DNA from: an uncultured Pseudomonadales bacterium
Lineage (GTDB): Bacteria > Patescibacteriota > Microgenomatia > UBA1400 > Chazhemtobacteraceae
Direction of reading: 5' to 3'
DNA length: 64,000 bases
NCBI GenBank assembly: GCA_964618725.1
Contig: CAZUBK010000001.1
Coordinates: 2,079 to 66,078 of the forward strand
Numbering within the stretch: the first letter of the stretch is position 1; each line of letters opens with the position of its first letter. The translations under genes and the position numbers were made by a program. Shown here one piece after another: positions 1 to 64,000 of the stretch. The notes below the pieces were generated by a model. That model was not told the DNA's origin. It saw only the letters and a list, made by a program, of their open reading frames with translations, and ran no database searches.

Positions 1-125
1 AGCGTGCTGTTCTCTGTCGAGAGAATTACCAAAAGGAACTCAACCATGAAGTTCCCAATATCACTGAACTTGGTGCTAGCCCAATCCTTGACCAGGGACA
101 TGCTGTCCAAACCATCCTTGGCTTT

Positions 126-560
126 ATGATGCGAGCTGTTACGGAGAACGAGTGGATCGAGGGTGCAATTGACGAGTACGTCAACGCCGAGCTTCATCTG
201 CTTCAGCAGAGGTTCGACAAGTTTCTTCGCAAGGTCTACAAGAACGGAATGTTCAAGATCATCAACGAATGCCGAAAGCGAGGCATGAGTGGGACATTTG
301 GTGACACAGAGCTTCGAACATACGTAATTGCCGGACGCACCATGTTCACCTTCGCTCGAAAACAAGGAGATGAAGAGATTAGCTTCTCTTTCGTCAGTGA
401 CGATATTGACCCTAACGGCTTGTCAGCAGGAATCCAATCGGTATATGCCGATCTTTTGAATTGCTTAGGCATGATCGATGATGTCATCAACAACTGGCCT
501 TCCGTCCCAGTCGAACAAGAGCAAATATTCAAAACAAATGAGGAAGTTTCTCTCATTTGA
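126..560 (+). CDS. Hypothetical protein. It sits in a locally GC-richer segment (about 48%).
   Basis: ATG ORF of 144 aa with no recognisable motifs. Local GC is higher than the window average, so it may be foreign or accessory. Confidence 0.3.
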   Translation: MMRAVTENEWIEGAIDEYVNAELHLLQQRFDKFLRKVYKNGMFKIINECRKRGMSGTFGDTELRTYVIAGRTMFTFARKQGDEEISFSFVSDDIDPNGLSAGIQSVYADLLNCLGMIDDVINNWPSVPVEQEQIFKTNEEVSLI

Positions 561-618
561 CACTTTAGGGAGACCCTTCAGGGGTTTCCCTATTTTTATG
601 GTTATAATTGTGGTCAAA

Positions 619-1668
619 ATGAATCACAATCTGATCAGGCAAGAATTCAAGAGGGAGTTTGAGAAATGGACTGACTTAATGGTCCAAAGGCGACAATGGT
701 ACTTTGATCAAAAGTTTAGGCTCGTCGATAGAACTTTTCAAAGCGTTGTGTCCTACTCCTCAATCTCAGCCGCCTTCATAGCTATTGTGTTTCCCTTGCT
801 TGACAAAACCAGCCCATCTATCCTTGTTGCCTTATGGGCTTTTTCACTCAACGTGTTATTTGGTGTGATATTGGGAAGTTTCCCTATCTTTATTGATAAA
901 AAGGAATTGCCGAAAGCGATGGGTGAAGAATTAAGTGTTTTGAGAAAGTTTCAATCTCAATCTCTAGCTGTCTTCAAAGATCCCACAGAAAAAAATATCG
1001 ATGGCTACTTCAGACTGAAGGATGCTATTGTCTCGGAAATCGAAAATAAAACCTATTTTCAGGGGTTTAATAATCTACTGAGTGGTTTGTATGTTACTTT
1101 CTTGTTAACTTTTTTGGCAGGTTTTTTTAGCTTATTAACGCAGTTTATTACTTTCGATTTTAGTCGAATTGAGATAGTATCCTATCAAATAATAAACATG
1201 ATTAATGAAGCCACATCTTCTACCTCAGTAAGTCTATTACAATCAATTAAAGGATTTATTCCTCTTCTGTCCTCTTTGGGTATAGGCTCTTTTTTCGGGT
1301 ATTGGTTCAAGGACAAGCTAGAACAAAATGCAGATAACAGAAGAAAAACAAGAGATGCGAGAGAAAAGCAGTACAAGGATTTTCTAAACAATTTAATGGG
1401 ATTCTTTGAAGGCTGGGAAGATGAAGCCAAGAAGAAACAATTCATTCGGGATGTTCATACAAACGCGTCTCTTTACGCCTCTGATGATGTACTTAAGTTG
1501 GCCTACAAGTTCATAGGAAGTTTTAATGTTACTGGTTCTGAAAGACAAACAGCCGATGCCATATATTCGAAACTTGTACTGGCAATAAGGAAAGAACTTA
1601 ATCAAATACAAGGTGAAATAGAAACAGAATTAACGGAACAGGATATCAAAGTGACTAAACTAAATTAG
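619..1668 (+). CDS. Hypothetical integral membrane protein. The N-terminal half has multiple hydrophobic helices and the C-terminal half is a charged, helical soluble domain.
   Basis: The ORF table gives 478..1668. A TATAAT box at 603-608 lies just before the in-frame ATG at 619 (MNHNLIRQ...), so I moved the start there. Hydrophobic segments are evident, for example AAFIAIVFPLL and LVALWAFSLNVLFGVILG. Confidence 0.4.
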   Translation: MNHNLIRQEFKREFEKWTDLMVQRRQWYFDQKFRLVDRTFQSVVSYSSISAAFIAIVFPLLDKTSPSILVALWAFSLNVLFGVILGSFPIFIDKKELPKAMGEELSVLRKFQSQSLAVFKDPTEKNIDGYFRLKDAIVSEIENKTYFQGFNNLLSGLYVTFLLTFLAGFFSLLTQFITFDFSRIEIVSYQIINMINEATSSTSVSLLQSIKGFIPLLSSLGIGSFFGYWFKDKLEQNADNRRKTRDAREKQYKDFLNNLMGFFEGWEDEAKKKQFIRDVHTNASLYASDDVLKLAYKFIGSFNVTGSERQTADAIYSKLVLAIRKELNQIQGEIETELTEQDIKVTKLN

Positions 1669-1913
1669 ATTTCGACGCAGTCGGTCCAGCCTGAAGCGAG
1701 ACAAAAAAACGCGCGTAAAGCCGAGCGTAGCTCGGAGTGAGGTTTCTATGTAAACCGAACGGAAAATACAAAAGTGGCTACCGCGTGGCATCAGCGGAGT
1801 CCTTCGAGTACTCAGGATCTTCGAGGCTACGTTGAGCCAGCGGCGAGCTCCTTTTTCAATGTTTTTTTCTAAAATACGTTAGAACATGGTCCAAATAGTT
1901 CACCTCAAGCAAG

Positions 1914-2204
1914 TTATTCAACAACAATTTGGATTTTAGTGTCTAAGGCCTTTGCAACCCTGCTCAATAGAGAAATTGATGGTTTGGAATTAAGTCCTTC
2001 AAGACGAGAAATGACTGATTGGTCAGTATCAATTTGCTTTGCGAGCTGGGTTTGGGTGAGATTCTTTTTGAGTCTAGCTTCAATAATCTGGCGGGCTATT
2101 TGCAATTCAACTGCCTGATTTTCATACTCTTTCTTAAAATCAGCATTTTTGAAAAGTTTTTCTTTGAGCTGTTTGACTGTGATGGTTTTATTCTGCGTGT
2201 TCAT
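1914..2204 (-). CDS. higA: XRE-family helix-turn-helix antitoxin (HigA-like)
   Basis: The C-terminal HTH reads LTQTQLAKQIDTDQSVISRLEGLNSKPSISLLSRVAKAL. I shortened the table ORF (1914..2348) to the ATG at 2204..2202. That start overlaps the upstream toxin's stop in an ATGA arrangement. Confidence 0.6.
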   Translation of the reverse strand: MNTQNKTITVKQLKEKLFKNADFKKEYENQAVELQIARQIIEARLKKNLTQTQLAKQIDTDQSVISRLEGLNSKPSISLLSRVAKALDTKIQIVVE

Positions 2205-2518
2205 GTGTATTCTGTAGATCTTTGTAATATTAGTTTCAAATCTTCTTGTCTTATTTTTTGTGATTTTTTGATAATGGCATGAATAATTATTTGTTCTTTT
2301 GCTTTGATATAAATATAGAGCCTGATTTGTGTTGGTCTTAGTTCCCAAATTGGTCCATTGACTTTCTTGAGGTATCGTTCGTCGAGCGAAAAACCATACT
2401 CTTCAAAAAGCTCGATATATTGTAAGGCTTTAGCGGCATCTTTTTGGTTTAGCTTGTTAAGAAACTTATAGATGCGGCTGTCGATTAGTACTTTCATAGT
2501 GTATGACAATATTGACAT
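2201..2518 (-). CDS. higB: RelE/ParE-superfamily toxin of the HigB / phage Gp49-like family
   Basis: 105 aa, with a WELRPT-QIRLYIY core typical of Gp49/HigB-like toxins. The order is toxin first, then antitoxin, with a 4-nt ATGA overlap. Confidence 0.55.
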   Translation of the reverse strand: MSILSYTMKVLIDSRIYKFLNKLNQKDAAKALQYIELFEEYGFSLDERYLKKVNGPIWELRPTQIRLYIYIKAKEQIIIHAIIKKSQKIRQEDLKLILQRSTEYT

Positions 2519-2639
2519 AAAGTCAAGATTGGTAATAAGTCAATTGTACCAAAATTTACCCGAAGTCAAGATCAAGAATATGCTTGTGAAGCAATAGGTA
2601 CGACTTTTGTCATAACAGCTCACTTTACAGACTGTTGTA

Positions 2640-3200
2640 TCATTCCTTTTGTATCCAAAGGAGGTACTCGATGTTGCCGGCTTTGCTGCCGGTGATAGGT
2701 GATTTGGTGTGGCTTTTTACTTTGAGGCCAAGCTTTTCAATATCAACAATCGTTTGTTTGAGGGTCTCTTCTGCCTTTTGATCGGTTAATTTGCCTTTAG
2801 TTAGCTTGTGATGACGAGAGGTGGCTTCGTAATGAGGTTTGACGAGGGAGACGATATGACCGCTCGCTTTTAGGTTGTTAATGGCGTTTGGAAGTATTTT
2901 TACTTGAGGTGTCCAACTAACATCAATGGAAATGAAATCGACTTTTTTCGGCAAGGCAACATGCATAGCATTGGTCCGTTCCATGACGATGACGCGAGGG
3001 TCGTTTCTTAATCGCCAATCTAGGACACCGTAACCTGTCTCAATCGAGTAGACCTTAGTGACACCTCTTTGGAGAAGGACATCAACAAAGCCACCAACGT
3101 TGCTACCAAAGTCAGCACAGGTGAGTCCTGTCACATCGACATTAAAGGTGTTTAGGGCGTGAATTAGTTTTTCTCCGGCACGCGAGACATATTTTTCCAT
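2640..3200 (-). CDS. tlyA: TlyA/FtsJ-like rRNA 2'-O-methyltransferase (hemolysin A family, no S4 domain)
   Basis: Motifs LTCADFGSNVGGFVDVLLQRGVTKVYSIETGYGVL (SAM-binding G-x-G) and KVDFISIDVSW match the TlyA family. Confidence 0.7.
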   Translation of the reverse strand: MEKYVSRAGEKLIHALNTFNVDVTGLTCADFGSNVGGFVDVLLQRGVTKVYSIETGYGVLDWRLRNDPRVIVMERTNAMHVALPKKVDFISIDVSWTPQVKILPNAINNLKASGHIVSLVKPHYEATSRHHKLTKGKLTDQKAEETLKQTIVDIEKLGLKVKSHTKSPITGSKAGNIEYLLWIQKE

Positions 3201-3229
3201 ATAGATATTCTACTATATGGGACTGATAC

Positions 3230-3260
3230 AAAAAACCACCACGAAGGTGGTGGTTTAAAA
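3230..3260 (-). terminator. Rho-independent terminator after the 438-aa ligase-like gene
   Basis: Perfect hairpin CCACCAC-GAAG-GTGGTGG at 3236-3253. It is flanked by an A6 run (a T6 run on the minus strand). Confidence 0.6.
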
Positions 3261-3267
3261 TCTGAAG

Positions 3268-4584
3268 TCAATCAAGATAGTTGGTAACTAACCGTTTAAA
3301 CAGTTTGTATTTTTTGTTGTACGAAGCGTTTTCCGGTAATCCGCAGGGAAAACGAAGAAAGAGAGCGAGAATGATAGTTTTACGACGTTCTCCTTTAGCC
3401 TCCTTGGCAGCCTTAAGTTCTTCGAGGAAATCAACCATGGCTTGGTGGAAGATGTTTTGGGCTTGGATGGAATAGCGCCAGCACATGTCACGGGCAAAGG
3501 CGACGACGTTGGGATAGTAGCGGTCTCGCACCATTAAGGGGCGATCGATTATTTCCCAACTTGACTTCTGTCTAGCCCAACGTCCCCAATTATTTGGTGT
3601 AGTTGGGAGAGCAACTTCGACCCGATTGACTAATCTTGCGACGCTTTTTTTCCCTGGTATACCTGAAGCGAGATCAGGCAACTCCATAGTGATACATGCC
3701 TCTTCCCATTCTTTGAGAAGCTGTTTAAAGGTGTCAGCAAGTGCTTTTTGATCGGAGGTAAGAATATATGCTCGATCCTGAAGAAGTAGTGCGTTGATGG
3801 CGGCATATAGTGATTCAAGAAAGAACATCTGAGTAACAAAACCGCTAACTGTTTGGATGGTATTATCTTTGTTCTCTTTGTAGATAGAATTGTCTTCGTC
3901 GGAAGTTTTGTTGTGAAGAGACGAGGAATATAGGGTAATAATTTCCTTGTATTCGGGTGATGAAGTTGTTGACAGATTTCGTGATGTATAAGAGGTGGCT
4001 TTACTTATCAGAGCGAGAATTTGGAAGTAGCGGGAAGGGTTTTTGAAGGGTGCTCCTGTATTGGTATGAAGGCCTAAGAAGGCACAGTTATCGAGATCAA
4101 TAAGGCCGGCTTGCAGGAAACGAAGGAAGATATATACACCGGTTTTGTAGGACCAAAACGGTCCGGGAGAGATCTCCCAAAAGTTAGTCATATTGCCAAG
4201 ACCGAGGCGTATGCCGATGGCATCAAGAAAGATGAGATCCTCTGAAATCAGCTCTTGTTTGGGGAGAGGAAACTCTGTCTCATAACCAAGAGTGGCTAAT
4301 AAATGACGAATGGGAAGATTCTTGGTTTCTCTATGATTAAGACGGGTGCGAGTTCTTTCGGTATGGAGCTTACTTATGCCGTCTGAGTTAAGTTGTTGAG
4401 AAAGAGTTTGGATGTTTTCGTGGCCATAGGTGCGGCGAATGTAGGTCAGATACTTCATCTGTTGATCAAAAGAGCTAGTGGTATATTTTGTCCGACTGTT
4501 GGGTGAAAGTAGCTTAAGAAGTGTTTGATTGACTGCGTGTTGCTCTGCTTGGCCAATTTGACGATGTTCAAGGTAGCGGTCCAT
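3268..4584 (-). CDS. Carboxylate-amine-ligase-like protein (putative GS/GCS2/PafA-fold amidoligase). This is a 5'-truncated tandem paralog of 4839..6803.
   Basis: 438 aa. It shares the conserved blocks LATLGYETEF, SPGPFWSYKT, FLRFLQAGLIDL and Y-K-E-N-K with the upstream 654-aa paralog, and ends the same way (KYKLFKRLVTNYLD). Homology continues in-frame and stop-free for about 89 codons upstream of the annotated ATG (to 4851) with no start codon. Confidence 0.5.
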   Translation of the reverse strand: MDRYLEHRQIGQAEQHAVNQTLLKLLSPNSRTKYTTSSFDQQMKYLTYIRRTYGHENIQTLSQQLNSDGISKLHTERTRTRLNHRETKNLPIRHLLATLGYETEFPLPKQELISEDLIFLDAIGIRLGLGNMTNFWEISPGPFWSYKTGVYIFLRFLQAGLIDLDNCAFLGLHTNTGAPFKNPSRYFQILALISKATSYTSRNLSTTSSPEYKEIITLYSSSLHNKTSDEDNSIYKENKDNTIQTVSGFVTQMFFLESLYAAINALLLQDRAYILTSDQKALADTFKQLLKEWEEACITMELPDLASGIPGKKSVARLVNRVEVALPTTPNNWGRWARQKSSWEIIDRPLMVRDRYYPNVVAFARDMCWRYSIQAQNIFHQAMVDFLEELKAAKEAKGERRKTIILALFLRFPCGLPENASYNKKYKLFKRLVTNYLD

Positions 4585-4838
4585 TAATGAAAGTCGGGTT
4601 GGCCAGTCCTTTGATGAATTTTGATATTCATTGAGGAGTTCCTGTAGGTATAGATTGGTGGCAATTGTGTCGAGTAATTTGAACCAGGCATTGAAACCGT
4701 CTGAAAAAAAGAGGGTGATGGTATGACCGGTTTGGGAAATAATACGACGTATAGTTGGATCGTTTAAATTTAGTTGAAACCCCGACCGTAAGGTCGTGGG
4801 TTGTTCATCAAAGCGGTTGTCAAGGGTCAGTTGCGAAC

Positions 4839-6803
4839 TTAATCTAAGTACTCAGCAACTAACTTTTTAAACAATTTGTACTTTTGGTTACTGGTAGCGT
4901 CTTCTTTTAGTCCACAAGGGAAATGAAGGAAAAGAGTATCTATTAAACACCGTCGTTGGTCTCCTTTTGCCTCTTTCGCTGATTTAAGTTCTTCAATGAA
5001 TTCTCGCATTGCTTTATCCATGGCTTTGCGAACACGGCTAGCGTAACGCCAGCAGATACTTCTGCTGAAAGCAACAATATTGGGGTATTCGCAGCCTCGG
5101 ATGACAAGGGGTTGATCGACGATGTTCCAAGAAGATTGGTGTCTCACCCAGCGAGTCCATTGTCCAGTCGGGGTAGGTAGAGCGGTCTCAACTCGTTGAC
5201 CGAGTTTGACCATTGAAATTGATTTCGGTCTACTTTGAGTTAGATCAGGCAACTTCATATACCGACAGCCCTCTTCCCATTCTTGGAGGAAATCTTCAAA
5301 AATGATAGCCAGAGCTTTTTGGTCTGACGTGAGATCTTTACCGGCTTGTCTAAGCAGATACGCTTTGAGGGCGGCGTTAATGTTTTCGAGTAAAAGTTGA
5401 TAAGCGGTGAAACCGGTGACGGTTTGAAGAGTTTGTCCTTTGTTTTCGGTATAGGCGCCGAAGTCAGAAGTGCGGTGGTTGAGTTTGAAATACTGGAGGG
5501 ACGAAGAGTAGGCAGAAAGATTGTAGTGGGGGAGTTTGACTTCACTGGCGTATGAAACAGCCTTCCAGATGGATGCAAGAATGTACTCATTATCAGATAC
5601 TTCAGTACCAAGAAGGCCGACTCCGGTGTGGATTCCCTGTCGAGCGTAGGTGTAGATATCGATCAGTCCGGCTTGAAGGAAGCGCATGAAGATGAAATTA
5701 GCGGTTTTGGCTGAAAGAAAAGGCCCCGGGGATGATTCCCAGTGACCGGAACTGTCTCCACCGGTGCCTAGATGGAAGCCGATGGTTTCCAAAAAGATTA
5801 AGTCTTCAAAAGTTTGTGGATCTTGGCAAATAAATTCGATTTCATAGCCGAGTGTCACCTTGAGATGTTGAAGTGGATGGTTAGGTGATTCGAGTAAACC
5901 GAGTTTCGCTATTTTCCGTTTGGTATCAATGGGTTTGACTGATTGTTCATTAAGCAGATCTTGTTCAATTTGTCTGACTTTCTCGATGCCGGTTTGGCGT
6001 CTGATACTAGCTAGCAATTTCATTCGTTTGGGAAATGAGGCGGAGGTAATCAGGGCTTGATTGGCGGGTGACAAACGATCAATCAGAGTCTTATCGACAA
6101 GACGGGTCTCGACTTGGCCGAGCTTGCGATACTGAAAATATTCCTCCATCAGACTTAATCGAGTAGGCCAGTCTTTTGATGATTTTTGATATCGGTTGAT
6201 GAGTTCTTTTAGAAATGAGTCAGAGGCGATCTTTCGGGCGAGATTTAGCCAGGCGTGGTAGCCAGTTGTAAGATAGAGAACTCCCATACTTCTTCCGGTT
6301 AAAGAGAGAGCTTCTCGAAGATCGGGTTGTTGAATGATGGCTATGAATTGATCAAGATACATTTCGTTCTCGTGGATGTATTGGATGACATCATAGAGAT
6401 CAGCAGGTTCATAGTAGCCTTTAAGGATATCAACTAGCTGAAGGTGAGCCCAGATTTTGTCGGTGATGCGTAGGGGTGGATCTTCGTAGAGTGAGTAGTA
6501 GCCGGTGGAAATATTTAATAGGGATCTTAGGACATCAAGGCATCTTTCACCCCTGAAGAAATGGGGGAAATTTTCAGCTTTGACAAATTGGCCAAGTCTG
6601 AGAAGTTGACGTCGTGATTGACGGGCGTCGGAAAGAAATGCAAGTAAGTCTTGCCCGAAGGATTTTTCGGCGATCTCAGTGAGGGTATCTTTGATTGCTT
6701 CACGATCTTTTTCTGCCAAACGACCGTCACGTCTGTAATAATCGTTGGTTCGAAAGTATTTGTTAATATTTGAAAGAGCTTTATCGACGAGATCTTTTTC
6801 CAT
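4839..6803 (-). CDS. Large carboxylate-amine-ligase-like protein (putative amidoligase) with an extra 225-aa helical N-terminal domain
   Basis: 654 aa. The motif KVTLGYEIEF resembles the N-terminal strand of YbdK/GCS2 (TLGIELE) and PafA/Dop (MGIETEYG). Further conserved blocks are IGFHLGTGG, SPGPF and YTENKG. The RBS is AAGGAGAAAAA before the ATG at 6803. Confidence 0.5.
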   Translation of the reverse strand: MEKDLVDKALSNINKYFRTNDYYRRDGRLAEKDREAIKDTLTEIAEKSFGQDLLAFLSDARQSRRQLLRLGQFVKAENFPHFFRGERCLDVLRSLLNISTGYYSLYEDPPLRITDKIWAHLQLVDILKGYYEPADLYDVIQYIHENEMYLDQFIAIIQQPDLREALSLTGRSMGVLYLTTGYHAWLNLARKIASDSFLKELINRYQKSSKDWPTRLSLMEEYFQYRKLGQVETRLVDKTLIDRLSPANQALITSASFPKRMKLLASIRRQTGIEKVRQIEQDLLNEQSVKPIDTKRKIAKLGLLESPNHPLQHLKVTLGYEIEFICQDPQTFEDLIFLETIGFHLGTGGDSSGHWESSPGPFLSAKTANFIFMRFLQAGLIDIYTYARQGIHTGVGLLGTEVSDNEYILASIWKAVSYASEVKLPHYNLSAYSSSLQYFKLNHRTSDFGAYTENKGQTLQTVTGFTAYQLLLENINAALKAYLLRQAGKDLTSDQKALAIIFEDFLQEWEEGCRYMKLPDLTQSRPKSISMVKLGQRVETALPTPTGQWTRWVRHQSSWNIVDQPLVIRGCEYPNIVAFSRSICWRYASRVRKAMDKAMREFIEELKSAKEAKGDQRRCLIDTLFLHFPCGLKEDATSNQKYKLFKKLVAEYLD

Positions 6804-6861
6804 TTTTTCTCCTTAAGATAGAGAAAGGCCGCCTCAGTTGAGGCGGCCGGTGGAAGGAGAG

Positions 6862-6960
6862 TTACTCTCCCAGCGTTTCTTCGGGTTCGGCGGCTTCGTC
6901 CACTTGGGGATCTTCTGCCTCGAGCTCGTCGTCCATTTCCATTTCATCGGGGTTGAACAT
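6862..6960 (-). CDS. Unannotated 32-aa hyper-acidic peptide, MFNPDEMEMDDELEAEDPQVDEAAEPEETLGE, ending in C-terminal Gly-Glu. Candidate tag or substrate peptide for the adjacent ligases.
   Basis: I translated this by hand; it is not in the supplied ORF table. The RBS AAAGGAGAA sits 6 nt before the ATG at 6960. It carries 18 Asp/Glu in 32 residues and its codon GC (about 58%) is far above the window average. It is followed by the hairpin GGCCGCCTC-AGTTG-AGGCGGCC (6826-6847) and then the ligase gene. Confidence 0.45.
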   Translation of the reverse strand: MFNPDEMEMDDELEAEDPQVDEAAEPEETLGE

Positions 6961-7011
6961 TGCGGTTCTCCTTTGAGAAATTTAGCTCAGTAAATCTGAG
7001 CCTGTTTGTAT

Positions 7012-7039
7012 ATTCTAACTTAAATTCAATACTTGTCAA
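7012..7039 (-). promoter_or_regulatory. Consensus sigma70-type promoter (TTGACA-16 nt-TAGAAT) driving the acidic peptide ORF. Its -35 overlaps a divergent TTGTCA for pepF.
   Basis: Minus-strand TTGACA is at 7039-7034 and TAGAAT at 7017-7012. The 5' UTR contains the hairpin GCTCAG-ATTTA-CTGAGC (about 6985-7001). Confidence 0.4.
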
Positions 7040-7119
7040 TAGGTAAACTAGTAATGGTTATGAGATGTTTCTAATCGTTTTAGAACCTAGGTAGGTAGGG
7101 ATGCTATGATCGATTGTTA

Positions 7120-8844
7120 ATGGAGAAAGAGAAAAAAGTAATAATTGAGAAGGAACAACTATTATATAAATTGGATTGGGACTTGACCCGGTTTTATGAC
7201 TCAGCTGATGATCCTCGGATAGAGGAAGATACGACCATTTTAGAGCAAGTATGTATTGAGTTTGCTAATAAATATGGCGGAGTAGAGCTAGGCGACTCGA
7301 CTGTTTTACTGATAGTACTAAGTGATTACGCGAAGTTAAACGAGATTTTAGCGAAAAACAAGCCAAGGCGTTATTTGTCGGCCAGAGGTTGGTTGAACAT
7401 CTTTGATGATGAAGTCCGAGTGAGAGGTGAGGTGGTAGATCAAAGAATAACAAAAGCGAAGAGGGTGGCAGACAGTGTATTGTCTCCCTTGTTGCTTTGG
7501 GATGATGAACAAGTGAAAAAGACGTTGGATGATCCCTTACTGATGGATTATCATGCTTTTTTGCGAAGAAAACTAGAAAAAAGAAGTGAACAATTGTTGC
7601 CAGCGATAGAAGAACTTTTGGACGAACATAAAGGGGTGTTCCCTGAGCTTTTTAGGGATCTAGAGATCAGTCTTAGAGAAACGAAGAAGAAGGGAATAAA
7701 AGAGGTTGAACCGAATATGGTCTATGCTAACTTTGCACGAAGCGAGTATGTTAACAGAATTAGGGCACATGGGTTAGAGGATAAACTGAGAGGGAGAGAA
7801 AAGCCGTATAGCTTTCGGCTTAGCCAGTTTGAGATTACTGAGAACGAAGTAATGGAGATGAATCAGGTAATCACTGCTGCGTACCCTTTGGCACACCGAT
7901 TTTATCGTCTCCATGCTCAATTATTGGGTAAAGAAAAGATTAAACCGGGTCAACGGATGACAAGTGTGGGTAAGATTGAGCTGGATCTGAGTCCTAGGAA
8001 AGGGGTGGAGATGATAAAGGAAGTATTTGCCCAGGTAGGAAGGAGGGATTTTGTGGATGGAATGTTTGCCAACGGACAGATAGACTTTTTGCCTTCAGAG
8101 AGCAAGAGTCGGACGTGTTTTGCTAGCTTGGGGCCGGACGAGTTTAGTTTCGTTTTGGGAAACTTCGGGTCAAATCTGGGGTCATTGATAACGGTGGTTC
8201 ATGAGCTAGGTCACGCACTAGATGCCAGTCTTTTCTATCAGCACCCTAATCCGTTGTATCGAAGTCATTTGGTGACGATGTCCGAGTTCCCCAGCAAGTT
8301 GATGGAATTGGTGGCTGAAGATGTAATCAGGCAACATTTAACCCCAGCAGAAGAGATAATTTTTTTAGAAAATCGATTGAACAGCACATTCAACTCAGTA
8401 TTCTTTATCACTGCAATGTTTAACTTTGAAGTTCAATTGCACCAAATGGTGCGGGAAGGTGAGTACCCTTCGGTGGAGAGAATTGCTCAGTTATGGCTTT
8501 CTCAGATGAAGGCTTATATGGGAGACGTTTTTGAGTTCTCTGAGAAAGATGGCTACAACTGGGTGAGTATCCCCCATCTTAGAGCATTTTTTTGTTCACA
8601 TTGTTATATTTTCGGTGATATCTTGGCCCGCAATATGTATAAGAGATATAAGGAGGATTTTCGCTTTTGGAGTCAGATTGAGCAGTTAATGAAGACAGGA
8701 ACAAGTAAACAGCCGAGAGAGTCGCTTAAGAAGCTAGGCATTAATCTTGATATAGGCTACTGGGTAGAGAGTATCAATAGTTTGGGGGAAGAAGTGGACC
8801 GACTAGAAACATTGTGTAGGCAACGAGGATTGTTGAAAAGATGA
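7120..8844 (+). CDS. pepF: M3-family oligoendopeptidase F (PepF-like zinc metallopeptidase)
   Basis: HExxH zinc motif VVHELGHALDAS. Length (about 575 aa) and architecture fit M3B oligoendopeptidases. The table ORF begins at a TTG at 7114; the first ATG is at 7120. Confidence 0.65.
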   Translation: MEKEKKVIIEKEQLLYKLDWDLTRFYDSADDPRIEEDTTILEQVCIEFANKYGGVELGDSTVLLIVLSDYAKLNEILAKNKPRRYLSARGWLNIFDDEVRVRGEVVDQRITKAKRVADSVLSPLLLWDDEQVKKTLDDPLLMDYHAFLRRKLEKRSEQLLPAIEELLDEHKGVFPELFRDLEISLRETKKKGIKEVEPNMVYANFARSEYVNRIRAHGLEDKLRGREKPYSFRLSQFEITENEVMEMNQVITAAYPLAHRFYRLHAQLLGKEKIKPGQRMTSVGKIELDLSPRKGVEMIKEVFAQVGRRDFVDGMFANGQIDFLPSESKSRTCFASLGPDEFSFVLGNFGSNLGSLITVVHELGHALDASLFYQHPNPLYRSHLVTMSEFPSKLMELVAEDVIRQHLTPAEEIIFLENRLNSTFNSVFFITAMFNFEVQLHQMVREGEYPSVERIAQLWLSQMKAYMGDVFEFSEKDGYNWVSIPHLRAFFCSHCYIFGDILARNMYKRYKEDFRFWSQIEQLMKTGTSKQPRESLKKLGINLDIGYWVESINSLGEEVDRLETLCRQRGLLKR

Positions 8845-8845
8845 A

Positions 8846-9136
8846 TCAACGTTTGAGTCCTAACTCTTTGGGTGGGTTCTCGTCTGGGGTTGGAGTTAAG
8901 AAAGGAAGGGGGCAAGTAGAGTTAGTTGGTGGGATAGAAAGCTTTTGTTCATACAGAAAGGATTGCTGAAGAACGATTTGTTTGAGTTTTTGGGTGTTGA
9001 GATAGTCTTTGTAGAGGAGGACGGCGACGATGGCGAAAAGAAAAAAGGTGGAGATTTTCCAGCTATTGGGGTGTTTGTAAGCCGAGAGCTTTAAGTTGGT
9101 TAGGTTTTCTAGTGCGTCGGGAGTTTGGTTGTTCAT
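8846..9136 (-). CDS. Small hypothetical membrane protein with a single TM helix
   Basis: 96 aa with the hydrophobic stretch ISTFFLFAIVAVLLY. Confidence 0.3.
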   Translation of the reverse strand: MNNQTPDALENLTNLKLSAYKHPNSWKISTFFLFAIVAVLLYKDYLNTQKLKQIVLQQSFLYEQKLSIPPTNSTCPLPFLTPTPDENPPKELGLKR

Positions 9137-9193
9137 AGAATTAGTTTATCCTAACTGCAGTTTGCTTTCATAGAAGGCTATGATTAGAGAAAG

Positions 9194-10753
9194 GTGGGTA
9201 ATATAGAGCGTGAGAACAGGTTTGAATTGGAGAAGGTATTTCAAAAGCTGAAGTTGTGGGGAATCGAGGAAGTAGGATTCCTGAGAGAGAATGGGGAACT
9301 TGATTTGGAAGAATACTGCAAATACTTGGGAGGCTTCAGAAATAATGAATACTTGGGAGAACTTTCTTTGGTGGGTCTATCCAAATTAGACTTGGAGGGT
9401 GTCAAGGTAGGCGTCTTTTCTGCTCCGATGGGATTCGGTCACCATCGCCTAAGTCGCTACTACGAGATTTTTCTAAAGACTTTGGGAGTGGCGGTGGAGC
9501 ATATTGATTTGGGTAATAGTGGAGAGAACTTGAGGGTGATGAAGTTTTTTTCTTCTTTGAAGACAGCTTATGTCAATGGGAGCAATAAAACGGCGGTGGA
9601 GACGGGACTCAGTCAATATGCAGAATGGCTTTCGTATGACAGGCATACTTGGTTTACCAAAGCACTAAGAATCTGGGAAGAGCATTGTCCGGAGCATTTT
9701 TACAACACATTTATGGGGAAGCCAGGTAAACATTTGACACCGGCTAATACAAGAAGAACCTTTGGAGTGTTAAACACTTTGTTTGGCAAGGAGCTACGGA
9801 GATATCTAAAACAAAGAGGGATTACTCATAAATTAGTGTTGTATCCAATGGTCAATGCACTAGTTGGTAAGAAAAATACGATTTTGATAGGAACAGATTC
9901 GGTACTTGAGCCAGCGGGTTGGATTCCTGATCCGCTACTGGTGGTAGAGACAGATTACGCAAAAAACAGATTGGTGAAAGCCTGGAGGGGGAAGATGGGG
10001 CAGAATATTCATGTATCAAAGGGGTTTCCCGCTCCGGTGGGAGCTTTGATCCGAAGGAGCGAATTGACAAAAAAAAGAGCGGAAGCGATACCTTTGGGGG
10101 AACCACAAATTCTTTTTTTGCCAGCAAGCGGAGTGGCAACAGCCCAGTTGAAATCCTTTACAGATATATTAGTGGAAGTGGCACCTTTGTTGGATCAGGG
10201 AAAACTTAAAGTAGTGGTGCAAGCCGGAGCTGAAGGATTGGGTAAAAAAGTTCATGACTCTTTGTCGACTCTGGTTGAACAACTCTCGAGTGAATATCCG
10301 GGATTGATGAAAAACGTTGTAATTCATCATGGTCAGACTGTGAGAGCGGCGTTGGATCTTTTTGAAGTAGTGGCAGCCTCAGGTAAACCGATGTCTATAG
10401 CAGTGAAAGGAAGTGAGATGGCTCGAATTGCGGTACAGTTGGGGATTCCTCACATTGTGACGGGAACAATAGGGGAACACGAGAAATGGAATGTAATTGT
10501 TTCTGCCTTACAGGGGGCGGCGGTCATTGTACTGCCAACAGCATTTGATGAGTGTTGGCGATTGGTAGAGTCTAGTGATTTTCCGGAAAATTTAAGGTGG
10601 CCAGCCTGGTTTGCGCTGGAACGAGTGTATTGTCACACGATGACGGACGCATTGATTAGGTCGGAAGAGGTGATCAGGAAAGGCAGGTTGGTTGAGACAA
10701 ATGGGCAGATGATGGTGGAAACGATTGAGATGTTGGTACGAAAAGGCCACTAG
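9194..10753 (+). CDS. GT-B fold glycosyltransferase (MGDG-synthase/UgtP/MurG-like, GT28-type C-terminal domain)
   Basis: The N-terminal G-x-G-H motif (SAPMGFGHHRLS) matches MGDG synthase. The C-terminal block GSEMARIAVQLGIPHIVTGTIGEHEKWNVIVSALQGAAVIV matches the Glyco_tran_28_C pattern. The start is a GTG and is uncertain. Confidence 0.45.
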   Translation: MGNIERENRFELEKVFQKLKLWGIEEVGFLRENGELDLEEYCKYLGGFRNNEYLGELSLVGLSKLDLEGVKVGVFSAPMGFGHHRLSRYYEIFLKTLGVAVEHIDLGNSGENLRVMKFFSSLKTAYVNGSNKTAVETGLSQYAEWLSYDRHTWFTKALRIWEEHCPEHFYNTFMGKPGKHLTPANTRRTFGVLNTLFGKELRRYLKQRGITHKLVLYPMVNALVGKKNTILIGTDSVLEPAGWIPDPLLVVETDYAKNRLVKAWRGKMGQNIHVSKGFPAPVGALIRRSELTKKRAEAIPLGEPQILFLPASGVATAQLKSFTDILVEVAPLLDQGKLKVVVQAGAEGLGKKVHDSLSTLVEQLSSEYPGLMKNVVIHHGQTVRAALDLFEVVAASGKPMSIAVKGSEMARIAVQLGIPHIVTGTIGEHEKWNVIVSALQGAAVIVLPTAFDECWRLVESSDFPENLRWPAWFALERVYCHTMTDALIRSEEVIRKGRLVETNGQMMVETIEMLVRKGH

Positions 10754-10786
10754 CTTGTTTGGTAAATATTCGGATATGATGGAGGG

Positions 10787-11269
10787 ATGAAGATACTGGG
10801 AATAGATCCGGGGACCGGTCGAGTAGGTTGGGCGGTGTTGGAAGTAGACAAAGGAAAGGAGAGTTTGATTGAGTGTGGTTGTTTTGAGACGACGGTTAAC
10901 TCAAGATTAGGAGAGAGATTAGTCAAAGTATTTGATTTTATGGATGAGATATTAGTGCGATTTAAGCCGGACGAGGTGGCAGTAGAAGAACTTTTTTTTG
11001 CCACTAATGCCAAGACGGCGATGAGTGTAGGGATGTCACGGGGAGTAATCGTCTTGGCGGTAGCCAAGAAAGGGAAGATGGTTTATGACTATCCCCCACT
11101 AAAGGTAAAGATGGCGGTGGCGGGGTATGGGAAGGCGGATAAAAGACAAGTCCAGTTTATGGTAAAGCAGATACTTAAGTTGTCTGAGATTCCAAAGCCC
11201 GATGACGCGGCAGATGCGGTGGCGGTGGCATTAACCCATGCCGCGGGGAGAAAAATGAAGCTATTATGA
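10787..11269 (+). CDS. ruvC: Holliday junction resolvase RuvC
   Basis: MKILGIDPGTGRVGWAVLE, EELFF and PDDAADAVAVALTHA are hallmark RuvC motifs. Confidence 0.85.
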   Translation: MKILGIDPGTGRVGWAVLEVDKGKESLIECGCFETTVNSRLGERLVKVFDFMDEILVRFKPDEVAVEELFFATNAKTAMSVGMSRGVIVLAVAKKGKMVYDYPPLKVKMAVAGYGKADKRQVQFMVKQILKLSEIPKPDDAADAVAVALTHAAGRKMKLL

Positions 11270-11285
11270 GTGTTACAATACTTCC

Positions 11286-11855
11286 GTGATTGCATACTTA
11301 AAAGGGACGTTACTGACAAGTGATAGAGGACGTTTGATCGTTAATTGCGGTGGGGTGGGATACTTGGTTAATGTATCGGTGAAGGATTTGGCAGGCTTAG
11401 AAATAGGAAAAGAAGTAGAGGTCTATGTGCATACCCAAGTAAAAGAAGATATTTTGGCTCTATATGGGTTTCTACGTTTGGAGGATCTAAAATTGTTTGA
11501 GAAACTAATCGGGGTATCCGGAGTAGGTCCAAAGATTGGACTGAGTATTATGACGACGGGCAAGAGTGGGGAAATAGTGGAAGCTTTAAAGTCAGGAGAG
11601 GTAGAGTTTTTTACTAAGGTACCGGGGATTGGCAAGAAGAATGCGCAGCGATTGATTGTGGAGCTACGAAATAAAGTGGGGAGTGAAGTAGATGATATGA
11701 AATTCTTGGACGAAGGAGAGAATGAGGTGGTGGAAGCATTGATTGGTTTGGGATTTGCGAAGAAAGAAGTGATTGGAGTGGTGAAGGAAGCAGACAAAGA
11801 AAAGGCTATCGAGGAACAGATTAAATGGTCACTTAAAAGATTAGGATCAAGATGA
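11286..11855 (+). CDS. ruvA: Holliday junction branch-migration protein RuvA
   Basis: GTG start giving MIAYLKG. The HhH motifs LIGVSGVGPKIGLSIM and VPGIGKKNAQRLIVELR are present. Confidence 0.85.
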   Translation: MIAYLKGTLLTSDRGRLIVNCGGVGYLVNVSVKDLAGLEIGKEVEVYVHTQVKEDILALYGFLRLEDLKLFEKLIGVSGVGPKIGLSIMTTGKSGEIVEALKSGEVEFFTKVPGIGKKNAQRLIVELRNKVGSEVDDMKFLDEGENEVVEALIGLGFAKKEVIGVVKEADKEKAIEEQIKWSLKRLGSR

Positions 11856-12832
11856 GTGAAGTTGATGTATTAGATGAAGTATGGAAAAAGATTAGAGCGT
11901 CTTCTTGGGATGACTTTATTGGACAGGAAAGGGTGAGGGAATCCTTGGCTATTGCGATGGAAGCGGCCAAAGGACGAGGTGAGTCGGTGGAGCATGTTTT
12001 GTTGTATGGACCGCCGGGACTAGGTAAGACGACTTTGGCGCATTTGATTGCCAAAAGCATGGGGGTAAATATAAAGATAACCTCGGGGCCGGCACTGTCA
12101 CGAGCTGGTGATTTGGCTTCGATTTTGAGTGGCTTGGAAGTTGGAGACGTTTTGTTTATTGATGAAATTCATCGCTTAAACAAGGTAGTCGAGGAGACGC
12201 TTTACTCGGCAATGGAAGATTTTGCCTTGGATATGGTGCTAGGAAAAGGGCCGGGGGCACGAGTAATCAGACTAGATCTAAATCGTTTTACTTTGGTGGG
12301 AGCGACAACTAAGGCAGGTAATTTGTCGGCACCTTTAAGGGATCGATTTGGAGTAATTAACCGACTAGCTTTTTATTCGAACGAAGAATTAACAGAGATT
12401 GTACTTCGGGCAGCGAAACGGTTGGAGGTAAATCTTGATTCAACTAGCGCGGCGATGATTGGAGAGCGCGCTCGAAAAACGGCTAGAGTAGCGCTTAAAC
12501 TACTGCGACGGGTTAGGGATTTCGCTCAGGTGAAAAATGGTGGGAAAGTAACGCCGATGATAACAGCGGATGCGCTTAACATGCTGGCAATAGATAAATT
12601 GGGGTTGGATGAGACGGATAGAAAAATACTGGAAACTATCATCAAAAAGCATAATGGTGGTCCAGTGGGGCTTGAGACATTGGCAGCGCTGGTTCATGAG
12701 GATGTAACGACAATTGAGGATGTCCATGAGCCCTTTTTATTGAGTGTGGGGATGCTCAAGCGAACAACTCGAGGCAGAATGGTGACGGGATCAGCCTACA
12801 AACACTTAGGGATACCGCTTGACAAGAGTTAG
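11852..12832 (+). CDS. ruvB: Holliday junction ATP-dependent DNA helicase RuvB
   Basis: Walker A motif LLYGPPGLGKTTLAHLIA and RuvB-specific sensor motifs. It overlaps ruvA by 4 nt. Confidence 0.9.
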   Translation: MSEVDVLDEVWKKIRASSWDDFIGQERVRESLAIAMEAAKGRGESVEHVLLYGPPGLGKTTLAHLIAKSMGVNIKITSGPALSRAGDLASILSGLEVGDVLFIDEIHRLNKVVEETLYSAMEDFALDMVLGKGPGARVIRLDLNRFTLVGATTKAGNLSAPLRDRFGVINRLAFYSNEELTEIVLRAAKRLEVNLDSTSAAMIGERARKTARVALKLLRRVRDFAQVKNGGKVTPMITADALNMLAIDKLGLDETDRKILETIIKKHNGGPVGLETLAALVHEDVTTIEDVHEPFLLSVGMLKRTTRGRMVTGSAYKHLGIPLDKS

Positions 12833-12861
12833 CCGTACTTTGAGGTACGGCTAAAAAGGAT

Positions 12862-13293
12862 CTACTCGCCCTTAAGTAAAGTGAGTGCTTTCCTGTATTT
12901 CTCCCAACGTTGGTAGTCTCTTTGGGTTGGTCCCAAAATTCTGGTGGGATCTAAGTTGTCTTCGATGTCAGCGATCTTAACGAGAATGGCATCGATAGGA
13001 CCAGTGAGAATTCTTTGAATGAAGGCCTCATAGTCGTCTTTTTCTGAGGGTAACTTAGTGACAAAACGAAGAGCTGTTATTACAGCGTCATCATAACCCC
13101 AACTTTTGAGATCTTCGAAGCTGACGCTGCAATCCTCTATGACATCGTGGAGAATAGCAATTATTCTTCTATTTTTGCTGGTCATTTTTAGCATGACACG
13201 GATAGGGTGAAGAATGTAAGGCTGGCCCACTTTGTCGAGTTGACCTCGATGAGCGTAAGCGGCTAGAGCGATGGCATCTTCTAAGGTAGTCAA
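12862..13293 (-). CDS. Stand-alone HD-domain protein, likely a small (p)ppGpp hydrolase (RelA/SpoT hydrolase-domain-like)
   Basis: AHRGQLDKVGQPYILHPIRV ... LHDVIEDCS matches the SpoT/Rel HD hydrolase motifs. It uses a TTG start preceded by AAAGGAG. Confidence 0.55.
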   Translation of the reverse strand: MTTLEDAIALAAYAHRGQLDKVGQPYILHPIRVMLKMTSKNRRIIAILHDVIEDCSVSFEDLKSWGYDDAVITALRFVTKLPSEKDDYEAFIQRILTGPIDAILVKIADIEDNLDPTRILGPTQRDYQRWEKYRKALTLLKGE

Positions 13294-13576
13294 GATAGGC
13301 TCCTTTATTTGCGAATCAATGTGCTGGTATCGGTATTAAAGCATGCTTGTCGAGCAAGGGAAAGGGAGGCTAAAAATTGGATACAAGCTTGTAGTATAAG
13401 ATCCTATATGTTCAGGTATTGTTCAGTAGTAATAATTTACTGCTGTATGGGCTATAACTTGACTTATCGTTTTAGAACAAGTTTTCACGGTTCTGTTGAC
13501 TTATCTTGTAATGTAGAGTCAGTAGCAATCCTTGAATTGCTCTGCTAAGATGGTCATGAATTTGAAAAAGTGCGCT

Positions 13577-15085
13577 ATGAAGAACAAAGTCTTGAGTTTG
13601 GTATGCCTATTTTTACTTTTTTTGATGACACCCGCTAGGGTAATGGCGATCGTGGATCCATTAGCGAGAGAGAATAACAAAGTTGGAGTTCATGTCTTGT
13701 CTCCTGATGAGATAGAAACGGCGTCCAAGCTAGTCAATGGTGAGAAGGGTAGCTTTGGCTATGTAGTGGTGCCAATTCAAGCAACTGATCGAGATCGTGT
13801 CAAGTGGAGCAAGTTTATGAGGAAAGCGACAGAGCTAAAAGTGATTCCAATTGTCAGGGTGGCGACTTATGTCGATGAGGTGAACTGGGAAGAACCAAAT
13901 AATTTTGATCTGATTGATTTTGCTAATTTTTTAAACGACCTGCCTTGGCCAACAGCAAACCGATACGTAATCATTTTTAATGAGGTGAATCGGGCAGATG
14001 AGTATGGTGGTTATGTTTCGCCAAGTAGATACGCTGATATCTTGGTGAATGCGGTAAGAATCTTTAAGGAGAGAAATGAGGACTTTTTTGTTTTACCGGC
14101 AGGACTGGATAATGCGGCAAGAACATCTGCGAACGCGATGAAGTGGAACGACTATTTAACGGCAATGTGGCGACATCAGCCTAGTGTTTTTTCTTTGATC
14201 GATGGGTGGGTAAGCCACTCATATCCAAATTATGGTTTTATCGGAAAGGCAACAGATGGGCATGATCACTCGATCAGGGGATATCTGTCCGAGCTTAGTT
14301 TGATTGCTAAGTTTAGTGAGAAGAAGCTCCCAGTATTCATTACCGAAACTGGTTGGGATATGGAGAAGTTGAGTGAGAGAAAAGTAGCCGAGAACTTTGA
14401 ATATGCATATACCAAGGTGTGGAATGATGGCCGGGTAACAATGGTGGCCCCATTTTTGCTGATGGCGGGAGAGGGACCATTTGTAAAGTTTTCTTTATTG
14501 AAAAAGGATGGGTCACCGAGTCTGGCGTACCGGACGATTCAACGAAGTGTCACAGTAGGGAGACCGGTTGAGGCAGAGTTAGACAAAGTGGCAGTAAAAG
14601 GGGTGAATACAAGTAGTAAGGGAAATAGCGCTCAATGGATGGGTGAGCCTAAAATCGATACTTCTTGGTTCAGTGCTTGGTGGCAGAGTCTGACCAGATG
14701 GGTTACAGGAATGAAGAAGCAGGATAAAGAGAAAAGGGAAGGAAGGGAGAAGGTAAGGATAGAACTGAAAGAGTACTGGGTGACTAGGGCCGTTGATAAT
14801 CAGAGTCGAAGTAGGGGGTTATCGGGAAAAAAGAGTTTGGCAGAAGACGAGGGGATGCTATTTGTATTTGAGTTGGCGGGTAAGTATGGCTTTTGGATGC
14901 CCGATATGCGTTTTGATATCGATATCGTTTGGATAAGAGGGGGGAGGGTGGTTGGAGTAAGTCGGGGTGATCATACAAAACCAAAAGAGATATCTTATCC
15001 CCCAGTAGATGTGGATTTAGTCTTGGAGGTGAATCCAAGATCGGAGATTCAAGTGGGAGATGAAGTGGTCTTAGGGGTAGAATGA
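13577..15085 (+). CDS. Secreted two-domain protein: N-terminal clan GH-A-like glycoside hydrolase domain fused to a C-terminal DUF192 domain
   Basis: Signal peptide MKNKVLSLVCLFLLFLMTPARVMA. The motifs NEVNRADEYGG and FITETGWD look like GH-A acid/base and nucleophile motifs. The C-terminal GMLFVFELAGKYGFWMPDMRFDIDIVWI matches DUF192 (COG1430). The table ORF begins upstream at a TTG (13532). Confidence 0.45.
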   Translation: MKNKVLSLVCLFLLFLMTPARVMAIVDPLARENNKVGVHVLSPDEIETASKLVNGEKGSFGYVVVPIQATDRDRVKWSKFMRKATELKVIPIVRVATYVDEVNWEEPNNFDLIDFANFLNDLPWPTANRYVIIFNEVNRADEYGGYVSPSRYADILVNAVRIFKERNEDFFVLPAGLDNAARTSANAMKWNDYLTAMWRHQPSVFSLIDGWVSHSYPNYGFIGKATDGHDHSIRGYLSELSLIAKFSEKKLPVFITETGWDMEKLSERKVAENFEYAYTKVWNDGRVTMVAPFLLMAGEGPFVKFSLLKKDGSPSLAYRTIQRSVTVGRPVEAELDKVAVKGVNTSSKGNSAQWMGEPKIDTSWFSAWWQSLTRWVTGMKKQDKEKREGREKVRIELKEYWVTRAVDNQSRSRGLSGKKSLAEDEGMLFVFELAGKYGFWMPDMRFDIDIVWIRGGRVVGVSRGDHTKPKEISYPPVDVDLVLEVNPRSEIQVGDEVVLGVE

Positions 15086-15089
15086 GGAG

Positions 15090-15761
15090 GTGATTATTCT
15101 TCATGGTGAAAATCAAGTTCAGTCGAGGGCGAGGTTACAACAGATTAAGGAAAAAGAGAGACAGAAAGAACTGGTAAACCTTAATGGAAAGACGCTGGAA
15201 CTAAGTGTCTTGATTCAGGCCTTAGAGGCGGGTAGTTTGTTTGGTGGAGATAGATTGGTGGTGGTGGAGAACATACTTTCTTCTCCGGCTTCGAAGCGGC
15301 TGACGGAAATCCTTGAATATCTTATTGGACAGCAGGCAAGGGATTTGGTTATCTGGGAAGAAAAGGCCGTATCTGCCGCGGCACTAAAGAAAATCGGAGG
15401 GGAGGCAGAAGAGTTTAAGATTAGTTCGACAGTTTTCTCTTTTATTGAGTCTATCTCACCATCTAATACGAAAATGATTCTGAAGGGTTTTGATCAGGCG
15501 TTAGAACATGATGCAGTCGAGTTGCTTTTTTTTATGTTGGTGAGGCAAATTAGACAGTTGATTCAAGTGGTGAGTGACCAGGCCTCGTTTAGGGGACCTA
15601 GTTGGTTGGTGGGTAAGCTGGCAAGACAAGGGAGGGCTTTTGGTCTTAAGAGGCTTCTATCGATGCATCAGCAGCTTTATGAAATAGATAAAGGGATTAA
15701 GATGGGTAAGACAAATCTTGATTTGAAAACGGAGTTGGAATTGTGGATGATAGGATTGTGA
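15090..15761 (+). CDS. holA: DNA polymerase III delta subunit (HolA-like, short form)
   Basis: MIILHGENQVQ ... GDRLVVVEN matches the N-terminal pattern of delta subunits. It has a GTG start and sits in a replication/repair context. Confidence 0.45.
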   Translation: MIILHGENQVQSRARLQQIKEKERQKELVNLNGKTLELSVLIQALEAGSLFGGDRLVVVENILSSPASKRLTEILEYLIGQQARDLVIWEEKAVSAAALKKIGGEAEEFKISSTVFSFIESISPSNTKMILKGFDQALEHDAVELLFFMLVRQIRQLIQVVSDQASFRGPSWLVGKLARQGRAFGLKRLLSMHQQLYEIDKGIKMGKTNLDLKTELELWMIGL

Positions 15762-15877
15762 TAACAGCTTGCTCACTTTTTCAGAGTAACTGGTCGTTAC
15801 TTTTCTGAAACGTTGCGCTTCCTGTTATATTATCGCCGATAATAGCTGTCGCATTATTGGCTCAATATAGAAAAAAA

Positions 15878-17281
15878 ATGATAGATAAAGAGATCTTTAG
15901 AGATAATGATATTAGGGGCATTTATCCAAAGGATTTGGATGAAGGGGTGATGTATAAACTGGGTCAGGCAATACCAGAGGTATTCAGGGTGAAGAAAGTG
16001 GCAATTGGACGGGATATGAGAGTTTCAGGTCCCTCATTAAGCCGGGCATTGGCGGATGGCTTATTGAGCCAAGGAGTGGATGTAGTTTTCTTGGGAATGA
16101 TTAGCACGCCGATGATGACTTTTGCCGCGGCAACGATGAATGTTGGTATGGCGGTGATAGTTTCTTCGTCGCATAATCCAAAAGACTACAATGGTCTCAT
16201 TTTAGCTAAGGACGGTGGAGTACCAACTTTGCCGGATGAGTTAGAAGATTTACTTTCTAAGGCACTCGCTCCAACAGAGAGGGCACAGGGTGAGCGAGGC
16301 AAGGAGAGTGAGACAAATATAGTGGATGTTTGGGTGGAGCACGTAATGAAGATGGTGGAGACAAAAAAAATCAAGACATTGAAAGTGGTGTTTGACGCGG
16401 GGAACAGTGTCGAGGCGGTTGAGTTGTCTCCGGTGCTTCGGCGAATGGCGCAAATCAAGTCAGAGAAGTTATATTTTGTTCCGGATGGCAGTTTTCCCAA
16501 TCATATTCCCAATCCCCTCTTATCGGAGACTTTAACTGATCTACGAAAGAAAGTGGTGGAGATAGGGGCGGACTTGGGGTTGGCCTACGATGGCGATGGA
16601 GATCGTGTGCTTATGGTGGATGAGAAGGGTGACATTGTACCGGGAAGTGAGATGACTGCGTTTTTGGCCAAACACATACTCTTGACTCATCAAGAGGAGC
16701 ATCCGGCGATGCTGTACACCGGAGTAATGAGTAAGATCGTGCCGGAGACGATCAAGAAATATGGCGGACGAGCGATCAAGGTGCACGTCGGTCACTCATT
16801 TATCAAGGAAAAGATGAGAAAGGAGAATGCGTTGTTTGCCGGGGAACACTCGGGTCATTTCTATTTTCGAGAAAACTTCTATTCTGATTCGGCCTTGGTG
16901 GCGACGCTTAAACTTTTTGAGGCGATTTCGAGGGGAGATGGACCGGTATCGAAGCAGTTGAGTGAGTTTAGGAAATATGCCAAACATGAGGAGATCTCGA
17001 TTGCCGTGACTGATCGCGAGAGATTTATTGCTATGATGGAGGAGGTCCTTGGGAGGAGAACCAGTAAACTGATAAAGCCGGAAAAGGTTAGTCACCGAGA
17101 TGGAGTGACTTTTGAGTTTGACGATTTTTGGTTCAATATAAGGCCCTCGGGAACTGAGCCGGTAGTGAGACTTAATCTTGAAGTCTACAAGAAGTCGGAG
17201 CTTGAGGAAAAGACAAAAACAATATTATCAATTGCAAAGAGCACTGGGCTCGTAACTAATGTTGTTCATACCCACTCTTGA
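15878..17281 (+). CDS. Phosphoglucomutase/phosphomannomutase (alpha-D-phosphohexomutase family)
   Basis: Active-site motif SSSHNPKDYNG, metal loop AYDGDGDRV and sugar-binding GEHSGH. The table ORF starts at a TTG (15857); the first ATG is at 15878. Confidence 0.8.
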   Translation: MIDKEIFRDNDIRGIYPKDLDEGVMYKLGQAIPEVFRVKKVAIGRDMRVSGPSLSRALADGLLSQGVDVVFLGMISTPMMTFAAATMNVGMAVIVSSSHNPKDYNGLILAKDGGVPTLPDELEDLLSKALAPTERAQGERGKESETNIVDVWVEHVMKMVETKKIKTLKVVFDAGNSVEAVELSPVLRRMAQIKSEKLYFVPDGSFPNHIPNPLLSETLTDLRKKVVEIGADLGLAYDGDGDRVLMVDEKGDIVPGSEMTAFLAKHILLTHQEEHPAMLYTGVMSKIVPETIKKYGGRAIKVHVGHSFIKEKMRKENALFAGEHSGHFYFRENFYSDSALVATLKLFEAISRGDGPVSKQLSEFRKYAKHEEISIAVTDRERFIAMMEEVLGRRTSKLIKPEKVSHRDGVTFEFDDFWFNIRPSGTEPVVRLNLEVYKKSELEEKTKTILSIAKSTGLVTNVVHTHS

Positions 17282-18335
17282 TTGGCAAGATAATTATAGA
17301 AAGGATAGGTCCGGCCTATATCAGGCGATCATTTCTTTGCCGGAACAGATAGCGTCCACTTGTGAGGAGATTTGTGAGCTTAAGCTGCCGGTATCGTACA
17401 AGCAAGTAAACAAAATTGTACTACTGGGAATGGGAGGTTCGGCTTTGGGGGCAAGAGCGGCTAATGGTTTATTGGAAGATCGGCTTAAGGTTCCCCTAAT
17501 TATTCAAAATGATGATCATTTGCCAGCATTTGTTGATGAAAAGACTTTGTTGATTTTGTCGAGTTACTCGGGTAATACGGACGAAGTATTACAAGTGGCG
17601 CATGAGGCAGAGAAAACAAAGGCACAGCTCTTTGTTATTGCTCATGGCGGGAAATTAAAGGAGTGGGCGATCAAGAAAGAGGTTCCCTACTACGGAATGG
17701 AGAGATTGGCGAATCCAGGAGGACAGCCAAGAATGGCAGTGGGACACAGCATCATGGGCTTGATTGATTTACTTAGGGTACTTGGATTGGTGGAAATGGA
17801 AGATAGAGAGATCGAGGGGGCGGTTGAGAAGTTGAAGAGCCTGGTTGAGCGATGGAAGAAAGAAGTCAAACTGGCCAAGAATCCAACCAAGAAATTGGCA
17901 ATGAGTCTTCTGGGTAAGGGTGTCATTATGATTAGCAGTCGACACCTCCGGGGGGCGGCCTATGTGTTCAAGAATCAATTGAACGAAAATGCCAAGACAT
18001 TTGCTGCTAGATTTGAGTTGCCTGAGCTAGGTCACCATCTACTGGAAGGACTGACTTACCCTCTGGAGCTTAAGGGTGAGTTGATGTTTTTGTTATTTGA
18101 TTCGGCTTTGTATGACGAGGGGATAAGGAGGAGAGTAAAAATAGTACAAGATATTGTGGGACAGCAAGGACACGAACTAATCAAGTTAGTACCTGAGTCG
18201 GAAAACCGGTTTTGTCAGATGTGGGAAGTAATCTTGTTTGGTGAATTTGTCAGTTTCTATCTAGCGATTCTAAACGGACTGGATCCGACGCCAATTCCAT
18301 GGGTGGATTACTTAAAGAAGAGGTTGGAAAAATAG
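17259..18335 (+). CDS. Bifunctional phosphoglucose/phosphomannose isomerase (SIS-domain, archaeal-type PGI/PMI)
   Basis: SIS motif VLLGMGGSALGARA. Length and two-SIS architecture fit the family. It overlaps the upstream gene by 23 nt. Confidence 0.65.
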   Translation: MLFIPTLDWQDNYRKDRSGLYQAIISLPEQIASTCEEICELKLPVSYKQVNKIVLLGMGGSALGARAANGLLEDRLKVPLIIQNDDHLPAFVDEKTLLILSSYSGNTDEVLQVAHEAEKTKAQLFVIAHGGKLKEWAIKKEVPYYGMERLANPGGQPRMAVGHSIMGLIDLLRVLGLVEMEDREIEGAVEKLKSLVERWKKEVKLAKNPTKKLAMSLLGKGVIMISSRHLRGAAYVFKNQLNENAKTFAARFELPELGHHLLEGLTYPLELKGELMFLLFDSALYDEGIRRRVKIVQDIVGQQGHELIKLVPESENRFCQMWEVILFGEFVSFYLAILNGLDPTPIPWVDYLKKRLEK

Positions 18336-18375
18336 ATATTTGAAAAAAAAGTGGATTTCTGAAAGACTGTAAGTA

Positions 18376-20649
18376 ATGCCCTGGACCCTACCCTTTTCTC
18401 AGATACGCAAAGACGATATCCCGCTGGTTGGAGGTAAAGGAGCGAATTTGGGAGAGATGGTGAGTGCCGGTTTTCCGGTCCCGGATGGATTTTGTATTAC
18501 AGCAGAGACTTATCGAGAAATGATCCGGTTTAACAAGTTTGAAGACAAGATTCGTGAGATTTTGAAGGGACTAGACGTTCACAACTCAAAGATGTTGGCA
18601 AAGAAAGCGGCATTAGTGAGAAAACTGATTGAAAGAGCCAATATTCCCACCGAGATTGTTCATGAGATTGCAAAAAGATATTGGTCTTTAAAAAGTAAGG
18701 AAAAAAACCCATTAGTGGCGGTTCGATCTTCGGCGACGGCGGAGGATTTGCCTGAGGCATCCTTTGCAGGGCAACAAGAGACATATCTAAATATAAGGGG
18801 GGAGACAGATGTGATTCAATCAGTACGAAAGGCTTGGGCGTCATTATTTGAGGCGAGGGCAATTTTTTATCGTGAAACTCAGGGGTTTGACCATTTTAAA
18901 GTGGCATTGGCGATACCGATACAGTTAATGGTTCAGTCTCATACTTCGGGAAACATCTTTACAATTAATCCGGTAACAAATAACAAAAATATTGTGGTGG
19001 TGGAATCAGTGTGGGGATTAGGTGAAATGATCGTGCAGGGAGCCGTAACACCGGATCATTATGAGGTTAATAAAGAGACTTTGGAGTTGTATTCACGGGT
19101 GGTCAATAGGCAGACAGTACAATTGATTAGGAAAGGAAAGGAGACAAAAAAGACGGGAGTGCCTAAGCCAGATCAGGAAAGGCAAAAATTGACGGAGGAG
19201 CAGATCATCACTTTGGCAAAATTAGGGATGAAACTGCAACAACATTACATGTTTCCCCAGGACATCGAGTGGGCAGAAGAGGAGGGGAAAATCTTCATAG
19301 TTCAGACGAGGCCGATTACGACAATCAAGGCAGCCGGAGAAGCGGCCAGACGGTCGATGACCTTAAATACGAAGGGGTTACAAGTAATTTTACGGGGGGA
19401 TAGTGCCTCACCAGGGATAGCGACAGGGACGGTTAGAATCCTTAAATCAGCGAGAGAGATCTCGAAGATACGAACAGGGGATATTTTGGTGGCACCGATG
19501 ACGACGCCTGATTTTGTGCCTGCAATGAAGCGAGCGGTGGCGATTGTAACGGATAAGGGTGGACAGACTTCACATGCGGCGATTGTGAGTCGAGAATTGG
19601 GATTGCCAGCGGTGGTAGGAACAGAGAAGGGAACGAAAAAACTGAAAGATAATCAGAAGATAACGGTGAACGGAACAACGGGAGAGATATTTGCTGGGAT
19701 AGCGGAGACGGTGGAGAATCACATTCTTAAGGAAACAAAACAAAGTGAGGAGATAGTGAAGACGGCGACAAAAGTCTATGTCAATTTGGGGGAGCCCGAG
19801 TTGGCGGGATCAGTGGCGAGCAAAGACGTCGATGGAGTGGGGTTACTGAGGGCAGAATTTATGATGGCCCAGATCGGGGTGCATCCCAAAAAGATGATTC
19901 ACGACAAGAAGGAAAGGATCTTTGTTGGTCAGTTGGCAGATGGACTCGAGAAGTTTTGTATGGCCTTTGGTTATCGACCAGTGATATACCGAGCCTCGGA
20001 CTTTAAGACTAATGAGTATCGGAGTCTCATTGGGGGCAAGGCATTTGAGCCAGAAGAAGCCAATCCAATGTTGGGCTACCGAGGAGCATATCGCTACATT
20101 ACCGATCAGCGGGTGTTTGACTTGGAGCTGGAAGCCATCAAAGAAGTAAGAAACAAGCGAGGGCATAAGAATCTTCATTTGATGGTGCCTTTTGTCCACA
20201 CGGTGGATGAATTAGTGAAAGTGAAGCGAATTATAACCGCGGCGGGATTGAGTCGAGGGCCAAATTTTAAGCTATTTATGATGGTGGAGATACCAAGCAA
20301 TGTGATATTACTTGAGCAATTTGCGGCAGTGGGAATTGATGGAATCAGTATTGGGAGTAACGATCTGACAATGTTGACGCTGGGAGTAGATCGGGACAAC
20401 GAAGCATTAGTGGCAGTTTATGACGAGCGTAATCCGGCGGTAATGTGGATGCTTGAGACGGCGATAAAAAAGGCAACAAAGCTGGGACTATTAGCGGGGA
20501 TCTGTGGTCAGGCGCCTAGTGTGTATCCAGAACTAACGAGAAAATTGGTGGAATGGGGAATAACTAGTATTTCGGTGTCCCCGGATGTAATCGAGAGAAC
20601 GAGGCGGATTGTGGCAGAGGCGGAGAAAGATGTAGTGAGGAAAAGATAA
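18376..20649 (+). CDS. ppsA: Phosphoenolpyruvate synthase (pyruvate, water dikinase)
   Basis: GGKGANLGEM (ATP-grasp), the phospho-His domain GGQTSHAAIVSRELGLPAVVG, and the PEP-utilising C-terminal NDLTMLTLGVDRDN. Confidence 0.8.
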   Translation: MPWTLPFSQIRKDDIPLVGGKGANLGEMVSAGFPVPDGFCITAETYREMIRFNKFEDKIREILKGLDVHNSKMLAKKAALVRKLIERANIPTEIVHEIAKRYWSLKSKEKNPLVAVRSSATAEDLPEASFAGQQETYLNIRGETDVIQSVRKAWASLFEARAIFYRETQGFDHFKVALAIPIQLMVQSHTSGNIFTINPVTNNKNIVVVESVWGLGEMIVQGAVTPDHYEVNKETLELYSRVVNRQTVQLIRKGKETKKTGVPKPDQERQKLTEEQIITLAKLGMKLQQHYMFPQDIEWAEEEGKIFIVQTRPITTIKAAGEAARRSMTLNTKGLQVILRGDSASPGIATGTVRILKSAREISKIRTGDILVAPMTTPDFVPAMKRAVAIVTDKGGQTSHAAIVSRELGLPAVVGTEKGTKKLKDNQKITVNGTTGEIFAGIAETVENHILKETKQSEEIVKTATKVYVNLGEPELAGSVASKDVDGVGLLRAEFMMAQIGVHPKKMIHDKKERIFVGQLADGLEKFCMAFGYRPVIYRASDFKTNEYRSLIGGKAFEPEEANPMLGYRGAYRYITDQRVFDLELEAIKEVRNKRGHKNLHLMVPFVHTVDELVKVKRIITAAGLSRGPNFKLFMMVEIPSNVILLEQFAAVGIDGISIGSNDLTMLTLGVDRDNEALVAVYDERNPAVMWMLETAIKKATKLGLLAGICGQAPSVYPELTRKLVEWGITSISVSPDVIERTRRIVAEAEKDVVRKR

Positions 20650-20674
20650 TTACCCTTGTGTTACACTCATTTTA

Positions 20675-21943
20675 ATGGCAAAGATAAAGTCGGTTCGGGC
20701 ACGGGAAATCCTAGACTCACGAGGGAATCCGACGATAGAGACGACAGTGTGGTCGGATACTGGTCAGGCGGCAGTGGCTTCGATCCCTTCGGGAGCTTCG
20801 ACGGGAAAATATGAGGCCTTGGAGCTTCGGGATGAAGACCAGAATCGGTTTAAGGGAATGGGGGTGCTCAAAGCTGTAGATAATGTAAACAAGATAATCG
20901 CGCCAAAACTTTTGGGTATGGATCCCCTATTTCAGACAAAGATTGACAAAATGTTGGTTGATTTAGATGGGACAGACAATAAGTCAAAGTTGGGAGCCAA
21001 TGCGATTTTGTCTGTTTCCCAGGCAGTTTGTGAGTTGGGAGCGGTTCTAACTAAACGACCGATCTTCAGATATTTAGCGGAAAAATATGATCTGGCGTTG
21101 CCAACAGCAGCAACGATACCTACACCGATCTTTAATTTGATAAACGGAGGAAAACATGGGGCGGGAAATAATCTAGATTTTCAAGAATTTCATATTATTC
21201 CTTCGTCTCGACAGAGCTTCACGCAAGCGCTGGCGATGGGGGATGTGATTTATCAGACGCTGAAGGGAGCCTTAATCAAGCGAAACGCCGTCTATTCTGT
21301 AGGTGATGAAGGCGGGTTTGCGCCTAATCTGTATACCAATTCGGACGCTTTGGCTCTATTGGTTGAGGCGATAAATGGGAGTAATTATATATTGGGTAAG
21401 GATGTGTTTATGGGACTGGATACAGCAGCGAATAGTTTCTACAAAGATGGACGATATGCGATTAAGGATAAAGGGCAACCTCTGACTTCAGAGGAGATGA
21501 TTGAGTTTTATCTTCAGCTCAACAAAGAGTATCAACTTTTAGAGTTGGAGGATCCGTTGCATGAGGACGATTTTGATGGTTGGACCAAGTTGACGGTGGA
21601 GCTGGGCAAAGCGACGATGGTGGTGGGGGACGATTTGCTAGTGACGAACAAAAAAAGACTATTGAAGGCGATCGAGAAGAGAGCGTGCAACACTATTCTG
21701 GTCAAACCAAACCAGATTGGGACGATCTCGGAGACGGTGGAAGTTATCAAAATTGCCAAAGAGCAAGGTATGAGCGTGATATCTTCACATCGCTCGGGAG
21801 AGACAACAGATGATTTTATTGCCGACTTTGCGGTGGGAACGGGAAGTAACTATGTTAAGTTTGGGGCACCGGCTCGAGGTGAGCGAGTGGTGAAATACAA
21901 TCGTTTGATGGCAATTGAAGAAATGTTAAATGAAGGCTTTTGA
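20675..21943 (+). CDS. eno: Enolase
   Basis: MAKIKSVRAREILDSRGNPTIE plus the classical enolase motifs (SHRSGETED-like SHRSGETTD). Confidence 0.9.
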   Translation: MAKIKSVRAREILDSRGNPTIETTVWSDTGQAAVASIPSGASTGKYEALELRDEDQNRFKGMGVLKAVDNVNKIIAPKLLGMDPLFQTKIDKMLVDLDGTDNKSKLGANAILSVSQAVCELGAVLTKRPIFRYLAEKYDLALPTAATIPTPIFNLINGGKHGAGNNLDFQEFHIIPSSRQSFTQALAMGDVIYQTLKGALIKRNAVYSVGDEGGFAPNLYTNSDALALLVEAINGSNYILGKDVFMGLDTAANSFYKDGRYAIKDKGQPLTSEEMIEFYLQLNKEYQLLELEDPLHEDDFDGWTKLTVELGKATMVVGDDLLVTNKKRLLKAIEKRACNTILVKPNQIGTISETVEVIKIAKEQGMSVISSHRSGETTDDFIADFAVGTGSNYVKFGAPARGERVVKYNRLMAIEEMLNEGF

Positions 21944-23582
21944 TATGTTAGACTCTGCCGCTCATTCTAATTCTCCAGTTGTATTACTTGTTTTGGATGG
22001 ATGGGGATTGGCTCCAGCAGGAACGGGAAATGTGATTACGGAAAAGACAGCTCCGAATATGTTTTCTCTTATACAGGAGTATCCGAGTACAAAGTTGGCA
22101 GCGGCGGGGGAAGCCGTTGGATTACCACCAGGTGAAGATGGTAACTCAGAGGTGGGGCATTGGAACTTGGGGGCAGGTAGGATTGTGGTGCAGTCACAAC
22201 CAAGAATTAATTTATCGATTGTGGATGGAAGCTTTTTTAACAATAAAGCTTTTTTGGCAGCGGTGAAACAAGTAAAAGAGAAAAAGGGTAGTTTACATTT
22301 GATGGGATTGATTGGTTCGGGGCAAGTACATGCGTACTATGAGCACCTATTAGCTTTGCTATATTTAGCAAAGAAAAATGAGATAGAGCGGGTATATTTA
22401 CATCTATTTACTGACGGTAGAGATTCTTCACCTAATGGGGCTCTGCCGATGATCAAACGTTTGGAGGATGAATTAAGGAGACTTGGGATTGGCAAAATTG
22501 TGACAATAATGGGACGATACTTTGCGATGGATCGGGATCTGAGATGGGAGAGAACTAAAATGGCATATGAGGCATTAACAGAGGCGGATGGGGTAATTGC
22601 GGCTGATCCGATATCAGCAATCGAGGAGAGTTATAAGCTGGGAGTGACTGATGAATTTATTAAGCCGGTGCAAGTTGGTGACAATCGAGCGGAGACGAGA
22701 ATAAAAGAAGGAGATAGTGTAATCTTTTTTAACTTTCGGGTAGACCGACCGAGGCAATTAACCAAAGCGTTCGTAATGCCAGATTTTGAGACGACGGCAA
22801 TGGTGATTCGTGGTTTTGACCCATACGAGACAGAAGTTCATCAGAAACATATTCACGCCACCCCGTTTAATACTCCCTTTCAGAGGAAGATAAAACTTAA
22901 TGATTTGGTTTTTGTGACGATGACGGAATATGAATCGGGACTACCAGTAGAAGAAGCATTTCCGATAACGCCGGTTGGACAAAATCTAAGTGAAGTTGTT
23001 TCATTGGCAGGACTAAAACAATTAAAGATAGCCGAAACGGAGAAAGAGCGGTTTGTAACTCATTGTATTAATTGTGGAAAAGACAATGCATACCCGGGGG
23101 AAGATCGATTAATTGTCCCTTCGCCTAATGTGGCAACTTACGATCTACAACCGGAGATGGCAACACCAAGTATCGTTCAAGCGGTGGTGGGTAAGCTGGG
23201 ACGAAACAACTACAGTTTGTTTGTGGTGAACATAGCTTGTCCGGATATGGTGGCACATACAGGAAATATAGAGGCGACTCAGGCGGCAATTGTGGCAGCT
23301 GATAAAGCGGTGCGGGAAATTGCTGATGCTGTTTTGGCGAGAAATGGGTTGTTAATGGTCACGGCGGATCACGGTAACGCTGAAGAATTGGTCAACTTGC
23401 GTGACAATTTACCAGATACAGAACACTCAACTAATCCAGTTCCTTTGATTTTAGTATCAAAGGTTTTGAAGGAACAAAAGATTGAACTGCGGGAAGGAGT
23501 ATTAGCTGATGTGGCGCCGACTATTTTGAAGTACTTGGGAATAGAGAAACCAATCGAAATGACTGGACAAGCGCTTTATTAA
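21930..23582 (+). CDS. gpmI: 2,3-bisphosphoglycerate-independent phosphoglycerate mutase
   Basis: VVLLVLDGWG at the N-terminus and the metalloenzyme C-terminal TADHGNAE. It overlaps eno by 14 nt. Confidence 0.85.
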   Translation: MKAFDMLDSAAHSNSPVVLLVLDGWGLAPAGTGNVITEKTAPNMFSLIQEYPSTKLAAAGEAVGLPPGEDGNSEVGHWNLGAGRIVVQSQPRINLSIVDGSFFNNKAFLAAVKQVKEKKGSLHLMGLIGSGQVHAYYEHLLALLYLAKKNEIERVYLHLFTDGRDSSPNGALPMIKRLEDELRRLGIGKIVTIMGRYFAMDRDLRWERTKMAYEALTEADGVIAADPISAIEESYKLGVTDEFIKPVQVGDNRAETRIKEGDSVIFFNFRVDRPRQLTKAFVMPDFETTAMVIRGFDPYETEVHQKHIHATPFNTPFQRKIKLNDLVFVTMTEYESGLPVEEAFPITPVGQNLSEVVSLAGLKQLKIAETEKERFVTHCINCGKDNAYPGEDRLIVPSPNVATYDLQPEMATPSIVQAVVGKLGRNNYSLFVVNIACPDMVAHTGNIEATQAAIVAADKAVREIADAVLARNGLLMVTADHGNAEELVNLRDNLPDTEHSTNPVPLILVSKVLKEQKIELREGVLADVAPTILKYLGIEKPIEMTGQALY

Positions 23583-23599
23583 ACCGCTACTATGAAGAG

Positions 23600-25309
23600 A
23601 TGGAGATAACGACAATTAAGGTTGAAGAGAAGAAATTGGGTTTTGAACCAAATCTAAAAAACTACCAAAGAATATATCAGGGATTTGATTGGAAGGAAGT
23701 AGAAAAGGAGTTAGATTTCTTCGAGGGGGGCAAGTTTAACGCGGCCTACAATGCAATCGAGCGCCATGCTCAGAGTGAGCTTAAAAACAAAGTGGCGTTG
23801 TATTGGATTTCTGATGACGGGACGGAAGGGAAAAAGTTTACCTTTAACGAGATAAATCGATTGGCAAACAAATTTGCCAATTTGTTGTTGAACTTGGGGG
23901 TGGATCGTGGAGATCGAGTGTTTATTTTCCTACCTCGAGTCCCAGAGCTTTATTTTGGATTCTTAGGGATCCTGAAAACTGGCGCTATTGCCGGGACTTT
24001 GTTTAGTGCTTTTCAGGAACAGGCATTATTTGATCGACTAGGAAATAGTGGAGCGAAGGTATTACTGACCAGTAAGGAGTTACTGTCTCGAGTAGCGAGT
24101 GTGAGACGCAAGCTACCAGCTTTGAAGCATGTGATTCTGATTGACGATCTGGCAAAGAAATTGGGGAAAGAGAGTGGTGAGTTTAAGACACGAAAAATGA
24201 ACCTAGATGACCCGGCGTTTATGTTGTATACCTCGGGGACGACGGGCAAGCCAAAGGGAGTGATTCATGTTCATCGAGCGCTGATACATCAATATATGAC
24301 AGCGAAGTACGTATTAGATCTTAAGAGTGACGATGTGTACTGGTGTACTGCTGATCCGGGTTGGGTGACGGGTATTGCTTACGAGATCTTGGGTAACTGG
24401 GCACTGGGAGTCTCGACCGTTGTCTATGCAGGGCGATTTGATCCGGCGACTTGGTATAGCGTAATTGATAGTTATGGAGTTACGGTTTGGTACAGTGCAC
24501 CAACGGCAATTCGATTGCTTCAGGCGGCAGGTGACAAATTGGTGAAAAAGTATTCTCTTTCAAGTCTGAGACACTTGTGTTCGGTTGGTGAGCCACTTAA
24601 CCCGGAACCGATTAAGTGGAGTCTTAGAGTCTTTGGCAAACCGTTCCATGATACTTGGTGGCAGACGGAGACGGGAGGAATGATGATAACCAACTATCCT
24701 GGTATGCCACTCAAAGTAGGTTCGATGGGAAGGCCGGTACCGGGTGTAGTGGCGGGGATAATTGATGAAAAAGGAAATGAGGTAAAGCCATTAGTGGAGG
24801 GTGATTTGGCAGTAAAGAAGGGTTGGCCATCGATGATGAGCACCATTTGGCGAAGGCCTAAAAAGTATAAATCATATTTTATAAAGGCATGGTATGTTTC
24901 GGGAGACCGGGCGTACAAGGATCGTGATGGCTACTTTTGGTTTGTGGGACGAGCTGATGATGTGATCAAAACGTCAGGAGAGAGAGTTGGACCCTTTGAG
25001 GTAGAATCAGCCTTGGTAGCTCATGAGAGCGTGGTGGAAGCGGGAGTAATCGGCAAACCGGACCCAATTAGAGGTCAAATAGTGAAGGCATTTGTAGTAT
25101 TGAAGACAGGTATTAGGGAAACGGAAGAGCTAAAGGCAGAGTTGTCAGAATATGTGAAGAAACACCTGGCCGGACACTCATATCCTAGGGAGATTGAATT
25201 TATTGACCACCTGCCCAAGACGAGATCGGGAAAAATCGTGAGAAGAATGCTGAGGGCCAGGGAACTAGGATTGCCGCTTGGGGATACAAGTACGCTTGAG
25301 GATCACTAA
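23600..25309 (+). CDS. AMP-forming acyl/acetyl-CoA synthetase (Acs-like)
   Basis: AMP-binding signature YTSGTTGKPKGV and TWWQTETGG. The C-terminal RTRSGKIVRR is typical of Acs-family ligases. Confidence 0.75.
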   Translation: MEITTIKVEEKKLGFEPNLKNYQRIYQGFDWKEVEKELDFFEGGKFNAAYNAIERHAQSELKNKVALYWISDDGTEGKKFTFNEINRLANKFANLLLNLGVDRGDRVFIFLPRVPELYFGFLGILKTGAIAGTLFSAFQEQALFDRLGNSGAKVLLTSKELLSRVASVRRKLPALKHVILIDDLAKKLGKESGEFKTRKMNLDDPAFMLYTSGTTGKPKGVIHVHRALIHQYMTAKYVLDLKSDDVYWCTADPGWVTGIAYEILGNWALGVSTVVYAGRFDPATWYSVIDSYGVTVWYSAPTAIRLLQAAGDKLVKKYSLSSLRHLCSVGEPLNPEPIKWSLRVFGKPFHDTWWQTETGGMMITNYPGMPLKVGSMGRPVPGVVAGIIDEKGNEVKPLVEGDLAVKKGWPSMMSTIWRRPKKYKSYFIKAWYVSGDRAYKDRDGYFWFVGRADDVIKTSGERVGPFEVESALVAHESVVEAGVIGKPDPIRGQIVKAFVVLKTGIRETEELKAELSEYVKKHLAGHSYPREIEFIDHLPKTRSGKIVRRMLRARELGLPLGDTSTLEDH

Positions 25310-26005
25310 TCATTGAGTTCTTATTAATATCACATATTCCCCTCTTAAGCGGGTTTTGGATAGTTTAAGGATCAGATCGGAGAGACTACCTCTATGTAGA
25401 GTTTGATGGTTTTTAGTAAGCTCCGAGGCAACGACACAAGGTAGGACGCCTAGCTTGGAGTGGATTTCCTCTAGAGTTTTGACGACACGTTGTGGGGCTT
25501 CATAGATAGTAATAGTGAGACCGGTTTCGAGATTCTTGATATCTTGCCAGAGTTTGTTTCGTTTGGCCGTCTTTTTGGGCAAAAACCCTAAGAAAAGGAC
25601 GCGGTCGGAAGAGAAGCCTGAGAGGGCCAGGGCAGTAGTAGCAGCGGTAGAGCCAGGAATGGTATCGATCTCACCACCACTTTCAATGACGGAGTTAACT
25701 AGATGAAAACCGGGATCAGAAAAGGCGGGCATACCGGCATCACTGACAAGTATAGGATAGATTGCTTGTTTTAGGTCCTCGAGTATTTGTGGGAGACGGT
25801 CTTTTTCGTGGAACTCGTTGATGACCTTCAGTTTGCCGATGAAGGGATGTGAGAGATAACCTTCGTGAAGAAGCTTGGAATAGAGCTTGTGAAAGACCCG
25901 GGTATCTTCACAAATAACCAGATCAGTCTGATTGAGAGCACGGAGAGCACGCAATGAGATATCCAAGTGATTACCGAGAGGGAGTCCGACTAAAGTTAAT
26001 TTCAT
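25310..26005 (-). CDS. rsmI: 16S rRNA (cytidine1402-2'-O)-methyltransferase RsmI
   Basis: LTLVGLPLGN ... DLVICEDTR is the tetrapyrrole-methylase-fold RsmI signature. Confidence 0.8.
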   Translation of the reverse strand: MKLTLVGLPLGNHLDISLRALRALNQTDLVICEDTRVFHKLYSKLLHEGYLSHPFIGKLKVINEFHEKDRLPQILEDLKQAIYPILVSDAGMPAFSDPGFHLVNSVIESGGEIDTIPGSTAATTALALSGFSSDRVLFLGFLPKKTAKRNKLWQDIKNLETGLTITIYEAPQRVVKTLEEIHSKLGVLPCVVASELTKNHQTLHRGSLSDLILKLSKTRLRGEYVILIRTQ

Positions 26006-26057
26006 GGGTGTATTTTACTACTTTTTCTGATAAAATATATATAAGATACTTTGAAAA

Positions 26058-26294
26058 TTGAAAGGACGCAAGATGAACCAGATCTTTAATGTGGTAGAGG
26101 AAATAACGAAGAGGCTAGCACTTTTAGAGTTGGGATCTGATTTGACGATTGTTTTACCAAATGACATACCTGAAGCAACTGTTAGATCGATTGCTTTTGA
26201 GTTGTCGTTGCTGTCTGTGAGATCGTTAACGATAATCGTGGATAAGAACAAGTTGATAGTCTACTTGTCGAGCGGAAAGGGGTCAAAAGAATGA
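26058..26294 (+). CDS. Small hypothetical protein (78 aa)
   Basis: ATG ORF followed by a strong terminator. No recognisable motifs. Confidence 0.3.
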   Translation: MKGRKMNQIFNVVEEITKRLALLELGSDLTIVLPNDIPEATVRSIAFELSLLSVRSLTIIVDKNKLIVYLSSGKGSKE

Positions 26295-26315
26295 CAGGGG
26301 AATATTAATAGTTAG

Positions 26316-26342
26316 AAAACCGGGAATATTTCCCGGTTTTTT
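26316..26342 (+). terminator. Rho-independent terminator
   Basis: AAAACCGGGAATATTTCCCGGTTTTTT: a perfect 6-bp GC stem followed by a T run. Confidence 0.6.
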
Positions 26343-26350
26343 GTATACTG

Positions 26351-28039
26351 ATGCTAATGCTTAAGAGAATCAATTGGAAAATAGCCGGAAGTGCTGGACA
26401 CGGGATCAAGTCGATTGGGGCGATCATGGCTCGGGCATTACTTTTGCATAAGTGGTTTGTATACGGTTATGATGAATATCCTTCGTTGATACGAGGTGGT
26501 CAAAATACTTATCAGTTGCTTATTTCTAACGAAAAAGTAACCGCTCCGCAGAAAAAGATTGATATATTAGTGGCTTTGAATGAGGAGGGGATAAGTAATC
26601 ACTTGGAGGAGATAACTGAGGATACGATAGTTATCAAGGATAAGGAGTTAAAGATTGAGATCTTGAAAGGAAAAGTGTGGAATTTGGCAATTTTGGAGAT
26701 GGCGAAGACTTTAGGCAATCCCTTGGTTCAAAATACAATTCTTCTGGGAGTAACGGCGCAGATGTTCGCCCTGAAGGATGAGGCTATGAGAGATTTAGTC
26801 AAGACAGAATTTGGAAAGAAGCAGGAGTTGCTGGAGTTAAACATTAGGGCTTACGAAGAGGGACGGAAGATGGTGGTGGATCGGGAGCAAATTGATTTGA
26901 GTAAGGGAAGCAGAGAAGGTAGTGAACTTGTTATGTCAGGAAGTGAGGCGGCAGGGATGGGAGCGATAGCGGCGGGGATGCAAGCTTATTTTGCTTATCC
27001 GATGACGCCGTCGTCTCCCCTACTTCATTTTTTGGCCGAAAATCAGGAGAAATTCGATTACTTGGTTCGGCAGCCAGAGGATGAGATTGCGGCGATTAAC
27101 ATGGCTCTGGGGGCATCTTTTGCAGGGGCTAAGTCAATGGTGGGAACCGCTGGAGGGGGATTTGCGTTGATGCAAGAGTCAGTGTCCTTGGCGGGAATGT
27201 TGGAATTACCTTTAGTTATCTATGTCGGAATGCGGCCGGCGCCAGCGACGGGATTACCAACCTGGACGTCACAGTCGGATCTTCGGTTTGTGATTTATTC
27301 CGGACATGGTGAGTTCCCCAAGATTGTATTAAGTCCTGGAGATACGAATGAAGTGTTTGATTTGGTTCATAAAGCGTTTGAACTGAGTCAGAAGTATCAA
27401 GTGACAGTGATTGTGTTAACCGACAAGTTACTGGCGGAAGCACATCAGGTGACGGAAGAATTTCCCAGTCTTTTAGTTGTACCGTTACAGAATATAGAGT
27501 GGCGACCGACACAGCCAGAGGGGGAGATGTATCACCGTTATCAACCAACACCAGATGGGGTTGGAAAGCGGACGTTACCTGGGATAGTCAATGGCATTTA
27601 TATTGCCAATTCAGATGAGCACACTCCGGAAGGGTTGGTTTCCGAGACGGCGGAGATGAGGCAAGTGATGAACTTGAGGAGGTCAAACAAGATGAAGCTG
27701 ATAGCCGATGAGGCAATAGCTCCAACGATATATGGGGATGCTGAGTCATCGGATTATTTAGTCTCCTTTGGTAGTACCAAAGGGAGTATTTTAGAGGCGT
27801 TAAAGGAGCTGCCTGGGATGGGTTTTTGTCATTTCACTCAAGTATGGCCAATTTCGTCTCAAGCAGTAGAAATGCTTAGAGACAAGAGGCTTACAGTAGT
27901 GGAAAACAACATGACGGGGCAGTTAGCGGGTCTACTCAAACAAGAATTGGGACTAAAGATAGAGACGAATCTATGCAAAGATGATGGTAGACCGTTTTAT
28001 CCTGAGGAAATCGTTCAATTTATGAAAGAGAAAAGATGA
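26351..28039 (+). CDS. 2-oxoacid:ferredoxin oxidoreductase, fused gamma/alpha subunit
   Basis: 562 aa. The N-terminal gamma-like domain and central POR alpha domain (GSEAAGMGAIAAGMQAYFAYPMTPSS) fit Kor/Por alpha subunits. Confidence 0.7.
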   Translation: MLMLKRINWKIAGSAGHGIKSIGAIMARALLLHKWFVYGYDEYPSLIRGGQNTYQLLISNEKVTAPQKKIDILVALNEEGISNHLEEITEDTIVIKDKELKIEILKGKVWNLAILEMAKTLGNPLVQNTILLGVTAQMFALKDEAMRDLVKTEFGKKQELLELNIRAYEEGRKMVVDREQIDLSKGSREGSELVMSGSEAAGMGAIAAGMQAYFAYPMTPSSPLLHFLAENQEKFDYLVRQPEDEIAAINMALGASFAGAKSMVGTAGGGFALMQESVSLAGMLELPLVIYVGMRPAPATGLPTWTSQSDLRFVIYSGHGEFPKIVLSPGDTNEVFDLVHKAFELSQKYQVTVIVLTDKLLAEAHQVTEEFPSLLVVPLQNIEWRPTQPEGEMYHRYQPTPDGVGKRTLPGIVNGIYIANSDEHTPEGLVSETAEMRQVMNLRRSNKMKLIADEAIAPTIYGDAESSDYLVSFGSTKGSILEALKELPGMGFCHFTQVWPISSQAVEMLRDKRLTVVENNMTGQLAGLLKQELGLKIETNLCKDDGRPFYPEEIVQFMKEKR

Positions 28040-28893
28040 CACAGATAAAAGAAGCGACTGATTTAAACACAAAACAGTTCCCGACTTGGTGTCCGGGGTG
28101 TGGCGATTTCGCCATTTGGGCAGCTTTAAAGTCGGCAGTGGCTGGACTAAAGATACCTTGGGAACAGGTGGTAGTGGTTTACGGTATCGGTTGTAGCGGT
28201 AATATGTCAAGTTTTGTAAAGGCCTATGGGTTTCATGGTTTACACGGTCGAGGAATACCGGCAGCAGCGGGAATAAAAATGGCAAATCACCGATTAAAGG
28301 TAATTGTTGTGGGAGGAGACGGGGATCTCTTGGGAGAAGGAATGGGACACTTTGTAGCGGCGTGTAGGGCGAATCATGATGTGACGGTGATATTACACAA
28401 TAATCAAGTGTATGGGCTAACGACGGGTCAGCATTCGCCAACGGCGCTTAAGGGAACTAAGAGCAAGTCGGCGCCACTGGGTGTGGTTGATGAACCGATT
28501 AACCCAGTACAATTGGCACTCACTTGTGGAGCTAAGCATGTTATGAGAGGCTTTGCCGGAGATATCAATCACTTAAGTGGACTTATCTCAGCAGGATTGG
28601 CCTATGAAGGCTTCTCATTTATCGATGCCTTGCAGCCATGTGTGACGTTTAACAAGTTAAATACATATATGTGGTTTAGAGAGAGGATTAAGTATATAGA
28701 GAGGCCGGCAACATCGGCACTTGAAGCATTGAAAGCAGGAGTATGGACCAACAAACAGATTCAGATTGGGACATTTTACAAACAAGATTCGGTTAGTTTC
28801 ACGGCGGGAATCGAACTACTTAGGCGTCAGACATTAATTCAGAGGCAATCGGAAAAACAGGATATTAATCAACTGTTTTCTTTGTACAGATAG
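28036..28893 (+). CDS. 2-oxoacid:ferredoxin oxidoreductase, beta subunit (TPP-binding)
   Basis: CPGCGDFA, GIGCSGN and GGDGD TPP-binding motifs. It overlaps the alpha gene by 4 nt. Confidence 0.75.
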   Translation: MTQIKEATDLNTKQFPTWCPGCGDFAIWAALKSAVAGLKIPWEQVVVVYGIGCSGNMSSFVKAYGFHGLHGRGIPAAAGIKMANHRLKVIVVGGDGDLLGEGMGHFVAACRANHDVTVILHNNQVYGLTTGQHSPTALKGTKSKSAPLGVVDEPINPVQLALTCGAKHVMRGFAGDINHLSGLISAGLAYEGFSFIDALQPCVTFNKLNTYMWFRERIKYIERPATSALEALKAGVWTNKQIQIGTFYKQDSVSFTAGIELLRRQTLIQRQSEKQDINQLFSLYR

Positions 28894-28896
28894 ACA

Positions 28897-29196
28897 ATGA
28901 GTAAGCTAGAACGTTGCTTGAGAACAGAATGGCTTCATCGCCAAGGTTTCTTTCTTGATTATAACGCTGAGACTCAGGAAGATATTGATTATTGGTTGAG
29001 AATAAGTGGTCTTATTAATGACTGGGTTGTTATCGACCCAGAAACAGATGAGATACTACTTCTTTCGACCAAGGAGAACGTAGAAAAATGGTGGAAGGAG
29101 AACAATGGTGAGTGGCCGATGGAAGACAAGAAGGACAAAAAGGACCATAGAGACAAAAGGGGAAAGAGAGGTAAAAAGGGAAAGAAAGGTAAATAG
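28897..29196 (+). CDS. Hypothetical small protein with an extremely Lys/Arg-rich C-terminal tail (KKDKKDHRDKRGKRGKKGKKGK)
   Basis: 99 aa. The only recognisable feature is the basic low-complexity tail. Confidence 0.35.
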   Translation: MSKLERCLRTEWLHRQGFFLDYNAETQEDIDYWLRISGLINDWVVIDPETDEILLLSTKENVEKWWKENNGEWPMEDKKDKKDHRDKRGKRGKKGKKGK

Positions 29197-29203
29197 CTCT
29201 TGA

Positions 29204-29821
29204 TTAGGCGAATTTGCGAATGACGCCAACGACTTTTCCTTGGACTTTTACCTTAGTAGCAAAGATAGGGCTCATATTGGCATTGGCTGGTTCCAAGCGG
29301 ACACGGGTTTTTTCTTTAAAGAAGCGTTTAAGTGTAGCTAGTCCATTGTCAAGAAGAGCAACAACAATGTCACCATTGTTGGCGTCGCCGACCTCTTCGC
29401 AGACGACATAATCGCCGTCAAAGATGCCGTCTTCGATCATGCTTTCGCCATTGACTTGGAGAACAAAAGCTTTCTTTTTGCCACTGACCATGGTGGGTGA
29501 GACCTTGAGAGTAGCGTCAGGATCAGTGTGGGGTTGAATGGGTTTGCCAGCGGCAATGAAGCCGAGGATGGGAAGCTCAACAACATTGAGTATTTGACCA
29601 AGTTTTTTATCAATTAGTTCGATACCACGGACTGCGCCTTCGTATTTGCGGATGACTTTCTTTTTGATGAGGGCTTGGAGGTGTTCATGAACGGTAGCAA
29701 GAGAAGAGACTCCAAGAGCTTCGGCAATCTCTTGGAGAGTAGGAGAGAAGCCATTACGTTGGATGTATTGGGCAATGAAATCGACTATTTGACGTTGACG
29801 ACGATAGAGTGTGACTGCCAT
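29204..29821 (-). CDS. lexA: LexA repressor (S24 peptidase)
   Basis: N-terminal wHTH (FSPTLQEIAEALGVSSLATVHEHLQAL). C-terminal S24 motifs GESMIEDGIFDGDYVVC and the Ser/Lys dyad context. Confidence 0.85.
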   Translation of the reverse strand: MAVTLYRRQRQIVDFIAQYIQRNGFSPTLQEIAEALGVSSLATVHEHLQALIKKKVIRKYEGAVRGIELIDKKLGQILNVVELPILGFIAAGKPIQPHTDPDATLKVSPTMVSGKKKAFVLQVNGESMIEDGIFDGDYVVCEEVGDANNGDIVVALLDNGLATLKRFFKEKTRVRLEPANANMSPIFATKVKVQGKVVGVIRKFA

Positions 29822-29924
29822 AAGTGTTGAATAGTAAATATTAACCTAACTAAATACCAATCTAGTCCATAAACTACCCGAAGTCAATAGGGCGATTCTA
29901 CTCGAAACACGATACAATGGAGAG

Positions 29925-32030
29925 ATGAAACAGTTTCAGTTAAAGTCAGTATATCGACCTGCAGGAGATCAGCCTCAAGCAATTGGAGGGTTAGTAAAAG
30001 GAATAAAAAAAGGTTTGCCTCACCAGGTACTTTTAGGCGTAACTGGGAGTGGAAAGACTTACAGTTTAGCGAACGTGATTCAAGAAACGCAGTTACCGAC
30101 TTTGATCATTTCTCATAACAAGACATTGGCGGGACAACTTTATCAAGAGTTTCGGGACTTCTTTCCGGAAAACGCAGTATCATATTTTGTTTCCTATTAC
30201 GATTACTATCAGCCTGAAGCATATATACCAAGGACGGATACATATATAGAGAAAGATGCCGATATCAATGAAGAAATAGATAAACTTAGGCTTTCAGCAA
30301 CGGCCAATTTGTTGTCTCGACCAGATTGTATTGTGGTGGCATCGGTGTCGTGTATATATAATCTGGGTTCCCCCCTTGTATACGCAAAAAACATTATAGA
30401 ACTACGATTGGGTCAGGTGATTGATAAAGAAACGATAGTGAGGAGATTAATTGATCTTCAGTACTTAAGAAATCAAGATATTCTGGAGCGAGGTAGCTTC
30501 AGAATCAGAGGAGGTAATCTGGAACTTTGGCCGGCATATGAGGACAAAATATTGAGGATTGCTTTTGAAAGTAGTGAGATCAAGATGGCAGAGTGGTTGG
30601 ATCCAGTAGATTTTGTGGTCTTACCGGACGAAAGTGGAGTGATTGAGCAGACGGGTAGATTCTCAATTTACCCGGCCAAACATTACATTAGCGATCCAAC
30701 GACGAGAGAGTCAGCATTTGCTCAAATTAGAGGAGATCTGAGTCGAAGAGTAATGGAGCTTAGAGGACTGGGGCGAGATTTGGAGGCACATCGGTTAGAT
30801 CAAAAGGTAAATTATGATCTGGAGATGATGACGGCCGTAGGATCGGTTAAAGGGATTGAGAACTACTCAAGATACTTTGATGGTAGGGAAATCGGTGATC
30901 CACCATATACTTTGATTGAATACATGGAGCACAATGCTAAATTGTTTGGCAAGAATGGCTTTTTGACGGTTATTGATGAGAGTCATATTAGTATTCCTCA
31001 AATTACTGGGATGTATCGAGGAGATAGGGCGAGAAAAGAGACCTTGATTGATTATGGTTTTAGGTTACCGAGTGCTTTGGATAACCGACCACTGACATAT
31101 ACCGAGTTTGCCCAAAGGACACCGCAGGTAATCTATACTTCGGCGACGCCGGGTGATTACGAGTTAAGCCTAGCGAAACAAGCTGGAGCGGCGAAAAAGA
31201 TGCTGGGTGTCGTTGAGCAATTAGTCAGACCAACAGGGTTATTAGATCCTGAGATTTTTGTGCGTCCAATTGAAGGTCAGGTGACTGATTTAATGAAGGA
31301 GATCATTATTCGTAAGCAAAAAGGAGAGAGGGTCTTGGTGACGACACTGACTAAAAAGATGTCTGAAGAGTTGGCCGAGTATTTGGCCGATCCGGAAAAA
31401 GTGGAGGAACGAACCAAGCAGAAGTTAGACGAGCCAATCAAGGTGACATATCTACATGCTGACGTAGAGACACTAGATCGAGCCGATATTCTCGACAGCT
31501 TAAGATTGGGGGAAGTTGACGTAGTGGTGGGAATAAATCTTTTAAGAGAAGGTCTAGATCTACCGGAAGTATCACTGGTGGCGATTTTGGATGCAGACAA
31601 GGAGGGATTCCTCCGGTCTCGGGTTTCGTTGATTCAGATCATGGGACGGGCGGCTAGACATGAGAATGGAAAAGTAATTCTTTATGCGGATAAAGAAACT
31701 GATTCTATGAGGGCGGCAATTGACGAAGTGAAAAGAAGACGAGAAAGACAGCAGGAATACAACTATAAACACGGTATAACGCCGATGAGTATTAACAAGC
31801 CGATTAGGGAGAAGCTTTTGAAGCGAGAAAAAAAGGAAGACAATCAGAGAATGAAAGAATTCAAGGAGTTTGGTTGGAGTACTCCGGAAGAAATCGATCC
31901 AGAAGCTCTAACACCGCAGGATAAGGAGAAAATGGTCAAGAAACTGAAAAAAATGATGAATCAAGCGGCCAAGGATTGGGAATTTGAGAAGGCGGCTCAA
32001 TACCGGGATGTAATAGAGAAGTTATCTTAA
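29925..32030 (+). CDS. uvrB: Excinuclease ABC subunit B
   Basis: LLGVTGSGKT Walker A, a helicase domain and the C-terminal UVR motif (EKAAQYRDVIEKL). Confidence 0.9.
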   Translation: MKQFQLKSVYRPAGDQPQAIGGLVKGIKKGLPHQVLLGVTGSGKTYSLANVIQETQLPTLIISHNKTLAGQLYQEFRDFFPENAVSYFVSYYDYYQPEAYIPRTDTYIEKDADINEEIDKLRLSATANLLSRPDCIVVASVSCIYNLGSPLVYAKNIIELRLGQVIDKETIVRRLIDLQYLRNQDILERGSFRIRGGNLELWPAYEDKILRIAFESSEIKMAEWLDPVDFVVLPDESGVIEQTGRFSIYPAKHYISDPTTRESAFAQIRGDLSRRVMELRGLGRDLEAHRLDQKVNYDLEMMTAVGSVKGIENYSRYFDGREIGDPPYTLIEYMEHNAKLFGKNGFLTVIDESHISIPQITGMYRGDRARKETLIDYGFRLPSALDNRPLTYTEFAQRTPQVIYTSATPGDYELSLAKQAGAAKKMLGVVEQLVRPTGLLDPEIFVRPIEGQVTDLMKEIIIRKQKGERVLVTTLTKKMSEELAEYLADPEKVEERTKQKLDEPIKVTYLHADVETLDRADILDSLRLGEVDVVVGINLLREGLDLPEVSLVAILDADKEGFLRSRVSLIQIMGRAARHENGKVILYADKETDSMRAAIDEVKRRRERQQEYNYKHGITPMSINKPIREKLLKREKKEDNQRMKEFKEFGWSTPEEIDPEALTPQDKEKMVKKLKKMMNQAAKDWEFEKAAQYRDVIEKLS

Positions 32031-32052
32031 TTTATGGGGTGATTTTGCTAGA

Positions 32053-32703
32053 TTATTTGGCGAGAACAAGGAACTGACCTTCGGTATCTTCGGCATAAGA
32101 CATACGTGTATTAACACTCCCGTGACGACGGATGGAGTGTAGAGCATCGTCAAGCGACTCGTGCTCATGAAGTGTTCCCAGTATTTTAGTTATTCTTCTC
32201 TCGATTCGTTGTAATGCCTCACCTTCATCACCTAATTGTTCATCTATTCGTGTTAATTCGTTAGATTCGGTTTCAAGTACGATTACTATTTTTGTTTTTG
32301 GCCCGGACAGAAGCTTTATGTCTTCAAGCATGGTATTACGTTTAGAGAGAATATCTCGTGGATTGGGGGCGATAACGGTAATAATATCGGGGTGATTGTT
32401 TGGAGAAATGTTGCCAATTAGATCACCCGATTGTGCGTCTACTGAGTAATATATTCCTTTGGAATCATTGAGGCCTGTTTTGACCAAACCAGGAGCCTCT
32501 GTGGGATCAATATTAAAAACAGTGTCAGATTCTTCGGTGGCAAAGGGAGAACGTCTATCTGAACCTAAATTAAAAACAATTACGCCGTTGGGTCGATTAC
32601 TTCTGGCGATATTGATTAGGTGATCAATATCCTTTGGTGTAACTTCTGTTGCTTCTTTAGATGATATGGATCCTGTTCTCTCGAAAATTGTCTCATCGCT
32701 CAT
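32053..32703 (-). CDS. Hypothetical protein (216 aa)
   Basis: The table ORF (to 32928) would overlap the uvrA start. The internal ATG at 32703 (MSDETIFERTG...) avoids that overlap. No recognisable motifs. Confidence 0.35.
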   Translation of the reverse strand: MSDETIFERTGSISSKEATEVTPKDIDHLINIARSNRPNGVIVFNLGSDRRSPFATEESDTVFNIDPTEAPGLVKTGLNDSKGIYYSVDAQSGDLIGNISPNNHPDIITVIAPNPRDILSKRNTMLEDIKLLSGPKTKIVIVLETESNELTRIDEQLGDEGEALQRIERRITKILGTLHEHESLDDALHSIRRHGSVNTRMSYAEDTEGQFLVLAK

Positions 32704-32770
32704 GAAGAAGAATATAGCATAAATCCTTACTTGCACATGTTCGGGTAAATCTCTGGTACAATGTAGTGTT

Positions 32771-35716
32771 GTGATAGAAGAAAAGAGTATCTCACCAGCA
32801 ACGCATTTAATTGTTCGAGGAGCAAGGCAGCACAACCTCAAGGGAGTGGATTTAGACTTGCCAAAAAATAGATTGATTGTCTTTACTGGTTTGTCGGGTT
32901 CGGGTAAGTCGAGTATGGCGTTTGACACTATATATGCTGAGGGACAAAGGCGTTATGTCGAGAGTCTCTCGTCTTATGCGCGTCAGTTTTTAGGAGTAAT
33001 GGACAAGCCTGAAGTAGATCGGATTGATGGGTTGTCTCCGGCAATCTCGATTGATCAGAAGTCTGGATCACATAATCCGCGTTCGACGGTGGGAACGGTG
33101 ACGGAAATTTATGATTACCTAAGACTTTTGTTTGCTCGTGCGGGACATCCACACTGTCCTAACTGCGGCAGGGAGATTGAGACCTCTGATGCGGAGCAGA
33201 TAACAAGTCAAATCTTAGTGATGGCAGAGACACATTCACAAATGGTGGAACGAAGAGGAGTGAGGGTTATGATTTTGGCGCCAGTAGTGAGGCATCAGAA
33301 GGGACAGTTTAAGGAGTTGTTTATTAACCTAAGAAAGCAGGGTTTTAGTAGTGTGAGGATAGATAAACGGATAGTAAGTTTGAATACGGAGAGGGATCTA
33401 GTTAAGACAAATTTCCATGATATTGAGGTCGTAATCGATAAACTAATCATAGAACCAAAGATCTTACGTGAGGATGGGGTAGCAAAGTCGGAGACAAGAA
33501 ACCGTTTGTTTGAAGGAGTAGAGACTTCGCTCAAACTTTCGGCTGGATTACTGGTGACATCGATTGTACTGGACGCAAGCTTTGAGTTTCCCACTAATCC
33601 TGAGGAGACAGAGGACCATTTGTTTTCCGAGAAGTTTGCTTGTCCAGTATGTAACATTAGCTTACCGGAGATTGAGCCGAGGACTTTCTCGTTTAATAGT
33701 CCAGAGGGAGCGTGTGAGGAGTGTATGGGGTTGGGAAGTAAACTGGCGGTTCGTTCAGAACTCCTGTTAGCGCCTAGTTTATCCCTAAATGAAGGGGCAA
33801 TTATTCCTTTTGCTGGACAGTTTGAAAGTAGTACCTGGTTGGCTAGACTCATTCGTGAAGTAGCGATACAACAGGGATTTGATGCGAGTAAACCAATAAA
33901 CAAGTTAAGTCAAGAACAGTTGGATATCTTGATGAATGGAACGGGTGAGAGGGAGTACAAAGTCAAGGGATTTAACACCCAAGGAAGAGAGACCGTCTGG
34001 ACAACTAGCTTTAGAGGTGTAGTAGCAGAGATTGAGCGGCGTTACGAGGAAACTAGTTCTGATTATGTTCGGAGTGAGTTGGAGAAATATATGGTAAAGC
34101 AACTGTGCCCCAAGTGTCGAGGGGCAAGGCTTAAACCTGAGACATTGGGAATTACGATTGACGACAAGTCAATTGTTGAGGTAACCAGTATTAGTATCGA
34201 GCAAACATTGGATTGGATGAAACAGCTACCAGAAAAGTTAAATGAGACGGAGAGACGGATTGCTGAACCAATCGTGGAAGAAATAACAGGTAGATTGTCA
34301 TTTTTGACAGCGGTGGGACTTGATTATCTCTCTTTAAGCAGAGAAGCAGGGAGTCTGGCGGGGGGAGAATTACAACGGATTCGTTTGGCGTCACAGATTG
34401 GGAGTCGGTTGACGGGGGTATTGTATGTTTTGGACGAGCCGACGATAGGACTTCATGAACGAGATAATAAGAGACTAATAAATACGCTTAGAGATTTGCA
34501 GAATCTGGGTAATACTTTGATAGTAGTGGAACATGACAGAGAGATGATGTTGTCGGCGGATGAACTGGTAGAGTTTGGGCCGGAAGCGGGACAATTTGGC
34601 GGGGAGATTGTCTTTCAGGGAAAGGTGGAAGAGATTATGAAAGATCCCAAATCGGTGACCGGAGCATATTTATCGGGGAAAAAGAAAATTGAAGTGAATA
34701 ATGAAGTGAAGCCTAAGTTTGCTGGTTTTTTGGAGTTGCTTGGTGCGGGAGAGCACAATTTGAAAAATGTGAATCTAAAGTTACCAGTAGGAAAGCTTAT
34801 TTGTATTACCGGAGTTTCAGGTTCGGGCAAGTCGACTTTGGTTGTACAAACGCTTTACGAGGCCTTGGCTCGGAAATTAAATCGGGCACATAGGCAACAA
34901 TTGGTGGATTTTAAAGAGATTATTATTCCTGAGCTAGTTAGACGAGTTAGTCTGATTGACCAGAGTCCGATTGGAAGGACACCTCGAAGTAATCCAGCAA
35001 CATATACCAAGTCTTTTGACTATATTCGTCAGTTATTTGCCAGTACTGAGGAAGCGAGAATCAGGGGATATGGGGCGGGAAGATTTAGCTTTAATGTGAA
35101 AGGAGGTAGGTGTGAAGCATGTCAGGGAGAAGGGCAAAACAAAATTGAGATGCAGTTTATGGCTGATCTATATGTAACCTGCCAAGTCTGTCAGGGTAAG
35201 CGATACAATTCTCCGACTTTAGAAGTGGAATATAAAGGTAAAAATATTGCTGAGGTTTTGGATCTGACGATTGATGAGGGGTTGGAGTTTTTCAGAGCAA
35301 TCCCAGGACTGAAAGCTCGACTTTCGACGCTAAAGGAGGTGGGGCTAGGGTACTTACGTTTGGGGCAACCAGCACCGACTTTGTCGGGAGGTGAGGCTCA
35401 GAGAATTAAGTTGGCAGCGGAGTTGGCCAAGACGGGGGCGGGAAGAACGGTTTACGTCTTGGATGAGCCAACAACAGGGCTCCACTTCGAAGATTTAAGA
35501 AAATTGATAATCGTGCTGCGACAGCTAGTGGAACAGGGTAACACTGTAGTGGTAATTGAGCACAATCTAGATTTGGTCAAGAATGCAGATTGGATTATCG
35601 ATATGGGGCCGGAAGGTGGAGACAAGGGGGGGATGATTATCGCAGAGGGTACACCCAGAGAGATTGTAGCTCACAAAAGCTCTTATACTGGACAGGAATT
35701 GAAGAATTATCTTTAA
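32771..35716 (+). CDS. uvrA: Excinuclease ABC subunit A
   Basis: Two ABC ATPase modules (FTGLSGSGKSS and ITGVSGSGKST) and zinc fingers (CPNCGREI, CEACQGEG). It starts at a GTG. Confidence 0.9.
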   Translation: MIEEKSISPATHLIVRGARQHNLKGVDLDLPKNRLIVFTGLSGSGKSSMAFDTIYAEGQRRYVESLSSYARQFLGVMDKPEVDRIDGLSPAISIDQKSGSHNPRSTVGTVTEIYDYLRLLFARAGHPHCPNCGREIETSDAEQITSQILVMAETHSQMVERRGVRVMILAPVVRHQKGQFKELFINLRKQGFSSVRIDKRIVSLNTERDLVKTNFHDIEVVIDKLIIEPKILREDGVAKSETRNRLFEGVETSLKLSAGLLVTSIVLDASFEFPTNPEETEDHLFSEKFACPVCNISLPEIEPRTFSFNSPEGACEECMGLGSKLAVRSELLLAPSLSLNEGAIIPFAGQFESSTWLARLIREVAIQQGFDASKPINKLSQEQLDILMNGTGEREYKVKGFNTQGRETVWTTSFRGVVAEIERRYEETSSDYVRSELEKYMVKQLCPKCRGARLKPETLGITIDDKSIVEVTSISIEQTLDWMKQLPEKLNETERRIAEPIVEEITGRLSFLTAVGLDYLSLSREAGSLAGGELQRIRLASQIGSRLTGVLYVLDEPTIGLHERDNKRLINTLRDLQNLGNTLIVVEHDREMMLSADELVEFGPEAGQFGGEIVFQGKVEEIMKDPKSVTGAYLSGKKKIEVNNEVKPKFAGFLELLGAGEHNLKNVNLKLPVGKLICITGVSGSGKSTLVVQTLYEALARKLNRAHRQQLVDFKEIIIPELVRRVSLIDQSPIGRTPRSNPATYTKSFDYIRQLFASTEEARIRGYGAGRFSFNVKGGRCEACQGEGQNKIEMQFMADLYVTCQVCQGKRYNSPTLEVEYKGKNIAEVLDLTIDEGLEFFRAIPGLKARLSTLKEVGLGYLRLGQPAPTLSGGEAQRIKLAAELAKTGAGRTVYVLDEPTTGLHFEDLRKLIIVLRQLVEQGNTVVVIEHNLDLVKNADWIIDMGPEGGDKGGMIIAEGTPREIVAHKSSYTGQELKNYL

Positions 35717-35734
35717 GGTCGGTTAAGATAGAGT

Positions 35735-37570
35735 ATGCGACGCTTTCTATTGGAATTGAGTTTAGGTATTTGTTTAGTGATTGTTTCTTGGGGACGGGCT
35801 CTGGCTAATGCTGAGTTTACGACTAGTTACAATACGACATACAGAGTAAATAGTAGTGGTGTGACAAGAATCGAGTTGTCAGTGGGACTGCGGAACAAGT
35901 TGAGTAACATTTATGCCGATAAATTCTCGCTGTCGGTTGGTTACACAGATTTAAAGAACATTCGGGTTAGTGATGCGAAGGGGACGTTAGCGCCTGTTAT
36001 TGAGGCGACTCAGAATCAGACGACAATTAGTTTTCAGTTTATGGATCGGGTGGTGGGAAAAGATAAAATAAATAATTTTTTTGTTAGTTTCGATACTGAT
36101 GATGTGGCAACCAAAAACGGTTCGGTTTGGGAGGTGAATATTCCACCCCTTGAGGCAGGTAGAGAGATGGAAGGGTATTTGATAACTTTGGAGATACCAA
36201 CTGCTTGGGGGGAGCCGGCGTTTGTGACACCTGGACCAACTCAAGCCTATGTATTGCCGAATAATTTGCGTCGGTTTGTATTTGATGGAAAGCAGTTAGG
36301 AAACAAACCTGTTTCAGCGGTATTTGGACGAACTCAGTTTATCAAGTTTGATTTGAAATATAACTTAGAAAATTTGGCACCTGTTAAAGCGGAAACGGTG
36401 ATTGCTTTGCCACCAAATACGAACTATCAAGAGCTTTTGTATGAATCAATAAACCCCCTGCCTCAGCGGGTAATGACTGATGGTGATGGTAATTGGCTGG
36501 CCTATTTTAAATTGAACCCGGGGGAGAAAAAGACTGTCGAAGCTCTTGGGATAGCAAAACTAAACTTCGTTCCAGGAAGTTCACCTTTGTCGGCTGAGGA
36601 AGCAAAGAAATACTTGCTACCGACAACGCTGTGGCAGACGGAGAATGAAGAAATAAAGAGGTTGGCAGGGGGTTTGAAAACGCCTAAGGCAATTTTTGAT
36701 TATGTAACAGACAAGTTAAGTTATGACTATACAAAACTGGAATCAGGACCAAAACGACTGGGAGCGGTGGAGGCGCTAGTGAATCCCTTAGATGCCATCT
36801 GTACAGAATTTACCGATCTATTTGTAGCCATTGCCAGGGCGGCTGGAATTCCGGCTCGTGAACTGGAAGGATTTGCTTTCACAAATAACGAGAAATTGCG
36901 TCCATTAGGTTTGGCAACTGATGTCTTACATGCCTGGCCGGAGTATTACTCTTACGAGAAACAAAGGTGGATTCAAATTGATCCAACTTGGACGGTGACC
37001 ACGGGTGGAATTGATTACTTTACCAAGTTGGATCTTAACCATATGGTATTTGTAATACATGGCAGAGATCCTGTTAGGCCATTGCCGGCGGGAGCATACA
37101 AGTTGGCAGGAGATAATCAAAAGAATGTCAAGATGGAACCGATTGGAGAAATTGTGTTTCCGGGACAAGAGTTGGATTTTGAATTAAGGATGAATCGATG
37201 GGGTGGGAAAGCGATGCTCATAATAAGAAATGTGGGTAAGGTAGCGAGTGCCCCCAGTTTAGTGGTAAGTACTGTGCCATCCGATATAATTGATTATCAG
37301 ACTCGGCTAGAGACTCTCCCACCTGGAGGTGAGGTGGAGATACTATTGCCACTTAGACCAAACAGTGGCTTGGGTTGGTCACGAGCAGAGTTAATACTAA
37401 ATTATGCCAATGAAGAAAAAAGATTCAAATTTGGTTATCGAAGAAAAATTCCCACTCCGTTTGCCTTGGCAGGGGGTATCGGATTTGGCGGAGTTGTTTT
37501 CATTGCTACCTTTACGGCCCGTCGTATATATCTTCGAAGACGAAGAAAAGCGTCCACTGTATATTGGTAA
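35735..37570 (+). CDS. Secreted/membrane-anchored transglutaminase-like cysteine-protease-fold protein
   Basis: Signal peptide. The TGc core is CTEFTDLFVAIARAAGIPARELEGF with HAWPEYY and a downstream Asp. There is a C-terminal TM helix plus an RRRRK stop-transfer. Confidence 0.6.
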   Translation: MRRFLLELSLGICLVIVSWGRALANAEFTTSYNTTYRVNSSGVTRIELSVGLRNKLSNIYADKFSLSVGYTDLKNIRVSDAKGTLAPVIEATQNQTTISFQFMDRVVGKDKINNFFVSFDTDDVATKNGSVWEVNIPPLEAGREMEGYLITLEIPTAWGEPAFVTPGPTQAYVLPNNLRRFVFDGKQLGNKPVSAVFGRTQFIKFDLKYNLENLAPVKAETVIALPPNTNYQELLYESINPLPQRVMTDGDGNWLAYFKLNPGEKKTVEALGIAKLNFVPGSSPLSAEEAKKYLLPTTLWQTENEEIKRLAGGLKTPKAIFDYVTDKLSYDYTKLESGPKRLGAVEALVNPLDAICTEFTDLFVAIARAAGIPARELEGFAFTNNEKLRPLGLATDVLHAWPEYYSYEKQRWIQIDPTWTVTTGGIDYFTKLDLNHMVFVIHGRDPVRPLPAGAYKLAGDNQKNVKMEPIGEIVFPGQELDFELRMNRWGGKAMLIIRNVGKVASAPSLVVSTVPSDIIDYQTRLETLPPGGEVEILLPLRPNSGLGWSRAELILNYANEEKRFKFGYRRKIPTPFALAGGIGFGGVVFIATFTARRIYLRRRRKASTVYW

Positions 37571-38738
37571 GACGATTCATCCGGTAACAAGAATAAGGCA
37601 GCATGTGAAGAATGCTTTGCTAAAACTTAATCAGGCAGAATACTTTGTCTTTGGGGCAAAATGGCTTAAAGTTGTCTCAGTTAACTCAGAACTTGAATCT
37701 ATTCTCTTGGAAGCAAGGCTGATTCGGTTGTATCAGCCAAAATATAACCTGATGCAGAAAGATGATAAATCCGAGCTATACGTTGTTGTTTCAAAGTCAG
37801 AGTATCCTGAAATCACGTTGATTAGAGGGAGTGACCTAACTGGGAAGGAGAAGGTCTATGGGCCGTTTATGTCAGCTAAGTCCGCGGAGCAAATAATGAG
37901 GATAGCGCGGCGGGTGTTTCGTATATGTAGTAATCCTCCTAAAAGGGGGAAAAGGAACCGGGCCTGCTTTTATTATCATATAAGACTATGTGATGGTGTA
38001 TGTATTGGGAAGGTAGAAAAGCGAACTTATCGGAAACGTATAGGGTATCTCAAGAAGTTCCTGGGTGGCCAAGTAAGACAATTGCTTAAAGAATTACTGA
38101 GAGAGATAAGGGAGGCCGCGCAAAAAAAGGATTTCGAGTTGGCTTCGAAGAAGCGAGATTTGTATGAAGCTTTATATCACGTCGTATTTATGAACACAGG
38201 GCTGTCATCATATTTGAGTTCTCCAACGGAGAATCAAGTTAAGTCGCTTAGAAATCTCTTGATACTGGAGGGAATTGAGACGTCACTTGAGAGAATTGAG
38301 GCATATGATATCGCGACCTTGCAACAGAAGGACACGGTTGGCTCAATGGTAGTATTTTATTTGGGTTCACCGCAAAAGAGCCAGTATCGTAAATTTCGAA
38401 TTAGGGGGCTAACGGGAGGGGATCCGACGGCGATGGCAGAGATGCTTAGACGAAGATTTAGACACAGCGAGTGGGAGCTACCGAGTTTAGTTTTGTTGGA
38501 TGGAGGGGTGCCACAGCTATCAGTGGCGGGGAGTGAGATACCAGAGGAGATTCCCAGGATTGGTTTGGCAAAGAAGGAGGAGATTGTGATTGTCCCTAAG
38601 ATCAATGGCGGATACAAAATGATTGAGCTAAGTAAAAGGCAACCAGCACTCAAATTGTTGCAAAATATTCGAGACGAGGCACATCGATTTGCGACCACCT
38701 ATCACAAGAAGGTGAGAGACAGAAGGAGACTAGAGTGA
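37404..38738 (+). CDS. uvrC: Excinuclease ABC subunit C, short form lacking the C-terminal (HhH)2 domain
   Basis: GIY-YIG domain (VVYIFEDEEKRPLYIGKT ... RLYQPKYN), UVR domain (ELLREIREAAQKKDFELASKKRD) and the UvrC RNase H-like endonuclease domain. The 5' end overlaps the transglutaminase gene out of frame. Confidence 0.7.
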   Translation: MPMKKKDSNLVIEEKFPLRLPWQGVSDLAELFSLLPLRPVVYIFEDEEKRPLYIGKTIHPVTRIRQHVKNALLKLNQAEYFVFGAKWLKVVSVNSELESILLEARLIRLYQPKYNLMQKDDKSELYVVVSKSEYPEITLIRGSDLTGKEKVYGPFMSAKSAEQIMRIARRVFRICSNPPKRGKRNRACFYYHIRLCDGVCIGKVEKRTYRKRIGYLKKFLGGQVRQLLKELLREIREAAQKKDFELASKKRDLYEALYHVVFMNTGLSSYLSSPTENQVKSLRNLLILEGIETSLERIEAYDIATLQQKDTVGSMVVFYLGSPQKSQYRKFRIRGLTGGDPTAMAEMLRRRFRHSEWELPSLVLLDGGVPQLSVAGSEIPEEIPRIGLAKKEEIVIVPKINGGYKMIELSKRQPALKLLQNIRDEAHRFATTYHKKVRDRRRLE

Positions 38739-38762
38739 AGAAAGTGGTAGATTTAACATAAG

Positions 38763-39167
38763 ATGAAAACTATCTTACGTTCTATATTTCTTAACATGAT
38801 TGTTTTGTACCTGGCGATCAGGATTTTTCCTGGTCTTGCCTATGATGGAACACTAAGAACACTTTTTTTGGCGACATTGGCGTTGACGCTACTTAACAAA
38901 ACAGCTAAGCCATTAGTCAAGTTATTGTTACTGCCGATTAATTTGATTACATTGGGAGTGTTTGGCTGGGTGGCCAATGTAGCAACTCTGTTTATTTTGA
39001 CGCGCTTGGTGGCGGGCTTTGCGATAATTAGTTTTTACTTTGAGGGAATAAGTTACCAGGGCTTTATTGTTCCGGCGATGCAAATCTCTTTACTGATGTC
39101 GTTTTTTTTGGCATCGGTAACAATTTCGTTGGTTGCGAGTCTAGTCTCTTGGCTCTTAAAGAAATGA
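38763..39167 (+). CDS. DUF360/YvlD-like four-TM membrane protein (phage-holin-4_2 superfamily)
   Basis: 134 aa with four hydrophobic helices. The pattern LVKLLLLPINLITLGVFGWVANVATLFIL matches YvlD/DUF360. Confidence 0.55.
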   Translation: MKTILRSIFLNMIVLYLAIRIFPGLAYDGTLRTLFLATLALTLLNKTAKPLVKLLLLPINLITLGVFGWVANVATLFILTRLVAGFAIISFYFEGISYQGFIVPAMQISLLMSFFLASVTISLVASLVSWLLKK

Positions 39168-39179
39168 AAATGGTAGAAT

Positions 39180-39389
39180 GTGATTATGTTTTTGCTTATA
39201 GCTCAAGTAGTGGTGGCGCTGTTTTTGGTTGTCTTGGTACTTTTGCAGTCCCAGAATGCAGGTTTGGGTAAGGCTTTTGGCGGAATGCAATATCGTTCAA
39301 AAAAAGGTGTTGAAAAAAGCTTTTTTGTGCTAACAATAGCTTTAGCTGTACTATTTGCAGGAGTATCTTTGATGAATACGTTGTTATAA
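39180..39389 (+). CDS. secG: Preprotein translocase subunit SecG
   Basis: 69 aa with VVALFLVVLVLLQSQNAGLGKAFGG, which matches the SecG consensus. Confidence 0.6.
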   Translation: MIMFLLIAQVVVALFLVVLVLLQSQNAGLGKAFGGMQYRSKKGVEKSFFVLTIALAVLFAGVSLMNTLL

Positions 39390-39390
39390 A

Positions 39391-40725
39391 ATGAGTGTTC
39401 TAAGACAGGCTTATTGGTTTGTTCAGGGATTTATTGCTAAGTACAAGAAGACGATTCTAAGTAGTTTTTTATTGGCGGTGGGAGTGGCGGTACTTTTCTT
39501 TTTGCTATTACCCAAATTGCCCCGGCCTAAACGTCATTTGTATGTCGGGATTGTCGGCAAACACACTTTGTCACAGATACCGGTCGAGATTGAGAGAAAA
39601 TTGGGAATAGGGTTAACTAAAACAGGAGAGAATCTACAGCCTGAACCCGGATTGGCCAGTCGGTTTGAGATTCTGGATGAAGGGAGGATTTATCGATTTT
39701 ACTTACGCGACAGCCTGAAGTGGTCTGATGGTCAGGAGATGAGGTTGGCCGATCTTGAGTTTGTGATTCCGGGTGTTGAGATGATGAAGATAGAGCCAAA
39801 TACCATAGAGTTTAGGTTGCCAGAAGCCTTTGCGCCGTTTCCAAGTGTTTTGAGTAAGCCGGTGGTAAACGGAACTCGGACAAGCGGGGAGTATGAGATT
39901 AAGAATATCCAGGCGGCTGGTCCATATATAGATTTAGTTGAGTTAGAGTCGGAGAGAGAAAAACTTTCATATCGCTTCTATGATTCTAGTTCGCAAGCAG
40001 AGCTAGCATTTAAACTGGGACAGATCGATGTATTGTCGGAATTACTCGCCCGACCAGTTGAGGCTGATTGGCCGAACGTGGAATTGAAAGAGATACTGAG
40101 AACAGATCTGTTTGTAGCGGTGTTTTACAACACGAGTAATTCTTTGTTGGCAGACAAGAGTTTAAGACAGGGACTTTCGTATGCGATAAAAGATAAGGAA
40201 ATAGGACAATTAAGGGCGCTATCTTCATATGACCCTAAGTCTTGGGTGTACAACAAGACGGTGAAAGCATATGACTATAGTGAAGCTCGGGCAAAGGAGT
40301 TGGTACAAAAAGCGCAACCAAATGGACAAGAGACAATAGAGTTGGCAACTACACCAGAACTTTTGTTTGTTGCCGAGAGAATTAAGAGTGACTGGGAGAA
40401 AGTGGGGATCAAAGTAGAAATAAGGGTGGTTTCTTCACAGCCGGAGAGTTTTCAGGCAATCGTGAAGATGGTGAACATACCGGCTGATCCGGATCAATAT
40501 TCGTATTGGCATTCGACGCAGAATACCAATTTTACTCGACTACAGAATGCCAAGGTGGATAAGCTACTTGAGGACGGAAGACTTTCCATGAGACTTGAAG
40601 AACGAAGAGCAATTTATCATGATTTGCAACGCTTTTTAGTCGAGGAAGCACCGGCAACATTCTTGTACCATCCGACGATGTATACAATAACGCGCAAGAG
40701 TAAAATTGAAGGTGGAGTAAATTGA
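39391..40725 (+). CDS. Solute-binding protein family 5-like (peptide/nickel ABC substrate-binding fold) with an N-terminal membrane anchor
   Basis: N-terminal TM helix. The C-terminal FLYHPTMYTITRK is characteristic of SBP_bac_5 proteins. No adjacent permease genes are present. Confidence 0.45.
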   Translation: MSVLRQAYWFVQGFIAKYKKTILSSFLLAVGVAVLFFLLLPKLPRPKRHLYVGIVGKHTLSQIPVEIERKLGIGLTKTGENLQPEPGLASRFEILDEGRIYRFYLRDSLKWSDGQEMRLADLEFVIPGVEMMKIEPNTIEFRLPEAFAPFPSVLSKPVVNGTRTSGEYEIKNIQAAGPYIDLVELESEREKLSYRFYDSSSQAELAFKLGQIDVLSELLARPVEADWPNVELKEILRTDLFVAVFYNTSNSLLADKSLRQGLSYAIKDKEIGQLRALSSYDPKSWVYNKTVKAYDYSEARAKELVQKAQPNGQETIELATTPELLFVAERIKSDWEKVGIKVEIRVVSSQPESFQAIVKMVNIPADPDQYSYWHSTQNTNFTRLQNAKVDKLLEDGRLSMRLEERRAIYHDLQRFLVEEAPATFLYHPTMYTITRKSKIEGGVN

Positions 40726-40737
40726 GGATGAATATAA

Positions 40738-41181
40738 CTAGGTACGGAATTTGTTGGAGCGTTTGACGACCTTGGCAACGTAGACAATCTCGTGAACTTG
40801 GCCAGAATCGTCCTCAATTTGATTGGTGGCTGCGTTTTGGACGTATTGTTGGAGATAAACAGAGAGAGTATCCTGGAGGTGTTTGAGTTCTCCTTTGATC
40901 TCTTTGACTTTGTCGTTAATAGAGGCAGTTTCAGTAGTACTAAGTAAATCTTTCTTAATTTGATTTTTCTTGCCATTGACTTCTTTGACTTCAACAAGAG
41001 CTTGTTTGTATTCGGGGCTATGTTCCAAGATGTTATCGAGCATCTCTTTGTGTTTGTTGTAGGTTTCTTTATGACGTTCGATTTTCGAGAGATAACTCAA
41101 AATTAGACCTTCTAGATTGACTAGGTCTTGTGCAGACAGGGGCTTACTTAGGTCTATCGTTGTGTCATTACTTTGATCCAT
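40738..41181 (-). CDS. Hypothetical coiled-coil protein
   Basis: 147 aa, charged and helical. It sits in a low-GC islet next to the AbiEii gene. Confidence 0.3.
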   Translation of the reverse strand: MDQSNDTTIDLSKPLSAQDLVNLEGLILSYLSKIERHKETYNKHKEMLDNILEHSPEYKQALVEVKEVNGKKNQIKKDLLSTTETASINDKVKEIKGELKHLQDTLSVYLQQYVQNAATNQIEDDSGQVHEIVYVAKVVKRSNKFRT

Positions 41182-41247
41182 GCCGGTTAAATATATCGGA
41201 GATTAGTCAACTTAAGCAAGGGTTGATTTACATTTTGTAACGTGAAG

Positions 41248-41913
41248 TTATGAAAAGATTTGCTTATTGAGGTTCTTGGCTTCGTCTAGGAAAAAGGATT
41301 GCCAGTCTGCTTCTTTAAGCTCTATGGTGAGATTAGGATAATCTTTAAGTTCAATACTTTGGAAAAATTGAGTTCCTAGTTGTAGAGGATCAATATGCCA
41401 ATCAAATTTTGTTCTTGCCTGTTGGACTATTTGTTGAATTGTCCAATTGTACTTTTGACAAAGCATATAAAGATCCATGAAGTCACGACTGCGAGGTTTT
41501 TGATAAATGGTAAATAACTTGTTAGTGGCAATATCTAGAGGAGAATCGATCTGTGTTTTTTGATAGAAATTAGATTTGTCTATTTGAGGAAAGGGGAAGT
41601 AAGTAAATTCTGTTTTAAGTATGGAATTTTCAAATCTCAAAAAAATTAGGTTACGATTAAAGCTAGAATTGATATCTAGTTGCTTGTAGTTGAGTTTATT
41701 TTTGATAGATTTCAGGAAAGTTATGACATATGGAAGCTCTACTTCTTGTTCTGAGAAGAAGTCGAGATCCTCGGACATACGATAAGGGATATAGAAGCCA
41801 GCTAAGGCAGTGCCTCCGGAGAGATAGAAATCTTTAACTAAGTTTGAGGCAGAAAAGAGATTTAGGAAATCTGCTTGAGTCTTGGTTATTATAGAAGTAG
41901 GATGAAGTTTCAT
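41248..41913 (-). CDS. AbiEii/DUF1814-family nucleotidyltransferase (type IV toxin / abortive-infection family)
   Basis: FYLSGGTALAGFYIPYRMSEDLDFF matches the AbiEii signature (GGTAL ... R.S.DlDff). The local GC is low, about 33%. Confidence 0.6.
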   Translation of the reverse strand: MKLHPTSIITKTQADFLNLFSASNLVKDFYLSGGTALAGFYIPYRMSEDLDFFSEQEVELPYVITFLKSIKNKLNYKQLDINSSFNRNLIFLRFENSILKTEFTYFPFPQIDKSNFYQKTQIDSPLDIATNKLFTIYQKPRSRDFMDLYMLCQKYNWTIQQIVQQARTKFDWHIDPLQLGTQFFQSIELKDYPNLTIELKEADWQSFFLDEAKNLNKQIFS

Positions 41914-42104
41914 TAATTTAGTAAAAATTTAAGAAAGCTTCTTTTTTTCTGATCTAGATTAAGTTTTGAAAGATTTTTTTTAAGGGACACCTTGTTAAGC
42001 TTCTCATTATTGAGGCCAAAATTGATTAGATTCTCAAGTCTCCAAAGATTATACTGCTCTTTGTTTTGACGTAGTTTATTCGTGTTGGTTGACCAGTTGT
42101 ACAT
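41913..42104 (-). CDS. Small upstream partner ORF (63 aa), a possible cognate antitoxin or regulator
   Basis: Its TAA stop overlaps the AbiEii ATG by 1 nt (TAATG), which suggests translational coupling. It has no recognisable HTH, so this is speculative. Confidence 0.3.
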   Translation of the reverse strand: MYNWSTNTNKLRQNKEQYNLWRLENLINFGLNNEKLNKVSLKKNLSKLNLDQKKRSFLKFLLN

Positions 42105-42196
42105 AGGTTAATTATATCATTGGTAGATTTTTTTCAGATATCATCTGGCTTTAATGTTATAATCCTATAAACGTACTTTAATAGGGAGGGTGTTTG

Positions 42197-43045
42197 ATGA
42201 AACGTAAGTTGATAGTCATTGCTGCTGTGCTTTTTTTGCTTGGATTATTTTTCTTTCAGGGTAAAAAAATTGCTTCGGTTGTCGCTCCGCCATTATTGTC
42301 TTTAGTTAAGTCAGACTGTCAATTTCCGGAGGGATTTGAGATCGTCTATGTTGGCTTTGAACCGAAACCTTGGTTGATTGAGGCGACTAGATGTGACCTG
42401 AAAGAAACCGTTGAGTTATTGAAAGGCATAGGCTATACCCAATGGCCAGAGAGGGTCGTCATAGGCATCTATTCCCCAATTGAATTCCAAAAGTCGAATC
42501 ATGGTGTGATAGCAGGAAAAACCTTACAATCTGATGAAGAGTTAGGTTTGGTAGTAATGCAAAGCGGTGCGGGGTGGGATGTTCCTTCGATCAAAATGCG
42601 GCGATATATTATGGCACATGAGTTGACTCATATTGTTCAGGGAGTCAGATCTTGTGGCTTTAGAGATTATGGACGACTGACAAGGGCGATTAATGAAGGT
42701 GAAGCGGTAATGGTCAGTCAGGGTTTACCTGGCACCTTAAGTTCAGATGAGGTCTGGTTGGATAAAATGATGAGTGGTACCACCATCTCTAATTCAGAGA
42801 TAGCAATAGCGATATCTGATGAAGATATGGACTACTTAAGTCTGCAAGGATTGAGATACAGTTTTTATAATTTGTTTGCCAGATATCTTCTTGAGCAGAC
42901 CCCTGGTGGTAAGAAATGGGGAAGGAATGCCTTTTATCTTTATGACTCAGGGCGATGTTCTTTTAACGATGCATCAGCCTTTACCTTCGCCTTTAAAGTC
43001 AGTCCGGAAGATGCACTGAATGGTCTAGCTGGATTCAGAGAATAG
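42197..43045 (+). CDS. Secreted DUF4157-like zincin metallopeptidase-domain protein
   Basis: N-terminal hydrophobic signal or anchor. The motif AHELTHIVQG is characteristic of DUF4157 (HExxH-type). The RBS AGGGAGGG precedes the ATG at 42197; the table ORF starts at a TTG at 42194. Confidence 0.45.
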   Translation: MKRKLIVIAAVLFLLGLFFFQGKKIASVVAPPLLSLVKSDCQFPEGFEIVYVGFEPKPWLIEATRCDLKETVELLKGIGYTQWPERVVIGIYSPIEFQKSNHGVIAGKTLQSDEELGLVVMQSGAGWDVPSIKMRRYIMAHELTHIVQGVRSCGFRDYGRLTRAINEGEAVMVSQGLPGTLSSDEVWLDKMMSGTTISNSEIAIAISDEDMDYLSLQGLRYSFYNLFARYLLEQTPGGKKWGRNAFYLYDSGRCSFNDASAFTFAFKVSPEDALNGLAGFRE

Positions 43046-43056
43046 TTTGATTGAAA

Positions 43057-43081
43057 AACCACCCGGTGACGGGTGGTTTTT
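43057..43081. terminator. Bidirectional rho-independent terminator between convergent genes
   Basis: AAAAACCACCCGGTGACGGGTGGTTTTT: a 7-bp GC-rich stem flanked by an A run and a T run. Confidence 0.5.
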
Positions 43082-43088
43082 GTGTGTC

Positions 43089-43451
43089 TTAGTAGATGAA
43101 GGCGAAGTATACGCCAGTAAAGAAGCAGACTCCCAATGCTAACAAAATCATCAGAGTGATGATGGGAAATTTGATTGGAGGATCTTCGCGCCTATCGGTT
43201 TGATCATTGGTTTCAAGAGAATGTTCGACGTAAGATTCACCGACGGATATGTGGGAATAGAAATCTTGTGTGACTTGGATGTCACGCCCGTCTTCGAGCT
43301 GCAGATGATAGATCGTTTCTTGTGAGAAAGGTAGGTCAAAAAGTATCAGGTCCATAAGCCAGTCGCCGTCGGTCGTGTACTTTCGTACTATCTTGGTCTT
43401 TGTTATGATCATGTATTCCTCCCTAAGGATCGCTTTTAACGAATAGGTCAA
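43089..43451 (-). CDS. Hypothetical protein with a C-terminal TM helix
   Basis: 120 aa with the C-terminal hydrophobic segment ITLMILLALGVCFFTGVYFAFIY. Confidence 0.3.
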   Translation of the reverse strand: MTYSLKAILREEYMIITKTKIVRKYTTDGDWLMDLILFDLPFSQETIYHLQLEDGRDIQVTQDFYSHISVGESYVEHSLETNDQTDRREDPPIKFPIITLMILLALGVCFFTGVYFAFIY

Positions 43452-43507
43452 GATCGATGATTGCCGAAATGATAAAAGTGCATGAATCCGCAGTTTACCT
43501 CCTAATA

Positions 43508-45322
43508 TTAGTTGTTGCGCTTGTGACGGCGGCGTTCGAGGTCAGAAAGGTACTTTTTGCGAAGACGCAGGCTGATTGGCGTTATCTCGAGCAGTTCATC
43601 TGGTTCAAGAAGGTCGAGGGACTGTTCGAGGCTTAGGTCAATTGGAGGAGCAAGTTGGATGATGCCATCAGAAGATTTACTTCTCATATTAGTAAGTTTT
43701 TTACCTTTACAAACATTGATTTCTAGATCTTCTTCGCGAGAGTTCTGACCAATGATCATGCCTTCATAGACCTTTGTTCCTGGCCCAATAAAGGTAACTC
43801 CTCGACCTTGGGCGGCTTCTAGGCCATATGCCAGGGCATCGCCGGTTTGCCCGGCAATTAATACGCCGGAACGAAGTTTGGGGAGGGGTTTACCTTGAAG
43901 CTCAAAACCCAAAAGCTGAGAACTAAAAAGAACGGTACCTTTTGTGGCAGTGAGGAGTAAACTTCTAAGACCAATAATGTTTCGAGTGGGCATATGATAA
44001 ATGAATTCGACTTCGTGGTCGGATATTGGCTCCATTTTGATAAGAGCGGCAAGACGCTTAAGAAGATGCTGGTTAATAGTGCCTTGGTACTCATTGAGGA
44101 CAACAATGCTTACTTCTTCGACTGGTTCGGTGACGACTCCATTGATCGTTTTAGTGATGACTTCAGGCTTGCCTACCTCCATCTCGAAACCTTCACGGCG
44201 CATAGTTTCGAGTAGGACGGCGAGATGGAGCTCCCCCCTACCAGAGAGCTTGTATTTACCGTTGTCGAGTTTTTCAACTCGAAGACTTAGATTGGTTTGG
44301 AGTTCACGCATTAGGCGATCTTCAAGTTGGCGGCTGGTTGAGTATTTACCTTCTTTGCCGGAAAAAGGAGCAGTATTGGCACCGAGAGTTAAGTGAAGGG
44401 TAGGTTCACCAATAGCTTGAGAATCAATCGCAGTAATGTCAGAGGAGTCGGTAAGGGTGTCGCCAATGTGCGCCTCAGAGATACCAGAGAGAATAACTAT
44501 GTCGCCGGCCTGTGCTTGATCAATTTCAAGACGTCCTAGACCTTCGGCGACCATGATTTTCTCGATACTGTAGCTTCTACTTGGGTCTTTGGCGATGACG
44601 ACTTTCTGATTTTGATTCAGAAGACCTTGATGGATTTTACCAACTAGTAGACGCCCAAGATGAGGATTGTGGTCAAGAGAGGAAACAAGCATTTTAAAAG
44701 GTAAATTGACTTCGTTTTGAGGAGCGGGAATATAGTCAATGATTGCTTCAAGAAGAGGAATGACGTTGCCTGGGGCATTTACATCAGTGGGGCGATCAGT
44801 AAAGACACTGCCGGTGCGACTCACAGCATAAAGAAAGGGGAAATTGAGTTGATCTTCAGTAGTGGCTAACTCGAGGAAAAGACTTTCAGTTTTACTGATG
44901 ACTTCATTAATGCGGGCAAAGGGTTTGTCTATCTTGTTGATGACGACAATGATTTTAAGACCTAAGTCGAGGGCCTTTTTGAGAACGAATCTGGTTTGAG
45001 GCATAGGACCCTCTTGGGCGTCGATGATAAGGAGTGTTCCATCGGCCATATTAAGAGTACGTTCAACTTCGCCGCTGAAATCAGCGTGGCCCGGAGTGTC
45101 GATGATGTTGATTTTGGTACCTTTGTACTCAATGGCGCAGTTTTTGGCCATGATAGTGATACCTCGTTCACGTTCGAGGTCATTACTGTCCAAGATGCGA
45201 TCTTGGGTCATTTCTTCTTGATTGTCACGAAAAACGTGAGTTTGTTTAAGAAGGGCGTCAACGAGAGTGGTTTTGCCATGGTCGACGTGGGCAATGACGG
45301 CAATATTTCTGATTTTATTCAT
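43508..45322 (-). CDS. typA: Translational GTPase TypA/BipA
   Basis: NIAVIAHVDHGKTTLVDALL, DTPGHADF and NKIDK G-motifs. The EF-G-like domain layout and length fit BipA. I used the ATG at 45322; the table ORF starts at an upstream TTG. Confidence 0.85.
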   Translation of the reverse strand: MNKIRNIAVIAHVDHGKTTLVDALLKQTHVFRDNQEEMTQDRILDSNDLERERGITIMAKNCAIEYKGTKINIIDTPGHADFSGEVERTLNMADGTLLIIDAQEGPMPQTRFVLKKALDLGLKIIVVINKIDKPFARINEVISKTESLFLELATTEDQLNFPFLYAVSRTGSVFTDRPTDVNAPGNVIPLLEAIIDYIPAPQNEVNLPFKMLVSSLDHNPHLGRLLVGKIHQGLLNQNQKVVIAKDPSRSYSIEKIMVAEGLGRLEIDQAQAGDIVILSGISEAHIGDTLTDSSDITAIDSQAIGEPTLHLTLGANTAPFSGKEGKYSTSRQLEDRLMRELQTNLSLRVEKLDNGKYKLSGRGELHLAVLLETMRREGFEMEVGKPEVITKTINGVVTEPVEEVSIVVLNEYQGTINQHLLKRLAALIKMEPISDHEVEFIYHMPTRNIIGLRSLLLTATKGTVLFSSQLLGFELQGKPLPKLRSGVLIAGQTGDALAYGLEAAQGRGVTFIGPGTKVYEGMIIGQNSREEDLEINVCKGKKLTNMRSKSSDGIIQLAPPIDLSLEQSLDLLEPDELLEITPISLRLRKKYLSDLERRRHKRNN

Positions 45323-45455
45323 ATTTGTTACAAAAAATCCCTTAAACAAATGGAATGACCTGTTGCCAGGTCACTAACTTGGTCATTGTAGCATGATTGA
45401 GGCAGCTTGTCTATATATTATGAGATTGATCTAGATTAGCTATGTAAGTGTCTCC

Positions 45456-45502
45456 TTGACACTAAGAAAGCCTGGGTATACAATGTGTCTTACGCACATT
45501 GA
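45456..45502 (+). promoter_or_regulatory. Sigma70-type promoter (TTGACA-17 nt-TACAAT) for the pncB-nadE operon. A perfect 8-7-8 inverted repeat, ACAATGTG-TCTTACG-CACATTG, overlaps the -10/TSS and is a candidate NAD-regulator operator.
   Basis: TTGACA at 45456-45461 and TACAAT at 45479-45484. The palindrome spans 45480-45502. An RBS AAAGGAGAAGGGA precedes the pncB ATG. Confidence 0.45.
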
Positions 45503-45530
45503 CAAGACTTCAATATAAAAGGAGAAGGGA

Positions 45531-46751
45531 ATGAAAAAAGACGAAGGAATAATTCCTTCCTTGCTGTGGGTAGACAAGTATAAATTTACCATGGGTCAGT
45601 TTGCCTGGTTTTACCAGCCTGGTGCGGTTGTAAGCTATGGCTTTACCAACCGAAGTCTTAATATCCCGCTTGGGAGATTGATTGATGAGGGACGGTTCCG
45701 AGAAGAACTTGATCATGTGAGAAGCTTAACTTTTCGGATGCGAGAGTTGGCATATCTTAAGCGCCAGGGGACATACCTACCAGGATACATAAATTATCTG
45801 AGTACATTTAAGTTGCCGCCTTACGATCTTAAGTACGAGGGGGAGCAGTTCTCTCTTAAGGTAACTGGGACGTGGCCTGAAACAATTTTCTGGGAGACGC
45901 TGATCTTGACGATTCAGATGAGTCTGTACTGTGAGTCTGTTCTCAAACGAGACGGACTTGATCTGAGGGCTGTCTGGAGGGAAGGTGAGCGGCGACTTCT
46001 TAACAAAACGTCGCTATTATCAAGCTATACATCCGTTGTTCGGTTGATTGACTTTATCTGTCGACGTCCTTTTAGTGTACCCTGGCACAAGAATGTACTG
46101 GAGATCCTGATGCAGGAGATCCCCAATATCTTGGTTGGGACGTCAAATGTTTACTTAGCTTGGAAGAATGATATTCCGGCACTGGGAACGATGGCTCACG
46201 AAGTGTTCATGATCTACGCGGCTTTGTTTGGAAGAGACAGTGATGTTTTTTTGTGTGAGTCGGTGTATCTGGCACTGCGTGATTGGGAAAATCTGTATCC
46301 CAATGAGAAATTGATTGCTTTGACTGATACCTTTGGAACCTACTCATTTCTTGAGGGCATGCCAAGAGAAATGGTGGAACGTCTTGATGGGTATCGCCAC
46401 GACTCGATGCAGACACCTGAGGACTACGGATACTTGGTCGCCAACTTCTTAAGAAGCCACGGGATCGATCCAAAAACTAAATCAATTGTTTTCAGTGATG
46501 GATTAGATGTTCCCTCAGCAATTAAACTGTCAGAGACCTTTTCCAAAATCTATGCCGTTGTTTATAGTGGCATTGGAGGCAACCTCGGTAATGACATGGG
46601 GCTACCTAAGCCAAGCACTGTCGTAAAGCCGATTTCGGCTAACGGTCGGCCAGCGATTAAGCTCTCTGATGTTTCAGGTAAACATATGGGGGATACCACT
46701 GAGCAACTTCGCTACGAACGCGCCTTTCTTGCCCACAAAAAAACATATTGA
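45531..46751 (+). CDS. pncB: Nicotinate phosphoribosyltransferase
   Basis: The N-terminal LLWVDKYKFTMGQ and overall NAPRTase-family pattern. It sits in an operon with NAD synthetase. Confidence 0.7.
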   Translation: MKKDEGIIPSLLWVDKYKFTMGQFAWFYQPGAVVSYGFTNRSLNIPLGRLIDEGRFREELDHVRSLTFRMRELAYLKRQGTYLPGYINYLSTFKLPPYDLKYEGEQFSLKVTGTWPETIFWETLILTIQMSLYCESVLKRDGLDLRAVWREGERRLLNKTSLLSSYTSVVRLIDFICRRPFSVPWHKNVLEILMQEIPNILVGTSNVYLAWKNDIPALGTMAHEVFMIYAALFGRDSDVFLCESVYLALRDWENLYPNEKLIALTDTFGTYSFLEGMPREMVERLDGYRHDSMQTPEDYGYLVANFLRSHGIDPKTKSIVFSDGLDVPSAIKLSETFSKIYAVVYSGIGGNLGNDMGLPKPSTVVKPISANGRPAIKLSDVSGKHMGDTTEQLRYERAFLAHKKTY

Positions 46752-46758
46752 GGTCTTT

Positions 46759-48825
46759 ATGCCGGTTACTTCCAATTTGGGAGTAACCGGCTTTTATGAA
46801 GTTTTAGTTAATAATTTGGAGAAACTAGAGAAAATGAAGGACGATTTTTTAGACATTCGAAATCATGGATTTTTACGGGTAGCAGTGGTCAGTCCAAGAG
46901 TTTATGTGGCCGATCCGAAGAAAAACGTGGTAGAACATTTAGGCTGGGTAACTAGAGAGGCTTTACGGGGAGCTCAGTTGATTGTCTTTCCCGAATTGAG
47001 TCTATCTGGATATACCTGTCAAGATCTTTTTCTATCGACAGCGCTACAAGAGACGTGTCTAACGGCCCTTCAGGCGCTGCTTGAGGGAACTGCTAAGACA
47101 AACTCGTTAATTGTAGTGGGAATGCCACTAAAAGTGGGGGACAAACTATTTAATGTAGCGGTGGTGATATTGTTAGGAAGGATATTGGCGGTGGTGCCAA
47201 AGACATATTTACCGGATTATCGAGAGTTTAGAGAAACGAGATGGTTTGCTACAAGCAGACACACAACTGAAAAAGAAATTGAAGTCTTAGGTCAGCGGGT
47301 GGCCTTTGGAAGCGTTTTGATTGTATCAGAGAGGTATCCAGAGTTAGTTATGGCTGTCGATATCTGTGAGGATCTGTGGATGCCGATCCCGCCAAGTACC
47401 TTTGCCTCGCTGAAAGGAGCGACCGTTTTAGTTAACTTATCCTCTTCGAACATGACGCTGACCAAGGACGAGTACCGAAAAGAGTTGGTGGTTTCATCTT
47501 CGGCTAAGAATGTGGCGGTGCAGCTATATGTATCGAGTGGGTTTGGTGAATCGACGACAGATTGTGCTTGGGATGGACAGGGGCTTATTGCCGATCGAGG
47601 AATCTTGCTGGCGGAAACTGAAAGATATCAAATGGAGGGATCGTGTGCTCTGAGTGACGTGGATTTGACGACACTGGTGGCAGATAGATTGAGAATGAGT
47701 TCATTTAGAGATAATGGAGAGGTGGTAACAGGGGAATTTGAAAAAGTAAGATTCGGCGAAAAGTTAGGTGGTGGCGAGAAAGAATATCAGGAGCTAAAAA
47801 GAGATTACTCGCCGTGGCCGTTTGTGCCGCAAGACAAGGGACAGAGAGACAGACGATGTGAGGAGGTATTTAAGATCCAGGCAACGTCTTTGAGTCGGCG
47901 ATTATTGACATTACCTGAGGCAAAGAGAAGATTAGTAGTGGGGGTGTCCGGAGGCCTTGATTCAACTCAGGCCTTGTTGGTGGCGGCCAAAACGATGGAT
48001 CTGTTGAAGTTACCAAGGAAAAATATTGTCGGAGTAACTATGCCCGGTTTTGGGACGACAAACCGAACTTATGCCAATGCGGTTGAGCTGATTAAGTCGA
48101 TTGGAGCAACGTTTAAAGAGATTCCAATCAAAGATGTGGCAACACTCTTGTTTACCAAAGTGGGACAAGACAGTAAAGTTCATGATCTGACATTTGAGAA
48201 TACGCAGGCGTGGAGCAGAAAGTATGTTGAGTTGGTGGTGGCGAGTAAAGAAGGTGGATTGGTCTTGGGAACAGGGGATCTATCAGAGCTCTGGCTTGGT
48301 TGGTGCACGATGTATGGAGATCATGCGAGCCACTATGGTATTAATAGTGGGGTGCCAAAGACACTTATTTCCCACTTAGTTAGATGGGTGGCAGAAGTGG
48401 AGTTTGCTAGCGAAAAGAAGGTGAGGGAAGTGCTGCTAGATATTCTCGACACACCGGTGTCTCCGGAGCTGTTACCGGCAAGGTCAGGCAAAATTACACA
48501 AAAAACGGAGGAAATAGTCGGTCCGTATGAGCTACATGACTTCTTTGGTTATTACTTTGTCAGATTCGGGATGAAACCGTCTAAGATTGCTAGAATTGCC
48601 CTGGCAGCCTTTGAGGGGAAATATGGAATTGGAGAGATAAAGAAGTGGTTACGAATTTTCTTGACTCGATTTTTCGCTAATCAATTTAAGCGATCAGTTT
48701 TGCCGGATGGACCAAAAGTAGGCTCAGTTAGCCCCTCGCCGAGGGATGAGTGGCGGATGCCGTCGGACATTGCTGTGACGAATGTCTGGATGAAAGATTG
48801 GGAAAAAATACCCAAAAAGCTCTAG
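46759..48825 (+). CDS. nadE: Glutamine-dependent NAD+ synthetase (CN-hydrolase domain plus NadE PP-loop domain)
   Basis: Nitrilase-like N-terminal domain (LIVFPELSLSGY, catalytic Cys region VDICEDLW). C-terminal PP-loop VVGVSGGLDSTQALLVAA. The start was moved to the ATG at 46759 (table ORF 46669) to avoid overlap with pncB. Confidence 0.8.
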   Translation: MPVTSNLGVTGFYEVLVNNLEKLEKMKDDFLDIRNHGFLRVAVVSPRVYVADPKKNVVEHLGWVTREALRGAQLIVFPELSLSGYTCQDLFLSTALQETCLTALQALLEGTAKTNSLIVVGMPLKVGDKLFNVAVVILLGRILAVVPKTYLPDYREFRETRWFATSRHTTEKEIEVLGQRVAFGSVLIVSERYPELVMAVDICEDLWMPIPPSTFASLKGATVLVNLSSSNMTLTKDEYRKELVVSSSAKNVAVQLYVSSGFGESTTDCAWDGQGLIADRGILLAETERYQMEGSCALSDVDLTTLVADRLRMSSFRDNGEVVTGEFEKVRFGEKLGGGEKEYQELKRDYSPWPFVPQDKGQRDRRCEEVFKIQATSLSRRLLTLPEAKRRLVVGVSGGLDSTQALLVAAKTMDLLKLPRKNIVGVTMPGFGTTNRTYANAVELIKSIGATFKEIPIKDVATLLFTKVGQDSKVHDLTFENTQAWSRKYVELVVASKEGGLVLGTGDLSELWLGWCTMYGDHASHYGINSGVPKTLISHLVRWVAEVEFASEKKVREVLLDILDTPVSPELLPARSGKITQKTEEIVGPYELHDFFGYYFVRFGMKPSKIARIALAAFEGKYGIGEIKKWLRIFLTRFFANQFKRSVLPDGPKVGSVSPSPRDEWRMPSDIAVTNVWMKDWEKIPKKL

Positions 48826-48853
48826 TTGTTTTCGATACTGGTATATTGTTGTC

Positions 48854-49495
48854 ATGAATCCAGAGAGGCTGCGATTTGTATTTATTAACGGAAAGGGATC
48901 GGCGGGTAAGGATACTCAGGCGGATGTTTTGTGTGAAAAAACAAAGGGAGCGGTTCGGATTTCAACGGGGGACATATACCGGGGAGCGAGAACGCCAGAT
49001 GGCCCTTTTGGTCAGTTTCACTATTTATTAGAGCCGTATATAGATTCGGTTGATAAGGGGGGTTATTTCCCAGATGAGATAATGCTTGAGATAGTGGCTA
49101 AAGTAATTGAGAAGGAGATAGAGCAAGGACATATCAACTTTATTTTTACCGGATTTCCCAGAACGGTTGAGCAACTAATGGGGGTTGATCGAATGCTTAA
49201 AGAGATGGGGAGAGAATATGATTTAGAGTCGGCATTTATATATCTGGCGGTATTGGACCAACAGTCAAGAGGTCGAGCAAAAAAGAGACGTGATGAAGCC
49301 GAGAGGGAAAAGGCGGCGATACGCGCGGATGACATGCCAGATGTAGTGGAAAGACGACTCAATGTCTTTGATCAGAAAACGAGGCCGATGTTGAGAAAAT
49401 TGATTGCCGAAGAGAGGCTATGCATTGTCAGGGCGAATCGGGAGATTGATGAGGTGACAGACAGTCTTATGCTTATGCTGAAAATCAAACAGTAG
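48854..49495 (+). CDS. Adenylate-kinase-family nucleoside monophosphate kinase
   Basis: P-loop INGKGSAGKDTQA and the GFPRTVEQL motif fit the Adk family. The sequence is divergent and the substrate is uncertain. Confidence 0.45.
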   Translation: MNPERLRFVFINGKGSAGKDTQADVLCEKTKGAVRISTGDIYRGARTPDGPFGQFHYLLEPYIDSVDKGGYFPDEIMLEIVAKVIEKEIEQGHINFIFTGFPRTVEQLMGVDRMLKEMGREYDLESAFIYLAVLDQQSRGRAKKRRDEAEREKAAIRADDMPDVVERRLNVFDQKTRPMLRKLIAEERLCIVRANREIDEVTDSLMLMLKIKQ

Positions 49496-49517
49496 TGTAA
49501 ATAGATATACTGCTTGT

Positions 49518-50144
49518 ATGTGTTTTTCAGCTGGAGCTAGCTTTGCGGCGGGGGGTGGACTGATGGCATCTGGAGTGGCATCTTGGCGAATGGCCCCGAA
49601 AAAACTGAGGATGGTGGCAGTGATACCTCTTTTATTCGCAACTCAGCAAATTCTTGAGGGAGGACAGTGGTTGGTACTTAGAACGGGAGTCAGCCACCAG
49701 ATGTTGGGTCTTGGCTACGTTTTTTTTGCCTTTGTTTTTTGGCCAACATATATACCTCTGATTGTTTACAAGCTAGACAAAGAAAGAAGACGTACTTTGA
49801 GTTGGTTCTTGTGTTTGGGAATTGTCGTGTCGCTATATTTGTTGTTTCTTACAATGACAAGACCACTGTTGATATCGATATGTGGTGCTAGTCTTTTTTA
49901 CCGAATTGCAACACGTTATGCTGTACTTATTGGGGTCATGTATCTGAGCGCTGTATGTGGTTCCTTGTTGGCGAGTTCGAAGAGAGAAATTCGGATTTTT
50001 GGGGCGGCCGTCCTACTTTCGGCAATTATTTCAGGAAAACTGTATTTTATTAACTTTGTCTCGGTTTGGTGCTTTTTTGCGGCAGTGTTGAGTTCACTGA
50101 TTGTTTTTTACATTTGGAAAGAGAATAGACACAGGAAGAAATGA
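49518..50144 (+). CDS. Hypothetical polytopic membrane protein
   Basis: 208 aa with about 6 hydrophobic helices. Confidence 0.35.
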   Translation: MCFSAGASFAAGGGLMASGVASWRMAPKKLRMVAVIPLLFATQQILEGGQWLVLRTGVSHQMLGLGYVFFAFVFWPTYIPLIVYKLDKERRRTLSWFLCLGIVVSLYLLFLTMTRPLLISICGASLFYRIATRYAVLIGVMYLSAVCGSLLASSKREIRIFGAAVLLSAIISGKLYFINFVSVWCFFAAVLSSLIVFYIWKENRHRKK

Positions 50145-51214
50145 AGATCGCAAAGGAATTTGGTGTTGGAATCATATATTTGAGCACCATATCCTTTTTG
50201 ATGATGGATGTGTATGGAAACATAAATAGGGTGAAGGACTTGTTGGGAGTGGATTCGGCAGCATTTATGTTTTTGGGGTTAGTTGGCTTATTAGTTCTTA
50301 GGTTTAAAGGAAAGTCGAGATTGTCGATGTCGATGATAACGATCAATAATTTATTGGTTTTACCAATCGGACTACTAGCCGGTTCATTATTGGCGTTGGT
50401 TGATTTCTTTACTTCAACCAACTTTGTTTTTTCTCAGACGCTACTTAATCACCAGAGAATCTTGATAATCGGGATATTTGGTTTGATTTGCGTTTTGATT
50501 AACCTACCGAGACGGTGGATAAAAAAGAACTTCTTTTCGATTGAGTTGCTATCTGTCCCGACTGTCTGGTTCATCTTTTTTGTTATTTCCTTGTGGCCAT
50601 TCGATGTGTTTCAACGTCTAGTTTACGAAGATGCTTTAGTAGAAAACTTGCAGGAACTGATATTGGCCTTTTGTATGGTCACAACATTCAAAATAGCCTA
50701 CAAACTATACCGAACGAAAGGGTGGGGAAAACTAGCAATACTTTTTACCTTAATGGGAGTCGTGATTATCGGAGTGGCTTTGGAGGAGATCTCGTGGGGA
50801 CAGAGGATACTGCAGGTCACATCACCTTCTTTCTTTGTCGAAAAGAACTTGCAACAAGAAACTAATCTTCACAATCTGATTGAGTTTTCAATTACTCAGA
50901 TTGGATATGTGGTGTTTGGCTTGGTGGCGGGCCTGGCGTGGTTACTCGTTCCAAACAAGGCGGCGAAAAAGCCGAAGATAAAGGAGTTGAAAAAGAACTG
51001 GTTGGGGTATTTGATTCCAAGCAGGTATACTTGCGTACATTTTTTGGTAGCAGCAGTATACTTTAGTTATACGGCCATTAATCTGAGGCACGGGATCACT
51101 GTCTGGGGAGAAGTGATAGAGCTGATTTTGTATCTTGGAATGGCTATGTACTTAGTGGAAAGACAGTGGCTAGTCGTACCCTCAGCGAAAATGTTCAAAA
51201 GGCGTAAATCGTGA
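50141..51214 (+). CDS. Hypothetical polytopic membrane protein
   Basis: 357 aa with multiple TM helices. It overlaps the upstream gene by 4 nt, so the two are probably an operon. Confidence 0.35.
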   Translation: MKIAKEFGVGIIYLSTISFLMMDVYGNINRVKDLLGVDSAAFMFLGLVGLLVLRFKGKSRLSMSMITINNLLVLPIGLLAGSLLALVDFFTSTNFVFSQTLLNHQRILIIGIFGLICVLINLPRRWIKKNFFSIELLSVPTVWFIFFVISLWPFDVFQRLVYEDALVENLQELILAFCMVTTFKIAYKLYRTKGWGKLAILFTLMGVVIIGVALEEISWGQRILQVTSPSFFVEKNLQQETNLHNLIEFSITQIGYVVFGLVAGLAWLLVPNKAAKKPKIKELKKNWLGYLIPSRYTCVHFLVAAVYFSYTAINLRHGITVWGEVIELILYLGMAMYLVERQWLVVPSAKMFKRRKS

Positions 51215-51235
51215 AGTTGAGACCTTTTAAGAGGG

Positions 51236-52114
51236 TTGTGGGGTAAAATTGGAAGAGTGATAGAGCGATCAATACCTAGGGAACACGAAAATAAACTAGA
51301 AAAGGACTTCATTTCCTCATATCTGGCTGGGGAGTCGGTAGAGTCTTTGGTGATGCGTTTTCCGTATTCTGAGGCACATGGATATCGACTGCTAGATAAA
51401 TGGGGAGTAATTAAGTCGGCGGGGAGATCACAGAGTCCGTTTGGTAAGGCGGTATATTTTCTGACCAAGCTAGTGGAGACCAAACTTCCTCTTGAACAAC
51501 TCTATTATCGTCATATGCCTCCATCAATCAAGGAGGCGATCTCGCGGTCTACACTACATCGGATTGCCAGACATGCACGCCAGGGCTTAACTAGAACTAA
51601 GGGAACAGCTCTTATTGCAACATTAGAAAATGATCCAACTCAGATACTGGTTGGACAAGATATATCGATTCCCAATCCAAGAGTGGGGAAGTTCTTTGGG
51701 GCATTGTCGTACCCAATGACCTACTCGGTAGCCGGTGAGGCACCACAGACGGCGATAACTCGAGTGCTACAACAAGAAGTGTTGTCAAGCAGCGTTTTGA
51801 ATCGGTCATTTAATCTTGGTTTGGTTAACTTTGATGTCCAGCCGATGATGAATATCATCATCGCTGATGTTGATGTTTCGGTCTATCACATTGCCATTCC
51901 AACAAAATTGGTAGATTCTCTAGCGAGTTCTAAACTAGCACATCTGCGCTTTGCGCCAGTGACAGAAGTGGCAACACTGCCGGCAGTTGACTCTAAGGTG
52001 AGGGCGGGGGTGAGAGAAATAGCTTTGGGATACTTGGACTATCTTTATCAGGATCAGGAATACGATAGCTTGATTTGTCAGTTGAACACGGAGTTGGCGC
52101 TTCTTGGTGCCTGA
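51236..52114 (+). CDS. Hypothetical protein
   Basis: 292 aa with an uncertain TTG or GTG start. No recognisable motifs. Confidence 0.3.
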   Translation: MWGKIGRVIERSIPREHENKLEKDFISSYLAGESVESLVMRFPYSEAHGYRLLDKWGVIKSAGRSQSPFGKAVYFLTKLVETKLPLEQLYYRHMPPSIKEAISRSTLHRIARHARQGLTRTKGTALIATLENDPTQILVGQDISIPNPRVGKFFGALSYPMTYSVAGEAPQTAITRVLQQEVLSSSVLNRSFNLGLVNFDVQPMMNIIIADVDVSVYHIAIPTKLVDSLASSKLAHLRFAPVTEVATLPAVDSKVRAGVREIALGYLDYLYQDQEYDSLICQLNTELALLGA

Positions 52115-52160
52115 GGCCTACCAGTGGTAAAATATACTTGTCGAAGTTATTCGACGGTTT

Positions 52161-52232
52161 TGCCGGGTGGTGTAATGGCAACACGCTTCCCTTTGGAGGA
52201 AGATAGTCTAGGTTCGAGCCCTAGCCCGGCAA
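52161..52232 (+). tRNA. tRNA-Gln (anticodon UUG)
   Basis: Hand-folded cloverleaf. The acceptor stem TGCCGGG/CCCGGCA has a U1:A72 pair, which is typical of bacterial tRNA-Gln. D-stem GTGT/ACAC. Anticodon stem CTTCC/GGAAG with loop CTTTGGA. T-arm CTAGG-TTCGAGC-CCTAG. CCA is not encoded. Confidence 0.8.
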
Positions 52233-52318
52233 CAACACTTTTGGAGTTATTCATAGCCATAAAAACCTTGGGAGTGGAGTGGTTTGCTCCAACTCCCAGG
52301 GCATAAACTAGAACCGTC

Positions 52319-52678
52319 CTATCTGAAAGACAATAGGTAAAAGACATTCCCCGATGACATCATCACCCCGACCGTGCCTGGGCTATTGATGGTAATGTGG
52401 TGTAATTCGCCATCAGCAGGGATGGTGAATTCGCACCAGAGCGCTCCACAGGTTTCTGTTCTCTCATCTAGAGTTACTTCAAATGCGTATGGTCCCGCCG
52501 CCGAGGTTCTAACATAGATTGGCTGCGATCTAGAATAGACATATATTTCACCATACTCACTTAGCACAGATGTGTGTTCACGATGAGCTGGAACACTGAC
52601 AATCCAGACAATTAATTCGATGATCAACCCCACAAAAATCAACGTTGTGTAGATCCAGGCAAACTTTTTTTGAGGCAC
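52319..52678 (-). CDS. Hypothetical small membrane protein
   Basis: 119 aa with an N-terminal TM helix (WIYTTLIFVGLIIELIVWIV). It is followed by a bidirectional terminator hairpin at about 52278-52310. Confidence 0.3.
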   Translation of the reverse strand: MPQKKFAWIYTTLIFVGLIIELIVWIVSVPAHREHTSVLSEYGEIYVYSRSQPIYVRTSAAGPYAFEVTLDERTETCGALWCEFTIPADGELHHITINSPGTVGVMMSSGNVFYLLSFR

Positions 52679-52759
52679 CTTAACACCTTTCTATGTATGA
52701 AGGATCATATTAAAGATCTGCTGGAAATAATCTTACACCCCGTATTCTAGTTTCGATCG

Positions 52760-52918
52760 TCACACCTGAGCATTTTTAACTAATTTGTAATATACCTCAT
52801 TGGCGGTCATGAATCCATGTATTTTTCTCGGTCTGTTGTTGATCTCTTTGATGACGGCTTGGAGTTCTTGTTCGCTAACGGTAGAGAAGTCTGTTCCTTT
52901 AGGAAAGTAGTATCTAAT
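52760..52918 (-). pseudogene. IS30-family transposase C-terminal remnant (about 52 codons)
   Basis: Minus-strand translation IRYYFPKGTDFSTVSEQELQAVIKEINNRPRKIHGFMTANEVYYKLVKNAQV* matches the conserved IS30 transposase C-terminus (YFPKGTDLS ... LNNRPRK.LG%KTP.EV%). There is no upstream remainder, so it is truncated. Confidence 0.55.
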
Positions 52919-52932
52919 TCAGAGAATTGGAA

Positions 52933-55029
52933 TTATTTAACCGGTATAATTTCCACTGGGGCAGCATACAGCGTCTCCACTTTGGAATATTGGGTCAGGG
53001 TAAGTCTTTTTGTCTCTTCGAGATAGAAGAGTCGACCGACACAGCGATTGTTGCCCGTTAGTGTTTCATCAAAGAGAAGATAGTAGTCGTTTGGTTCGAG
53101 TTTGGCGTTGGTATTGGGTAGGGCATTGCACGAAGCGAGAAACCAGAGGCCTTTTTGGAGATTGAAGGCTTGATCGAAGACCACAAGTGGGGTTATTTTT
53201 TTGGGATTAATACTGATCTGATTCTGAGTTAGCTTTTCCAGTAGATCTTGGTGGTGGAAGGCGGTGTAATAGGGAGTAAGGAGGTCATAAGAGACATCTA
53301 GTTGGCGGAATAGAGCAACCCAGGGATTGGTGTCTTTTTTTACCCAAATCTTGTTATTGAGAATCAAGAGATCGGCGGGATTGCGAGAGAAGAAGTCAAA
53401 AAGTTGGTCAAGCTGTTGATTCTTGCTGGCGATGACATCTTTAATGCCCCGTCCGATTGTTTCTTGATGAAAGATAGCCGTGGCTCGATCTTCATACTCT
53501 TTGTGTTCTTGACCGAACTTACCGGTAAAGTAGGCGTAGGAGTCATAGAGATAGGGGGAAATAATGCCTTTGCTGGCAAGAGAGGGGATCAGTTCTACCC
53601 ACTTGGCATTGTCGACTGAGGAGAGAGAGGTTTCTTTAGAGAGCGATCTAACTCTTTGGATCAATTCGCTCTCTGAAGGATTCATAAATTCGCGGGACTG
53701 GTAGTGTTTTTTGGTTTCTAGATAAAGGCCCTTGGCACCAATACCGATGGTGATAACGGCAAGAATCACGAGAAAGATATGAACAAACGACCTCTTTGAG
53801 TACTTGTCGACAACAGCAAAGACGACAATTGGAAGACTGAGCCAAATGGGGATGGAGGTTCTCATGCTGAAGTCATTAAAAGTAGGGGTACGAATAAACC
53901 AAGTTACAGCGAGGATGAGAAAGTAGCTGGCAATATAAAGGGGCTGACGAAAAGGCTTGAAGACTAGCAGAAATGGGGTGAGAAAGACAAATGGGCCGTA
54001 TTTGATAAAGAAGGTATAGATGACGTTGATCGAGTAATAGGGGGTGGCGTTGTAGGGATCTAGAGTAAAGCGGTAGAAGAGATTATTTCGATCATTAAAG
54101 AGAAGTAGGTAGGGGATGAGGATCAGCCCAGTTAGGAGTCCACTCTTGATTAGAGTAACTCGAAGATGTTTCTTGAAGATAAAAATCAAAGATAACCAAA
54201 TTATTAGGGTGATTGAGACAAATAGACTGGTGAGCAAGACCATGGTGGAAAAGAGAGTAATCAGAAGGGCAGATGATTTTTTGTAGAGAAGTTGATAGAC
54301 GGTCCAAACGGTTATAGAGGCGGCTAGAAAGTGCTGGGGGGCAAAGAGAAGGGATTTGTAGACATTAATCAGCTGTAAGCCTTCGTCATTTTGGAGTTGT
54401 CCATGGGTGTTAAAGACAAAGGCAATAGCGTCTACGCCAAGTCCGCTGAGAACAAGTCCTATGGCCATGAAGCGATAGAGAGGTCGTTTGATAAAGTTGC
54501 CTATCAAAAAAGCGATTGACAATAAGGAAAAGGTATTGGTAAGGAGGATGTACCAGAAGGTGACTAAGGCGCCGGGGAGTTGACTGAGTCGGACGATGAG
54601 GGCAGGGAGAAGGTAGTAACCGAAGTAGTAGGAGAGTTTAGCTTTGGGGAAATATGGATTTTGAGGTGGGAAGCCATCCTTGGCGATTTGATTGACGATG
54701 TAAGTATGTTTGTAGTAGTCGCCGACGTCGGTCAGCTGAATATGTTCAAAGTTGTCAATCTTTTTGGTAATAATGAAGGGGGAGACAGAGAAACCGGTAA
54801 TGGCAATGACTGAGAAAATCATTATTACCAGGAGGAGATTGGTTTTATTCTTAAGAAAAGAAAGTAGCTCCTGTTGAGACTGAGACCGAAACCGCTTGAG
54901 CCACATGAAGCTTCCGAAAAGACCGAGTATGGTGCTGATAAGCCAGATGGGAGTACTATTACCGAACACAATAAGTCCCAGATACAAAGAGATGGAGACA
55001 AGCGAGAATGGCACTAATAATAGATCCAT
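52933..55029 (-). CDS. Large polytopic membrane protein, probably a GT-C-type (lipid-linked-sugar dependent) glycosyltransferase
   Basis: About 700 aa with at least 12 TM helices and a C-terminal soluble domain. It is divergently paired with a GT2 polyprenol-phosphate glycosyltransferase. The start was chosen at ATG 55029 to avoid overlap with that gene (the table ORF extends to 55086). Confidence 0.45.
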   Translation of the reverse strand: MDLLLVPFSLVSISLYLGLIVFGNSTPIWLISTILGLFGSFMWLKRFRSQSQQELLSFLKNKTNLLLVIMIFSVIAITGFSVSPFIITKKIDNFEHIQLTDVGDYYKHTYIVNQIAKDGFPPQNPYFPKAKLSYYFGYYLLPALIVRLSQLPGALVTFWYILLTNTFSLLSIAFLIGNFIKRPLYRFMAIGLVLSGLGVDAIAFVFNTHGQLQNDEGLQLINVYKSLLFAPQHFLAASITVWTVYQLLYKKSSALLITLFSTMVLLTSLFVSITLIIWLSLIFIFKKHLRVTLIKSGLLTGLILIPYLLLFNDRNNLFYRFTLDPYNATPYYSINVIYTFFIKYGPFVFLTPFLLVFKPFRQPLYIASYFLILAVTWFIRTPTFNDFSMRTSIPIWLSLPIVVFAVVDKYSKRSFVHIFLVILAVITIGIGAKGLYLETKKHYQSREFMNPSESELIQRVRSLSKETSLSSVDNAKWVELIPSLASKGIISPYLYDSYAYFTGKFGQEHKEYEDRATAIFHQETIGRGIKDVIASKNQQLDQLFDFFSRNPADLLILNNKIWVKKDTNPWVALFRQLDVSYDLLTPYYTAFHHQDLLEKLTQNQISINPKKITPLVVFDQAFNLQKGLWFLASCNALPNTNAKLEPNDYYLLFDETLTGNNRCVGRLFYLEETKRLTLTQYSKVETLYAAPVEIIPVK

Positions 55030-55068
55030 GGTAGGTTTTGAATATATTTGATTTTGAAGAGAATCACA

Positions 55069-55791
55069 ATGCAAAAGAGAATCCATTTATCTATCGTCAT
55101 CCCGGTGTACAACGAGGAGAAGCGACTCAAAAGTCTAAAGAAGGTATTTGCGTTTCTTGAAAGACAAGAATTTGGGAGTGAGCTAATTGTGGTTAATGAC
55201 GGTAGTACCGATAAGACACAGGAGAAACTTAGGTTGCTGCAAGGAAGATATCCCTTGCTACTTGTGACGTATCGTTCCAATAGGGGTAAGGGTTATGCAA
55301 TTAGACGGGGAATGTTGAAGGCAAGGGGTAGGCATCGACTCTTTTTGGATGTCGATCTCTCTACTCCATTAAAGGAATTTGAGAAGATGGTGCCTTTTTT
55401 AGAGACATATGAAGTAATTATTGGTTCGCGTAAAATGAAAGGGGCCAAACTTCGAAAAAGGCAACCAATTATAAGACAAACTCTGGGCAGGGTATTTACT
55501 CAGCTTTCTCGGTGGATTCTTAACGTGCCAGTAAGCGATTTTACTTGTGGTTTTAAGTGCTTTTCGGCGCGATCAACACGGAATATTTTTTCTCGAGCAC
55601 AGATAAACAGGTGGGGGTTTGATTCTGAGATTTTATTCTTAGCGAAAAAAATGGGTCACCAGATTAAAGAAGTTCCGGTAGAGTGGAAAAACGATATCAA
55701 TACAAAAGTTAGGTTTCCCCACGATATCGTTAACTCACTCAAAGAATTGCTGGAGGTAAGAAAGAATGAAATATTGGGTCGATATAACTAA
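55069..55791 (+). CDS. GT2-family glycosyltransferase (dolichol/polyprenol-phosphate sugar transferase-like)
   Basis: LSIVIPVYNEEKRL, VVNDGSTDKT and the DxD region LFLDVDLS fit DPM1/ArnC-like GT2 enzymes. Confidence 0.7.
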   Translation: MQKRIHLSIVIPVYNEEKRLKSLKKVFAFLERQEFGSELIVVNDGSTDKTQEKLRLLQGRYPLLLVTYRSNRGKGYAIRRGMLKARGRHRLFLDVDLSTPLKEFEKMVPFLETYEVIIGSRKMKGAKLRKRQPIIRQTLGRVFTQLSRWILNVPVSDFTCGFKCFSARSTRNIFSRAQINRWGFDSEILFLAKKMGHQIKEVPVEWKNDINTKVRFPHDIVNSLKELLEVRKNEILGRYN

Positions 55792-55838
55792 GCTGATATA
55801 CTGTGACTTAGCTTGGTTTGTACTTTAAAAGGAGATGA

Positions 55839-56486
55839 GTGGTGGAAGCTAAAGAGAGCTTTGTCATCAATGCGATTGGACATGGGCCTTTGTGGCCAGC
55901 TGATCTTGGTCCGATTGATGTAGCCAAGTGGTTGTCCACAATTGGAGTCAGATATGAAGTGATTAATGAAGGAAGGCTGAAAGTATTTGTTGATGATTGG
56001 GAACTAATTAAGATTGGAGGGTCATGGTTTTTCCGGAATCAAGAAAAAGGTCACTATTTGTTCAATTGCCGGCCGACGGAGATCGATGATGAGGCGGTTG
56101 AGCCATTCTTAGACCAATTGGTTGGGTGGGTGGTCTGTGATGGCAGTGTTTGGTATGAGCAGGGTAGACAGAGATTCTTGGTAGAGATTGAGGGGGATGG
56201 AGAGCGCGAACTGCTTGTAAAATGGCTTACATATCTCAAGCTAGACTTTGAACAGAAAACAGAAAAACAAATTGAGGTGACCATTTTTGGTACTAGTTGG
56301 GAGCTGTTCTTTGTGGCGCCTGAATGGACATTGTCTTACTACCCTCCTCAAAAAGGGTGGGTACAAGTATTAGAGGTGTATCCTTTGGAAGTGGATGGAG
56401 GAAATCTTAAAAACTGGTCTGCCCCAAGTGTCTTTTTCTACTTCTTAAGCTTTGAGGAGTACGAAGAGGCCTTGAAAAATAGTTGA
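55839..56486 (+). CDS. Hypothetical protein
   Basis: 215 aa. GTG start with AAAAGGAG as RBS. No recognisable motifs. Confidence 0.3.
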   Translation: MVEAKESFVINAIGHGPLWPADLGPIDVAKWLSTIGVRYEVINEGRLKVFVDDWELIKIGGSWFFRNQEKGHYLFNCRPTEIDDEAVEPFLDQLVGWVVCDGSVWYEQGRQRFLVEIEGDGERELLVKWLTYLKLDFEQKTEKQIEVTIFGTSWELFFVAPEWTLSYYPPQKGWVQVLEVYPLEVDGGNLKNWSAPSVFFYFLSFEEYEEALKNS

Positions 56487-56547
56487 TAAATAAATGAAAT
56501 GAAGCGCTGAGTAATCGGCGCTTTTTTGGGAACATATGCTCCACTAG

Positions 56548-56595
56548 GGAGCTGGTGACCGTAATTGGCTCGAACCTAAGAGATTTGGTAACTCC
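56548..56595. repeat. Copy 1 of a 48-nt direct repeat (GGAGCTGGTGACCGTAATTGGCTCGAACCTAAGAGATTTGGTAACTCC)
   Basis: 36 of 48 nt identical to copy 2 at 57192-57239 with no gaps. Both copies begin GGAG and end CTCC. The two copies flank the ybaK-like gene. Confidence 0.5.
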
Positions 56596-56654
56596 AGATT
56601 TGACTCTTCAGTTAAATGCTTTGAAAGCACATATTAATATCAAAAGTTTCCGAT

Positions 56655-57152
56655 TTACTGATTAAAGTTGGCAACTTCTTCAACTTTATTTTCGAGCGAA
56701 TCAAATATTTTCTTTAAATCAGATCCTTTAGCTTGCACTGTTCTAGTTGGAACAACCGGACTGAACAACATCCATTCTTGTTCATAAATCTTTGGATCAA
56801 TATAGATGTCATATTGGACATTGAACCCGAATGGATATGCACAACCTGGTTTGGCACCAAAGTATTCATTTAATTCTTCAGGTGTAGAGAGTCTCACTTT
56901 ATTTACGTCTAACTTTTCTTTAATTGCATCAAAATTTACCTTTTTACCCTGAAGGGTAATATAAACAATAAACCTGTCTCCAGCTTTTAGAACCATACAT
57001 TTCATCTCTGTTCCAAAAAAACCGGTTTCTTTTTGTACAGCTTCAAGTTCTTCCCATGTTAAAGCTTCTCTGTGAGAAAATAATTTATATTCAACTTGAT
57101 TGCTATCAAGGAGACTGATTAATTTTTCGTAGATAATATTTGGATCAATCAT
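56655..57152 (-). CDS. YbaK/ProX-like aminoacyl-tRNA trans-editing deacylase
   Basis: 165 aa. The K-x-M-V-L-K and GCAYPFG motifs resemble the YbaK/EbsC deacylase core. Confidence 0.5.
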   Translation of the reverse strand: MIDPNIIYEKLISLLDSNQVEYKLFSHREALTWEELEAVQKETGFFGTEMKCMVLKAGDRFIVYITLQGKKVNFDAIKEKLDVNKVRLSTPEELNEYFGAKPGCAYPFGFNVQYDIYIDPKIYEQEWMLFSPVVPTRTVQAKGSDLKKIFDSLENKVEEVANFNQ

Positions 57153-57191
57153 GTGTTATTTCTTGTCAGTTTATGTAACTGTCTGTCATTT

Positions 57192-57239
57192 TGGAGCTGG
57201 TAACGATAATGTGCTCGAACCTATACGACCTTTTAACTC
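57192..57239. repeat. Copy 2 of the 48-nt direct repeat (GGAGCTGGTAACGATAATGTGCTCGAACCTATACGACCTTTTAACTCC)
   Basis: See copy 1. This copy lies in the 5' leader of the ybaK-like gene. Confidence 0.5.
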
Positions 57240-57340
57240 CGAAACTGATTTTACAACTCAAGGAACTCAAACGCCATATGGGTATCCTTGATTTCACAAA
57301 ACCATATATCAAAAAACCACCTAAAAGGTAATATACGTTA

Positions 57341-58273
57341 TTAATACTGATTGTCGAAATTATCTATCTCAGCTTTAATTAATTTAGCTACAGCCCCAGG
57401 ATCTTTATAAATCACCGTATGTCCACCCGGCAAGGTCGTAAGTGTTGATTCCTGTAATCTCTCTTGCATTTTCTTTGCTTGATCTAGTGTAACTTTCTTA
57501 TCTGATTCTCCCCAAATTAAAATTGTCGGTATGGAAATAGATTCCAACTTTTTAAATTGATCTTCGGTATGGGTGAGAATAAATGTTTGCCCCATGATGG
57601 CTCGTTCAGAATAGGGTATTTTACTTATCTGATCATCGGGTACTGAGAGCATCAGCGAAATAAACGTGTTTTTAATATTACTTGGGATTACTCTTGCCTG
57701 TAGTGAAAAAGTAAAAATATTTCCTAGCGTTCGAACAAGTCTAGGGTAGAGGAAGTCTTTATCAGTTGTGTTTGAGTCTACCAAGACCAAATATTTTATT
57801 GAGTCTGGAAAAAGTGAGGCGTACGAAGCCGCTATTCCTCCGCCAAAAGATTGTCCAACAATAATTGGACTTTCTATTTCCAGCTTTTCAACAACTTTCG
57901 CAAAATGCCGAGCATAATCATCATTTGACCAAGGAGCTTTTGGGGTTGAAGATCGATCAAGCCCTGGAACTTCCATCGTGTATACTCGAAAACCTTGCTC
58001 GTGGAGTGCTGTTGTCACTGCATCATTATTCGTATAAGACCCACCCCAGCCATGTATAAAGATAATGGGCTGTTGTTCTGCCTGACCAAGAGTTCTGTAA
58101 TGAATCGTTATACCGTCAATTTCAGCAGTGTGATCCTCAATTTGAGTATTGACCGGAAGTTGTTTTGTAGGAGCGATAAACTCATAGAGTCCGGCGTAAA
58201 AGAAAACAAATATGAAAAGTGAAAGAAAAATAACTCCAAATACAATCAGGAAAATTATGATTTTCTTTTTCAT
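57341..58273 (-). CDS. Alpha/beta hydrolase with an N-terminal membrane anchor
   Basis: The nucleophile elbow GQSFGGG and the oxyanion HGWGGS motif. I used the ATG at 58273 (MKKKIIIFLIVFG...); the table ORF extends to 58375. Confidence 0.5.
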   Translation of the reverse strand: MKKKIIIFLIVFGVIFLSLFIFVFFYAGLYEFIAPTKQLPVNTQIEDHTAEIDGITIHYRTLGQAEQQPIIFIHGWGGSYTNNDAVTTALHEQGFRVYTMEVPGLDRSSTPKAPWSNDDYARHFAKVVEKLEIESPIIVGQSFGGGIAASYASLFPDSIKYLVLVDSNTTDKDFLYPRLVRTLGNIFTFSLQARVIPSNIKNTFISLMLSVPDDQISKIPYSERAIMGQTFILTHTEDQFKKLESISIPTILIWGESDKKVTLDQAKKMQERLQESTLTTLPGGHTVIYKDPGAVAKLIKAEIDNFDNQY

Positions 58274-58416
58274 CAATCTAAGTATATCAACAGCGTGATA
58301 AAATGACCTTACCGAATGATCTCTGTGGTGAAGGTACCTTACTTTTAGGGAACTGATGGCACACAAGTGATCCATCTTAGCTGCAGGGATCGCCCTTCAG
58401 GGTAGAAAATACAACT

Positions 58417-59031
58417 ATGGATTGGAACTTAGACAAAACTAACAAGATCAATGCTTTAGTTTTAACAGCTCATCCTGACGATGAAACTATATTTTGTGGT
58501 GGAACAATTTTGACAAATCCAAATTGGAGTTGGAGTTTTATTTGCGTGACCATGCAGATGGGAACTCCTAGACCCCAAGAATTTACGCACGCTATCGAGA
58601 TGTACAAAGGTTATGGAGTAAATGTAGTTTCTAGCATTACCTTAGAACAAAAGGATGAGGGGCAAGAACTTAGTGAACAAGAATTAAACACTTGGAAATC
58701 TCTAATTCAAGAAAAAGCTGGAGTCCCAGATATTGTCTTTACTCATAACCAGGAGGGTGAATACGGCCATTCTCACCATAGATCGATAAATAGGTTAGCT
58801 AACGAATTATTTGAAAATGTTTGGGAGTTTATTTGTCCCGGCGCTGTGAACGTGGCACCTCAGCCGTTTAAGGCACAAAATAATATTGTCCCGCTCAGTC
58901 AAGATATTCTCAATAAAAAAACTGAAATTTTTAACCGCAGTTACACAACTCAGCTTGCTTGCTGGAAAGTGCTTCCAGAAATAATGCAGTACGAATTTAG
59001 AACGGGTCCGGAAATTTTTACTTCGAAATAA
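58417..59031 (+). CDS. PIG-L/LmbE-family N-acetylglucosaminyl deacetylase
   Basis: ALVLTAHPDDETIFCGGTIL is the PIG-L signature (AHPDDE). Confidence 0.6.
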   Translation: MDWNLDKTNKINALVLTAHPDDETIFCGGTILTNPNWSWSFICVTMQMGTPRPQEFTHAIEMYKGYGVNVVSSITLEQKDEGQELSEQELNTWKSLIQEKAGVPDIVFTHNQEGEYGHSHHRSINRLANELFENVWEFICPGAVNVAPQPFKAQNNIVPLSQDILNKKTEIFNRSYTTQLACWKVLPEIMQYEFRTGPEIFTSK

Positions 59032-59046
59032 AGAGGTCTCAATATT

Positions 59047-59697
59047 CTAATTTATTCCCGCTGATTTGGCGATAATGTTAGCAAGTAGGTTGATGCCTAG
59101 GTCTTTGCCTAACCCTAATGCGAATACACACCATTTTTGAATCTTCTCCCAACTGACATTACCTTTTTCTAGTTCTAGCTGGATATCTTTAACTTGTTTT
59201 ACTAACTTTTCTTTATTTTTTCTGTCAGATTGTTCTATATTTTGTATTATCACTTGAAAGTTGCTGGTTTTATATTCAACTTCCACCTCGTTTTTAACTT
59301 CATTGATATTGGTTATCTGAAACTTAGGCGAGTTATCAATGGAGGGCGGCGGAGTTTCTTCTAGAACGAGGTCATTCTCATAACCACTTTTAACTGCTTC
59401 AAGAATGCCGACACCATGTCTCAAGTAAGTTTCAGTGCTTGATGGCTTGCAGTTTTCCTCGAACTCTTTGACATATGTGCTGTATGACCCAAGAATTTTT
59501 TTCAAAAAGGCGAGAGACTTCATTCTCCATGAAGGATAGCCATTATGATTGACATCAGTGTAGTATTGAACAGTTGGTTCGTGTTCTTCATATACATCAA
59601 ACGACCAGTTTTGAGTTTCGTAAGATTTTGTCACGATTAGGCTATTACCCTCTTGAATCAAAGAGCTTAGATGGTTGATTGTTTCTTCTTTTGTCAT
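59047..59697 (-). CDS. Hypothetical protein, the downstream partner of the Mrr-like nuclease gene
   Basis: 216 aa. It lies 5 nt downstream of the nuclease gene on the same strand, so it is probably co-transcribed. No recognisable motifs. Confidence 0.3.
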   Translation of the reverse strand: MTKEETINHLSSLIQEGNSLIVTKSYETQNWSFDVYEEHEPTVQYYTDVNHNGYPSWRMKSLAFLKKILGSYSTYVKEFEENCKPSSTETYLRHGVGILEAVKSGYENDLVLEETPPPSIDNSPKFQITNINEVKNEVEVEYKTSNFQVIIQNIEQSDRKNKEKLVKQVKDIQLELEKGNVSWEKIQKWCVFALGLGKDLGINLLANIIAKSAGIN

Positions 59698-59701
59698 TTT
59701 T

Positions 59702-60859
59702 TTAGTAAATACTATCCCTTAATTCTCTATAAGCTTCAAAGCCAGTTTCTTGTGTAGGCTTTAAGTAAGTGTTGACGACAAACTTCTCCTCAAAGCTGCC
59801 CATTCTTATCATCTGGAGGATTTTTCGCTCGGCCAGTTCTTTGATAGCGTAGTCAAGCTCGTCATTGCTGAATTTCCATGTACCCCTCTGCAAAGTCTCA
59901 GAGATCTGTATTTCAAGTTTTCTCGTTTCCTTCTGATAAGTGTAAGTAACCAAGACTGTAGTATTAAGTCCCGTGCGTGGCAAGGTTTCAACCTCATCGA
60001 TTGTGAATTTAATCAATGGCTGCGCGGGAATATAATCGCCTGGATCTGGATGTATTCGGTAAAATGCCTGGCTTGGAACAAGCTGGATCTTAAACATCCT
60101 CTCAGAGAAAAACCAATTACCTTTGCCATTTCTAAATTCAAAGTGTAGTCGCAACTCCCTGATCTGATTCTTTCCCATAAAATCGTGCTTCATGGCAATC
60201 CTGAGATCCTTTTTCTCCTGTGGAGCTAAGGTAAAGTTCTTTGGTCCGCCAGGATACCCTCCCCAAGCAAAGCCTTTTATTTCCCAACTACACTCAACCG
60301 CCGGCACATCGCCGGTATTGATTGTCACGAAGGTTGTGTCATGGGTGCCAGTGGCAATCAATCCATCCACATCAATTTGAGGCAAGTGTTCTTCTTCCTC
60401 TGAAATGTTGAAAAACTTTTTGAGAGCATCGGGATCATTCCAAATCTTTTTATCAAGGACTACCGGACCCCAGAAATCCGGTATTGGTAAATCAATGCTC
60501 TGGGCATAGGCCTTGGCCCTATCTTTCGCGTCCGGTGACGCGGGAGAGGAAATCACAAAATAAATTCTTCTGGGGAGCTTAATCTCTCCAGCTTTAACAT
60601 AGCCGGTAATTTTATCTAACTCTGTTTTGAGAACACTGTAGGTAATCTCTTTGTACCTTTTACATTGAAAGTAATCTAGCTCGTCCTCAAAGGTGATGCC
60701 AATAACATCCCTACCTTTGTCGCCGGAGCCTTCGTAGTAGTCAACAGTCCTATATTCACCCGTGCCATCAGCCATCCAGTGACCAAGTTGAGCGAATTTA
60801 TCAGACGGGAGTAAGTTGAAATCAAGATTGTGGTGTGTCGCCGTTAAACGCCCTGTCAT
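59702..60859 (-). CDS. Mrr-like restriction endonuclease-fold (PD-(D/E)xK) domain protein with a large uncharacterised C-terminal domain
   Basis: The N-terminal region GSGDKGRDVIGITFEDELDYFQCKRYK matches the Mrr_cat pattern (D-x-G-x-D ... Q-C-K). The C-terminal roughly 250 aa have no recognisable motifs. Confidence 0.45.
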   Translation of the reverse strand: MTGRLTATHHNLDFNLLPSDKFAQLGHWMADGTGEYRTVDYYEGSGDKGRDVIGITFEDELDYFQCKRYKEITYSVLKTELDKITGYVKAGEIKLPRRIYFVISSPASPDAKDRAKAYAQSIDLPIPDFWGPVVLDKKIWNDPDALKKFFNISEEEEHLPQIDVDGLIATGTHDTTFVTINTGDVPAVECSWEIKGFAWGGYPGGPKNFTLAPQEKKDLRIAMKHDFMGKNQIRELRLHFEFRNGKGNWFFSERMFKIQLVPSQAFYRIHPDPGDYIPAQPLIKFTIDEVETLPRTGLNTTVLVTYTYQKETRKLEIQISETLQRGTWKFSNDELDYAIKELAERKILQMIRMGSFEEKFVVNTYLKPTQETGFEAYRELRDSIY

Positions 60860-61036
60860 AATGATTTGATTTTAGCAGACAGGTGCGTTGATTGCTATAA
60901 TAACTACGGGTTCGAACCTCGTTACCGGTATTTTTCACTTCCAGGCTAACGTCTAAAAACAAAAAAACCTGGCTCGAACCAGGCTAAATTGCGATTTTAA
61001 GGCTAAAAAACCAAAAAACGAGAAGTAATTCCCGTA

Positions 61037-61110
61037 TGGAGCGGGATACGGGAATCGAACCCGTGTAAGCTGATTGGCAACCAGCTACTCTACCATTGAG
61101 CTAATCCCGC
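61037..61110 (-). tRNA. tRNA-Gly (anticodon GCC), CCA encoded
   Basis: Hand-folded from the reverse complement GCGGGATTAGCTCAATGGTAGAGTAGCTGGTTGCCAATCAGC ... TTCGATTCCCGTATCCCGCTCCA. A full cloverleaf is present with anticodon loop TTGCCAA. Confidence 0.85.
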
Positions 61111-61175
61111 TTGCGCGGATCCAAGGAGCCGCTTGAGTTATTTTTGTATTCGTATTTTAAAAATTGCTTGATTTA

Positions 61176-61251
61176 TGGTGCCAAGCTGAGGATTCGAACC
61201 TCAATCTGATGATTTTCAGTCATCCGCCGTGACCATCTTGGCTAGCTTGGC
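61176..61251 (-). tRNA. tRNA-Phe (anticodon GAA), CCA encoded
   Basis: Reverse complement GCCAAGCTAGCC ... GGATGACTGAAAATCATC ... GAGGTTCGAATCCTCAGCTTGGCACCA. Anticodon loop CTGAAAA, T-arm TGAGG-TTCGAAT-CCTCA. Confidence 0.85.
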
Positions 61252-61670
61252 ATGTTTTTGTGAGTGCGAATTCTATGACAATTAGCACAAACTATATCAC
61301 ATTTGTCTATTTCTTTTTTGATTTTTTCTATTGAAAAATTCCAATGAACCATGGCTGCAACATCATTTATTTTGTCCTTTGGATCTCGATGATCTAGATC
61401 CATCACATAAGGTGGATATTTCTTGCCACAGTCCATACAGGGTTTATCTTTGTACTTAATCAAGAACTGTCGTTTGATGGCTACTCCTTTTCTTGTTCGC
61501 ATCATGGTCAATTTTTTCAAATGATCGATATTTTGGCGGTAATAGGTTTTACCCCTTTCTTTCATGCATTGTTTGCATTTCTCGTAGGTTGTGCCAGCTT
61601 TGGGGCCAGTTTTTCGTTTGTAAAACTGTGATAGTTCTTTTGGAGTGTTACATTTCGGGCAGTATTTCAT
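61242..61670 (-). CDS. HNH endonuclease (Zn-finger HNH, homing-endonuclease-like). Its 3' end overlaps the first 10 nt of tRNA-Phe.
   Basis: CPKCN ... CMDCG ... DLDHRDP ... CANCHRIRTH are HNH hallmarks. I used the ATG at 61670 (MKYCPKC...); the table ORF starts at a TTG at 61706. Confidence 0.6.
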   Translation of the reverse strand: MKYCPKCNTPKELSQFYKRKTGPKAGTTYEKCKQCMKERGKTYYRQNIDHLKKLTMMRTRKGVAIKRQFLIKYKDKPCMDCGKKYPPYVMDLDHRDPKDKINDVAAMVHWNFSIEKIKKEIDKCDIVCANCHRIRTHKNMPS

Positions 61671-61828
61671 AGTAATTAGTATGAAAAAAACCCGAAGTAA
61701 AGTCAAATTTAAGGCGAATCTTTAAAGGTGCAAACGAAACTCAGTCAGAGTATATTTTACCACGACTGACAGAGAGAGTAGTATATGGCTTAAAGTACAT
61801 TAACAAACTGGTAAAGAGAAGGTTAATA

Positions 61829-62866
61829 ATGAGAACAGCGGTGGTGACGGGTGTATCTGGCTTTGTTGGCTGGCATATGGCCAAGGAATTGCTTGATAGC
61901 GGCTTTATTGTAAATGGATTGGATATTAATGAGCCAGCAGGTAGCCTACTAAAAAGCGAGAGATTTAGTTTTAAGCAAGTTGATCTGACTAAACCTAAGA
62001 CGATAAACAATCGGGAATGCGTTGATTTGGTGAGAAAAGCGAATATGGTTTTTCATATCGCTGGGCTATTTGACTATGAAGCGTCGCTTGATCGATTGTT
62101 TGAGGTCAATGTCTTGGGGACGCGGAATCTGCTTGATTTGATAATGGATGTCGGCGAGATTGTTCCATCGGTGATTGTTTGGGGGGCGGGTGGAGTCTTT
62201 GGCGACTTTACCCATTTACCTAAAGACAATGGACAGACCGTACCAGCTACTGAAGATATGCCAGTAAGGACAAACAATCCTTACTTACTGTCAAAGTGGT
62301 ATACCGAGCTTGAGGCATTACGCTTTTATCAGCGTTTCGAGCTGCCGGTGAGTGTAATTCGACCCTCAGCCATTTACGGACCAAGGTCTCAATATGGCAT
62401 GGCCAAAGCAATCTTGTTGATTGGACAGGGGGTCTTACCGCCTTTTATTGTTGGTAGTGGATGTAACTTTGGTGCTTTAGTTCACGTAGATGATATTGTC
62501 GGGGCAGCTAGGTTTTTGGCGGAAATCCCCAAAGCAGCAGGACAAGTGTATCACGTTTCTGATGACGGTCTGTATACCGTAGGACAGATGACTAAGCATA
62601 TGGCCAAGGAACTTGGCGTCCCTTTTGTTCCATTCCTCAAGCTACCAAAGCCATTGGCTTGGTGGTTGATTGGGCAGACAGCCGAGCGAGCCAAACAAAT
62701 GGGAGTGCGGTCGGTGGTAGATTACGAATTTGTTAATTTGGTGACGATGAACTCGAGACTGAGTAATAAAAAGCTAAAGAGCTTGGGTTATGTCTTCGAA
62801 TACTCAGACACATTAGTCGGATTGTCGCAAACGATCGCTTGGTACAAGAAGGTAGGTTGGGTATGA
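61829..62866 (+). CDS. NAD-dependent epimerase/dehydratase (extended SDR family)
   Basis: Rossmann motif AVVTGVSGFVGWHMAKELL and the catalytic YxxxK in PYLLSKWY. Confidence 0.7.
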   Translation: MRTAVVTGVSGFVGWHMAKELLDSGFIVNGLDINEPAGSLLKSERFSFKQVDLTKPKTINNRECVDLVRKANMVFHIAGLFDYEASLDRLFEVNVLGTRNLLDLIMDVGEIVPSVIVWGAGGVFGDFTHLPKDNGQTVPATEDMPVRTNNPYLLSKWYTELEALRFYQRFELPVSVIRPSAIYGPRSQYGMAKAILLIGQGVLPPFIVGSGCNFGALVHVDDIVGAARFLAEIPKAAGQVYHVSDDGLYTVGQMTKHMAKELGVPFVPFLKLPKPLAWWLIGQTAERAKQMGVRSVVDYEFVNLVTMNSRLSNKKLKSLGYVFEYSDTLVGLSQTIAWYKKVGWV

Positions 62867-63459
62867 ACAAGAATAGCTTGCTGGGAATCCTCATTTTTAT
62901 GGGACTACTGCTAATTGCCTTATCAGGGTGGTTTTTTACCCTCTTAATTGATTGGTCGATGCTACTGATCATGGGATATATCATGAGTTTTTTTGTCTAT
63001 CGATTCTTAAGTCGACGCTGGAAATGGATGGGGGTGGCAGTAATCTTGCTGCTACCGGTAACCATATTGTCACTGTATGCCGGAGGGATTCTACCCTACT
63101 TTGACAAGATGATGCCTGAACAAGTCTATTTTCATCTGTTGCCCAAGGAAATCTTAGGGATAACTGGCAATGACTTTATGTGGAATGGATTCTTATTGGT
63201 TACCGTTGGTAGGGTCGTTCCTTTATCGATTCAACCGACATACCAATATCTTGGTTTCAATATCTTTGCGGCACTTATTTGGCTTGGAATGTTGATAGTG
63301 TTACCTTGGGCGTCTTTGCGAGGTTATGCCGATTCGACCGTGCCAACCAACTGGCTTAAGGTGTTTGTCCCTGGACTGCTTAAGATGGTGGTTTTGGCGG
63401 TAGTAACAAATGCCTTGTTGATATCAATATCTCTCTTATTAGTTTGGCTGTATTCGTGA
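62839..63459 (+). CDS. Hypothetical polytopic membrane protein
   Basis: 206 aa with 5-6 hydrophobic helices. It overlaps the epimerase gene, so the two are probably an operon. Confidence 0.35.
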   Translation: MVQEGRLGMNKNSLLGILIFMGLLLIALSGWFFTLLIDWSMLLIMGYIMSFFVYRFLSRRWKWMGVAVILLLPVTILSLYAGGILPYFDKMMPEQVYFHLLPKEILGITGNDFMWNGFLLVTVGRVVPLSIQPTYQYLGFNIFAALIWLGMLIVLPWASLRGYADSTVPTNWLKVFVPGLLKMVVLAVVTNALLISISLLLVWLYS

Positions 63460-63488
63460 ATTGGTTCGCCCGGTATACCGGGCGATTT

Positions 63489-64000
63489 TTATATTTGAGC
63501 AACGATAAGGAGGTGACTACCAAGTGAGGGAAAGAAGTCACCTAGCCTCATACTGAGCTGTCTGAGAGATTTGGGGAACCACGGCTTGGTGATGAAGGGA
63601 TTAAAGAAGTTGGGCGAGGTAGCCAGTTTGACCTTGAAACCGTTTTCTTGGAGCTGTTTTCTGAGAATGGGAAGAGTATAGAGATGGATGTGGCCAGCAC
63701 CAACTTTACTGTATTCAAGATACTTGGGATATAGACCGAAAAAGAGCTTAAGACGATTAGGTAATGAGGCAAGATTGGGGGTCGAGATGATTAGAAATCG
63801 TTTTGGCTTAAGAACACGATGGATCTCTGAGAGAAACAAATCAGTATCAAAGAGATGCTCGATTACTTCTAAAGCGAAGATCAGGTCAAATGTATTGCCT
63901 TTGTATGGTAGTGGCTTATCGAGATTATGAACAATTGCGTTTACGTCAATAGATTTCGCCTTTTTAATCGAGGATGACGGCAAATCGAGTCCGAAGGGAG
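63489..64000 (-). CDS. Class I SAM-dependent methyltransferase (partial; the N-terminus lies beyond the window end)
   Basis: The post-motif II block DLIFALEVIEHL is typical of Methyltransf_11/25 enzymes. The SAM-binding motif I should lie upstream of 64000. Confidence 0.45.
   Translation of the reverse strand, partial: PFGLDLPSSSIKKAKSIDVNAIVHNLDKPLPYKGNTFDLIFALEVIEHLFDTDLFLSEIHRVLKPKRFLIISTPNLASLPNRLKLFFGLYPKYLEYSKVGAGHIHLYTLPILRKQLQENGFKVKLATSPNFFNPFITKPWFPKSLRQLSMRLGDFFPSLGSHLLIVAQI

Follow-up and report, generated by a model that had tools for sequence, protein, structure and literature searches.

A direct-repeat candidate SOS box at lexA, ruvCAB and higBA in a Collierbacteria-like bacterium of the Patescibacteria

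Recognition of direct repeats by the SOS repressor LexA has evolved several times, and a 2017 study of the SOS response in Patescibacteria is cited among the cases in PMC7739468. The patescibacterial LexA motif (Sanchez-Osuna, Barbe & Erill 2017, Environ Microbiol 19:3465) comes from the same superphylum as the DNA analysed here, belongs to the same repressor family and has, as summarised in PMC7739468, the same direct-repeat structure. Another described system, the higBA(C) operon of Caulobacter crescentus, is SOS-inducible and combines a LexA box with HigA binding at one promoter (bioRxiv 10.1101/2020.07.22.216945). The stretch of DNA analysed here, hereafter the window, is 64 kb long and has a GC content of 43%. 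An earlier note had proposed that a LexA operator is shared by the lexA, higBA, uvrA and HNH endonuclease genes of the window, and had regarded the LexA operator of this lineage as undefined. The latter statement is probably outdated in view of the 2017 patescibacterial SOS paper cited in PMC7739468. The element described below probably corresponds to the direct-repeat LexA box that this lineage of work has reported for Patescibacteria, although its consensus, TTYGG-N6-TWYGS, may represent a variant that is not identical to the published motif. Judged from sequence comparison, we put at roughly 0.75 the probability that the element functions as an SOS box, bound as operator by the LexA repressor of a Collierbacteria-like bacterium (Microgenomates, Patescibacteria).

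The lexA gene of the window (29204-29821, minus strand) encodes a wHTH domain (PF01726) and an S24 peptidase domain (PF00717), both identified with Pfam. Homologues of its product with 75-92% identity are annotated as Candidatus Collierbacteria, Microgenomates or Patescibacteria. The protein matches solved LexA structures over its full length. It has an Ala-Gly site for cleavage (IAAG|KP) and a Ser/Lys dyad (serine in GESM, lysine in LKRF), and the predicted product is a complete, cleavable repressor. The promoter scan places the lexA promoter at 29859-29887 (minus strand) as TTGACT-17 nt-TAGATT, with the candidate LexA operator (29865-29882, minus strand; 15.4 bits) inside the spacer. This operator consists of the half-site TTCGG (29882-29878), an N6 of GTAGTT and the half-site TATGG (29871-29867), and the complete promoter reads TTGAC-TTCGG-GTAGTT-TATGG-AC-TAGATT. 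In the lexA promoters of the closest relatives (LexA 81-92% identical), TTGACTTCGGGT is retained and the second half-site varies, being TTTGC, TTATG or TTGGG.

The element was defined by comparison of lexA upstream regions from 80 lexA loci of reference genomes, among which the loci with a LexA identity of at least 55% form the repeat-bearing clade. Gibbs sampling of the upstream regions of relatives yielded the consensus T-T-Y-G-G-N6-T-W-Y-G-S, a direct repeat of two 5-bp half-sites with a period of 11 bp; the half-sites may extend to approximately TTCGGKWW. The scoring matrix shows the same pattern and was built from 66 unique sites in the lexA promoters of relatives, with the window excluded; derived in this way, it proves a motif of lexA promoters and not the identity of the binder. 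At least one site scoring 10 bits or more is present in 70 of the 72 lexA upstream regions of this clade, and 39 of the 72 contain two or three sites. Spacing is strict, with 83 matches in lexA promoters for N6, 12 for N5, one for N7 and none for N8. The start-to-start distances between neighbouring sites in the lexA promoters of relatives cluster at 11, 20 and 31-32 bp, and the sites would therefore lie on one face of the helix. In the single-site lexA promoters of relatives, the repeat is placed exactly in the gap between the -35 and -10 hexamers, as illustrated by TTGACA-TTTGG-TATTTA-TTCGG-T-TAGATT in one genome (L057) and TTGAC-TTCGG-GTTCTT-TTGGG-T-TACAAT in another (L001). Across genomes the half-sites are kept, while the N6 and the flanks are variable. 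The conserved half-sites, the strict spacing and the helically phased copies argue for selection on a protein-binding site.

This definition changes the unit that had been recognized earlier. The earlier note had described the element as TTGACT-TTCGGGTA, but the actual unit is the direct repeat TTYGG-N6-TWYGS. The 13-mer TTGACTTCGGGTA, which had been reported as identical upstream of higB and lexA, does occur exactly at both places (2557-2569 and 29875-29887, both minus strand) and constitutes the -35 hexamer (TTGAC/T) fused to the first half-site of the repeat. These are its two occurrences, and when up to two mismatches are allowed, five matches are found in the window against 1.3 expected. 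The shorter TTCGGGTA occurs exactly six times in the window, three of these in the intergenic 7.3%. A single common 13-mer is weak evidence when taken alone. The intergenic segments of the window have 13-mers in common that stem from three separate elements, where 0.48 such 13-mers would be expected. The strong support for the candidate element is comparative. Another recurring 13-mer, ATCGTTTTAGAAC, is found exactly at 7074-7086 and 13466-13478 (both plus strand), with one copy in the leader of a peptidase-M3 gene and the other in that of a DUF192 gene (0.11 expected), and may be the site of another regulator.

The scan with the window-free matrix covered the 64-kb window and approximately 14 kb around lexA in each relative. 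Three sites in the window reach 15 bits or more, compared with 0.58 expected from dinucleotide shuffles: those of ruvC (17.8 bits), lexA (15.4 bits) and higB (15.3 bits). All three fall in the intergenic 7.3% of the window, and each is correctly oriented and at most 50 nt from a start codon. The earlier note had offered as a fallback that the element might be a generic, lineage-specific promoter or spacer consensus, for which its location within sigma-70-like promoters, overlapping the -35 hexamer, could be cited. Yet the motif stands upstream of just 3 of the 58 window genes, other good promoters in the window are without it, and the best upstream scores have medians of about -1.6 to -1.9 bits (-1.9 over the 58 window genes). 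Furthermore, a score of 12.5 bits is reached by 4 of 741 non-lexA genes of the relatives, and three of these four are uvrB genes divergent from lexA. A generic consensus, which by the criterion of the earlier note would stand upstream of most genes, is thus contradicted by the distribution of the motif and seems highly improbable. Two further candidates were tried and rejected. A sigma-54 promoter has a -24 GG and a -12 TGC (GG-N8-TTGC) and no separate -35 and -10 hexamers, whereas the element has GG-N6/7-TT(Y)G with clear flanking TTGACA and TAnnnT. An RNA element was ruled out as well, since the Rfam matches are tRNAs only and transcription is predicted to start downstream of the window sites.

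The best site in the window, which was missing from the set of the earlier note, precedes the ruvC-ruvA-ruvB operon (10787-12832, plus strand; identified with Pfam). This candidate operator (10758-10775, plus strand; 17.8 bits) reads TTTGG-TAAATA-TTCGG and is situated in a gap of 33 nt. It is followed by a -10-like TATGAT (10775-10780) and, 6 nt later, by the ruvC ATG (10787), a geometry that suggests a leaderless transcript, as for several of the lexA promoters in relatives. The three closer ruvC relatives have not kept the site, the corresponding scores being 10.8 (a partial site), -2.0 and -3.7 bits. A metagenome scan with RuvC returned genes with 43-59% identity from unrelated taxa (GC 26-67%), none with the motif, and is uninformative on this clade.

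The uvrB gene (29925-32030, plus strand; Pfam) is divergent from lexA, and the two are separated by an intergenic region of 103 nt, in which the candidate lexA operator occupies the positions 29-46 nt before the uvrB -10 hexamer TACAAT (29914-29919). A degenerate second site, TTCGAGTAGAATCGCCC, with N5 spacing (29890-29906, minus strand) covers the uvrB promoter region; it is weak and reaches 10.0 bits with the N5-gapped matrix only. The spacing statistics of the lexA promoters argue against N5 as a means of rescuing this second site. Whether uvrB would be controlled through the region it has in common with lexA is uncertain from the sequence, and in the uvrB and uvrA upstream regions of the 80 lexA loci the motif is sporadic.

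The third site belongs to a toxin-antitoxin operon. The toxin gene higB (2201-2497, minus strand) encodes a Gp49/RelE-like protein of 98 aa (PF05973, E=8e-14); its start is assigned to the ATG at 2497 because every HigB homologue is 98 aa long. It overlaps by 4 nt with the antitoxin gene higA (1914-2204, minus strand), which encodes an HTH_3 protein of 96 aa (PF01381, E=5e-11). The candidate LexA operator of the higBA promoter (2547-2564, minus strand) comprises TTCGG (2564-2560), an N6 of GTAAAT and TTTGG (2553-2549), and scores 15.3 bits with the window-free matrix. It would be contained in a distal promoter, P1 (2543-2569, minus strand), with a -35 hexamer TTGACT (2569-2564), a spacer of 15 nt holding the operator and a TG-extended -10 element TGgTACAAT (2551-2543). 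The architecture of P1 agrees with that of the lexA promoters of relatives, but its spacer is short, for which reason it is absent from the output of the promoter scan. The scan gives a proximal TTGACT-17-TACACT at higB instead, which abuts the start codon, such that a transcript beginning from it would lack the ATG. Immediately before the higB start codon lies the inverted repeat TATGACAATATTGACATA (2502-2519), a candidate HigA operator. Toxin-first in its gene order, the higBA operon of the window thus has both a LexA-type site and a putative antitoxin palindrome in its promoter.

The HigB family is small, comprising 45 clusters, and is restricted to Microgenomates. HigB homologues with 62-84% identity occur in three neighbourhoods, namely after RNase J (L170-L173), elsewhere (L165) and, in the window, after an FtsJ-type methyltransferase gene. 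All three neighbourhoods have two conserved blocks, with diverged sequence between them. The distal block, TTGACTTCGG(G)TA-N-TTTGGTA, scores 14.9-17.5 bits in L165 and L170-L173. The proximal block, TTGACAttATGaCAAatTTaTCATA, abuts the ATG and is kept in each of the five higBA loci, even in L166, where the distal element is missing; it contains the palindrome, which reads TGATAAATTTATCA in L173 and TATGACAATATTGACATA in the window. The variant represented by L166-L169 has the proximal block only and starts 28 nt after the preceding gene. We infer that the distal block is a promoter whose spacer contains a LexA operator, and that the proximal palindrome is a HigA operator. It is conceivable, albeit tentative and slightly less probable than the contrary, that the direct-repeat LexA operator belongs integrally to a higBA cassette specific to Microgenomates, in which the distal LexA-controlled promoter and the proximal HigA palindrome travel together between genomic contexts. 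HigA itself was rejected as the binder of the repeat: the HigB family is tiny (45 clusters), whereas the motif is present at lexA in 70 of 72 loci. Elsewhere in the window, a nucleotidyltransferase toxin gene of the AbiEii type (type IV toxin-antitoxin; 41248-41913, minus strand) with a small upstream ORF (40738-41181) is without a LexA-type site; by its predicted product, this is a second toxin-antitoxin-like locus in the window.

The gene identities on which the earlier proposal was built hold for higB, higA, lexA, uvrB and uvrA with Pfam and for the HNH gene with phrog_2255; uvrC was identified in the window by Pfam alongside lexA, uvrB and uvrA. The proposal of a LexA operator at four loci stands for lexA and higBA (15.4 and 15.3 bits) and fails for uvrA, where the spacing is N7, and for HNH, where one half-site is present. 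The uvrA leader element (32740-32762, plus strand) has a perfect half-site TTCGG(GTA), an N7, TCTGG and then a -10 hexamer TACAAT. The likeness of the higB and uvrA leaders was correctly recognized: TTCGGGTAAAT-N3-GGTACAAT occurs upstream of higB and TTCGGGTAAAT-N4-GGTACAAT in the uvrA leader. The N6 matrix gives the uvrA element 5.3 bits and the N7-gapped matrix 11.3 bits, and as a canonical operator the element is ruled out by its off-register N7, a spacing with one match in lexA promoters compared with 83 for N6. In two relatives (L001 and L177) uvrA adjoins uvrB directly, while in the window a gene is inserted between the two and uvrA is preceded by a promoter of its own. The inserted ORF between uvrB and uvrA (32053-32703, minus strand; 216 aa) has no Pfam or PHROG match.

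These leaders bear on the idea that the lexA, higBA and uvrA promoters resemble each other through shared ancestry or through recombination of promoter cassettes, without any operator function. The 11 and 8 identical bases that the higB and uvrA leaders have in common would fit such an origin, as would the gain of a promoter by uvrA after the insertion between uvrB and uvrA (compared with L001 and L177) and the mobile nature of the higBA cassette. Copied cassettes do not account for half-sites that are conserved across genomes while the N6 and flanks vary, nor for the strict spacing and the helically phased multiple sites, and this explanation is accordingly rated as quite improbable, though less so than a generic consensus.

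The HNH endonuclease gene (61242-61670, minus strand) has no significant Pfam match and corresponds to phrog_2255 in PHROG (E=5e-35). Its leader does carry TTGACTTTACTTCGGGT, as the earlier note had stated, at 61690-61706 (minus strand). The leader element (61679-61696, minus strand) reads TTCGG-N6-TTCAT, contains a single half-site and is shifted in register by 4 nt relative to the -35 hexamer. With one half-site and a score of 12.6 bits, the level of chance matches inside coding sequence, it is not supported as an operator. The uvrA and HNH genes, having an off-register copy or a half-site, are probably unregulated or weakly regulated. The HNH ORF precedes the genes for tRNA-Phe and tRNA-Gly, and the 15-mer GTGGTAAAATATACT, which resembles a TG-extended -10 element, is found both upstream of tRNA-Gln (52124-52138, plus strand) and upstream of the HNH ORF (61749-61763, minus strand). 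The HNH gene therefore appears to be located between a tRNA-type promoter and its tRNA genes. In another part of the window, a direct repeat of approximately 60 nt (56548-56600 and 57193-57250; GGAGCTGGTRAC..GCTCGAACCTA..TAACTCC, about 75% identical) flanks a gene with a tRNA_edit domain (56655-57152); it resembles the 3' half of a tRNA and could be an integration scar.

The presence of the motif at lexA itself is a signature of autoregulation and points indirectly to LexA as the binder. In addition, the repeat is found at loci whose LexA has the recognition helix VSSLATVHEHLQAL or IHSPATVHEHV, while at five loci with the helix HRSNSTVHTIIRSL (LexA of about 52% identity) the lexA promoters contain instead a partly palindromic motif of the TTTCGTATAAA type. 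Two classes of recognition helix thus correspond to two classes of motif, a correspondence that is qualitative, with n=5 for the second class. In these five loci (L076-L080, Levybacteria-like and others), TTTCGTATAAA or the palindrome CGTATAAATTATACA lies about 100 nt upstream of lexA, with the TTCG core in common.

The binder could instead be another factor that recognizes direct repeats, such as an OmpR/PhoB-type response regulator, which would also control lexA. Direct repeats with a period of 11 bp are generally known to be typical of OmpR-family regulators, and at two loci the repeat is found just before the -10 hexamer of an OmpR-type regulator gene adjacent to lexA (L031, 8010-8027, minus strand, 19.4 bits; L051, 9269-9286, minus strand, 13.0 bits). 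However, a response regulator is adjacent in these 2 of the 80 loci only, the motif occurs at lexA in 70 of 72 and changes with the LexA recognition helix, and direct-repeat motifs have precedent for LexA itself (PMC7739468). We consider a regulator of this type unlikely as the binder, if somewhat less so than a descent of promoter cassettes, and LexA remains the favoured candidate. A PduO-type cobalamin adenosyltransferase gene near lexA also has the repeat upstream in two unrelated relatives (L017, 9250-9267, minus strand, N6; L061, 8311-8327, minus strand, N7), and may or may not be a member of the regulon.

The candidate operator overlaps the predicted core promoter, with placement in the spacer at lexA, at higB and in the relatives. 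A LexA dimer bound to the direct repeat in the promoter spacer would thus occlude RNA polymerase. Upon DNA damage, RecA-stimulated self-cleavage of LexA would derepress lexA, higBA and ruvCAB, and perhaps uvrB too, and HigA, presumably bound to the palindrome beside the higB start codon, would add a second layer of control at higBA. Within the 64 kb of the window and approximately 14 kb per relative, the top three window sites belong to ruvCAB, lexA(/uvrB) and higBA, with uvrA or uvrB sites in some relatives. This provides a concrete candidate operator, with defined half-sites, spacing and promoter position, for the SOS repressor of a bacterium that is ultra-small and uncultivated. It also sets the genes of the region that are likely damage-inducible (lexA, ruvCAB and higBA) apart from the look-alikes at uvrA and HNH. 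That higBA has a candidate SOS operator of its own suggests selection for damage-induced growth arrest even in minimal genomes. If the operator does travel with the higBA cassette, damage-triggered toxin expression would be a recurrent arm of a very small SOS regulon in bacteria with reduced genomes.

The type of regulation proposed here is already known, both for the direct-repeat LexA box and for LexA-controlled higBA; what is new is this instance. The box of the Alphaproteobacteria, GTTC-N7-GTTC (PMC8565304), is likewise a direct repeat with a period of 11 bp and is bound by a canonical LexA, and the window element, when read one base to the right as TTCG-N7-TTCG, has the same geometry. The two differ in phylum and in the letters of the half-site, which is TTYGG here, and the patescibacterial repeat is placed in the spacer between -35 and -10, often in two or three phased copies. 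The LexA (Cheo) box of Gram-positive bacteria and Actinobacteria, CGAAC-N4-GTTCG, has the TTCG/CGAA core in common with the window element, but is an inverted repeat with another spacing, unlike the direct repeat of the window. GAAC-N4-GTTC is absent at the lexA gene of the window, while the LexA relatives with about 52% identity (L076-L080) retain palindromic sites of the TTCGTATA type. As in Caulobacter, the higBA operon of the window is toxin-first and has LexA-type and antitoxin-type sites in its promoter, with dual control proposed here from the sequence; unlike higBA(C), it is without higC, and its HigB family is restricted to Microgenomates. A toxin-antitoxin module with its own candidate SOS operator across Collierbacteria-like genomes would therefore parallel the higBA of Caulobacter.

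Follow-up and report, generated by a model that had tools for sequence, protein, structure and literature searches.

A short acidic peptide gene paired with predicted glutamine synthetase-fold ligase paralogs recurs in metagenomic loci

In a 64-kb stretch of DNA (hereafter the window), probably from a Patescibacteria-like small-genome bacterium, a gene for a 32-aa hyper-acidic peptide was found directly upstream of two tandem paralogs whose predicted structures have the fold of ATP-dependent carboxylate-amine ligases. The peptide-plus-ligase pairing recurs in about 20 metagenomic loci and therefore looks like an undescribed system. No description of this combination was found in the literature, in line with the original prediction for this DNA, which had called it not a described system. 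The reading that we favour, with moderate confidence, is a peptide-dedicated ATP-dependent carboxylate-amine ligase system that is analogous to Pup-PafA or to a RiPP pair and is a member of neither.

Gene layout in the window and in related loci

The original prediction proposed a 32-aa ORF with a strong Shine-Dalgarno sequence, a promoter, a 5' hairpin and a GC-rich downstream hairpin, followed by two paralogs of 654 and 438 aa sharing a TLGYE[IT]EF block. All of these elements are present in the sequence, at the following positions.

7114-8844, plus strand: divergent M3 (PepF-type) oligoendopeptidase (PF01432, 4.6e-13; HELGH present)
7012-7039, minus strand: predicted promoter of the peptide gene, TTGACA-16 nt-TAGAAT (11/12 consensus positions)
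6985-7001, minus strand: 5'-UTR stem-loop GCTCAG ATTTA CTGAGC, located where the peptide mRNA is predicted to begin
6966-6974, minus strand: Shine-Dalgarno sequence AAAGGAGAA, 7 nt upstream of the ATG of the peptide ORF (read from the sequence)
6862-6960, minus strand: 32-aa hyper-acidic peptide gene, translation MFNPDEMEMDDELEAEDPQVDEAAEPEETLGE
6817-6848, minus strand: terminator-like hairpin GGCCGCCTC AACT GAGGCGGCC plus T-rich tail, between the peptide gene and ligase A
4839-6803, minus strand: ligase paralog A, 654 aa, carrying TLGYEIEF
5394-5906, minus strand: catalytic core of paralog A, residues 300-470 (GYEIE encoded at 5835-5849)
4585-4838, minus strand: spacer between the paralogs, an N-terminal-domain remnant in the frame of B with no canonical start codon
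3268-4584, minus strand: ligase paralog B, 438 aa, a partial tandem duplicate that keeps every catalytic motif
3233-3256, minus strand: terminator-like hairpin closing the unit 3' of paralog B, a 10-pair stem followed by TTTGTATCAG

The peptide ORF is also predicted by public gene callers. Asp and Glu account for 15 of its 32 residues, its net charge is -15, and no other small ORF in the window is hyper-acidic. The GC content of the peptide ORF, originally put at about 58% against a window average of about 42%, was recomputed as 54.5% against 43.1%. The TTGACA-16-TAGAAT element was the top-scoring promoter within positions 3000-9300 in a promoter scan, and 5' hairpins comparable to that of the window were present in the short-class loci L006, L015 and L027 (see below for the class). 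The stem of the hairpin downstream of the peptide gene (6848-6827) is GC-rich, with nine pairs, eight of them G-C, and is followed by TTTCTCT.

Paralogs A and B are 46% identical across 445 residues (E = 1e-129). Paralog A consists of a helical N-terminal domain (residues 1-300), a GS-fold core (about 300-470) and a helical C-terminal domain that contains the invariant N575 and HFPCG, an RFPCG-type motif. In paralog B, the corresponding motifs are TLGYETEF, EISPGPF, HTN and YKENK. The remnant in the spacer aligns to residues 157-218 of A, and a tblastn search joined residues 157-654 of A to positions 4767..3271 in a single contiguous alignment.

The enzyme family is rare: a set of 1.84 billion proteins contains about 78 of its representatives, counted at 50% identity. 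Its members come mainly from metagenomes of groundwater-type small-genome bacteria, and no annotation for it was found in any library searched. Seventeen loci were examined in detail. In 16 of them, a strong Shine-Dalgarno sequence, a small Glu/Pro/Val/Ala-rich ORF and an intrinsic terminator precede the ligase gene or genes, and because this layout recurs, the arrangement in the window is not due to chance. A small ORF lies directly 5' of the ligase wherever upstream sequence is available, all homologous peptide ORFs are preceded by a GGAGG-type Shine-Dalgarno sequence, and 13 of the 17 peptide genes have a promoter with at least 10 of the 12 consensus positions, 31-56 nt upstream of the ATG. 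The intervening terminators (16/17 loci) combine a stem of -14 to -23 kcal/mol with a U-tract, and the distance from the peptide stop codon to the ligase start is 34-103 nt. One to three ligase copies occur in tandem per system, as in L006, which has three, and in L005, where two flank the peptide gene; L007 carries two peptide-plus-ligase units. The small ORF is thus a genuine gene that has been kept together with the ligase across related loci.

No other gene, including transporters, proteases, target proteins and pathway enzymes, was conserved near the ligase in 21 related loci; an M48 peptidase lies near the ligase in L006 only. This also applies to PepF, which had been proposed as a member of the module. 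Its identification as an M3 peptidase holds, given the PF01432 match and the HELGH motif (its TIGR02290 score of 218.7 bits is under that model's cutoff). However, PepF adjoins the ligase in the window and in none of the 21 other loci, and is a neighbour rather than a part of the conserved module. The proposal that PepF and the peptide gene are transcribed divergently from overlapping -35 boxes is unverified, because no plus-strand PepF promoter upstream of 7114 passes the promoter scan; the near-palindrome TTGTCAA is the sole source of -35-like hexamers on both strands.

Fold and putative active site of the paralogs

According to confident structure predictions (pLDDT 85.5 and 89.0, core >90), both paralogs have the fold of the ATP-dependent carboxylate-amine ligases, which include glutamine synthetase (GS), glutamate-cysteine ligase (GCL) and PafA/Dop. 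All of the top 10 matches in a Foldseek search of the PDB were GS, and the core is a curved antiparallel beta-sheet that superposes on solved GS, GCL and PafA members. YbdK and GCL scored as high as PafA and Dop, so the fold match is not specific to PafA. The similarity to GS/GCL/PafA-type ligases that had been suspected was therefore found at the level of fold, whereas membership of the ligase families by sequence profile was not: no match to Pup_ligase (PF03136), GCS2 (PF04107), Amidoligase_2 (PF12224) or Gln-synt_C (PF00120) was obtained at any threshold in searches covering both paralogs, 55 family members and nine isolated cores at E <= 10. A sequence search of the PDB with the paralogs also returned no match.

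The TLGYE[IT]E block, which had first suggested a ligase, forms the first core strand and contributes two invariant Glu residues. Across 55 sequences, G319, E321, E323, E356, H392 and N575 (paralog A numbering) are invariant, and K455 (54/55), E453 (53/55) and N394 (50/55) are nearly so. The core strands of paralog A span residues 318-325, 354-357, 389-395, 440-446 and 449-459, and the predicted model places the conserved Glu, His and Lys residues on strands 318-325, 354-357, 389-395 and 449-459. In GS, the metal and phosphate ligands occur in the order G-x-E-x-E, E, H-x-H and E-x-R. The residues of the paralogs appear to follow this order, with K455 standing where the superfamily usually has Arg. 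This enzyme family is a previously unannotated one with a clearly defined signature of a putative active site.

The peptide family and its possible roles

The peptides are 29-70 aa long, rich in Glu, Pro, Val and Ala, free of Cys and probably disordered. Their net charge ranges from -4 to -15, except for the basic peptide of L008, and their composition is kept between loci whose ligases share only about 20% identity. Common to them is a C-proximal A-x-P-E-P motif: PE[PG] occurs within the last 16 residues of 10 of the 17 peptides, but in only 10 of the 540 small ORFs used as controls (p = 8e-14, binomial). The motif Glu is replaced by Ala in L002, Lys in L007b and Arg in L011. For close pairs of the short ORFs dN/dS is near 1, so that the case for protein-level selection comes solely from conservation of the ORF and of the motif.

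The C-terminal -LGE of the window peptide, originally regarded as a key Pup-like feature, is not kept in the family. Across the 17 peptides the final residue is, in turn, E, D, D, D, A, D, N, E, R, S, G, A, P, M, I, R and Y, and the family therefore lacks a reactive carboxylate that all members share; what co-occurs with the ligase is the small peptide gene and not a -G-E ending. Six short-class peptides (from the window, L006, L010, L013, L015 and L027) align along their whole length and keep an N-terminal element and an acidic run. Five of them, including the window peptide, end in Asp or Glu, and that of L006 ends in D-A. In the window peptide, the N-terminal element takes the form x-P-[GSD], and the C-proximal motif is an A-E-P-E-E version of A-x-P-E-P.

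The favoured reading is a two-component system: a ribosomally made acidic peptide, and a dedicated enzyme present in one to three tandem copies. The peptide would be produced in large excess over the enzyme, which may be expressed by read-through of the terminator. By analogy with Pup on PafA, the conserved motif could dock the peptide onto the ligase, where a peptide carboxylate would be converted to an acyl-phosphate with ATP and Mg2+. This carboxylate might belong to the Glu of the motif, or to the C-terminal Asp or Glu in the case of the short class, which includes the window peptide, and it would then be joined to an amine. If the amine belonged to a small molecule or an amino acid, the outcome would be peptide modification or a carrier function; if it were a protein lysine, the outcome would be tagging. 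Additional paralogs might carry out further modifications or, as Dop does to PafA, act as a reverse amidase.

A leader-peptide regulator would give an identical gene layout. Under this alternative, which we judge unlikely, the ORF would act in cis: ribosome progress at Glu, Asp or Pro codons, or a pause at PEP or PPD before the stop, would set terminator formation, the enzyme would be a small-molecule GS-fold ligase, and the peptide itself would be functionless. A promoter, a short ORF, a strong terminator and an enzyme gene without space for a promoter of its own are a classical attenuator layout, and the short ORF and intrinsic terminator precede the enzyme gene in 16 of the 17 loci. The terminator stem begins 5-20 nt past the stop codon, close enough for a paused ribosome to reach it, and short-class peptides have a PPD ending, PPD being an EF-P-dependent pause motif. 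The concentration of conservation toward the C-terminus, as in arrest peptides, and the dN/dS value would also fit. However, no antiterminator was found, as pairing of the terminator 5' arm with the ORF region resembled that of dinucleotide shuffles (mean z = 0.11, n = 13, duplex energy). In addition, the ORFs reach 29-70 aa, the short class also keeps its N-terminal P-[GS]-D and acidic run, the long class has no PP motifs and no single enriched codon, and composition is kept between loci with ligases about 20% identical.

Pup-like protein tagging is a special case of the favoured ligase system, in which the peptide would be joined via a terminal or near-terminal acidic residue to target lysines and the second paralog would be a de-ligase like Dop. 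The short, acidic, disordered-type peptide resembles Pup in composition and has its own strong predicted promoter, the short class has a terminal Asp or Glu in all but one of its six peptides, and the ligase paralogs are paired, with the pair flanking the peptide gene in L005 recalling dop-pup. Nevertheless, we consider this version rather improbable: neither Pup_ligase nor Pup (PF05639) was matched by sequence, the window peptide drew no Pfam match at all, the peptides lack a Gly-Gly-Glu/Gln ending, the C-terminus of the long class is unconserved, and the structure scores of YbdK and GCL are as high as those of PafA/Dop. A scan of window positions 478-28039 and of the 21 related loci revealed neither a proteasome nor an Mpa-type unfoldase; a ClpB lies downstream in L006 only. 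Moreover, the window paralogs keep identical catalytic motifs and so give no hint of a division into ligase and amidase. Similarly doubtful, in our view, is the broader proposal that proteasome-less ultra-small (Patescibacteria-type) bacteria evolved a second prokaryotic system of peptide tagging independently. It would parallel Pup-PafA/Dop in function and be unrelated to it in sequence: a GS-fold ligase would use A-x-P-E-P recognition to link a strongly expressed, disordered acidic peptide covalently to amines, those of proteins or others, and the tandem paralogs would be ligase and de-ligase.

An inhibitor or antitoxin pair, with excess acidic peptide restraining a harmful protein-modifying ligase as a pseudo-substrate inhibitor (as in type II toxin-antitoxin or conflict systems), is very improbable. 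In its favour, the small acidic gene comes first, with the stronger predicted expression, and the enzyme second; the family is rare, patchy and very divergent with no conserved neighbourhood; and the window has a Gp49/HTH toxin-antitoxin pair at a distance of 1 kb. However, neither PADLOC nor PHROG gave a match, and plasmids, phages and viral contigs yielded no copy of the family. It would also be unusual for a single antitoxin to serve two or three tandem toxins of 650-700 aa each, and a strong terminator separating antitoxin from toxin would be atypical.

To our knowledge, few bacterial routes join ribosomal peptides through amide bonds, namely Pup-PafA, the ATP-grasp RiPP ligases, LysW-LysX and the PEARLs. 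Should the peptide prove to be a substrate, peptide and protein modification would draw on a wider range of enzyme folds, and peptide, ligase and ATP would make a tractable two-protein system for in vitro work; should it prove to be a tag, ubiquitin and Pup would gain a new analogue. A leader-peptide role for the ORF would still leave a new enzyme family, whose members trace mainly to groundwater-type small-genome bacteria of little-known biology.

Comparison with known systems

LysW is a small, very acidic zinc-ribbon protein with a C-terminal ...GE, to whose Glu an amide link is made by an ATP-dependent ligase, the ATP-grasp enzyme LysX. The window peptide is likewise very acidic and ends in ...PEETLGE, but the peptides of this family have no Cys, the -GE ending is unconserved among them, and the pathway genes LysZ, LysY, LysJ and LysK are absent. 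With YbdK/GCS2 and the plant-type glutamate-cysteine ligases, which act on free amino acids, the paralogs appear to share the order of acidic and His residues along the core strands. They differ in having no PF04107 match, Lys for Arg in the E-x-R strand, SPGPF after the second metal Glu, and a dedicated peptide gene, which GCS2 enzymes (about 370-450 aa) do not have.

Pairs of a RiPP precursor and a ligase, such as graspetide ATP-grasp clusters, have been reported in CPR bacteria too (PMC8939145). The loci described here are similar in that a terminator separates a small, probably highly expressed precursor-like gene from the putative ATP-dependent amide- or ester-forming enzymes downstream of it, with the enzyme paralogs in tandem and a conserved, putative recognition motif within a fast-evolving peptide. 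Unlike in graspetide clusters, the enzyme fold is GS-like and not ATP-grasp; no conserved leader peptidase, transporter or immunity gene accompanies the related loci, and the peptides are almost devoid of the Lys, Ser, Thr and Cys patterns used in macrocyclisation.

The actinobacterial Pup-PafA/Dop system differs from the present one in several respects. The enzymes described here fall outside Pup_ligase by sequence and carry extra helical domains (about 300 aa N-terminal and 190 aa C-terminal); the peptide is unrelated to Pup and conserves an internal A-x-P-E-P instead of a GG[EQ] ending; and the hosts appear Patescibacteria-like, with no proteasome/Mpa partner. What the two systems have in common is an enzyme that occurs in paralog pairs and is genetically linked to a short, acidic and probably disordered peptide.

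The enzyme family and its fold

Paralogs A (654 aa; 4839-6803, minus strand) and B (438 aa; 3268-4584, minus strand) share 46% identity across 445 residues, as well as the TLGYE[IT]EF block. Neither had a match in Pfam, NCBIfam, PADLOC or PHROGs, no match was obtained with them in sequence and profile searches of the PDB, and a word-indexed homologue search returned the query alone, both with a single sequence and with a profile. Pfam gave no match for any of 55 aligned family members, nor for nine isolated catalytic cores even at E <= 10. When a profile built from both paralogs was run exhaustively with HMMER against 1.84 billion cluster representatives, 78 proteins passed E <= 1e-3, of which 40 also passed E <= 1e-10; most family proteins are 650-720 aa long, and no natural peptide-ligase fusion was found among the 78.

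AlphaFold2 models were obtained for A (pLDDT 85.5, pTM 0.81, core >90) and B (pLDDT 89.0, pTM 0.90), and the structural matches of the ligase were as follows.

Structural matches and their scores
YbdK/GCS2 (1tt4): 10.4
Plant glutamate-cysteine ligase (GCL; 2gwc): 10.3
Dop (9cku): 10.0
PafA-Pup (4bjr): 9.5
Yeast GCL: 8.7
Glutamine synthetases: 8.5-7.0

Six alignment columns are invariant (G319, E321, E323, E356, H392 and N575, in paralog A numbering), and E305, P310, S/A358-P359-G360-P361-F362, N394, E453 and K455 are nearly so. In the model of A, the invariant residues map to consecutive core strands (318-325, 354-357, 389-395 and 449-459). In glutamine synthetase (GS), the residues that bind metal and phosphate are ordered G-x-E-x-E, E, H-x-H, E-x-R, and mapping from that active site suggests that the invariant residues follow the same order. 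Each protein also has all-helical domains of ~300 aa at the N terminus and ~190 aa at the C terminus. The models of both paralogs and the alignment show GS-fold enzymes with an intact, invariant acidic/His/Lys signature. The original prediction took TLGYEIE for a carboxylate-amine ligase's first nucleotide/metal strand; this is supported at the level of the fold, whereas sequence comparison did not place the family in GCS2, Pup_ligase, Amidoligase_2 or Gln-synt_C.

The peptide gene and its coupling to the ligase

A hyper-acidic ORF lies directly upstream of paralog A, with the following features around it.

Features of the ligase unit
6862-6960, minus strand: peptide ORF, 32 codons, translation MFNPDEMEMDDELEAEDPQVDEAAEPEETLGE
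6974-6966, minus strand: Shine-Dalgarno (SD) sequence of the peptide gene, AAAGGAGAA
7039..7012, minus strand: promoter TTGACA-16-TAGAAT of the peptide gene, matching at 11/12 positions
7001-6985, minus strand: 5' hairpin of the peptide mRNA
6848-6827, minus strand: GC-rich hairpin of 9 bp, then TTTCTCT
3256-3233, minus strand: terminator-like hairpin closing the unit
7114-8844, plus strand: divergent M3 oligoendopeptidase gene (PepF)

The predicted ORF, SD sequence, promoter, 5' hairpin and GC-rich hairpin are all present in the sequence; the GC contents, put at ~58% for the ORF and ~42% for the window, were computed as 54.5% and 43.1%, and no plus-strand site upstream of 7114 passed the scan as a divergent PepF promoter. 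A six-frame scan found no other small ORF with at least 35% Asp+Glu in the 64-kb window. Nine promoter-like sites were detected in 3000-9300, which equals the chance expectation, and the peptide promoter ranked far ahead of the other eight. Folding of the peptide transcript segment was better than in 200/200 shuffles (z = -3.6). At 6809-6826 (minus strand), the predicted fold allows the terminator's T-rich UUUCUCU tail to pair with GGAGAAA, from the SD region of ligase A, a pairing that could link read-through of the terminator to the start of translation.

Related loci were gathered by exact-protein look-ups and with a fixed-spacing degenerate DNA pattern derived from the invariant core, and were verified by hmmsearch, which identified 1/6 genome and 6/15 metagenome pattern matches as false; an alignment-derived pattern search of genome contigs gave 24 matches, with no relative among them. 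In the resulting 22 loci, including the window's own Logan copy, a small same-strand ORF directly precedes the ligase wherever upstream sequence exists. All the peptide ORFs (17 loci) are preceded by a GGAGG-type SD sequence, 13/17 have a sigma-70 promoter (at least 10/12 positions) lying 31-56 nt ahead of the ATG, and 16/17 are followed shortly after the stop codon by an intrinsic terminator, whose stem starts 7-20 nt past the stop with a dG of -14 to -23 kcal/mol in the 11 loci with a properly delimited stem. Where the downstream ligase ORF is complete (14 loci), its ATG lies 34-103 nt past the peptide stop, which leaves no space for a separate ligase promoter. Gene callers had already called these ORFs in public assemblies, all of them unnamed. 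Together, these data show that the peptide gene is genetically coupled to the ligase, obligatorily and with strong expression.

The peptides fall into two classes. Those of the short class (29-35 aa) align with the window peptide end to end, and those of the long class (51-70 aa) have only the C-proximal element in common with them.

Peptides of the related loci
Short class, L010/L025: MTILAPGDEAEVEIEEEEPLEPEDAEPPEPPD
Short class, L027: MKMGPSDGAEVEELEEELVEPIEAETPEPPDD
Short class, L015: MKIGPSAGPVADEDVDDLVVDEEEPLPAPAPEPPD
Short class, L006: MAHNPGDEPKVDLEEEVPTTASQPEPPDA
Short class, L013: MTDPSAPAVDVEEEEKLLEPVTADQPEGPD
Long class, C-terminal examples: ...ATAARPEPHN; ...AFQPEPSTAMLE; ...PAARPEPGMSLP; ...TTERPEPR

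PE[PG] occurs in the last 16 residues of 10/17 peptides, whereas small control ORFs taken from these loci have it in 10/540 cases (binomial p 8e-14). The conserved C-proximal motif is A-x-P-E-P; its Glu is common rather than universal, being replaced by Ala in L002, Lys in L007b and Arg in L011. The last residue is acidic in 5/6 short-class peptides, the window's included, and variable in the long class. The composition (Glu 14%, Pro 12%, Val 11%, Ala 11%, essentially no Cys) suggests that the peptides are disordered, and the net charge is -4 to -15, except in L008, which is basic. For ORFs this short (~30 codons), dN/dS was uninformative (~1 in close pairs; 0.4-0.5 in distant ones, with dS saturated). 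That the gene is translated and functional is argued instead from the conservation of ORF, SD sequence, motif and position while the ligases are only ~20% identical, and this recurrence supports the prediction that the small ORF is a real gene linked to the ligase. Short-class mRNAs (L015, L027, L006 and window 6985-7001) also have a small stem-loop right where the transcript is predicted to start (GCTGTAAA..TTTACAG, GCAGTA..TACTG, GGCTCAG..CTGAGC), perhaps a conserved element that stabilises the mRNA or regulates it.

Tandem copies, neighbours and hosts

The spacer between the paralogs (4585-4838, minus strand) is open in B's frame from B's ATG up to A's stop codon, and its translation aligns to A residues 157-218, with KDWPTRLSLM identical. 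This open frame contains no ATG, GTG or TTG, and a 35-aa ORF in another frame (4584-4691) ends in a TAATG that overlaps the start of B. Paralog B is a partial tandem duplicate, and its assigned start and mode of translation are tentative. Elsewhere, three full-length ligase copies stand behind one peptide gene (L006), the order is paralog, peptide, paralog (L005), or two peptide-plus-ligase units are present (L007), and the catalytic motifs are kept in all tandem copies, including those of the window. Residue 394 (5622-5624) is Gly in paralog A, compared with Asn in 50/55 family members (H-x-N motif) and in B, which may reflect functional divergence of the two copies.

All-against-all clustering of neighbouring ORFs across the 22 loci returned the ligase family alone, apart from secE-nusG housekeeping synteny in a few loci. 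PepF adjoins the ligase only in the window and was rejected as a component of the module. Neither a proteasome nor an Mpa-type ATPase was found at window positions 478-28039 or in the 21 related loci. The surroundings in the window are housekeeping genes, for DNA and RNA functions (TlyA, RuvC, RuvA, RuvB, holA) and central metabolism (phosphoglucomutase, PGI, PPDK, enolase, iPGM, an AMP-binding enzyme of acyl-CoA synthetase type, POR); LemA, an M48 peptidase and ClpB lie downstream in L006. The TlyA-type 2'-O-methyltransferase (2640-3200, minus strand) matches TIGR00478 only at model positions 53-228, and therefore is without the usual N-terminal S4 RNA-binding domain. Adjoining Gp49-like (PF05973) and HTH_3/HTH_37 genes (1914-2518, minus strand), 1 kb from the ligase unit, are probably a HigB/HigA-type toxin-antitoxin pair. 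A 519-aa ORF between PepF and RuvC (9194-10753, plus strand) has a weak, sub-threshold match to DUF6938 as its only match. For a protein of 517 aa with a DUF192 domain at its C terminus (13532-15085, plus strand), a homologue (4050-5468) lies directly beside the ligase in L003, the NCBI MAG contig JBFOMT010000052.1, which carries the second-closest ligase relative.

No member of the ligase family was found in viral contigs or in records of phages and plasmids, and a mobile-element, phage or plasmid origin was rejected on this basis. Five reference-genome relatives are labelled as one Patescibacteria and four Gammaproteobacteria or Pseudomonadales MAGs. One of the four ('uncultured Pseudomonadales', L012) shares synteny across more than 8 ORFs, the NusG-type region adjoining the ligase among them, with a contig from a Hainich groundwater 0.1-µm fraction (L027), so that the four gammaproteobacterial labels are doubtful and may be wrong.

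Possible roles of the peptide and relation to known systems

We consider it an even call that the peptide is a substrate or partner of the ligase. The terminator between the two genes would set a high peptide-to-enzyme ratio, as happens in many RiPP operons, and the A-x-P-E-P element would serve as the docking site. A carboxylate of the peptide, with the motif Glu and the acidic last residue of the short class as candidates, would be activated by ATP as an acyl-phosphate and then joined to an amine. Within this reading, only a small share falls to true Pup-like protein tagging, and the rest to peptide modification or a carrier-type function.

A small ORF acting in cis as a leader peptide would have the same gene layout, that of an attenuator, and ribosomes could pause at its PPD and PEP motifs, immediately ahead of the stop codon and close enough to reach the terminator. 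We nevertheless regard this as unlikely, because the peptides reach 70 aa, the N-terminal half is also conserved in the short class and no antiterminator complementarity was detected (mean z = 0.11, n = 13), a result on which the classical attenuator was rejected. Less probable still is an inhibitor or antitoxin for a harmful ligase, which the rare and patchy distribution of the family would fit, since no defence or mobile-element signal was found and one antitoxin facing several 'toxins' of 650 aa would be odd.

Returning to the substrate or partner reading, Pup-PafA/Dop is the closest functional analogue, YbdK/GCS2 and plant GCL are the best structural matches, and RiPP precursor-plus-ligase pairs have a similar locus architecture; such pairs are known in CPR bacteria, with ATP-grasp enzymes (PMC8939145). 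The literature searched held no earlier description of the ligase family; the 2009 amidoligase survey, which may note the fold family, lay outside its scope. We rate the system as a putative peptide-linked carboxylate-amine ligase that differs at the level of sequence and in accessory genes from Pup-PafA/Dop, from YbdK/GCS2 and plant GCL, and from the RiPP pairs.

Follow-up and report, generated by a model that had tools for sequence, protein, structure and literature searches.

Conserved coding sequence without a canonical start codon upstream of a tandem paralog in an unannotated Patescibacteria-associated protein family

Where does a gene begin if its conserved coding sequence continues upstream of its first canonical start codon? 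This question is raised by the second of two adjacent paralogous genes, P1 and P2, on the minus strand of contig CAZUBK010000001.1 (GCA_964618725.1), of which we analysed a window of 64,000 nt (positions 2,079–66,078 of the forward strand). The features of the locus are listed in Table 1. The source genome is a metagenome-assembled genome, and the 5′ region of P2 contains short homopolymers (GGGG, TTT and a T7 run at 4712–4706). As the preliminary description had stated, the P2 frame stays open from the ATG at 4584 upstream to 4851, a stretch of 89 codons free of ATG, GTG and TTG, and runs into the last codons of P1 in a different frame. The bounding stop is a TGA at 4854–4852 of the minus strand, and the open frame enters P1 by four codons, at −1 relative to P1. 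Among the approximately 54 ORFs of the window, this number of start-less open codons is the maximum; no other gene of the window has such an extension, and the runner-up ORFs have ordinary N-termini.

Table 1. Features of the P1–P2 locus, in coordinates of the analysed window
Feature	Position	Strand	Remarks
P1, full-length 654-aa paralog	4839..6803	−	ATG start; strong AAGGAG Shine–Dalgarno; end ...AEYLD-TAA
P2 as annotated, 438 aa	3268..4584	−	ATG start; no canonical start codon further upstream in the ORF
P2 extension, homologous and coding but start-less, 61 codons	4585..4767	−	Matches P1 residues 157–218
Non-homologous 28 open codons in the frame of the P2 extension	4768..4851	−	Overlaps the last 4 P1 codons, −1 frame; candidate coding
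W-P-T-R codons (W-x-x-R/K motif)	4594..4605	−	Upstream of the annotated ATG
In-frame ATC	4717..4719	−	Aligns with P1 Met173 (ATG)
Near-cognates ATA 4752, ATT 4743, ATT 4740	4738..4752	−	Immediately 3′ of the hairpin, in AU-rich sequence without structure
In-frame CTG	4828..4830	−	8 nt past the P1 stop; termination–reinitiation candidate
uORF, 12 codons (MNNPRPYGRGFN*)	4770..4808	−	P1 frame; the extension frame is −1 to the uORF
G_GGT_TTC, X_XXY_YYZ heptamer in the uORF frame	4776..4782	−	A −1 slip would join ATG 4808 to the extension
Stable hairpin between P1 and P2	4775..4807	−	−16.3 kcal/mol, z = −4.1; 0/200 shuffles as stable
Intrinsic terminator 3′ of P2	3233..3256	−	10-bp stem and T-run
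GC-rich hairpin separating the small ORF from P1	6827..6848	−	
Acidic small ORF upstream of P1, 32 aa (MFNPDEMEMDDELEAEDPQVDEAAEPEETLGE)	6862..6960	−	
Best promoter-like match in the locus, 5′ of the small ORF	7012..7039	−	TTGACA-16-TAGAAT, 11/12 matches

Alignment of the extended P2 ORF with the 654-aa P1 by BLASTP showed 46% identity over 507 aa (E = 1e-151), beginning at P1 residue 157 and residue 29 of the extended ORF, at approximately 4767. The homology between the extension and the paralog that had been described is real, but it spans P1 residues 157–218 over 61 of the 89 codons, and not residues of about 140–225. The first 28 codons of the extension (4851–4768) showed no homology to anything found, and a hairpin lies inside them.

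Comparison of P1 and P2 by the Nei–Gojobori method gave the same pN for the extension and for the body (0.356 in both), and saturated pS values of 0.70 and 0.78, respectively. Identity by codon position in the extension (0.54/0.72/0.43) followed a coding pattern, the same as that of the body. Fourteen extension codons carried synonymous changes only, and the segment SSKDWPTRLSLM was the same in both proteins despite six differing codons, including AGT versus TCA for Ser. No stop or indel was found in the 61 homologous extension codons or in the 438-codon body of P2, and every near-invariant residue of the family is retained in P2. Because the extension is coding sequence under constraint, with synonymous sites saturated, the P1–P2 duplication is, as judged from these substitution patterns, ancient, and purifying selection acts on both copies. 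The initially suggested option of a very recent tandem duplication with a decaying 5′ part is incompatible with the saturated pS, the equal pN, the freedom from stops and indels and the low identity of the pair (46–48% in amino acids; 55% in nucleotides). On the same equality of pN, the intact frame and the presence of the near-invariant residues, we rejected the interpretation of P2 as a decaying fragment or pseudogene. The pair resembles tandem paralogs formed by partial duplication, in that P1 and P2 are adjacent on the same strand, P2 is without the first approximately 156 residues and similar hairpins follow both genes, but it differs in being ancient and selected, neither recent nor degenerating.

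The extension was also compared with the wider protein family, for which 78 distant homologs were found. A family HMM from which P1 and P2 had been left out scored P2 at 279.1 bits with the extension versus 252.1 bits without it, a gain of 27 bits, and the annotated P2 starts at position 188 of the 640 positions of this HMM. The extension alone scored 9.5 bits (E = 2e-5, as a single comparison), and one of two alternative frames scored −2.0 bits as a control. The Trp of the W-x-x-R/K motif is kept in 63 of the 67 family members covering its column; stand-alone short members of the family (481–534 aa) have 22–62 residues before this Trp, and the extended P2 has 54. AlphaFold modelled the extended P2 (499 aa) confidently, with a pLDDT of 89.2 and a pTM of 0.91. 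In this model, residues 31–60 had a pLDDT of 87–95, and the extension comprised helices 4–12, 24–37 and 39–49 and the first half of helix 55–68. The annotated Met (residue 62 of the extended P2) falls in the middle of this last helix, and it aligns with P1 Met219, a conserved hydrophobic position inside a helix.

The coding sequence of P2 thus reaches at least 51–61 codons upstream of the annotated ATG, to approximately 4737–4767. P2 has a mis-called start, and its initiation either is unusual or was damaged recently. That gene finders accept ATG, GTG and TTG only is the probable origin of the 438-aa annotation, which omits a conserved and predicted-structured part of the protein and should give way to a model of approximately 490–520 aa. 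Start calling that takes homology into account would detect cases like P2. On balance, we favour the reading of P2 as an intact, selectively maintained short-form paralog, neither a decaying fragment nor one half of a frameshift fusion.

The fusion had been proposed to arise from programmed −1 frameshifting close to the P1 stop, by which translation would continue into the extension and yield a two-module P1–P2 polyprotein. The frames are arranged as this proposal needs, the extension frame being −1 to P1 and open from 4851, with the P1 stop at 4841–4839 and a four-codon overlap, and one family member, P0019 (835 aa), naturally carries two modules in a single chain. However, a search for slippery heptamers near 4839–4851, as had been recommended, found none in the P1 frame: no X_XXY_YYZ sequence was found in the overlap (GAG TAC TTA GAT TAA) or in the last 20 P1 codons, and the nearest heptamer, at 4923, precedes the −1-frame TGA at 4854. 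Neither a stimulator 5–9 nt downstream nor an upstream Shine–Dalgarno element was found, and the hairpin at 4807–4775, encoded by the 28 non-homologous codons that would link the modules, begins more than 30 nt past the overlap. Furthermore, P1 and P2 both end in ...YLD-stop, the C-terminus of the family, and the second module of P0019 does not begin at the region of the W motif but approximately 25 aa ahead of the GYEIE motif. Distant family loci are single genes. Without a slippery heptamer, with a natural C-terminus on P1 and a stable hairpin between the genes, fusion of P1 and P2 by frameshifting is hardly credible. P1 and P2 are separate cistrons with this stable hairpin between them; the hairpin is similar to the stem of the P2 terminator, is followed only by UUUCAAC and was not called in the terminator scan.

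The start context of the annotated ATG at 4584 scored −10.1, whereas real starts scored +3.4 ± 3.1 and random positions −4.3, and neither a Shine–Dalgarno sequence nor a −10 box was found there. The in-frame near-cognate codons are CTG 4830, ATA 4752, ATT 4743, ATT 4740, ATC 4719 and ATT 4665. None of them has a Shine–Dalgarno sequence or a −10 box, and their context scores ranged from −2.8 to −10.9, the best being that of ATA 4752 at −2.8. ATA 4752, ATT 4743 and ATT 4740 immediately precede the clear homology, which starts at Ser 4737. Initiation of P2 would most likely take place at one of these three codons, in the AU-rich unstructured stretch after the hairpin, and, less likely, at CTG 4830 by reinitiation after P1 termination; the product would be approximately 490–520 aa, like the stand-alone short homologs. 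A non-canonical start of P2 is viable and, counted jointly with the recent loss of an ATG from these codons, is, we infer, the leading explanation. Initiation at a near-cognate codon is in itself a real possibility, to which we give somewhat less than an even chance.

To our knowledge, the translation signals of Patescibacteria have not been studied experimentally. Those in this window look mostly leaderless or without a Shine–Dalgarno sequence: TAnnnT stood 4–10 nt before the start in 21 of 45 genes, most genes lacked a Shine–Dalgarno sequence, and the host genome appears to be largely leaderless. Leaderless initiation favours AUG, and in characterised bacteria starts other than NTG are very rare; Escherichia coli infC and pcnB have AUU start codons. 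P2 resembles these two genes in having conserved coding sequence upstream of the first ATG, GTG or TTG and an in-frame AUA or AUU at the 5′ edge of conservation, and in that gene finders call a truncated protein. It differs from them in that it has no Shine–Dalgarno sequence or known autoregulatory logic and that its host looks largely leaderless or non-Shine–Dalgarno. A further and rather doubtful reading is that P2 has long been under purifying selection without a canonical start and is stably expressed, via unusual initiation or recoding, as the short-form partner of P1. Candidate routes within that reading are AUA or AUU at an AU-rich site without a Shine–Dalgarno sequence, CUG reinitiation, or a −1 shift at G_GGU_UUC. 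If such initiation is real and stable, P2 would offer a clean case from nature of a gene under selection that has no NTG start. No orthologs were found among 5.8 billion protein clusters, GTDB species representatives and JGI metagenomes.

The same near-cognate codons could instead record a start that has been lost. An ATG at 4752, 4743, 4740 or 4719 may have mutated very recently to ATA, ATT or ATC, leaving P2 either as a 438-aa truncated protein from ATG 4584 or as a nascent pseudogene. Each of these codons is one substitution away from ATG, the ATC at 4719 is aligned to P1 Met173, and a redundant paralog would be a plausible target of decay. However, the remainder of the 499 codons has no stop or frameshift and pN is not elevated in the extension, and therefore any loss of the start must have been extremely recent. 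The poor context of ATG 4584 also speaks against its use, and a protein beginning there would lose a near-invariant motif and start midway through a predicted helix. We regard this loss as quite improbable.

A change of frame from the 12-codon uORF was also considered. Translation would start in the P1 frame, at ATG 4808 or TTG 4823, and pass into the P2 frame by a −1 shift, perhaps programmed, at G_GGT_TTC (4782–4776), giving a predicted product of approximately 513 aa (MNNPRPYGRGF-QLNLNDPTIRR...), a length that fits short family members of 511–534 aa; in another version, a 1-nt deletion in the GGGG or TTT runs, in the genome or in the assembly, broke an in-frame start. The heptamer has the right X_XXY_YYZ form and phase, with the extension frame exactly at −1. 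At a background of 0.0067 heptamers per position, approximately 0.07 are expected in the uORF, and this chance of about 7% for a correctly phased heptamer favours the frame-change explanation. Homopolymer runs are typical indel sites, as the deletion version would need. In contrast, ATG 4808 is base-paired in the −16.3 kcal/mol hairpin, whose stem begins at the second base of this ATG, and it has neither a Shine–Dalgarno sequence nor a −10 box (context score −4.3). No stimulatory structure was detected downstream (86 nt, z = −0.31 versus shuffles), nor was an upstream Shine–Dalgarno-like element. G_GGT_TTC belongs to the R_RR.U_UU.Y class, which is shift-prone in E. coli, but when stimulators are lacking, shifting at these motifs stays well below 1% in that organism (PMC4066793). 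As in programmed −1 frameshifting of dnaX and IS3/IS911 orfAB (motif rules from Sharma et al. 2014, PMC4066793), a shift-prone G_GGU_UUC is phased between an upstream ORF and P2; the locus differs from those systems in that the 0-frame ORF is the 12-codon uORF, with an occluded start, and not P1, no downstream hairpin, pseudoknot or upstream Shine–Dalgarno stimulator is present, and the P1/P2 overlap itself lacks a slippery site. With regard to the deletion, the present G-run is perfectly paired in the hairpin, which does not suggest an extra G, and the Logan assembly is identical. The shift and the deletion are, taken jointly, fairly unlikely.

This Logan assembly, of run SRR12113420, is identical base for base over 3000–7000 and is probably derived from the same reads. 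It bears on whether the region is an artefact of assembly or sequencing, with the true sequence of 4740–4851 containing a canonical start or another frame. The metagenome-assembled source and the short homopolymers leave room for such an error; on the other hand, the re-assembly reproduced the sequence, the homology to P1 is in frame on either side of the T7 run, and the arms of the hairpin are complementary as assembled. An artefact is, accordingly, very improbable, and for the initiation step of P2, assembly error, P1–P2 fusion and anything else are unlikely even when taken jointly.

P1 and P2 belong to an unannotated Patescibacteria-associated family with a predicted glutamine-synthetase/YbdK-like fold. 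The term 'ligase-like' used in the preliminary description holds only at the level of fold, by Foldseek, and not as a sequence family match: neither P1 nor P2 nor any of the 77 family members compared matched a Pfam or NCBIfam profile, and a PDB sequence search of the family gave no match. The top Foldseek matches were the YbdK/GCS2 structures 1tt4 (E = 6.5e-4) and 1r8g (E = 1.5e-3), both with a probability of 1.0, with glutamine synthetase at 0.9–0.99 and Dop (Dop/PafA, 4b0r) at 0.75, all at TM-scores of only 0.23–0.30. YbdK/GCS2, glutamine synthetase and Dop/PafA lack the long helical N- and C-terminal regions seen in the P1/P2 family. The conserved family motifs are G-x-E-x-E, E-x-S-P-G-P-F, H-x-N and ExK, of which we take the first three to be reminiscent of the metal-/ATP-binding strands of the glutamine-synthetase fold. 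The family may be a more valuable lead than the start of P2: its predicted fold is glutamine-synthetase-like, Pfam has no entry for it, and a small acidic ORF recurs upstream of its genes. In several genomes, the family gene stands behind such an ORF and a hairpin, a layout resembling that in which the gene of a precursor peptide precedes the gene of its modifying enzyme.

The reading frame of P2, the downstream of two tandem ligase-like paralogs on the minus strand, remained open for 89 codons upstream of its annotated ATG at 4584, up to position 4851, and was closed by a TGA at 4854‒4852. As the preliminary description had reported, this extension contained no ATG, GTG or TTG. It overlapped the last four codons of the upstream paralog, P1, in the ‒1 frame. 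The reported homology between the extension and P1 was real, but its span was shorter than the P1 residues of about 140‒225 given there. BLASTP aligned extended P2 with P1 along 507 residues (46% identity, E = 1e-151), beginning at P1 residue 157 and extension codon 29, about position 4767; thus, 61 of the 89 codons were homologous (P1 residues 157‒218), and the first 28 were without homology. Among the peptides encoded by the extension were LNDPTIRRIISQTGH... and FSDGFNAWFK. The Logan re-assembly of run SRR12113420 was identical to the window over 3000‒7000. A start-less open upstream stretch of this type was not seen in any other gene of the window. Non-canonical starts throughout the genome were rejected, since the other genes that stay open for long stretches upstream have N-termini of the ordinary kind. 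An alternative genetic code was rejected as well, because P2 and many of its neighbours end in TGA followed by a terminator.

The extension and the body of P2 showed the same mode of evolution between the paralogs. The pN value was 0.356 for both the 61 codons of the extension and the body, the pS values were 0.70 and 0.78, respectively, with synonymous sites saturated in both, and identities at codon positions 1, 2 and 3 were 0.54, 0.72 and 0.43 in the extension and 0.57, 0.70 and 0.37 in the body. The peptide SSKDWPTRLSLM was common to both paralogs even though six of its codons are not the same; serine, for instance, is AGT in one and TCA in the other. Sequence left non-coding ever since the duplication would be past recognition by now. 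The motif Trp in the extension was present in 63 of the 67 family sequences covering this column, usually with R or K three residues on. A family profile built without P1 and P2 scored extended P2 at 279.1 bits and annotated P2 at 252.1 bits; the annotated protein begins at HMM position 188 of 640, within a conserved block. An AlphaFold model of the 499-aa P2 starting at 4767, based on a 77-sequence alignment (a first run with the two paralogs alone gave a useless pLDDT of 39), had a pLDDT of 89.2 and a pTM of 0.91, with pLDDT of 87‒95 at residues 31‒60. The annotated Met is residue 62 of this model, within helix 55‒68, at a column of conserved hydrophobic residues (M, L or F). Moreover, ATG 4584 had the poorest initiation context among the candidates (‒10.1; 37 real starts scored +3.4 ± 3.1, random positions ‒4.3), with neither a Shine–Dalgarno (SD) sequence nor a ‒10 box. 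We conclude that the P2 protein includes the extension; the 438-aa gene model most likely reflects start-finding restricted to ATG, GTG and TTG.

The proposal of a very recent, decaying duplication was refuted by the equal pN of extension and body. The duplication is ancient, as the saturated pS and the amino-acid identity of 46‒48% show. All near-invariant family residues were kept in P2 (E147, G161, E163, E165, G185, E198, H234, E298, K300 and N420 in extended-P2 numbering). Family members are usually 650‒720 aa long, and stand-alone short forms of 481‒534 aa occur elsewhere; the motif Trp is preceded by 22‒62 residues in short members and by 54 in extended P2. P2 is thus a short-form paralog without the N-terminal region of approximately 156 residues, not a degenerating fragment. 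Two other proteins that looked short, P0044 and P0061, are fragments at contig ends, and P0051 is a full-length gene broken by one in-frame TGA.

An HMMER scan of 1.84 billion representatives identified 78 distant relatives with 25% identity or less, and the family had diverged too far for its alignments to serve in pattern-based searches for loci. A word-indexed search of 5.8 billion clusters for orthologs returned the two window proteins alone, and none were found in GTDB species genomes or JGI metagenome contigs. None of the eleven family loci inspected carried another tandem pair of long and short genes. Searches of Pfam, NCBIfam and PDB sequences gave no match for the family. In Foldseek, the nearest structures to the P2 model were YbdK/GCS2 (1tt4, E = 6.5e-4; 1r8g, E = 1.5e-3; both probability 1.0), followed by glutamine synthetases (probability 0.9‒0.99) and Dop, with low TM-scores of 0.23‒0.30. 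The earlier term 'ligase-like' thus stands as a fold-level lead, not as a family assignment. One relative, P0019 (835 aa), naturally joins two catalytic modules in a single chain, and the HP...GYE/GWEIE, SPGPF and YPN..F.R motifs occur in each of them. At locus L091 (770‒2833), a family member was called as two ORFs (293 and 382 aa) in the same frame with a single TGA between, within the conserved sequence ...RKAV*SLPPEEKFKYK..., which suggests either a nonsense mutation or a CPR lineage that recodes TGA (genetic code 25 or 4).

A programmed frameshift fusing P1 and P2 into a two-module protein, also proposed earlier, was not supported. No X_XXY_YYZ heptamer was present at the overlap (GAG TAC TTA GAT TAA) or in the last 20 codons of P1, and the nearest one, at 4923, comes before the ‒1-frame stop at 4854. 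The sequence ...YLD-stop ends both P1 and P2; the two align right up to the final residue, and this end lines up with the C-termini of other members, so the P1 stop is ancestral. In addition, the second module of P0019 joins at a different point. The hairpin between P1 and P2 was similar to the P2 terminator stem; its U-tail was weak, and it was not called by the terminator scan. Rfam detected tRNAs alone in the window and nothing at this locus. Bypassing in the style of T4 gene 60 (GAT take-off at 4844‒4842, in-frame GAT landing at 4761‒4759) was rejected, because the codon match is likely due to chance and every other hallmark was absent.

Of the readings proposed earlier, a non-canonical start remains plausible, and we tentatively regard initiation at a near-cognate codon as quite possible. 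ATA 4752, ATT 4743 and ATT 4740 lie between the hairpin, which ends immediately 5' of them, and the start of the clear homology; this AU-rich stretch showed no more folding than shuffled sequence. CTG 4830, 8 nt past the P1 stop, could serve reinitiation. Every candidate codon lacked an SD sequence and a good context, but an SD-like sequence precedes only 8 of 45 window genes (versus 13.5% at random positions). A TAnnnT ‒10-like hexamer ending 4‒10 nt before the start was found for 21 of the 45 genes, versus 10.7% at random positions, and from these motifs most initiation in the genome appears to be leaderless or independent of an SD. For P2, no in-frame start-like codon had a TAnnnT at this distance, except for a weak TAGATT before CTG 4830.

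Somewhat unlikely, in our view, is a frame change, by a ‒1 shift or an indel, that leads into the P2 frame from a small ORF (uORF) starting at ATG 4808 in the P1 frame. This uORF contains G_GGT_TTC at 4782‒4776, where about 0.07 X_XXY_YYZ heptamers are expected by chance, and relative to it the P2 frame lies at exactly ‒1. In E. coli, ribosomes are prone to shift at R_RR.U_UU.Y motifs, although the rate stays well under 1% where stimulators are lacking (PMC4066793); here, no structure lies downstream of the heptamer, and the stem of the hairpin holds ATG 4808 in a paired state. A 1-nt deletion, be it in the genome itself or introduced by the assembly, would be indistinguishable from such a shift. 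Recent point loss of an ATG is improbable: ATC 4719 is aligned with Met173 of P1, but the loss must be very recent because the rest of P2 is undecayed. Assembly error, P1–P2 fusion and anything else are unlikely even when taken together. The finding is mainly an annotation correction, a longer P2, plus an initiation question in which a near-cognate start is tentatively preferred.

Positions of the features at the P1–P2 locus and of related elements
Feature	Position	Strand	Remarks
P1	6803..4839	‒	654 aa, tandem homolog of P2
P2 as annotated	4584..3268	‒	438 aa
In-frame near-cognate codons of the P2 extension	CTG 4830, ATA 4752, ATT 4743, ATT 4740, ATC 4719, ATT 4665	‒	
uORF	ATG 4808 to TAA 4772‒4770	‒	12 codons, P1 frame
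Hairpin between P1 and P2	4807‒4775	‒	‒16.3 kcal/mol, z = ‒4.1
Example TAnnnT site	3201‒3225	‒	
Example TAnnnT site	29900‒29924	+	
Example TAnnnT site	32746‒32770	+	
Small ORF upstream of P1	6862‒6960	‒	window; 32 aa, acidic; hairpin 6827‒6848
Small upstream ORF, L002	3958‒4122		
Small upstream ORF, L003	126‒326		
Small upstream ORF, L004	5757‒5933		
Small upstream ORF, L005	5716‒5919		
Small upstream ORF, L087	4730‒4948		

Six family loci shared the order of a small ORF of 32‒72 aa, a strong GC hairpin and the family gene. The small ORFs were mostly acidic or low-complexity, and a T-run was present at the hairpin in several loci. This arrangement resembles a precursor peptide, a leaky terminator and a modifying enzyme. 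There was no obvious homology among the small ORFs of the six loci, except between L003 and L005, and, unlike Pup with its C-terminal GGQ/E, they had no common C-terminus of such a kind. This uncharacterised family, with its conserved small upstream ORF, may be a better lead than the question of the P2 start.

The TypA protein of the window showed 62‒68% identity to proteins encoded in MAGs of Patescibacteria and Woesebacteria, which identifies the host as a Patescibacteria (CPR) bacterium. Its closest homologs (65‒68% identity) included TPA MAGs whose record titles say 'uncultured Pseudomonadales' or 'Gammaproteobacteria' (L006, L008, L009 and L011); these labels are probably taxonomic mislabels, because the records fall among the Patescibacteria and Woesebacteria matches. 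Finally, a small two-gene cassette at 1914‒2518 on the minus strand looks like a toxin–antitoxin pair. By the gene calls of the Logan contig, it encodes a 105-aa Pfam Gp49 (HigB-like) protein and an HTH_3/HTH_37 protein of 96 aa.

Follow-up and report, generated by a model that had tools for sequence, protein, structure and literature searches.

The N-terminal effector of the Lamassu protein LmuA is interchangeable, and LmuB is encoded by all Lamassu systems (Millman et al. 2022, bioRxiv 10.1101/2022.05.11.491447); in Lamassu-Mrr the effector of LmuA is a Mrr-type nuclease. In Cap4 and Avs4 a nuclease effector is fused to a sensing module, while E. coli Mrr consists of the Mrr_N winged-helix domain followed by the Mrr_cat nuclease domain. 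tRNA-linked defence islands hold variable defence-type cargo beside a tRNA gene, with syntenic differences between relatives. Here we describe a gene, named A, that has features in common with each of these systems, together with its surroundings in a 64,000-nucleotide stretch of DNA (the window, Table 1). A probably encodes a stand-alone immune nuclease, one of a rare and hitherto undescribed family of ultra-small (CPR) bacteria, and is found as swappable cargo beside a tRNA-Gly gene.

Table 1. Features of the locus, with positions in the window
Feature	Position	Strand	Remarks
Gene A	59702..60859	−	385 aa; Mrr-type nuclease N-terminal plus conserved C-terminal module
A residues 1-150, PD-(D/E)xK (Mrr_cat) nuclease domain	60410..60859	−	D51 and Q65-x-K67 predicted catalytic
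A residues 155-385, putative sensor/regulatory module	59705..60397	−	Ig-like (PapD/ASH-type) beta-sandwich plus beta-sheet/helix unit
Gene B	59047..59697	−	216-aa orphan protein
Leader, 177 nt, from tRNA-Gly to first cargo gene	60860..61036	−	nhmmer conservation
T-arm-like motif, block of the leader	60906..60922	+	Inverted copy of tRNA-Gly T arm and 3' acceptor
Extended -10-like TGCTAAAAT	60869..60877	−	Inferred promoter of A; block invariant
Divergent promoter-like site TTAGCA-18-TGcTATAAT	60872..60901	+	Conserved; just before the T-arm-like motif
Pair of terminator-like hairpins with T runs behind tRNA-Gly	61018-61035, 60966-60985 (60966..61035)	−	
tRNA-Gly(gcc)	61037..61110	−	ARAGORN and Rfam
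tRNA-Phe(gaa)	61176..61251	−	ARAGORN and Rfam
HNH endonuclease gene, phage-type, free-standing	61242..61706	−	phrog_2255 match
PIG-L/LmbE-type deacetylase	58417..59031	+	Convergent with B; extra slot cargo
el2, conserved ~90-nt non-coding element	58284..58400	+	Closes the variable slot; candidate structured RNA
Small conserved reverse-strand ORF or remnant	57191..57331	+ (as listed)	Closes a second variable slot
Alpha/beta hydrolase	57341-58273		Content of the second variable slot in the window

The features pointed out by a previous sequence-only reading of this DNA, i.e. ORFs of 385 and 216 amino acids, a tRNA pair, an HNH gene overlapping one of the tRNA genes, and a T-arm-like motif, are all present. 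The gap between A and B is 4 nt rather than the 5 nt given there, both genes are located on the same strand with no terminator between them, and the start codon of A lies 177 nt from the 3' end of tRNA-Gly. The locus does not stand out clearly in composition, the G+C fraction being 0.436 for gene A and 0.431 for the window.

Residues 36-123 of A match the Pfam family Mrr_cat (PF04471) with 25.3 bits, above the cut-off of 21. D51 and Q65-C66-K67 are invariant across 24 sequences of the A family, and the AlphaFold model of the protein (pLDDT 85.6) shows the canonical alpha-beta-beta-beta-alpha-beta order, with D51 at the start of beta2 and the QCK motif within beta3. The Mrr-type PD-(D/E)xK core that had been proposed for the N-terminus is therefore well supported, and profile, catalytic core and modelled fold together place the predicted nuclease domain in the Mrr_cat/PD-(D/E)xK superfamily. 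The 23 homologues of A are all about 385 amino acids long and share 45-90% identity. The dN/dS values are 0.05-0.10 for A and for B alike, which indicates purifying selection and points to both being functional genes.

The remaining ~230 amino acids of A are modelled as an Ig-like beta-sandwich followed by an alpha/beta unit. As anticipated, this C-terminal domain could not be assigned to a known family: no credible or above-threshold match was found in Pfam, PADLOC or the PDB, the Ig-like Pfam matches (TMEM131L and CFAP65) were sub-threshold only, and a PDB sequence-profile search with A gave no match. It is also very rare, a profile of the module having 56 representatives among 1.84 billion (1.84e9). 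Among 30 relatives that carry the module, the N-terminal regions include a Cap4-type CBASS effector nuclease (seven proteins), TIR (three), PDC-S66 (three), AbiEii (two), and HNH_2, NTP_transf_8 and Mrr (one each). Effector swapping is typical of immune proteins and, by analogy, argues for a defence role of A. We refer to the module as a putative sensor purely from this architecture, since it has no recognisable ligand- or DNA-binding signature.

The relationship of A to the described systems is confined to parts of the protein. The PADLOC LmuA model PDLC03852 matches residues 27-117 of A (E=2e-13) over model positions 29-124, i.e. the N-terminal ~95 of 336 positions, and the C-terminal module of A is unrelated to LmuA. 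Although the A family resembles LmuA in its interchangeable N-terminal effectors, similarity to LmuA does not extend over the full length, and neither LmuB (SMC) nor LmuC lies beside A at any of 14 loci (no SMC/AAA neighbour in the window or at the 13 others). In Foldseek comparisons, the nuclease part of A aligned locally with Cap4 (6vm5, 182 columns, probability 0.96) and Avs4 (8dgf_B, 163 columns, 18% identity, probability 0.98), while the TM-scores of the whole proteins were 0.2-0.25. Seven relatives of A bear the Cap4-type nuclease in place of Mrr, and these proteins share the logic of joining a nuclease effector to a sensing module, putative in the case of A. On the other hand, A is devoid of a SAVED/CARF domain, a cyclase partner and a STAND NTPase, and has no PADLOC or Pfam match to SAVED or cyclase.

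Alternatively, A could be read as a Mrr-like enzyme, i.e. a classical type IV (modification-dependent) restriction endonuclease that recognises DNA by its C-terminal module. It shares with E. coli Mrr the Mrr_cat domain with the D...QxK variant motif of that family, and it consists of one gene, the vicinity of which holds no methyltransferase. We consider this reading unlikely. The Mrr_N winged-helix is absent and the domain order is reversed, the nuclease being N-terminal and the Ig-like plus alpha/beta module C-terminal; Foldseek revealed no structural likeness to known DNA-modification readers. Furthermore, other proteins combine the module with a TIR or an AbiEii nucleotidyltransferase domain, neither of which cleaves DNA, so that sensing of a trigger fits better than reading of a cleavage site.

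The leader that separates tRNA-Gly from the first cargo gene is conserved at six loci, namely the window, L025, L020/21, L022, L001 and L017 (nhmmer, E=1e-38 to 1e-52). The cargo between leader and el2 differs in five related genomes: it consists of A-B followed by the PIG-L gene in the window and L025, the only two with this deacetylase in the slot, of A alone in L001, of B alone in L017, and of A-Zn ribbon-DUF4145-B in L022. At one edge homology stops within tRNA-Gly, at the other about 20 nt past el2. A and B are thus not core genes but variable cargo, the gene content differing between the same flanks at a syntenic, tRNA-Gly-linked site (L001, L020, L017, L022, L025 and the window), as the comparison of relatives suggested for this segment has now revealed. 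The flanking epimerase was used to seek an empty site, but its nearest relative is only 51% identical, so that no close genome was available for such a comparison. The slot differs from tRNA-linked defence islands in that it holds 1-4 genes and no integrase, and in its borders, which are the non-coding leader and el2 and not core protein genes.

The extended -10-like TGCTAAAAT ends 9 nt before the ATG of A, where no Shine-Dalgarno sequence is found, and the same block precedes B in L017. We infer that TGCTAAAAT is the promoter of a nearly leaderless A mRNA; the leader would then supply a promoter to whichever cargo gene stands first. Neither the leader nor el2 belongs to an Rfam family, RNAalifold detected no covariation on the sense strand of the leader, and a single el2 sequence folds no better than shuffled versions (z = -0.45). 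A small ORF in el2 was considered and dropped because substitutions are mostly non-synonymous and stop positions differ. On the strand opposite A and B, el2 is a candidate structured RNA.

The sequence-only reading regarded the segment as an integrated element and the T-arm-like motif as the remnant left by an integrase. Such an islet (59.0-61.0 kb), mobilised by an integrase into the 3' end of tRNA-Gly with the motif as att scar, would agree with the left homology boundary against the tRNA-Gly(ccc) loci, which lies inside the tRNA: the 28 nt at the 3' end of tRNA-Gly(gcc) are identical to those of the tRNA-Gly(ccc) of L020, despite the different anticodon and upstream genes. It would also agree with the drop in G+C to 0.35-0.39 over about 56.5-59.5 kb, and with L017, the only locus where 29 nt of the 3' end of tRNA-Gly are truly repeated in direct orientation. 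From the tRNA-end duplications of L017 it is evident that insertion of a site-specific or homing type takes place at the tRNA-Gly site as well. Nevertheless, for the locus in the window an integrase-driven origin appears doubtful. No integrase or recombinase is present within ~13 kb of the islet on one side or within about 6 kb on the other (~2.3 kb between the HNH gene and the end of the window and, outside the window, a further ~3.8 kb of gene calls), nor at the orthologous loci, and the direct repeat of the tRNA 3' end that was expected to flank the segment is missing from the window. Of the hallmarks of integrative elements at tRNA genes, only the syntenic presence/absence polymorphism is found here. 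The sequence GTTCGANNCC occurs six times in the window (1.3 expected), three times in the T arms of its three tRNA genes and once as the T-arm-like motif. This motif, however, resembles the T arm of tRNA-Gly in inverted, not direct, orientation, and is a conserved block inherited with the leader at six loci; its same-strand match to tRNA-Gly is marginal in the window (37 of 1000 shuffles) and not significant at three other loci. A cargo that varies between fixed non-coding flanks fits homologous exchange instead, and the swap would most likely rely on homologous recombination, for which the conserved flanks and the common 3' end of tRNA-Gly would serve, with no resident integrase.

In the protein encoded by gene B, a disordered linker connects a folded domain at the N-terminus to a helical one at the C-terminus, the last part of which is an invariant amphipathic tail; the maximum Kyte-Doolittle hydropathy of the protein is 1.45 over 19 residues. 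It has no match in Pfam, NCBIfam, PHROGs, PADLOC or PDB sequence profiles, and Foldseek searches of the PDB and BFVD returned nothing below E=0.04. A and B were previously taken for a two-gene module, which could be an obligate two-component restriction- or abortive-infection-like system with B as sensor, regulator or antitoxin of the nuclease. The 4-nt same-strand gap lacking a terminator, the repetition of the A-B-PIG-L order in L025, the single operon that holds both genes in L022 and the purifying selection on both are in keeping with such a pair, but the distribution of the two genes makes it improbable. B is absent at 11 of the 14 informative A loci, including L020, where the gene behind an A 90% identical to that of the window is an unrelated 143-aa ORF, and L001, where A is 80% identical. 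Conversely, six of the nine contexts of B have no A: B is found behind PDC-S18 (L019, L026 and L027), as the first gene behind the leader (L017) and in housekeeping surroundings (L003 and L029). The three genomes with A and B are close relatives that have both genes at one and the same hotspot and hence count as one evolutionary event, so that co-occurrence across independent lineages is not seen; in L022 two genes separate A from B, and the dS values between the window and L022 are discordant (0.71 for A and 1.84 for B). Possible analogues of B, namely the 143-aa ORF of L020 and the DUF4145 protein of L022, were rejected after hhalign showed no relation to it. To judge from these occurrences, B is probably a facultative, separate neighbour and not an obligate partner of A, i.e. 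a second cargo gene that would move independently and be co-transcribed behind A here. The two products may interact functionally in this lineage, since three related genomes have their genes side by side or within the same operon.

The HNH gene, which had been included in the islet, is absent from the orthologous loci L001, L017 and L020. Its probable ATG start is at 61670, giving a 142-aa protein, and the last 10 nt of its 3' end are inside the 5' acceptor stem of tRNA-Phe. The protein matches phrog_2255 'HNH endonuclease' with E=9e-36 and has homologues in 213 phage records, while the Pfam HNH match (15 bits) is below the cut-off. Motif and membership in a phage HNH family identify it, at the level of sequence, as a predicted free-standing (homing-type) endonuclease of phage type, which would be unrelated to A and simply parked at tRNA-Phe.

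The distribution of A is very patchy, with three occurrences in 185,579 species genomes, and all of its homologues belong to uncultivated CPR or metagenomic bacteria. Neither A nor B occurs in IMG/VR viral contigs or in 50,697 phage records. The genomic position of A varies between genomes and no neighbour is conserved across the 14 loci, but in other genomes A is found near defence or toxin-antitoxin genes, such as AbiEii (L009), TIR (L015) and a Gp49/HTH toxin-antitoxin pair (L008), as well as T5orf172 (L001) and DUF4145 (L022), and a distant relative lies at the repressor end of a prophage-like region. This defence-island context lends circumstantial support to the defence role suspected from the outset. 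A non-defence role, as a housekeeping or repair nuclease or a selfish addiction toxin, could account for the strong purifying selection and for the absence of a full-length match to any known defence family, but is very improbable in view of the patchy distribution, varying positions, defence-type neighbours and effector swapping of A.

The explanation towards which we lean is that A is a stand-alone effector-sensor defence protein carried as exchangeable cargo of the slot, with B as independent cargo and the HNH gene unrelated to both. The Mrr-type PD-(D/E)xK nuclease would be the effector against phage or mobile DNA, and the C-terminal module would keep it inactive until an infection-derived trigger appears, whereupon A would cut DNA in the manner of direct restriction or of abortive infection. 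A broader proposal, which is more tentative, is that the module defines an undescribed family of single-protein immune sensors, largely from CPR/Patescibacteria, with Mrr, Cap4-like, TIR, AbiEii and HNH effectors, that is shuffled in Gottesmanbacteria-like genomes through an integrase-free slot behind tRNA-Gly, and that leader and el2 encode antisense small RNAs regulating or stabilising the cargo.

CPR bacteria have tiny genomes, are attached to other cells and possess few recognised immune genes, and their defence is poorly known. If the interpretation of A is correct, this single-gene nuclease family would be a testable addition to the short list of CPR defences, and its C-terminal module would be a new sensor domain to compare with those of the effector-swapping LmuA, Cap4 and Avs proteins. 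The ~90-nt el2 may be a new small RNA, and the hotspot would represent a compact case of exchange of defence cargo between fixed non-coding flanks without an integrase.

The object of interest in this region is gene A alone, not a two-gene module. All of the parts from which such a module had been proposed, that is A, the downstream gene B, the tRNA-Gly/tRNA-Phe pair and the HNH gene overlapping tRNA-Phe, are present (see table). The A stop codon lies 4 nt from B, 177 nt separate tRNA-Gly from the A start, and the HNH stop codon falls 10 nt within the tRNA-Phe 5' end. Both A and B are under strong purifying selection (dN/dS 0.05-0.10). The GC fraction is 0.35-0.39 over window positions 56500-59500 and about 0.43-0.45 in the flanks; the dip spans the YbaK-like, hydrolase, PIG-L and B genes, and A lies outside it at 0.436.

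Coordinates of the features discussed in the window and in related loci
Feature	Locus	Coordinates	Strand	Size and basis
A	window	59702-60859	-	385 aa; six-frame ORF list and sequence
B	window	59047-59697	-	216 aa; six-frame ORF list and sequence
HNH ORF	window	61242-61706	-	six-frame ORF list and sequence
tRNA-Gly(gcc)	window	61037-61110	-	ARAGORN, Rfam
tRNA-Phe(gaa)	window	61176-61251	-	ARAGORN, Rfam
T-arm-like motif	window	60906-60922		
Promoter-like sequence	window	60872-60901	+	
9-bp helix	window	60885-60990	+	
Alpha/beta-hydrolase ORF	window	57341-58375	-	344 aa
el2	window	58284-58400		
el2	L025	2614-2725		
el2	L022	3563-3670		
el2	L017	6587-6700		
el2	L001	9152-9265		
Mini-ORF or remnant (ELIVQLxEFK)	window	57191-57331	+	
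Mini-ORF or remnant (ELIVQLxEFK)	L025	2726-2902		
Mini-ORF or remnant (ELIVQLxEFK)	L022	3673-3885		
Mini-ORF or remnant (ELIVQLxEFK)	L017	7267-7422		
Mini-ORF or remnant (ELIVQLxEFK)	L001	10046-10270		
tRNA-Gly(ccc) with copies of its ends	L017	5215-5733		
ORF including A homologue	L012	283-2283		666 aa
Region of A relative P0071	L028	1-9700		340 aa (P0071)
PDC-S18/B pair	L019	5523-7140		
PDC-S18/B pair	L026	4339-5998		
PDC-S18/B pair	L027	1-1102		

Residues 1-150 of A are a nuclease. Pfam Mrr_cat matched residues 36-123 with 25.3 bits (cut-off 21), D51 and Q65-C66-K67 show no variation among 24 homologues, and in the AlphaFold model (mean pLDDT 85.6) the core is canonical, alpha-beta-beta-beta-alpha-beta, D51 opening beta2 and QCK lying in beta3; the N-terminus therefore models as PD-(D/E)xK, and its Mrr-type assignment was upheld. 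The match between A and the PADLOC LmuA (Lamassu-Mrr) model was confined to the N-terminal ~95 positions (E=2e-13), and Foldseek matched A locally to two defence proteins, Avs4 and Cap4 (in their nuclease parts, as we take it). An Ig-like beta-sandwich is predicted at residues ~160-270, and residues 276-385 are modeled as a beta-sheet with helices. Pfam gave weak matches to the Ig domains of TMEM131L and CFAP65, and the Foldseek matches also included FlaG, pilins and the Kir cytoplasmic domain. No entry in Pfam, NCBIfam, PADLOC or PDB covered the C-terminal 230 amino acids.

A profile of A residues 155-385 searched against 1.84 billion representatives matched only 56 proteins, and repeats of a 'choice-of-anchor D' protein were also caught by it. 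In many of the 56 the module is C-terminal and follows an N-terminal region of 100-340 aa. When these regions were scanned in 30 of the proteins, matches were found to Cap4-type CBASS effector nuclease or SAVED-HNH models (seven proteins), TIR_2 and PDC-S66 (three each), AbiEii nucleotidyltransferase (two), and HNH_2, NTP_transf_8 and Mrr_cat (one each). The Cap4-type/SAVED-HNH match of protein P0066 occupies residues 81-199 and the shared module begins at 233, while in P0062 the AbiEii match covers residues 4-226 and the module begins at 234. One conserved module combined with interchangeable toxic effectors is a pattern of immune proteins. The N-terminal effector of LmuA, for example, is variable, including Cap4, Mrr, PDDEXK, SIR2 and others (Millman et al. 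2022, bioRxiv 10.1101/2022.05.11.491447). From this shared architecture we infer that the C-terminal module of A would be its sensing or regulatory part.

The full-length A family is tiny, with 23 clusters in a set of 5.8 billion proteins and lengths of about 385 aa throughout, and it was found in 3 of 185,579 species genomes, two of these matches being labelled 'uncultured Gammaproteobacteria'. Candidatus Gottesmanbacteria is the only phylum-level group named for any family member; P0076, a distant relative that has only the C-terminal module in common with A, is named Levybacteria. In other loci the neighbours of A are an AbiEii toxin (L009), a TIR protein (L015), a Gp49/HTH toxin-antitoxin pair (L008), a T5orf172 protein (L001), a DUF4145 protein (L022) and an upstream HTH_17 and DUF5677 region reading into A (L012). 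The last is a single ORF, a gene fusion or else two genes read through as one, in which the HTH_17 and DUF5677 region (298 aa) precedes an A homologue from about residue 20; just past this ORF, on the other strand, are a tRNA-Gly(tcc) and an incomplete leader-like sequence. The distant relative P0071 has the same C-terminal module with an unannotated N-terminal region and adjoins an S24 repressor, a serine recombinase and a ParB-methyltransferase, in what looks like a prophage-like region; prophages often carry defence genes at this kind of position. No homologues of A or B were found in viral contig collections or phage genomes.

The two-gene module did not survive comparison with other loci. 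Among the 14 A loci with sufficient downstream sequence B is present in only three, the window, L025 and L022, which are close relatives and represent one hotspot. In L022 two genes intervene between A and B, for a zinc-ribbon protein (85 aa) and a DUF4145 protein (412 aa); in L020 an A 90% identical is followed by an unrelated 143-aa ORF, and in Gottesmanbacteria GWA2_43_14 (L001) an A 80% identical is followed by el2, a conserved non-coding element, and then T5orf172. B, with only 11 homologue clusters, also occurs without A: among ordinary genes in L003 and L029, directly after the leader (the conserved 177 nt behind tRNA-Gly) in L017, and, as a recurrent second pairing, after PDC-S18 (317 aa; a candidate defence protein in PADLOC, E=8e-88) in L019, L026 and L027. 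The dS values between the window and L022 are discordant (A 0.71, B 1.84). B is not, as a rule, a partner of A; its behaviour is that of a small cargo gene that moves independently and is often found last in defence operons, at their 3' end. The predicted structure of B is confident for an N-terminal domain (1-110), which a disordered linker joins to a helical C-terminal domain, and the fold search gave no match. The B tail FALGLGKDLGINLLANIIAKS is invariant and amphipathic, and the maximum Kyte-Doolittle hydropathy over 19 residues is 1.45, under the usual transmembrane threshold. The B homologues after PDC-S18 are 65-68% identical and lie 4-46 nt downstream; the L019 pair is within a defence island including PDC-S06, DUF2130 and a type ISP restriction-modification enzyme.

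A is located in a small integrase-free cassette slot behind tRNA-Gly. The leader is conserved in the window, L025, L020/21, L022, L001 and L017 (nhmmer E=1e-38 to 1e-52), and el2 closes the slot in the window, L025, L022, L017 and L001. The cargo between them is A-B-PIG-L in the window and L025, A in L001, B in L017, and A-Zn ribbon-DUF4145-B in L022. Since an upstream LysM-tRNA-Gly(ccc) is common to L001, L017 and L020, and the longer contigs L001 and L017 also have in common a further upstream block, M48-LemA-PolX-like gene (595 and 582 aa, respectively)-tRNA-Asp, the presence or absence of cargo is polymorphic between related genomes at a syntenic site. In the window the leader-cargo-el2 unit is attached to the tRNA-Gly(gcc) that adjoins tRNA-Phe; homology starts within this tRNA, which shares its 3' 28 nt without a mismatch with the L020 tRNA-Gly(ccc), and stops about 20 nt past el2. 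A second small slot, between el2 and a conserved reverse-strand mini-ORF, holds the hydrolase gene in the window, nothing in L025 and L022, a dCMP deaminase gene in L017 and T5orf172 in L001.

An integrated element beside the tRNA pair had been proposed. The search for an integrase came up empty on both sides of the islet, over about 13 kb on one and, on the other, over the ~2.3 kb that separate the HNH gene from the window end plus a further ~3.8 kb of gene calls; it also came up empty in the orthologous loci. The segment in the window also lacks a bounding direct repeat of the tRNA end. We conclude that the islet is a miniature variable hotspot; the simplest route for swapping its cargo would be homologous recombination via the conserved flanks. 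This tRNA is also a target of insertions: on either side of the L017 tRNA-Gly(ccc) are copies of its ends, 25 nt of the 5' end and 29 nt of the 3' end, and between the copies lie the decayed tail of a GIY-YIG-like gene and an insert of 120 nt. These duplications are scars of repeated insertions. The T-arm-like motif, taken previously for an integrase scar, is a conserved block of the leader (ACGxGxxTCGAACC). It was compared with the tRNA-Gly T arm/acceptor on both strands, counting the shuffles that scored as well. On the same strand the likeness was marginal in the window (37/1000) and not significant in three other loci; on the opposite strand the counts per 2000 shuffles were 1 in L022, 2 in L017 (16/18 identical), 18 in L020 and 35 in the window. 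On these figures the motif is an old, inverted tRNA-Gly-like segment passed on with the leader, not the direct-repeat scar of an integrase. The HNH gene is likewise no part of the islet, being missing from the orthologous islets. It is a member of a phage free-standing HNH endonuclease family (phrog_2255, E=9e-36; homologues at 37-42% identity in 213 phage records) and an independent selfish element against tRNA-Phe; a match in Myxococcus phage Mx1 under a tRNA-Lys annotation hints that the family is habitually in or adjoining tRNA genes.

At its 3' end the leader has an invariant TGCTAAAAT, an extended -10 element, which ends 9 nt before the A ATG and is 8 nt before the B ATG in L017; there is no Shine-Dalgarno sequence. 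We infer that TGCTAAAAT is a putative promoter of a nearly leaderless mRNA; a separate promoter is necessary because two terminator-like hairpins follow tRNA-Gly. The leader may also encode an antisense RNA. On the strand opposite A, directly before the T-arm-like motif, there is a conserved promoter-like TTAGCA-18 nt-TGcTATAAT, and a 9-bp helix (GGTTCGAxCC with GGxTCGAACC) keeps its pairing through G-C to G-U changes in three of six sequences at two positions.

The el2 element (~90 nt) has 83-91% nucleotide identity across five genomes, the dS of neighbouring genes being 0.4-1.8. Read on the window + strand, its 33 base pairs are 95.8% standard, with 27 G-U cells; on the - strand the figure is only 82.4%. 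This difference suggests that el2 is a small RNA with a three-way junction, antisense to A and B. Compensatory double changes were absent, Rfam gave no match, and viral contigs contained no copy. In the hydrolase ORF, codons 1-34 are el2 rather than coding sequence, and the true start is probably M35 at 58273, opening a hydrophobic MKKKIIIFLIVFGV segment.

The sequence-only reading was thus sound in what it observed and partly so in its interpretation: the Mrr nuclease and the variable locus stand, and the two-gene module and the integrase scar do not. Tested for membership, A falls outside Lamassu, CBASS, Avs and classical Mrr. In its mode of action it would resemble the nuclease effectors of the LmuA, Cap4 or Avs type, joined to a sensor. 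A belongs to a rare, undescribed family that swaps effectors, and is a candidate single-gene defence system of CPR bacteria.
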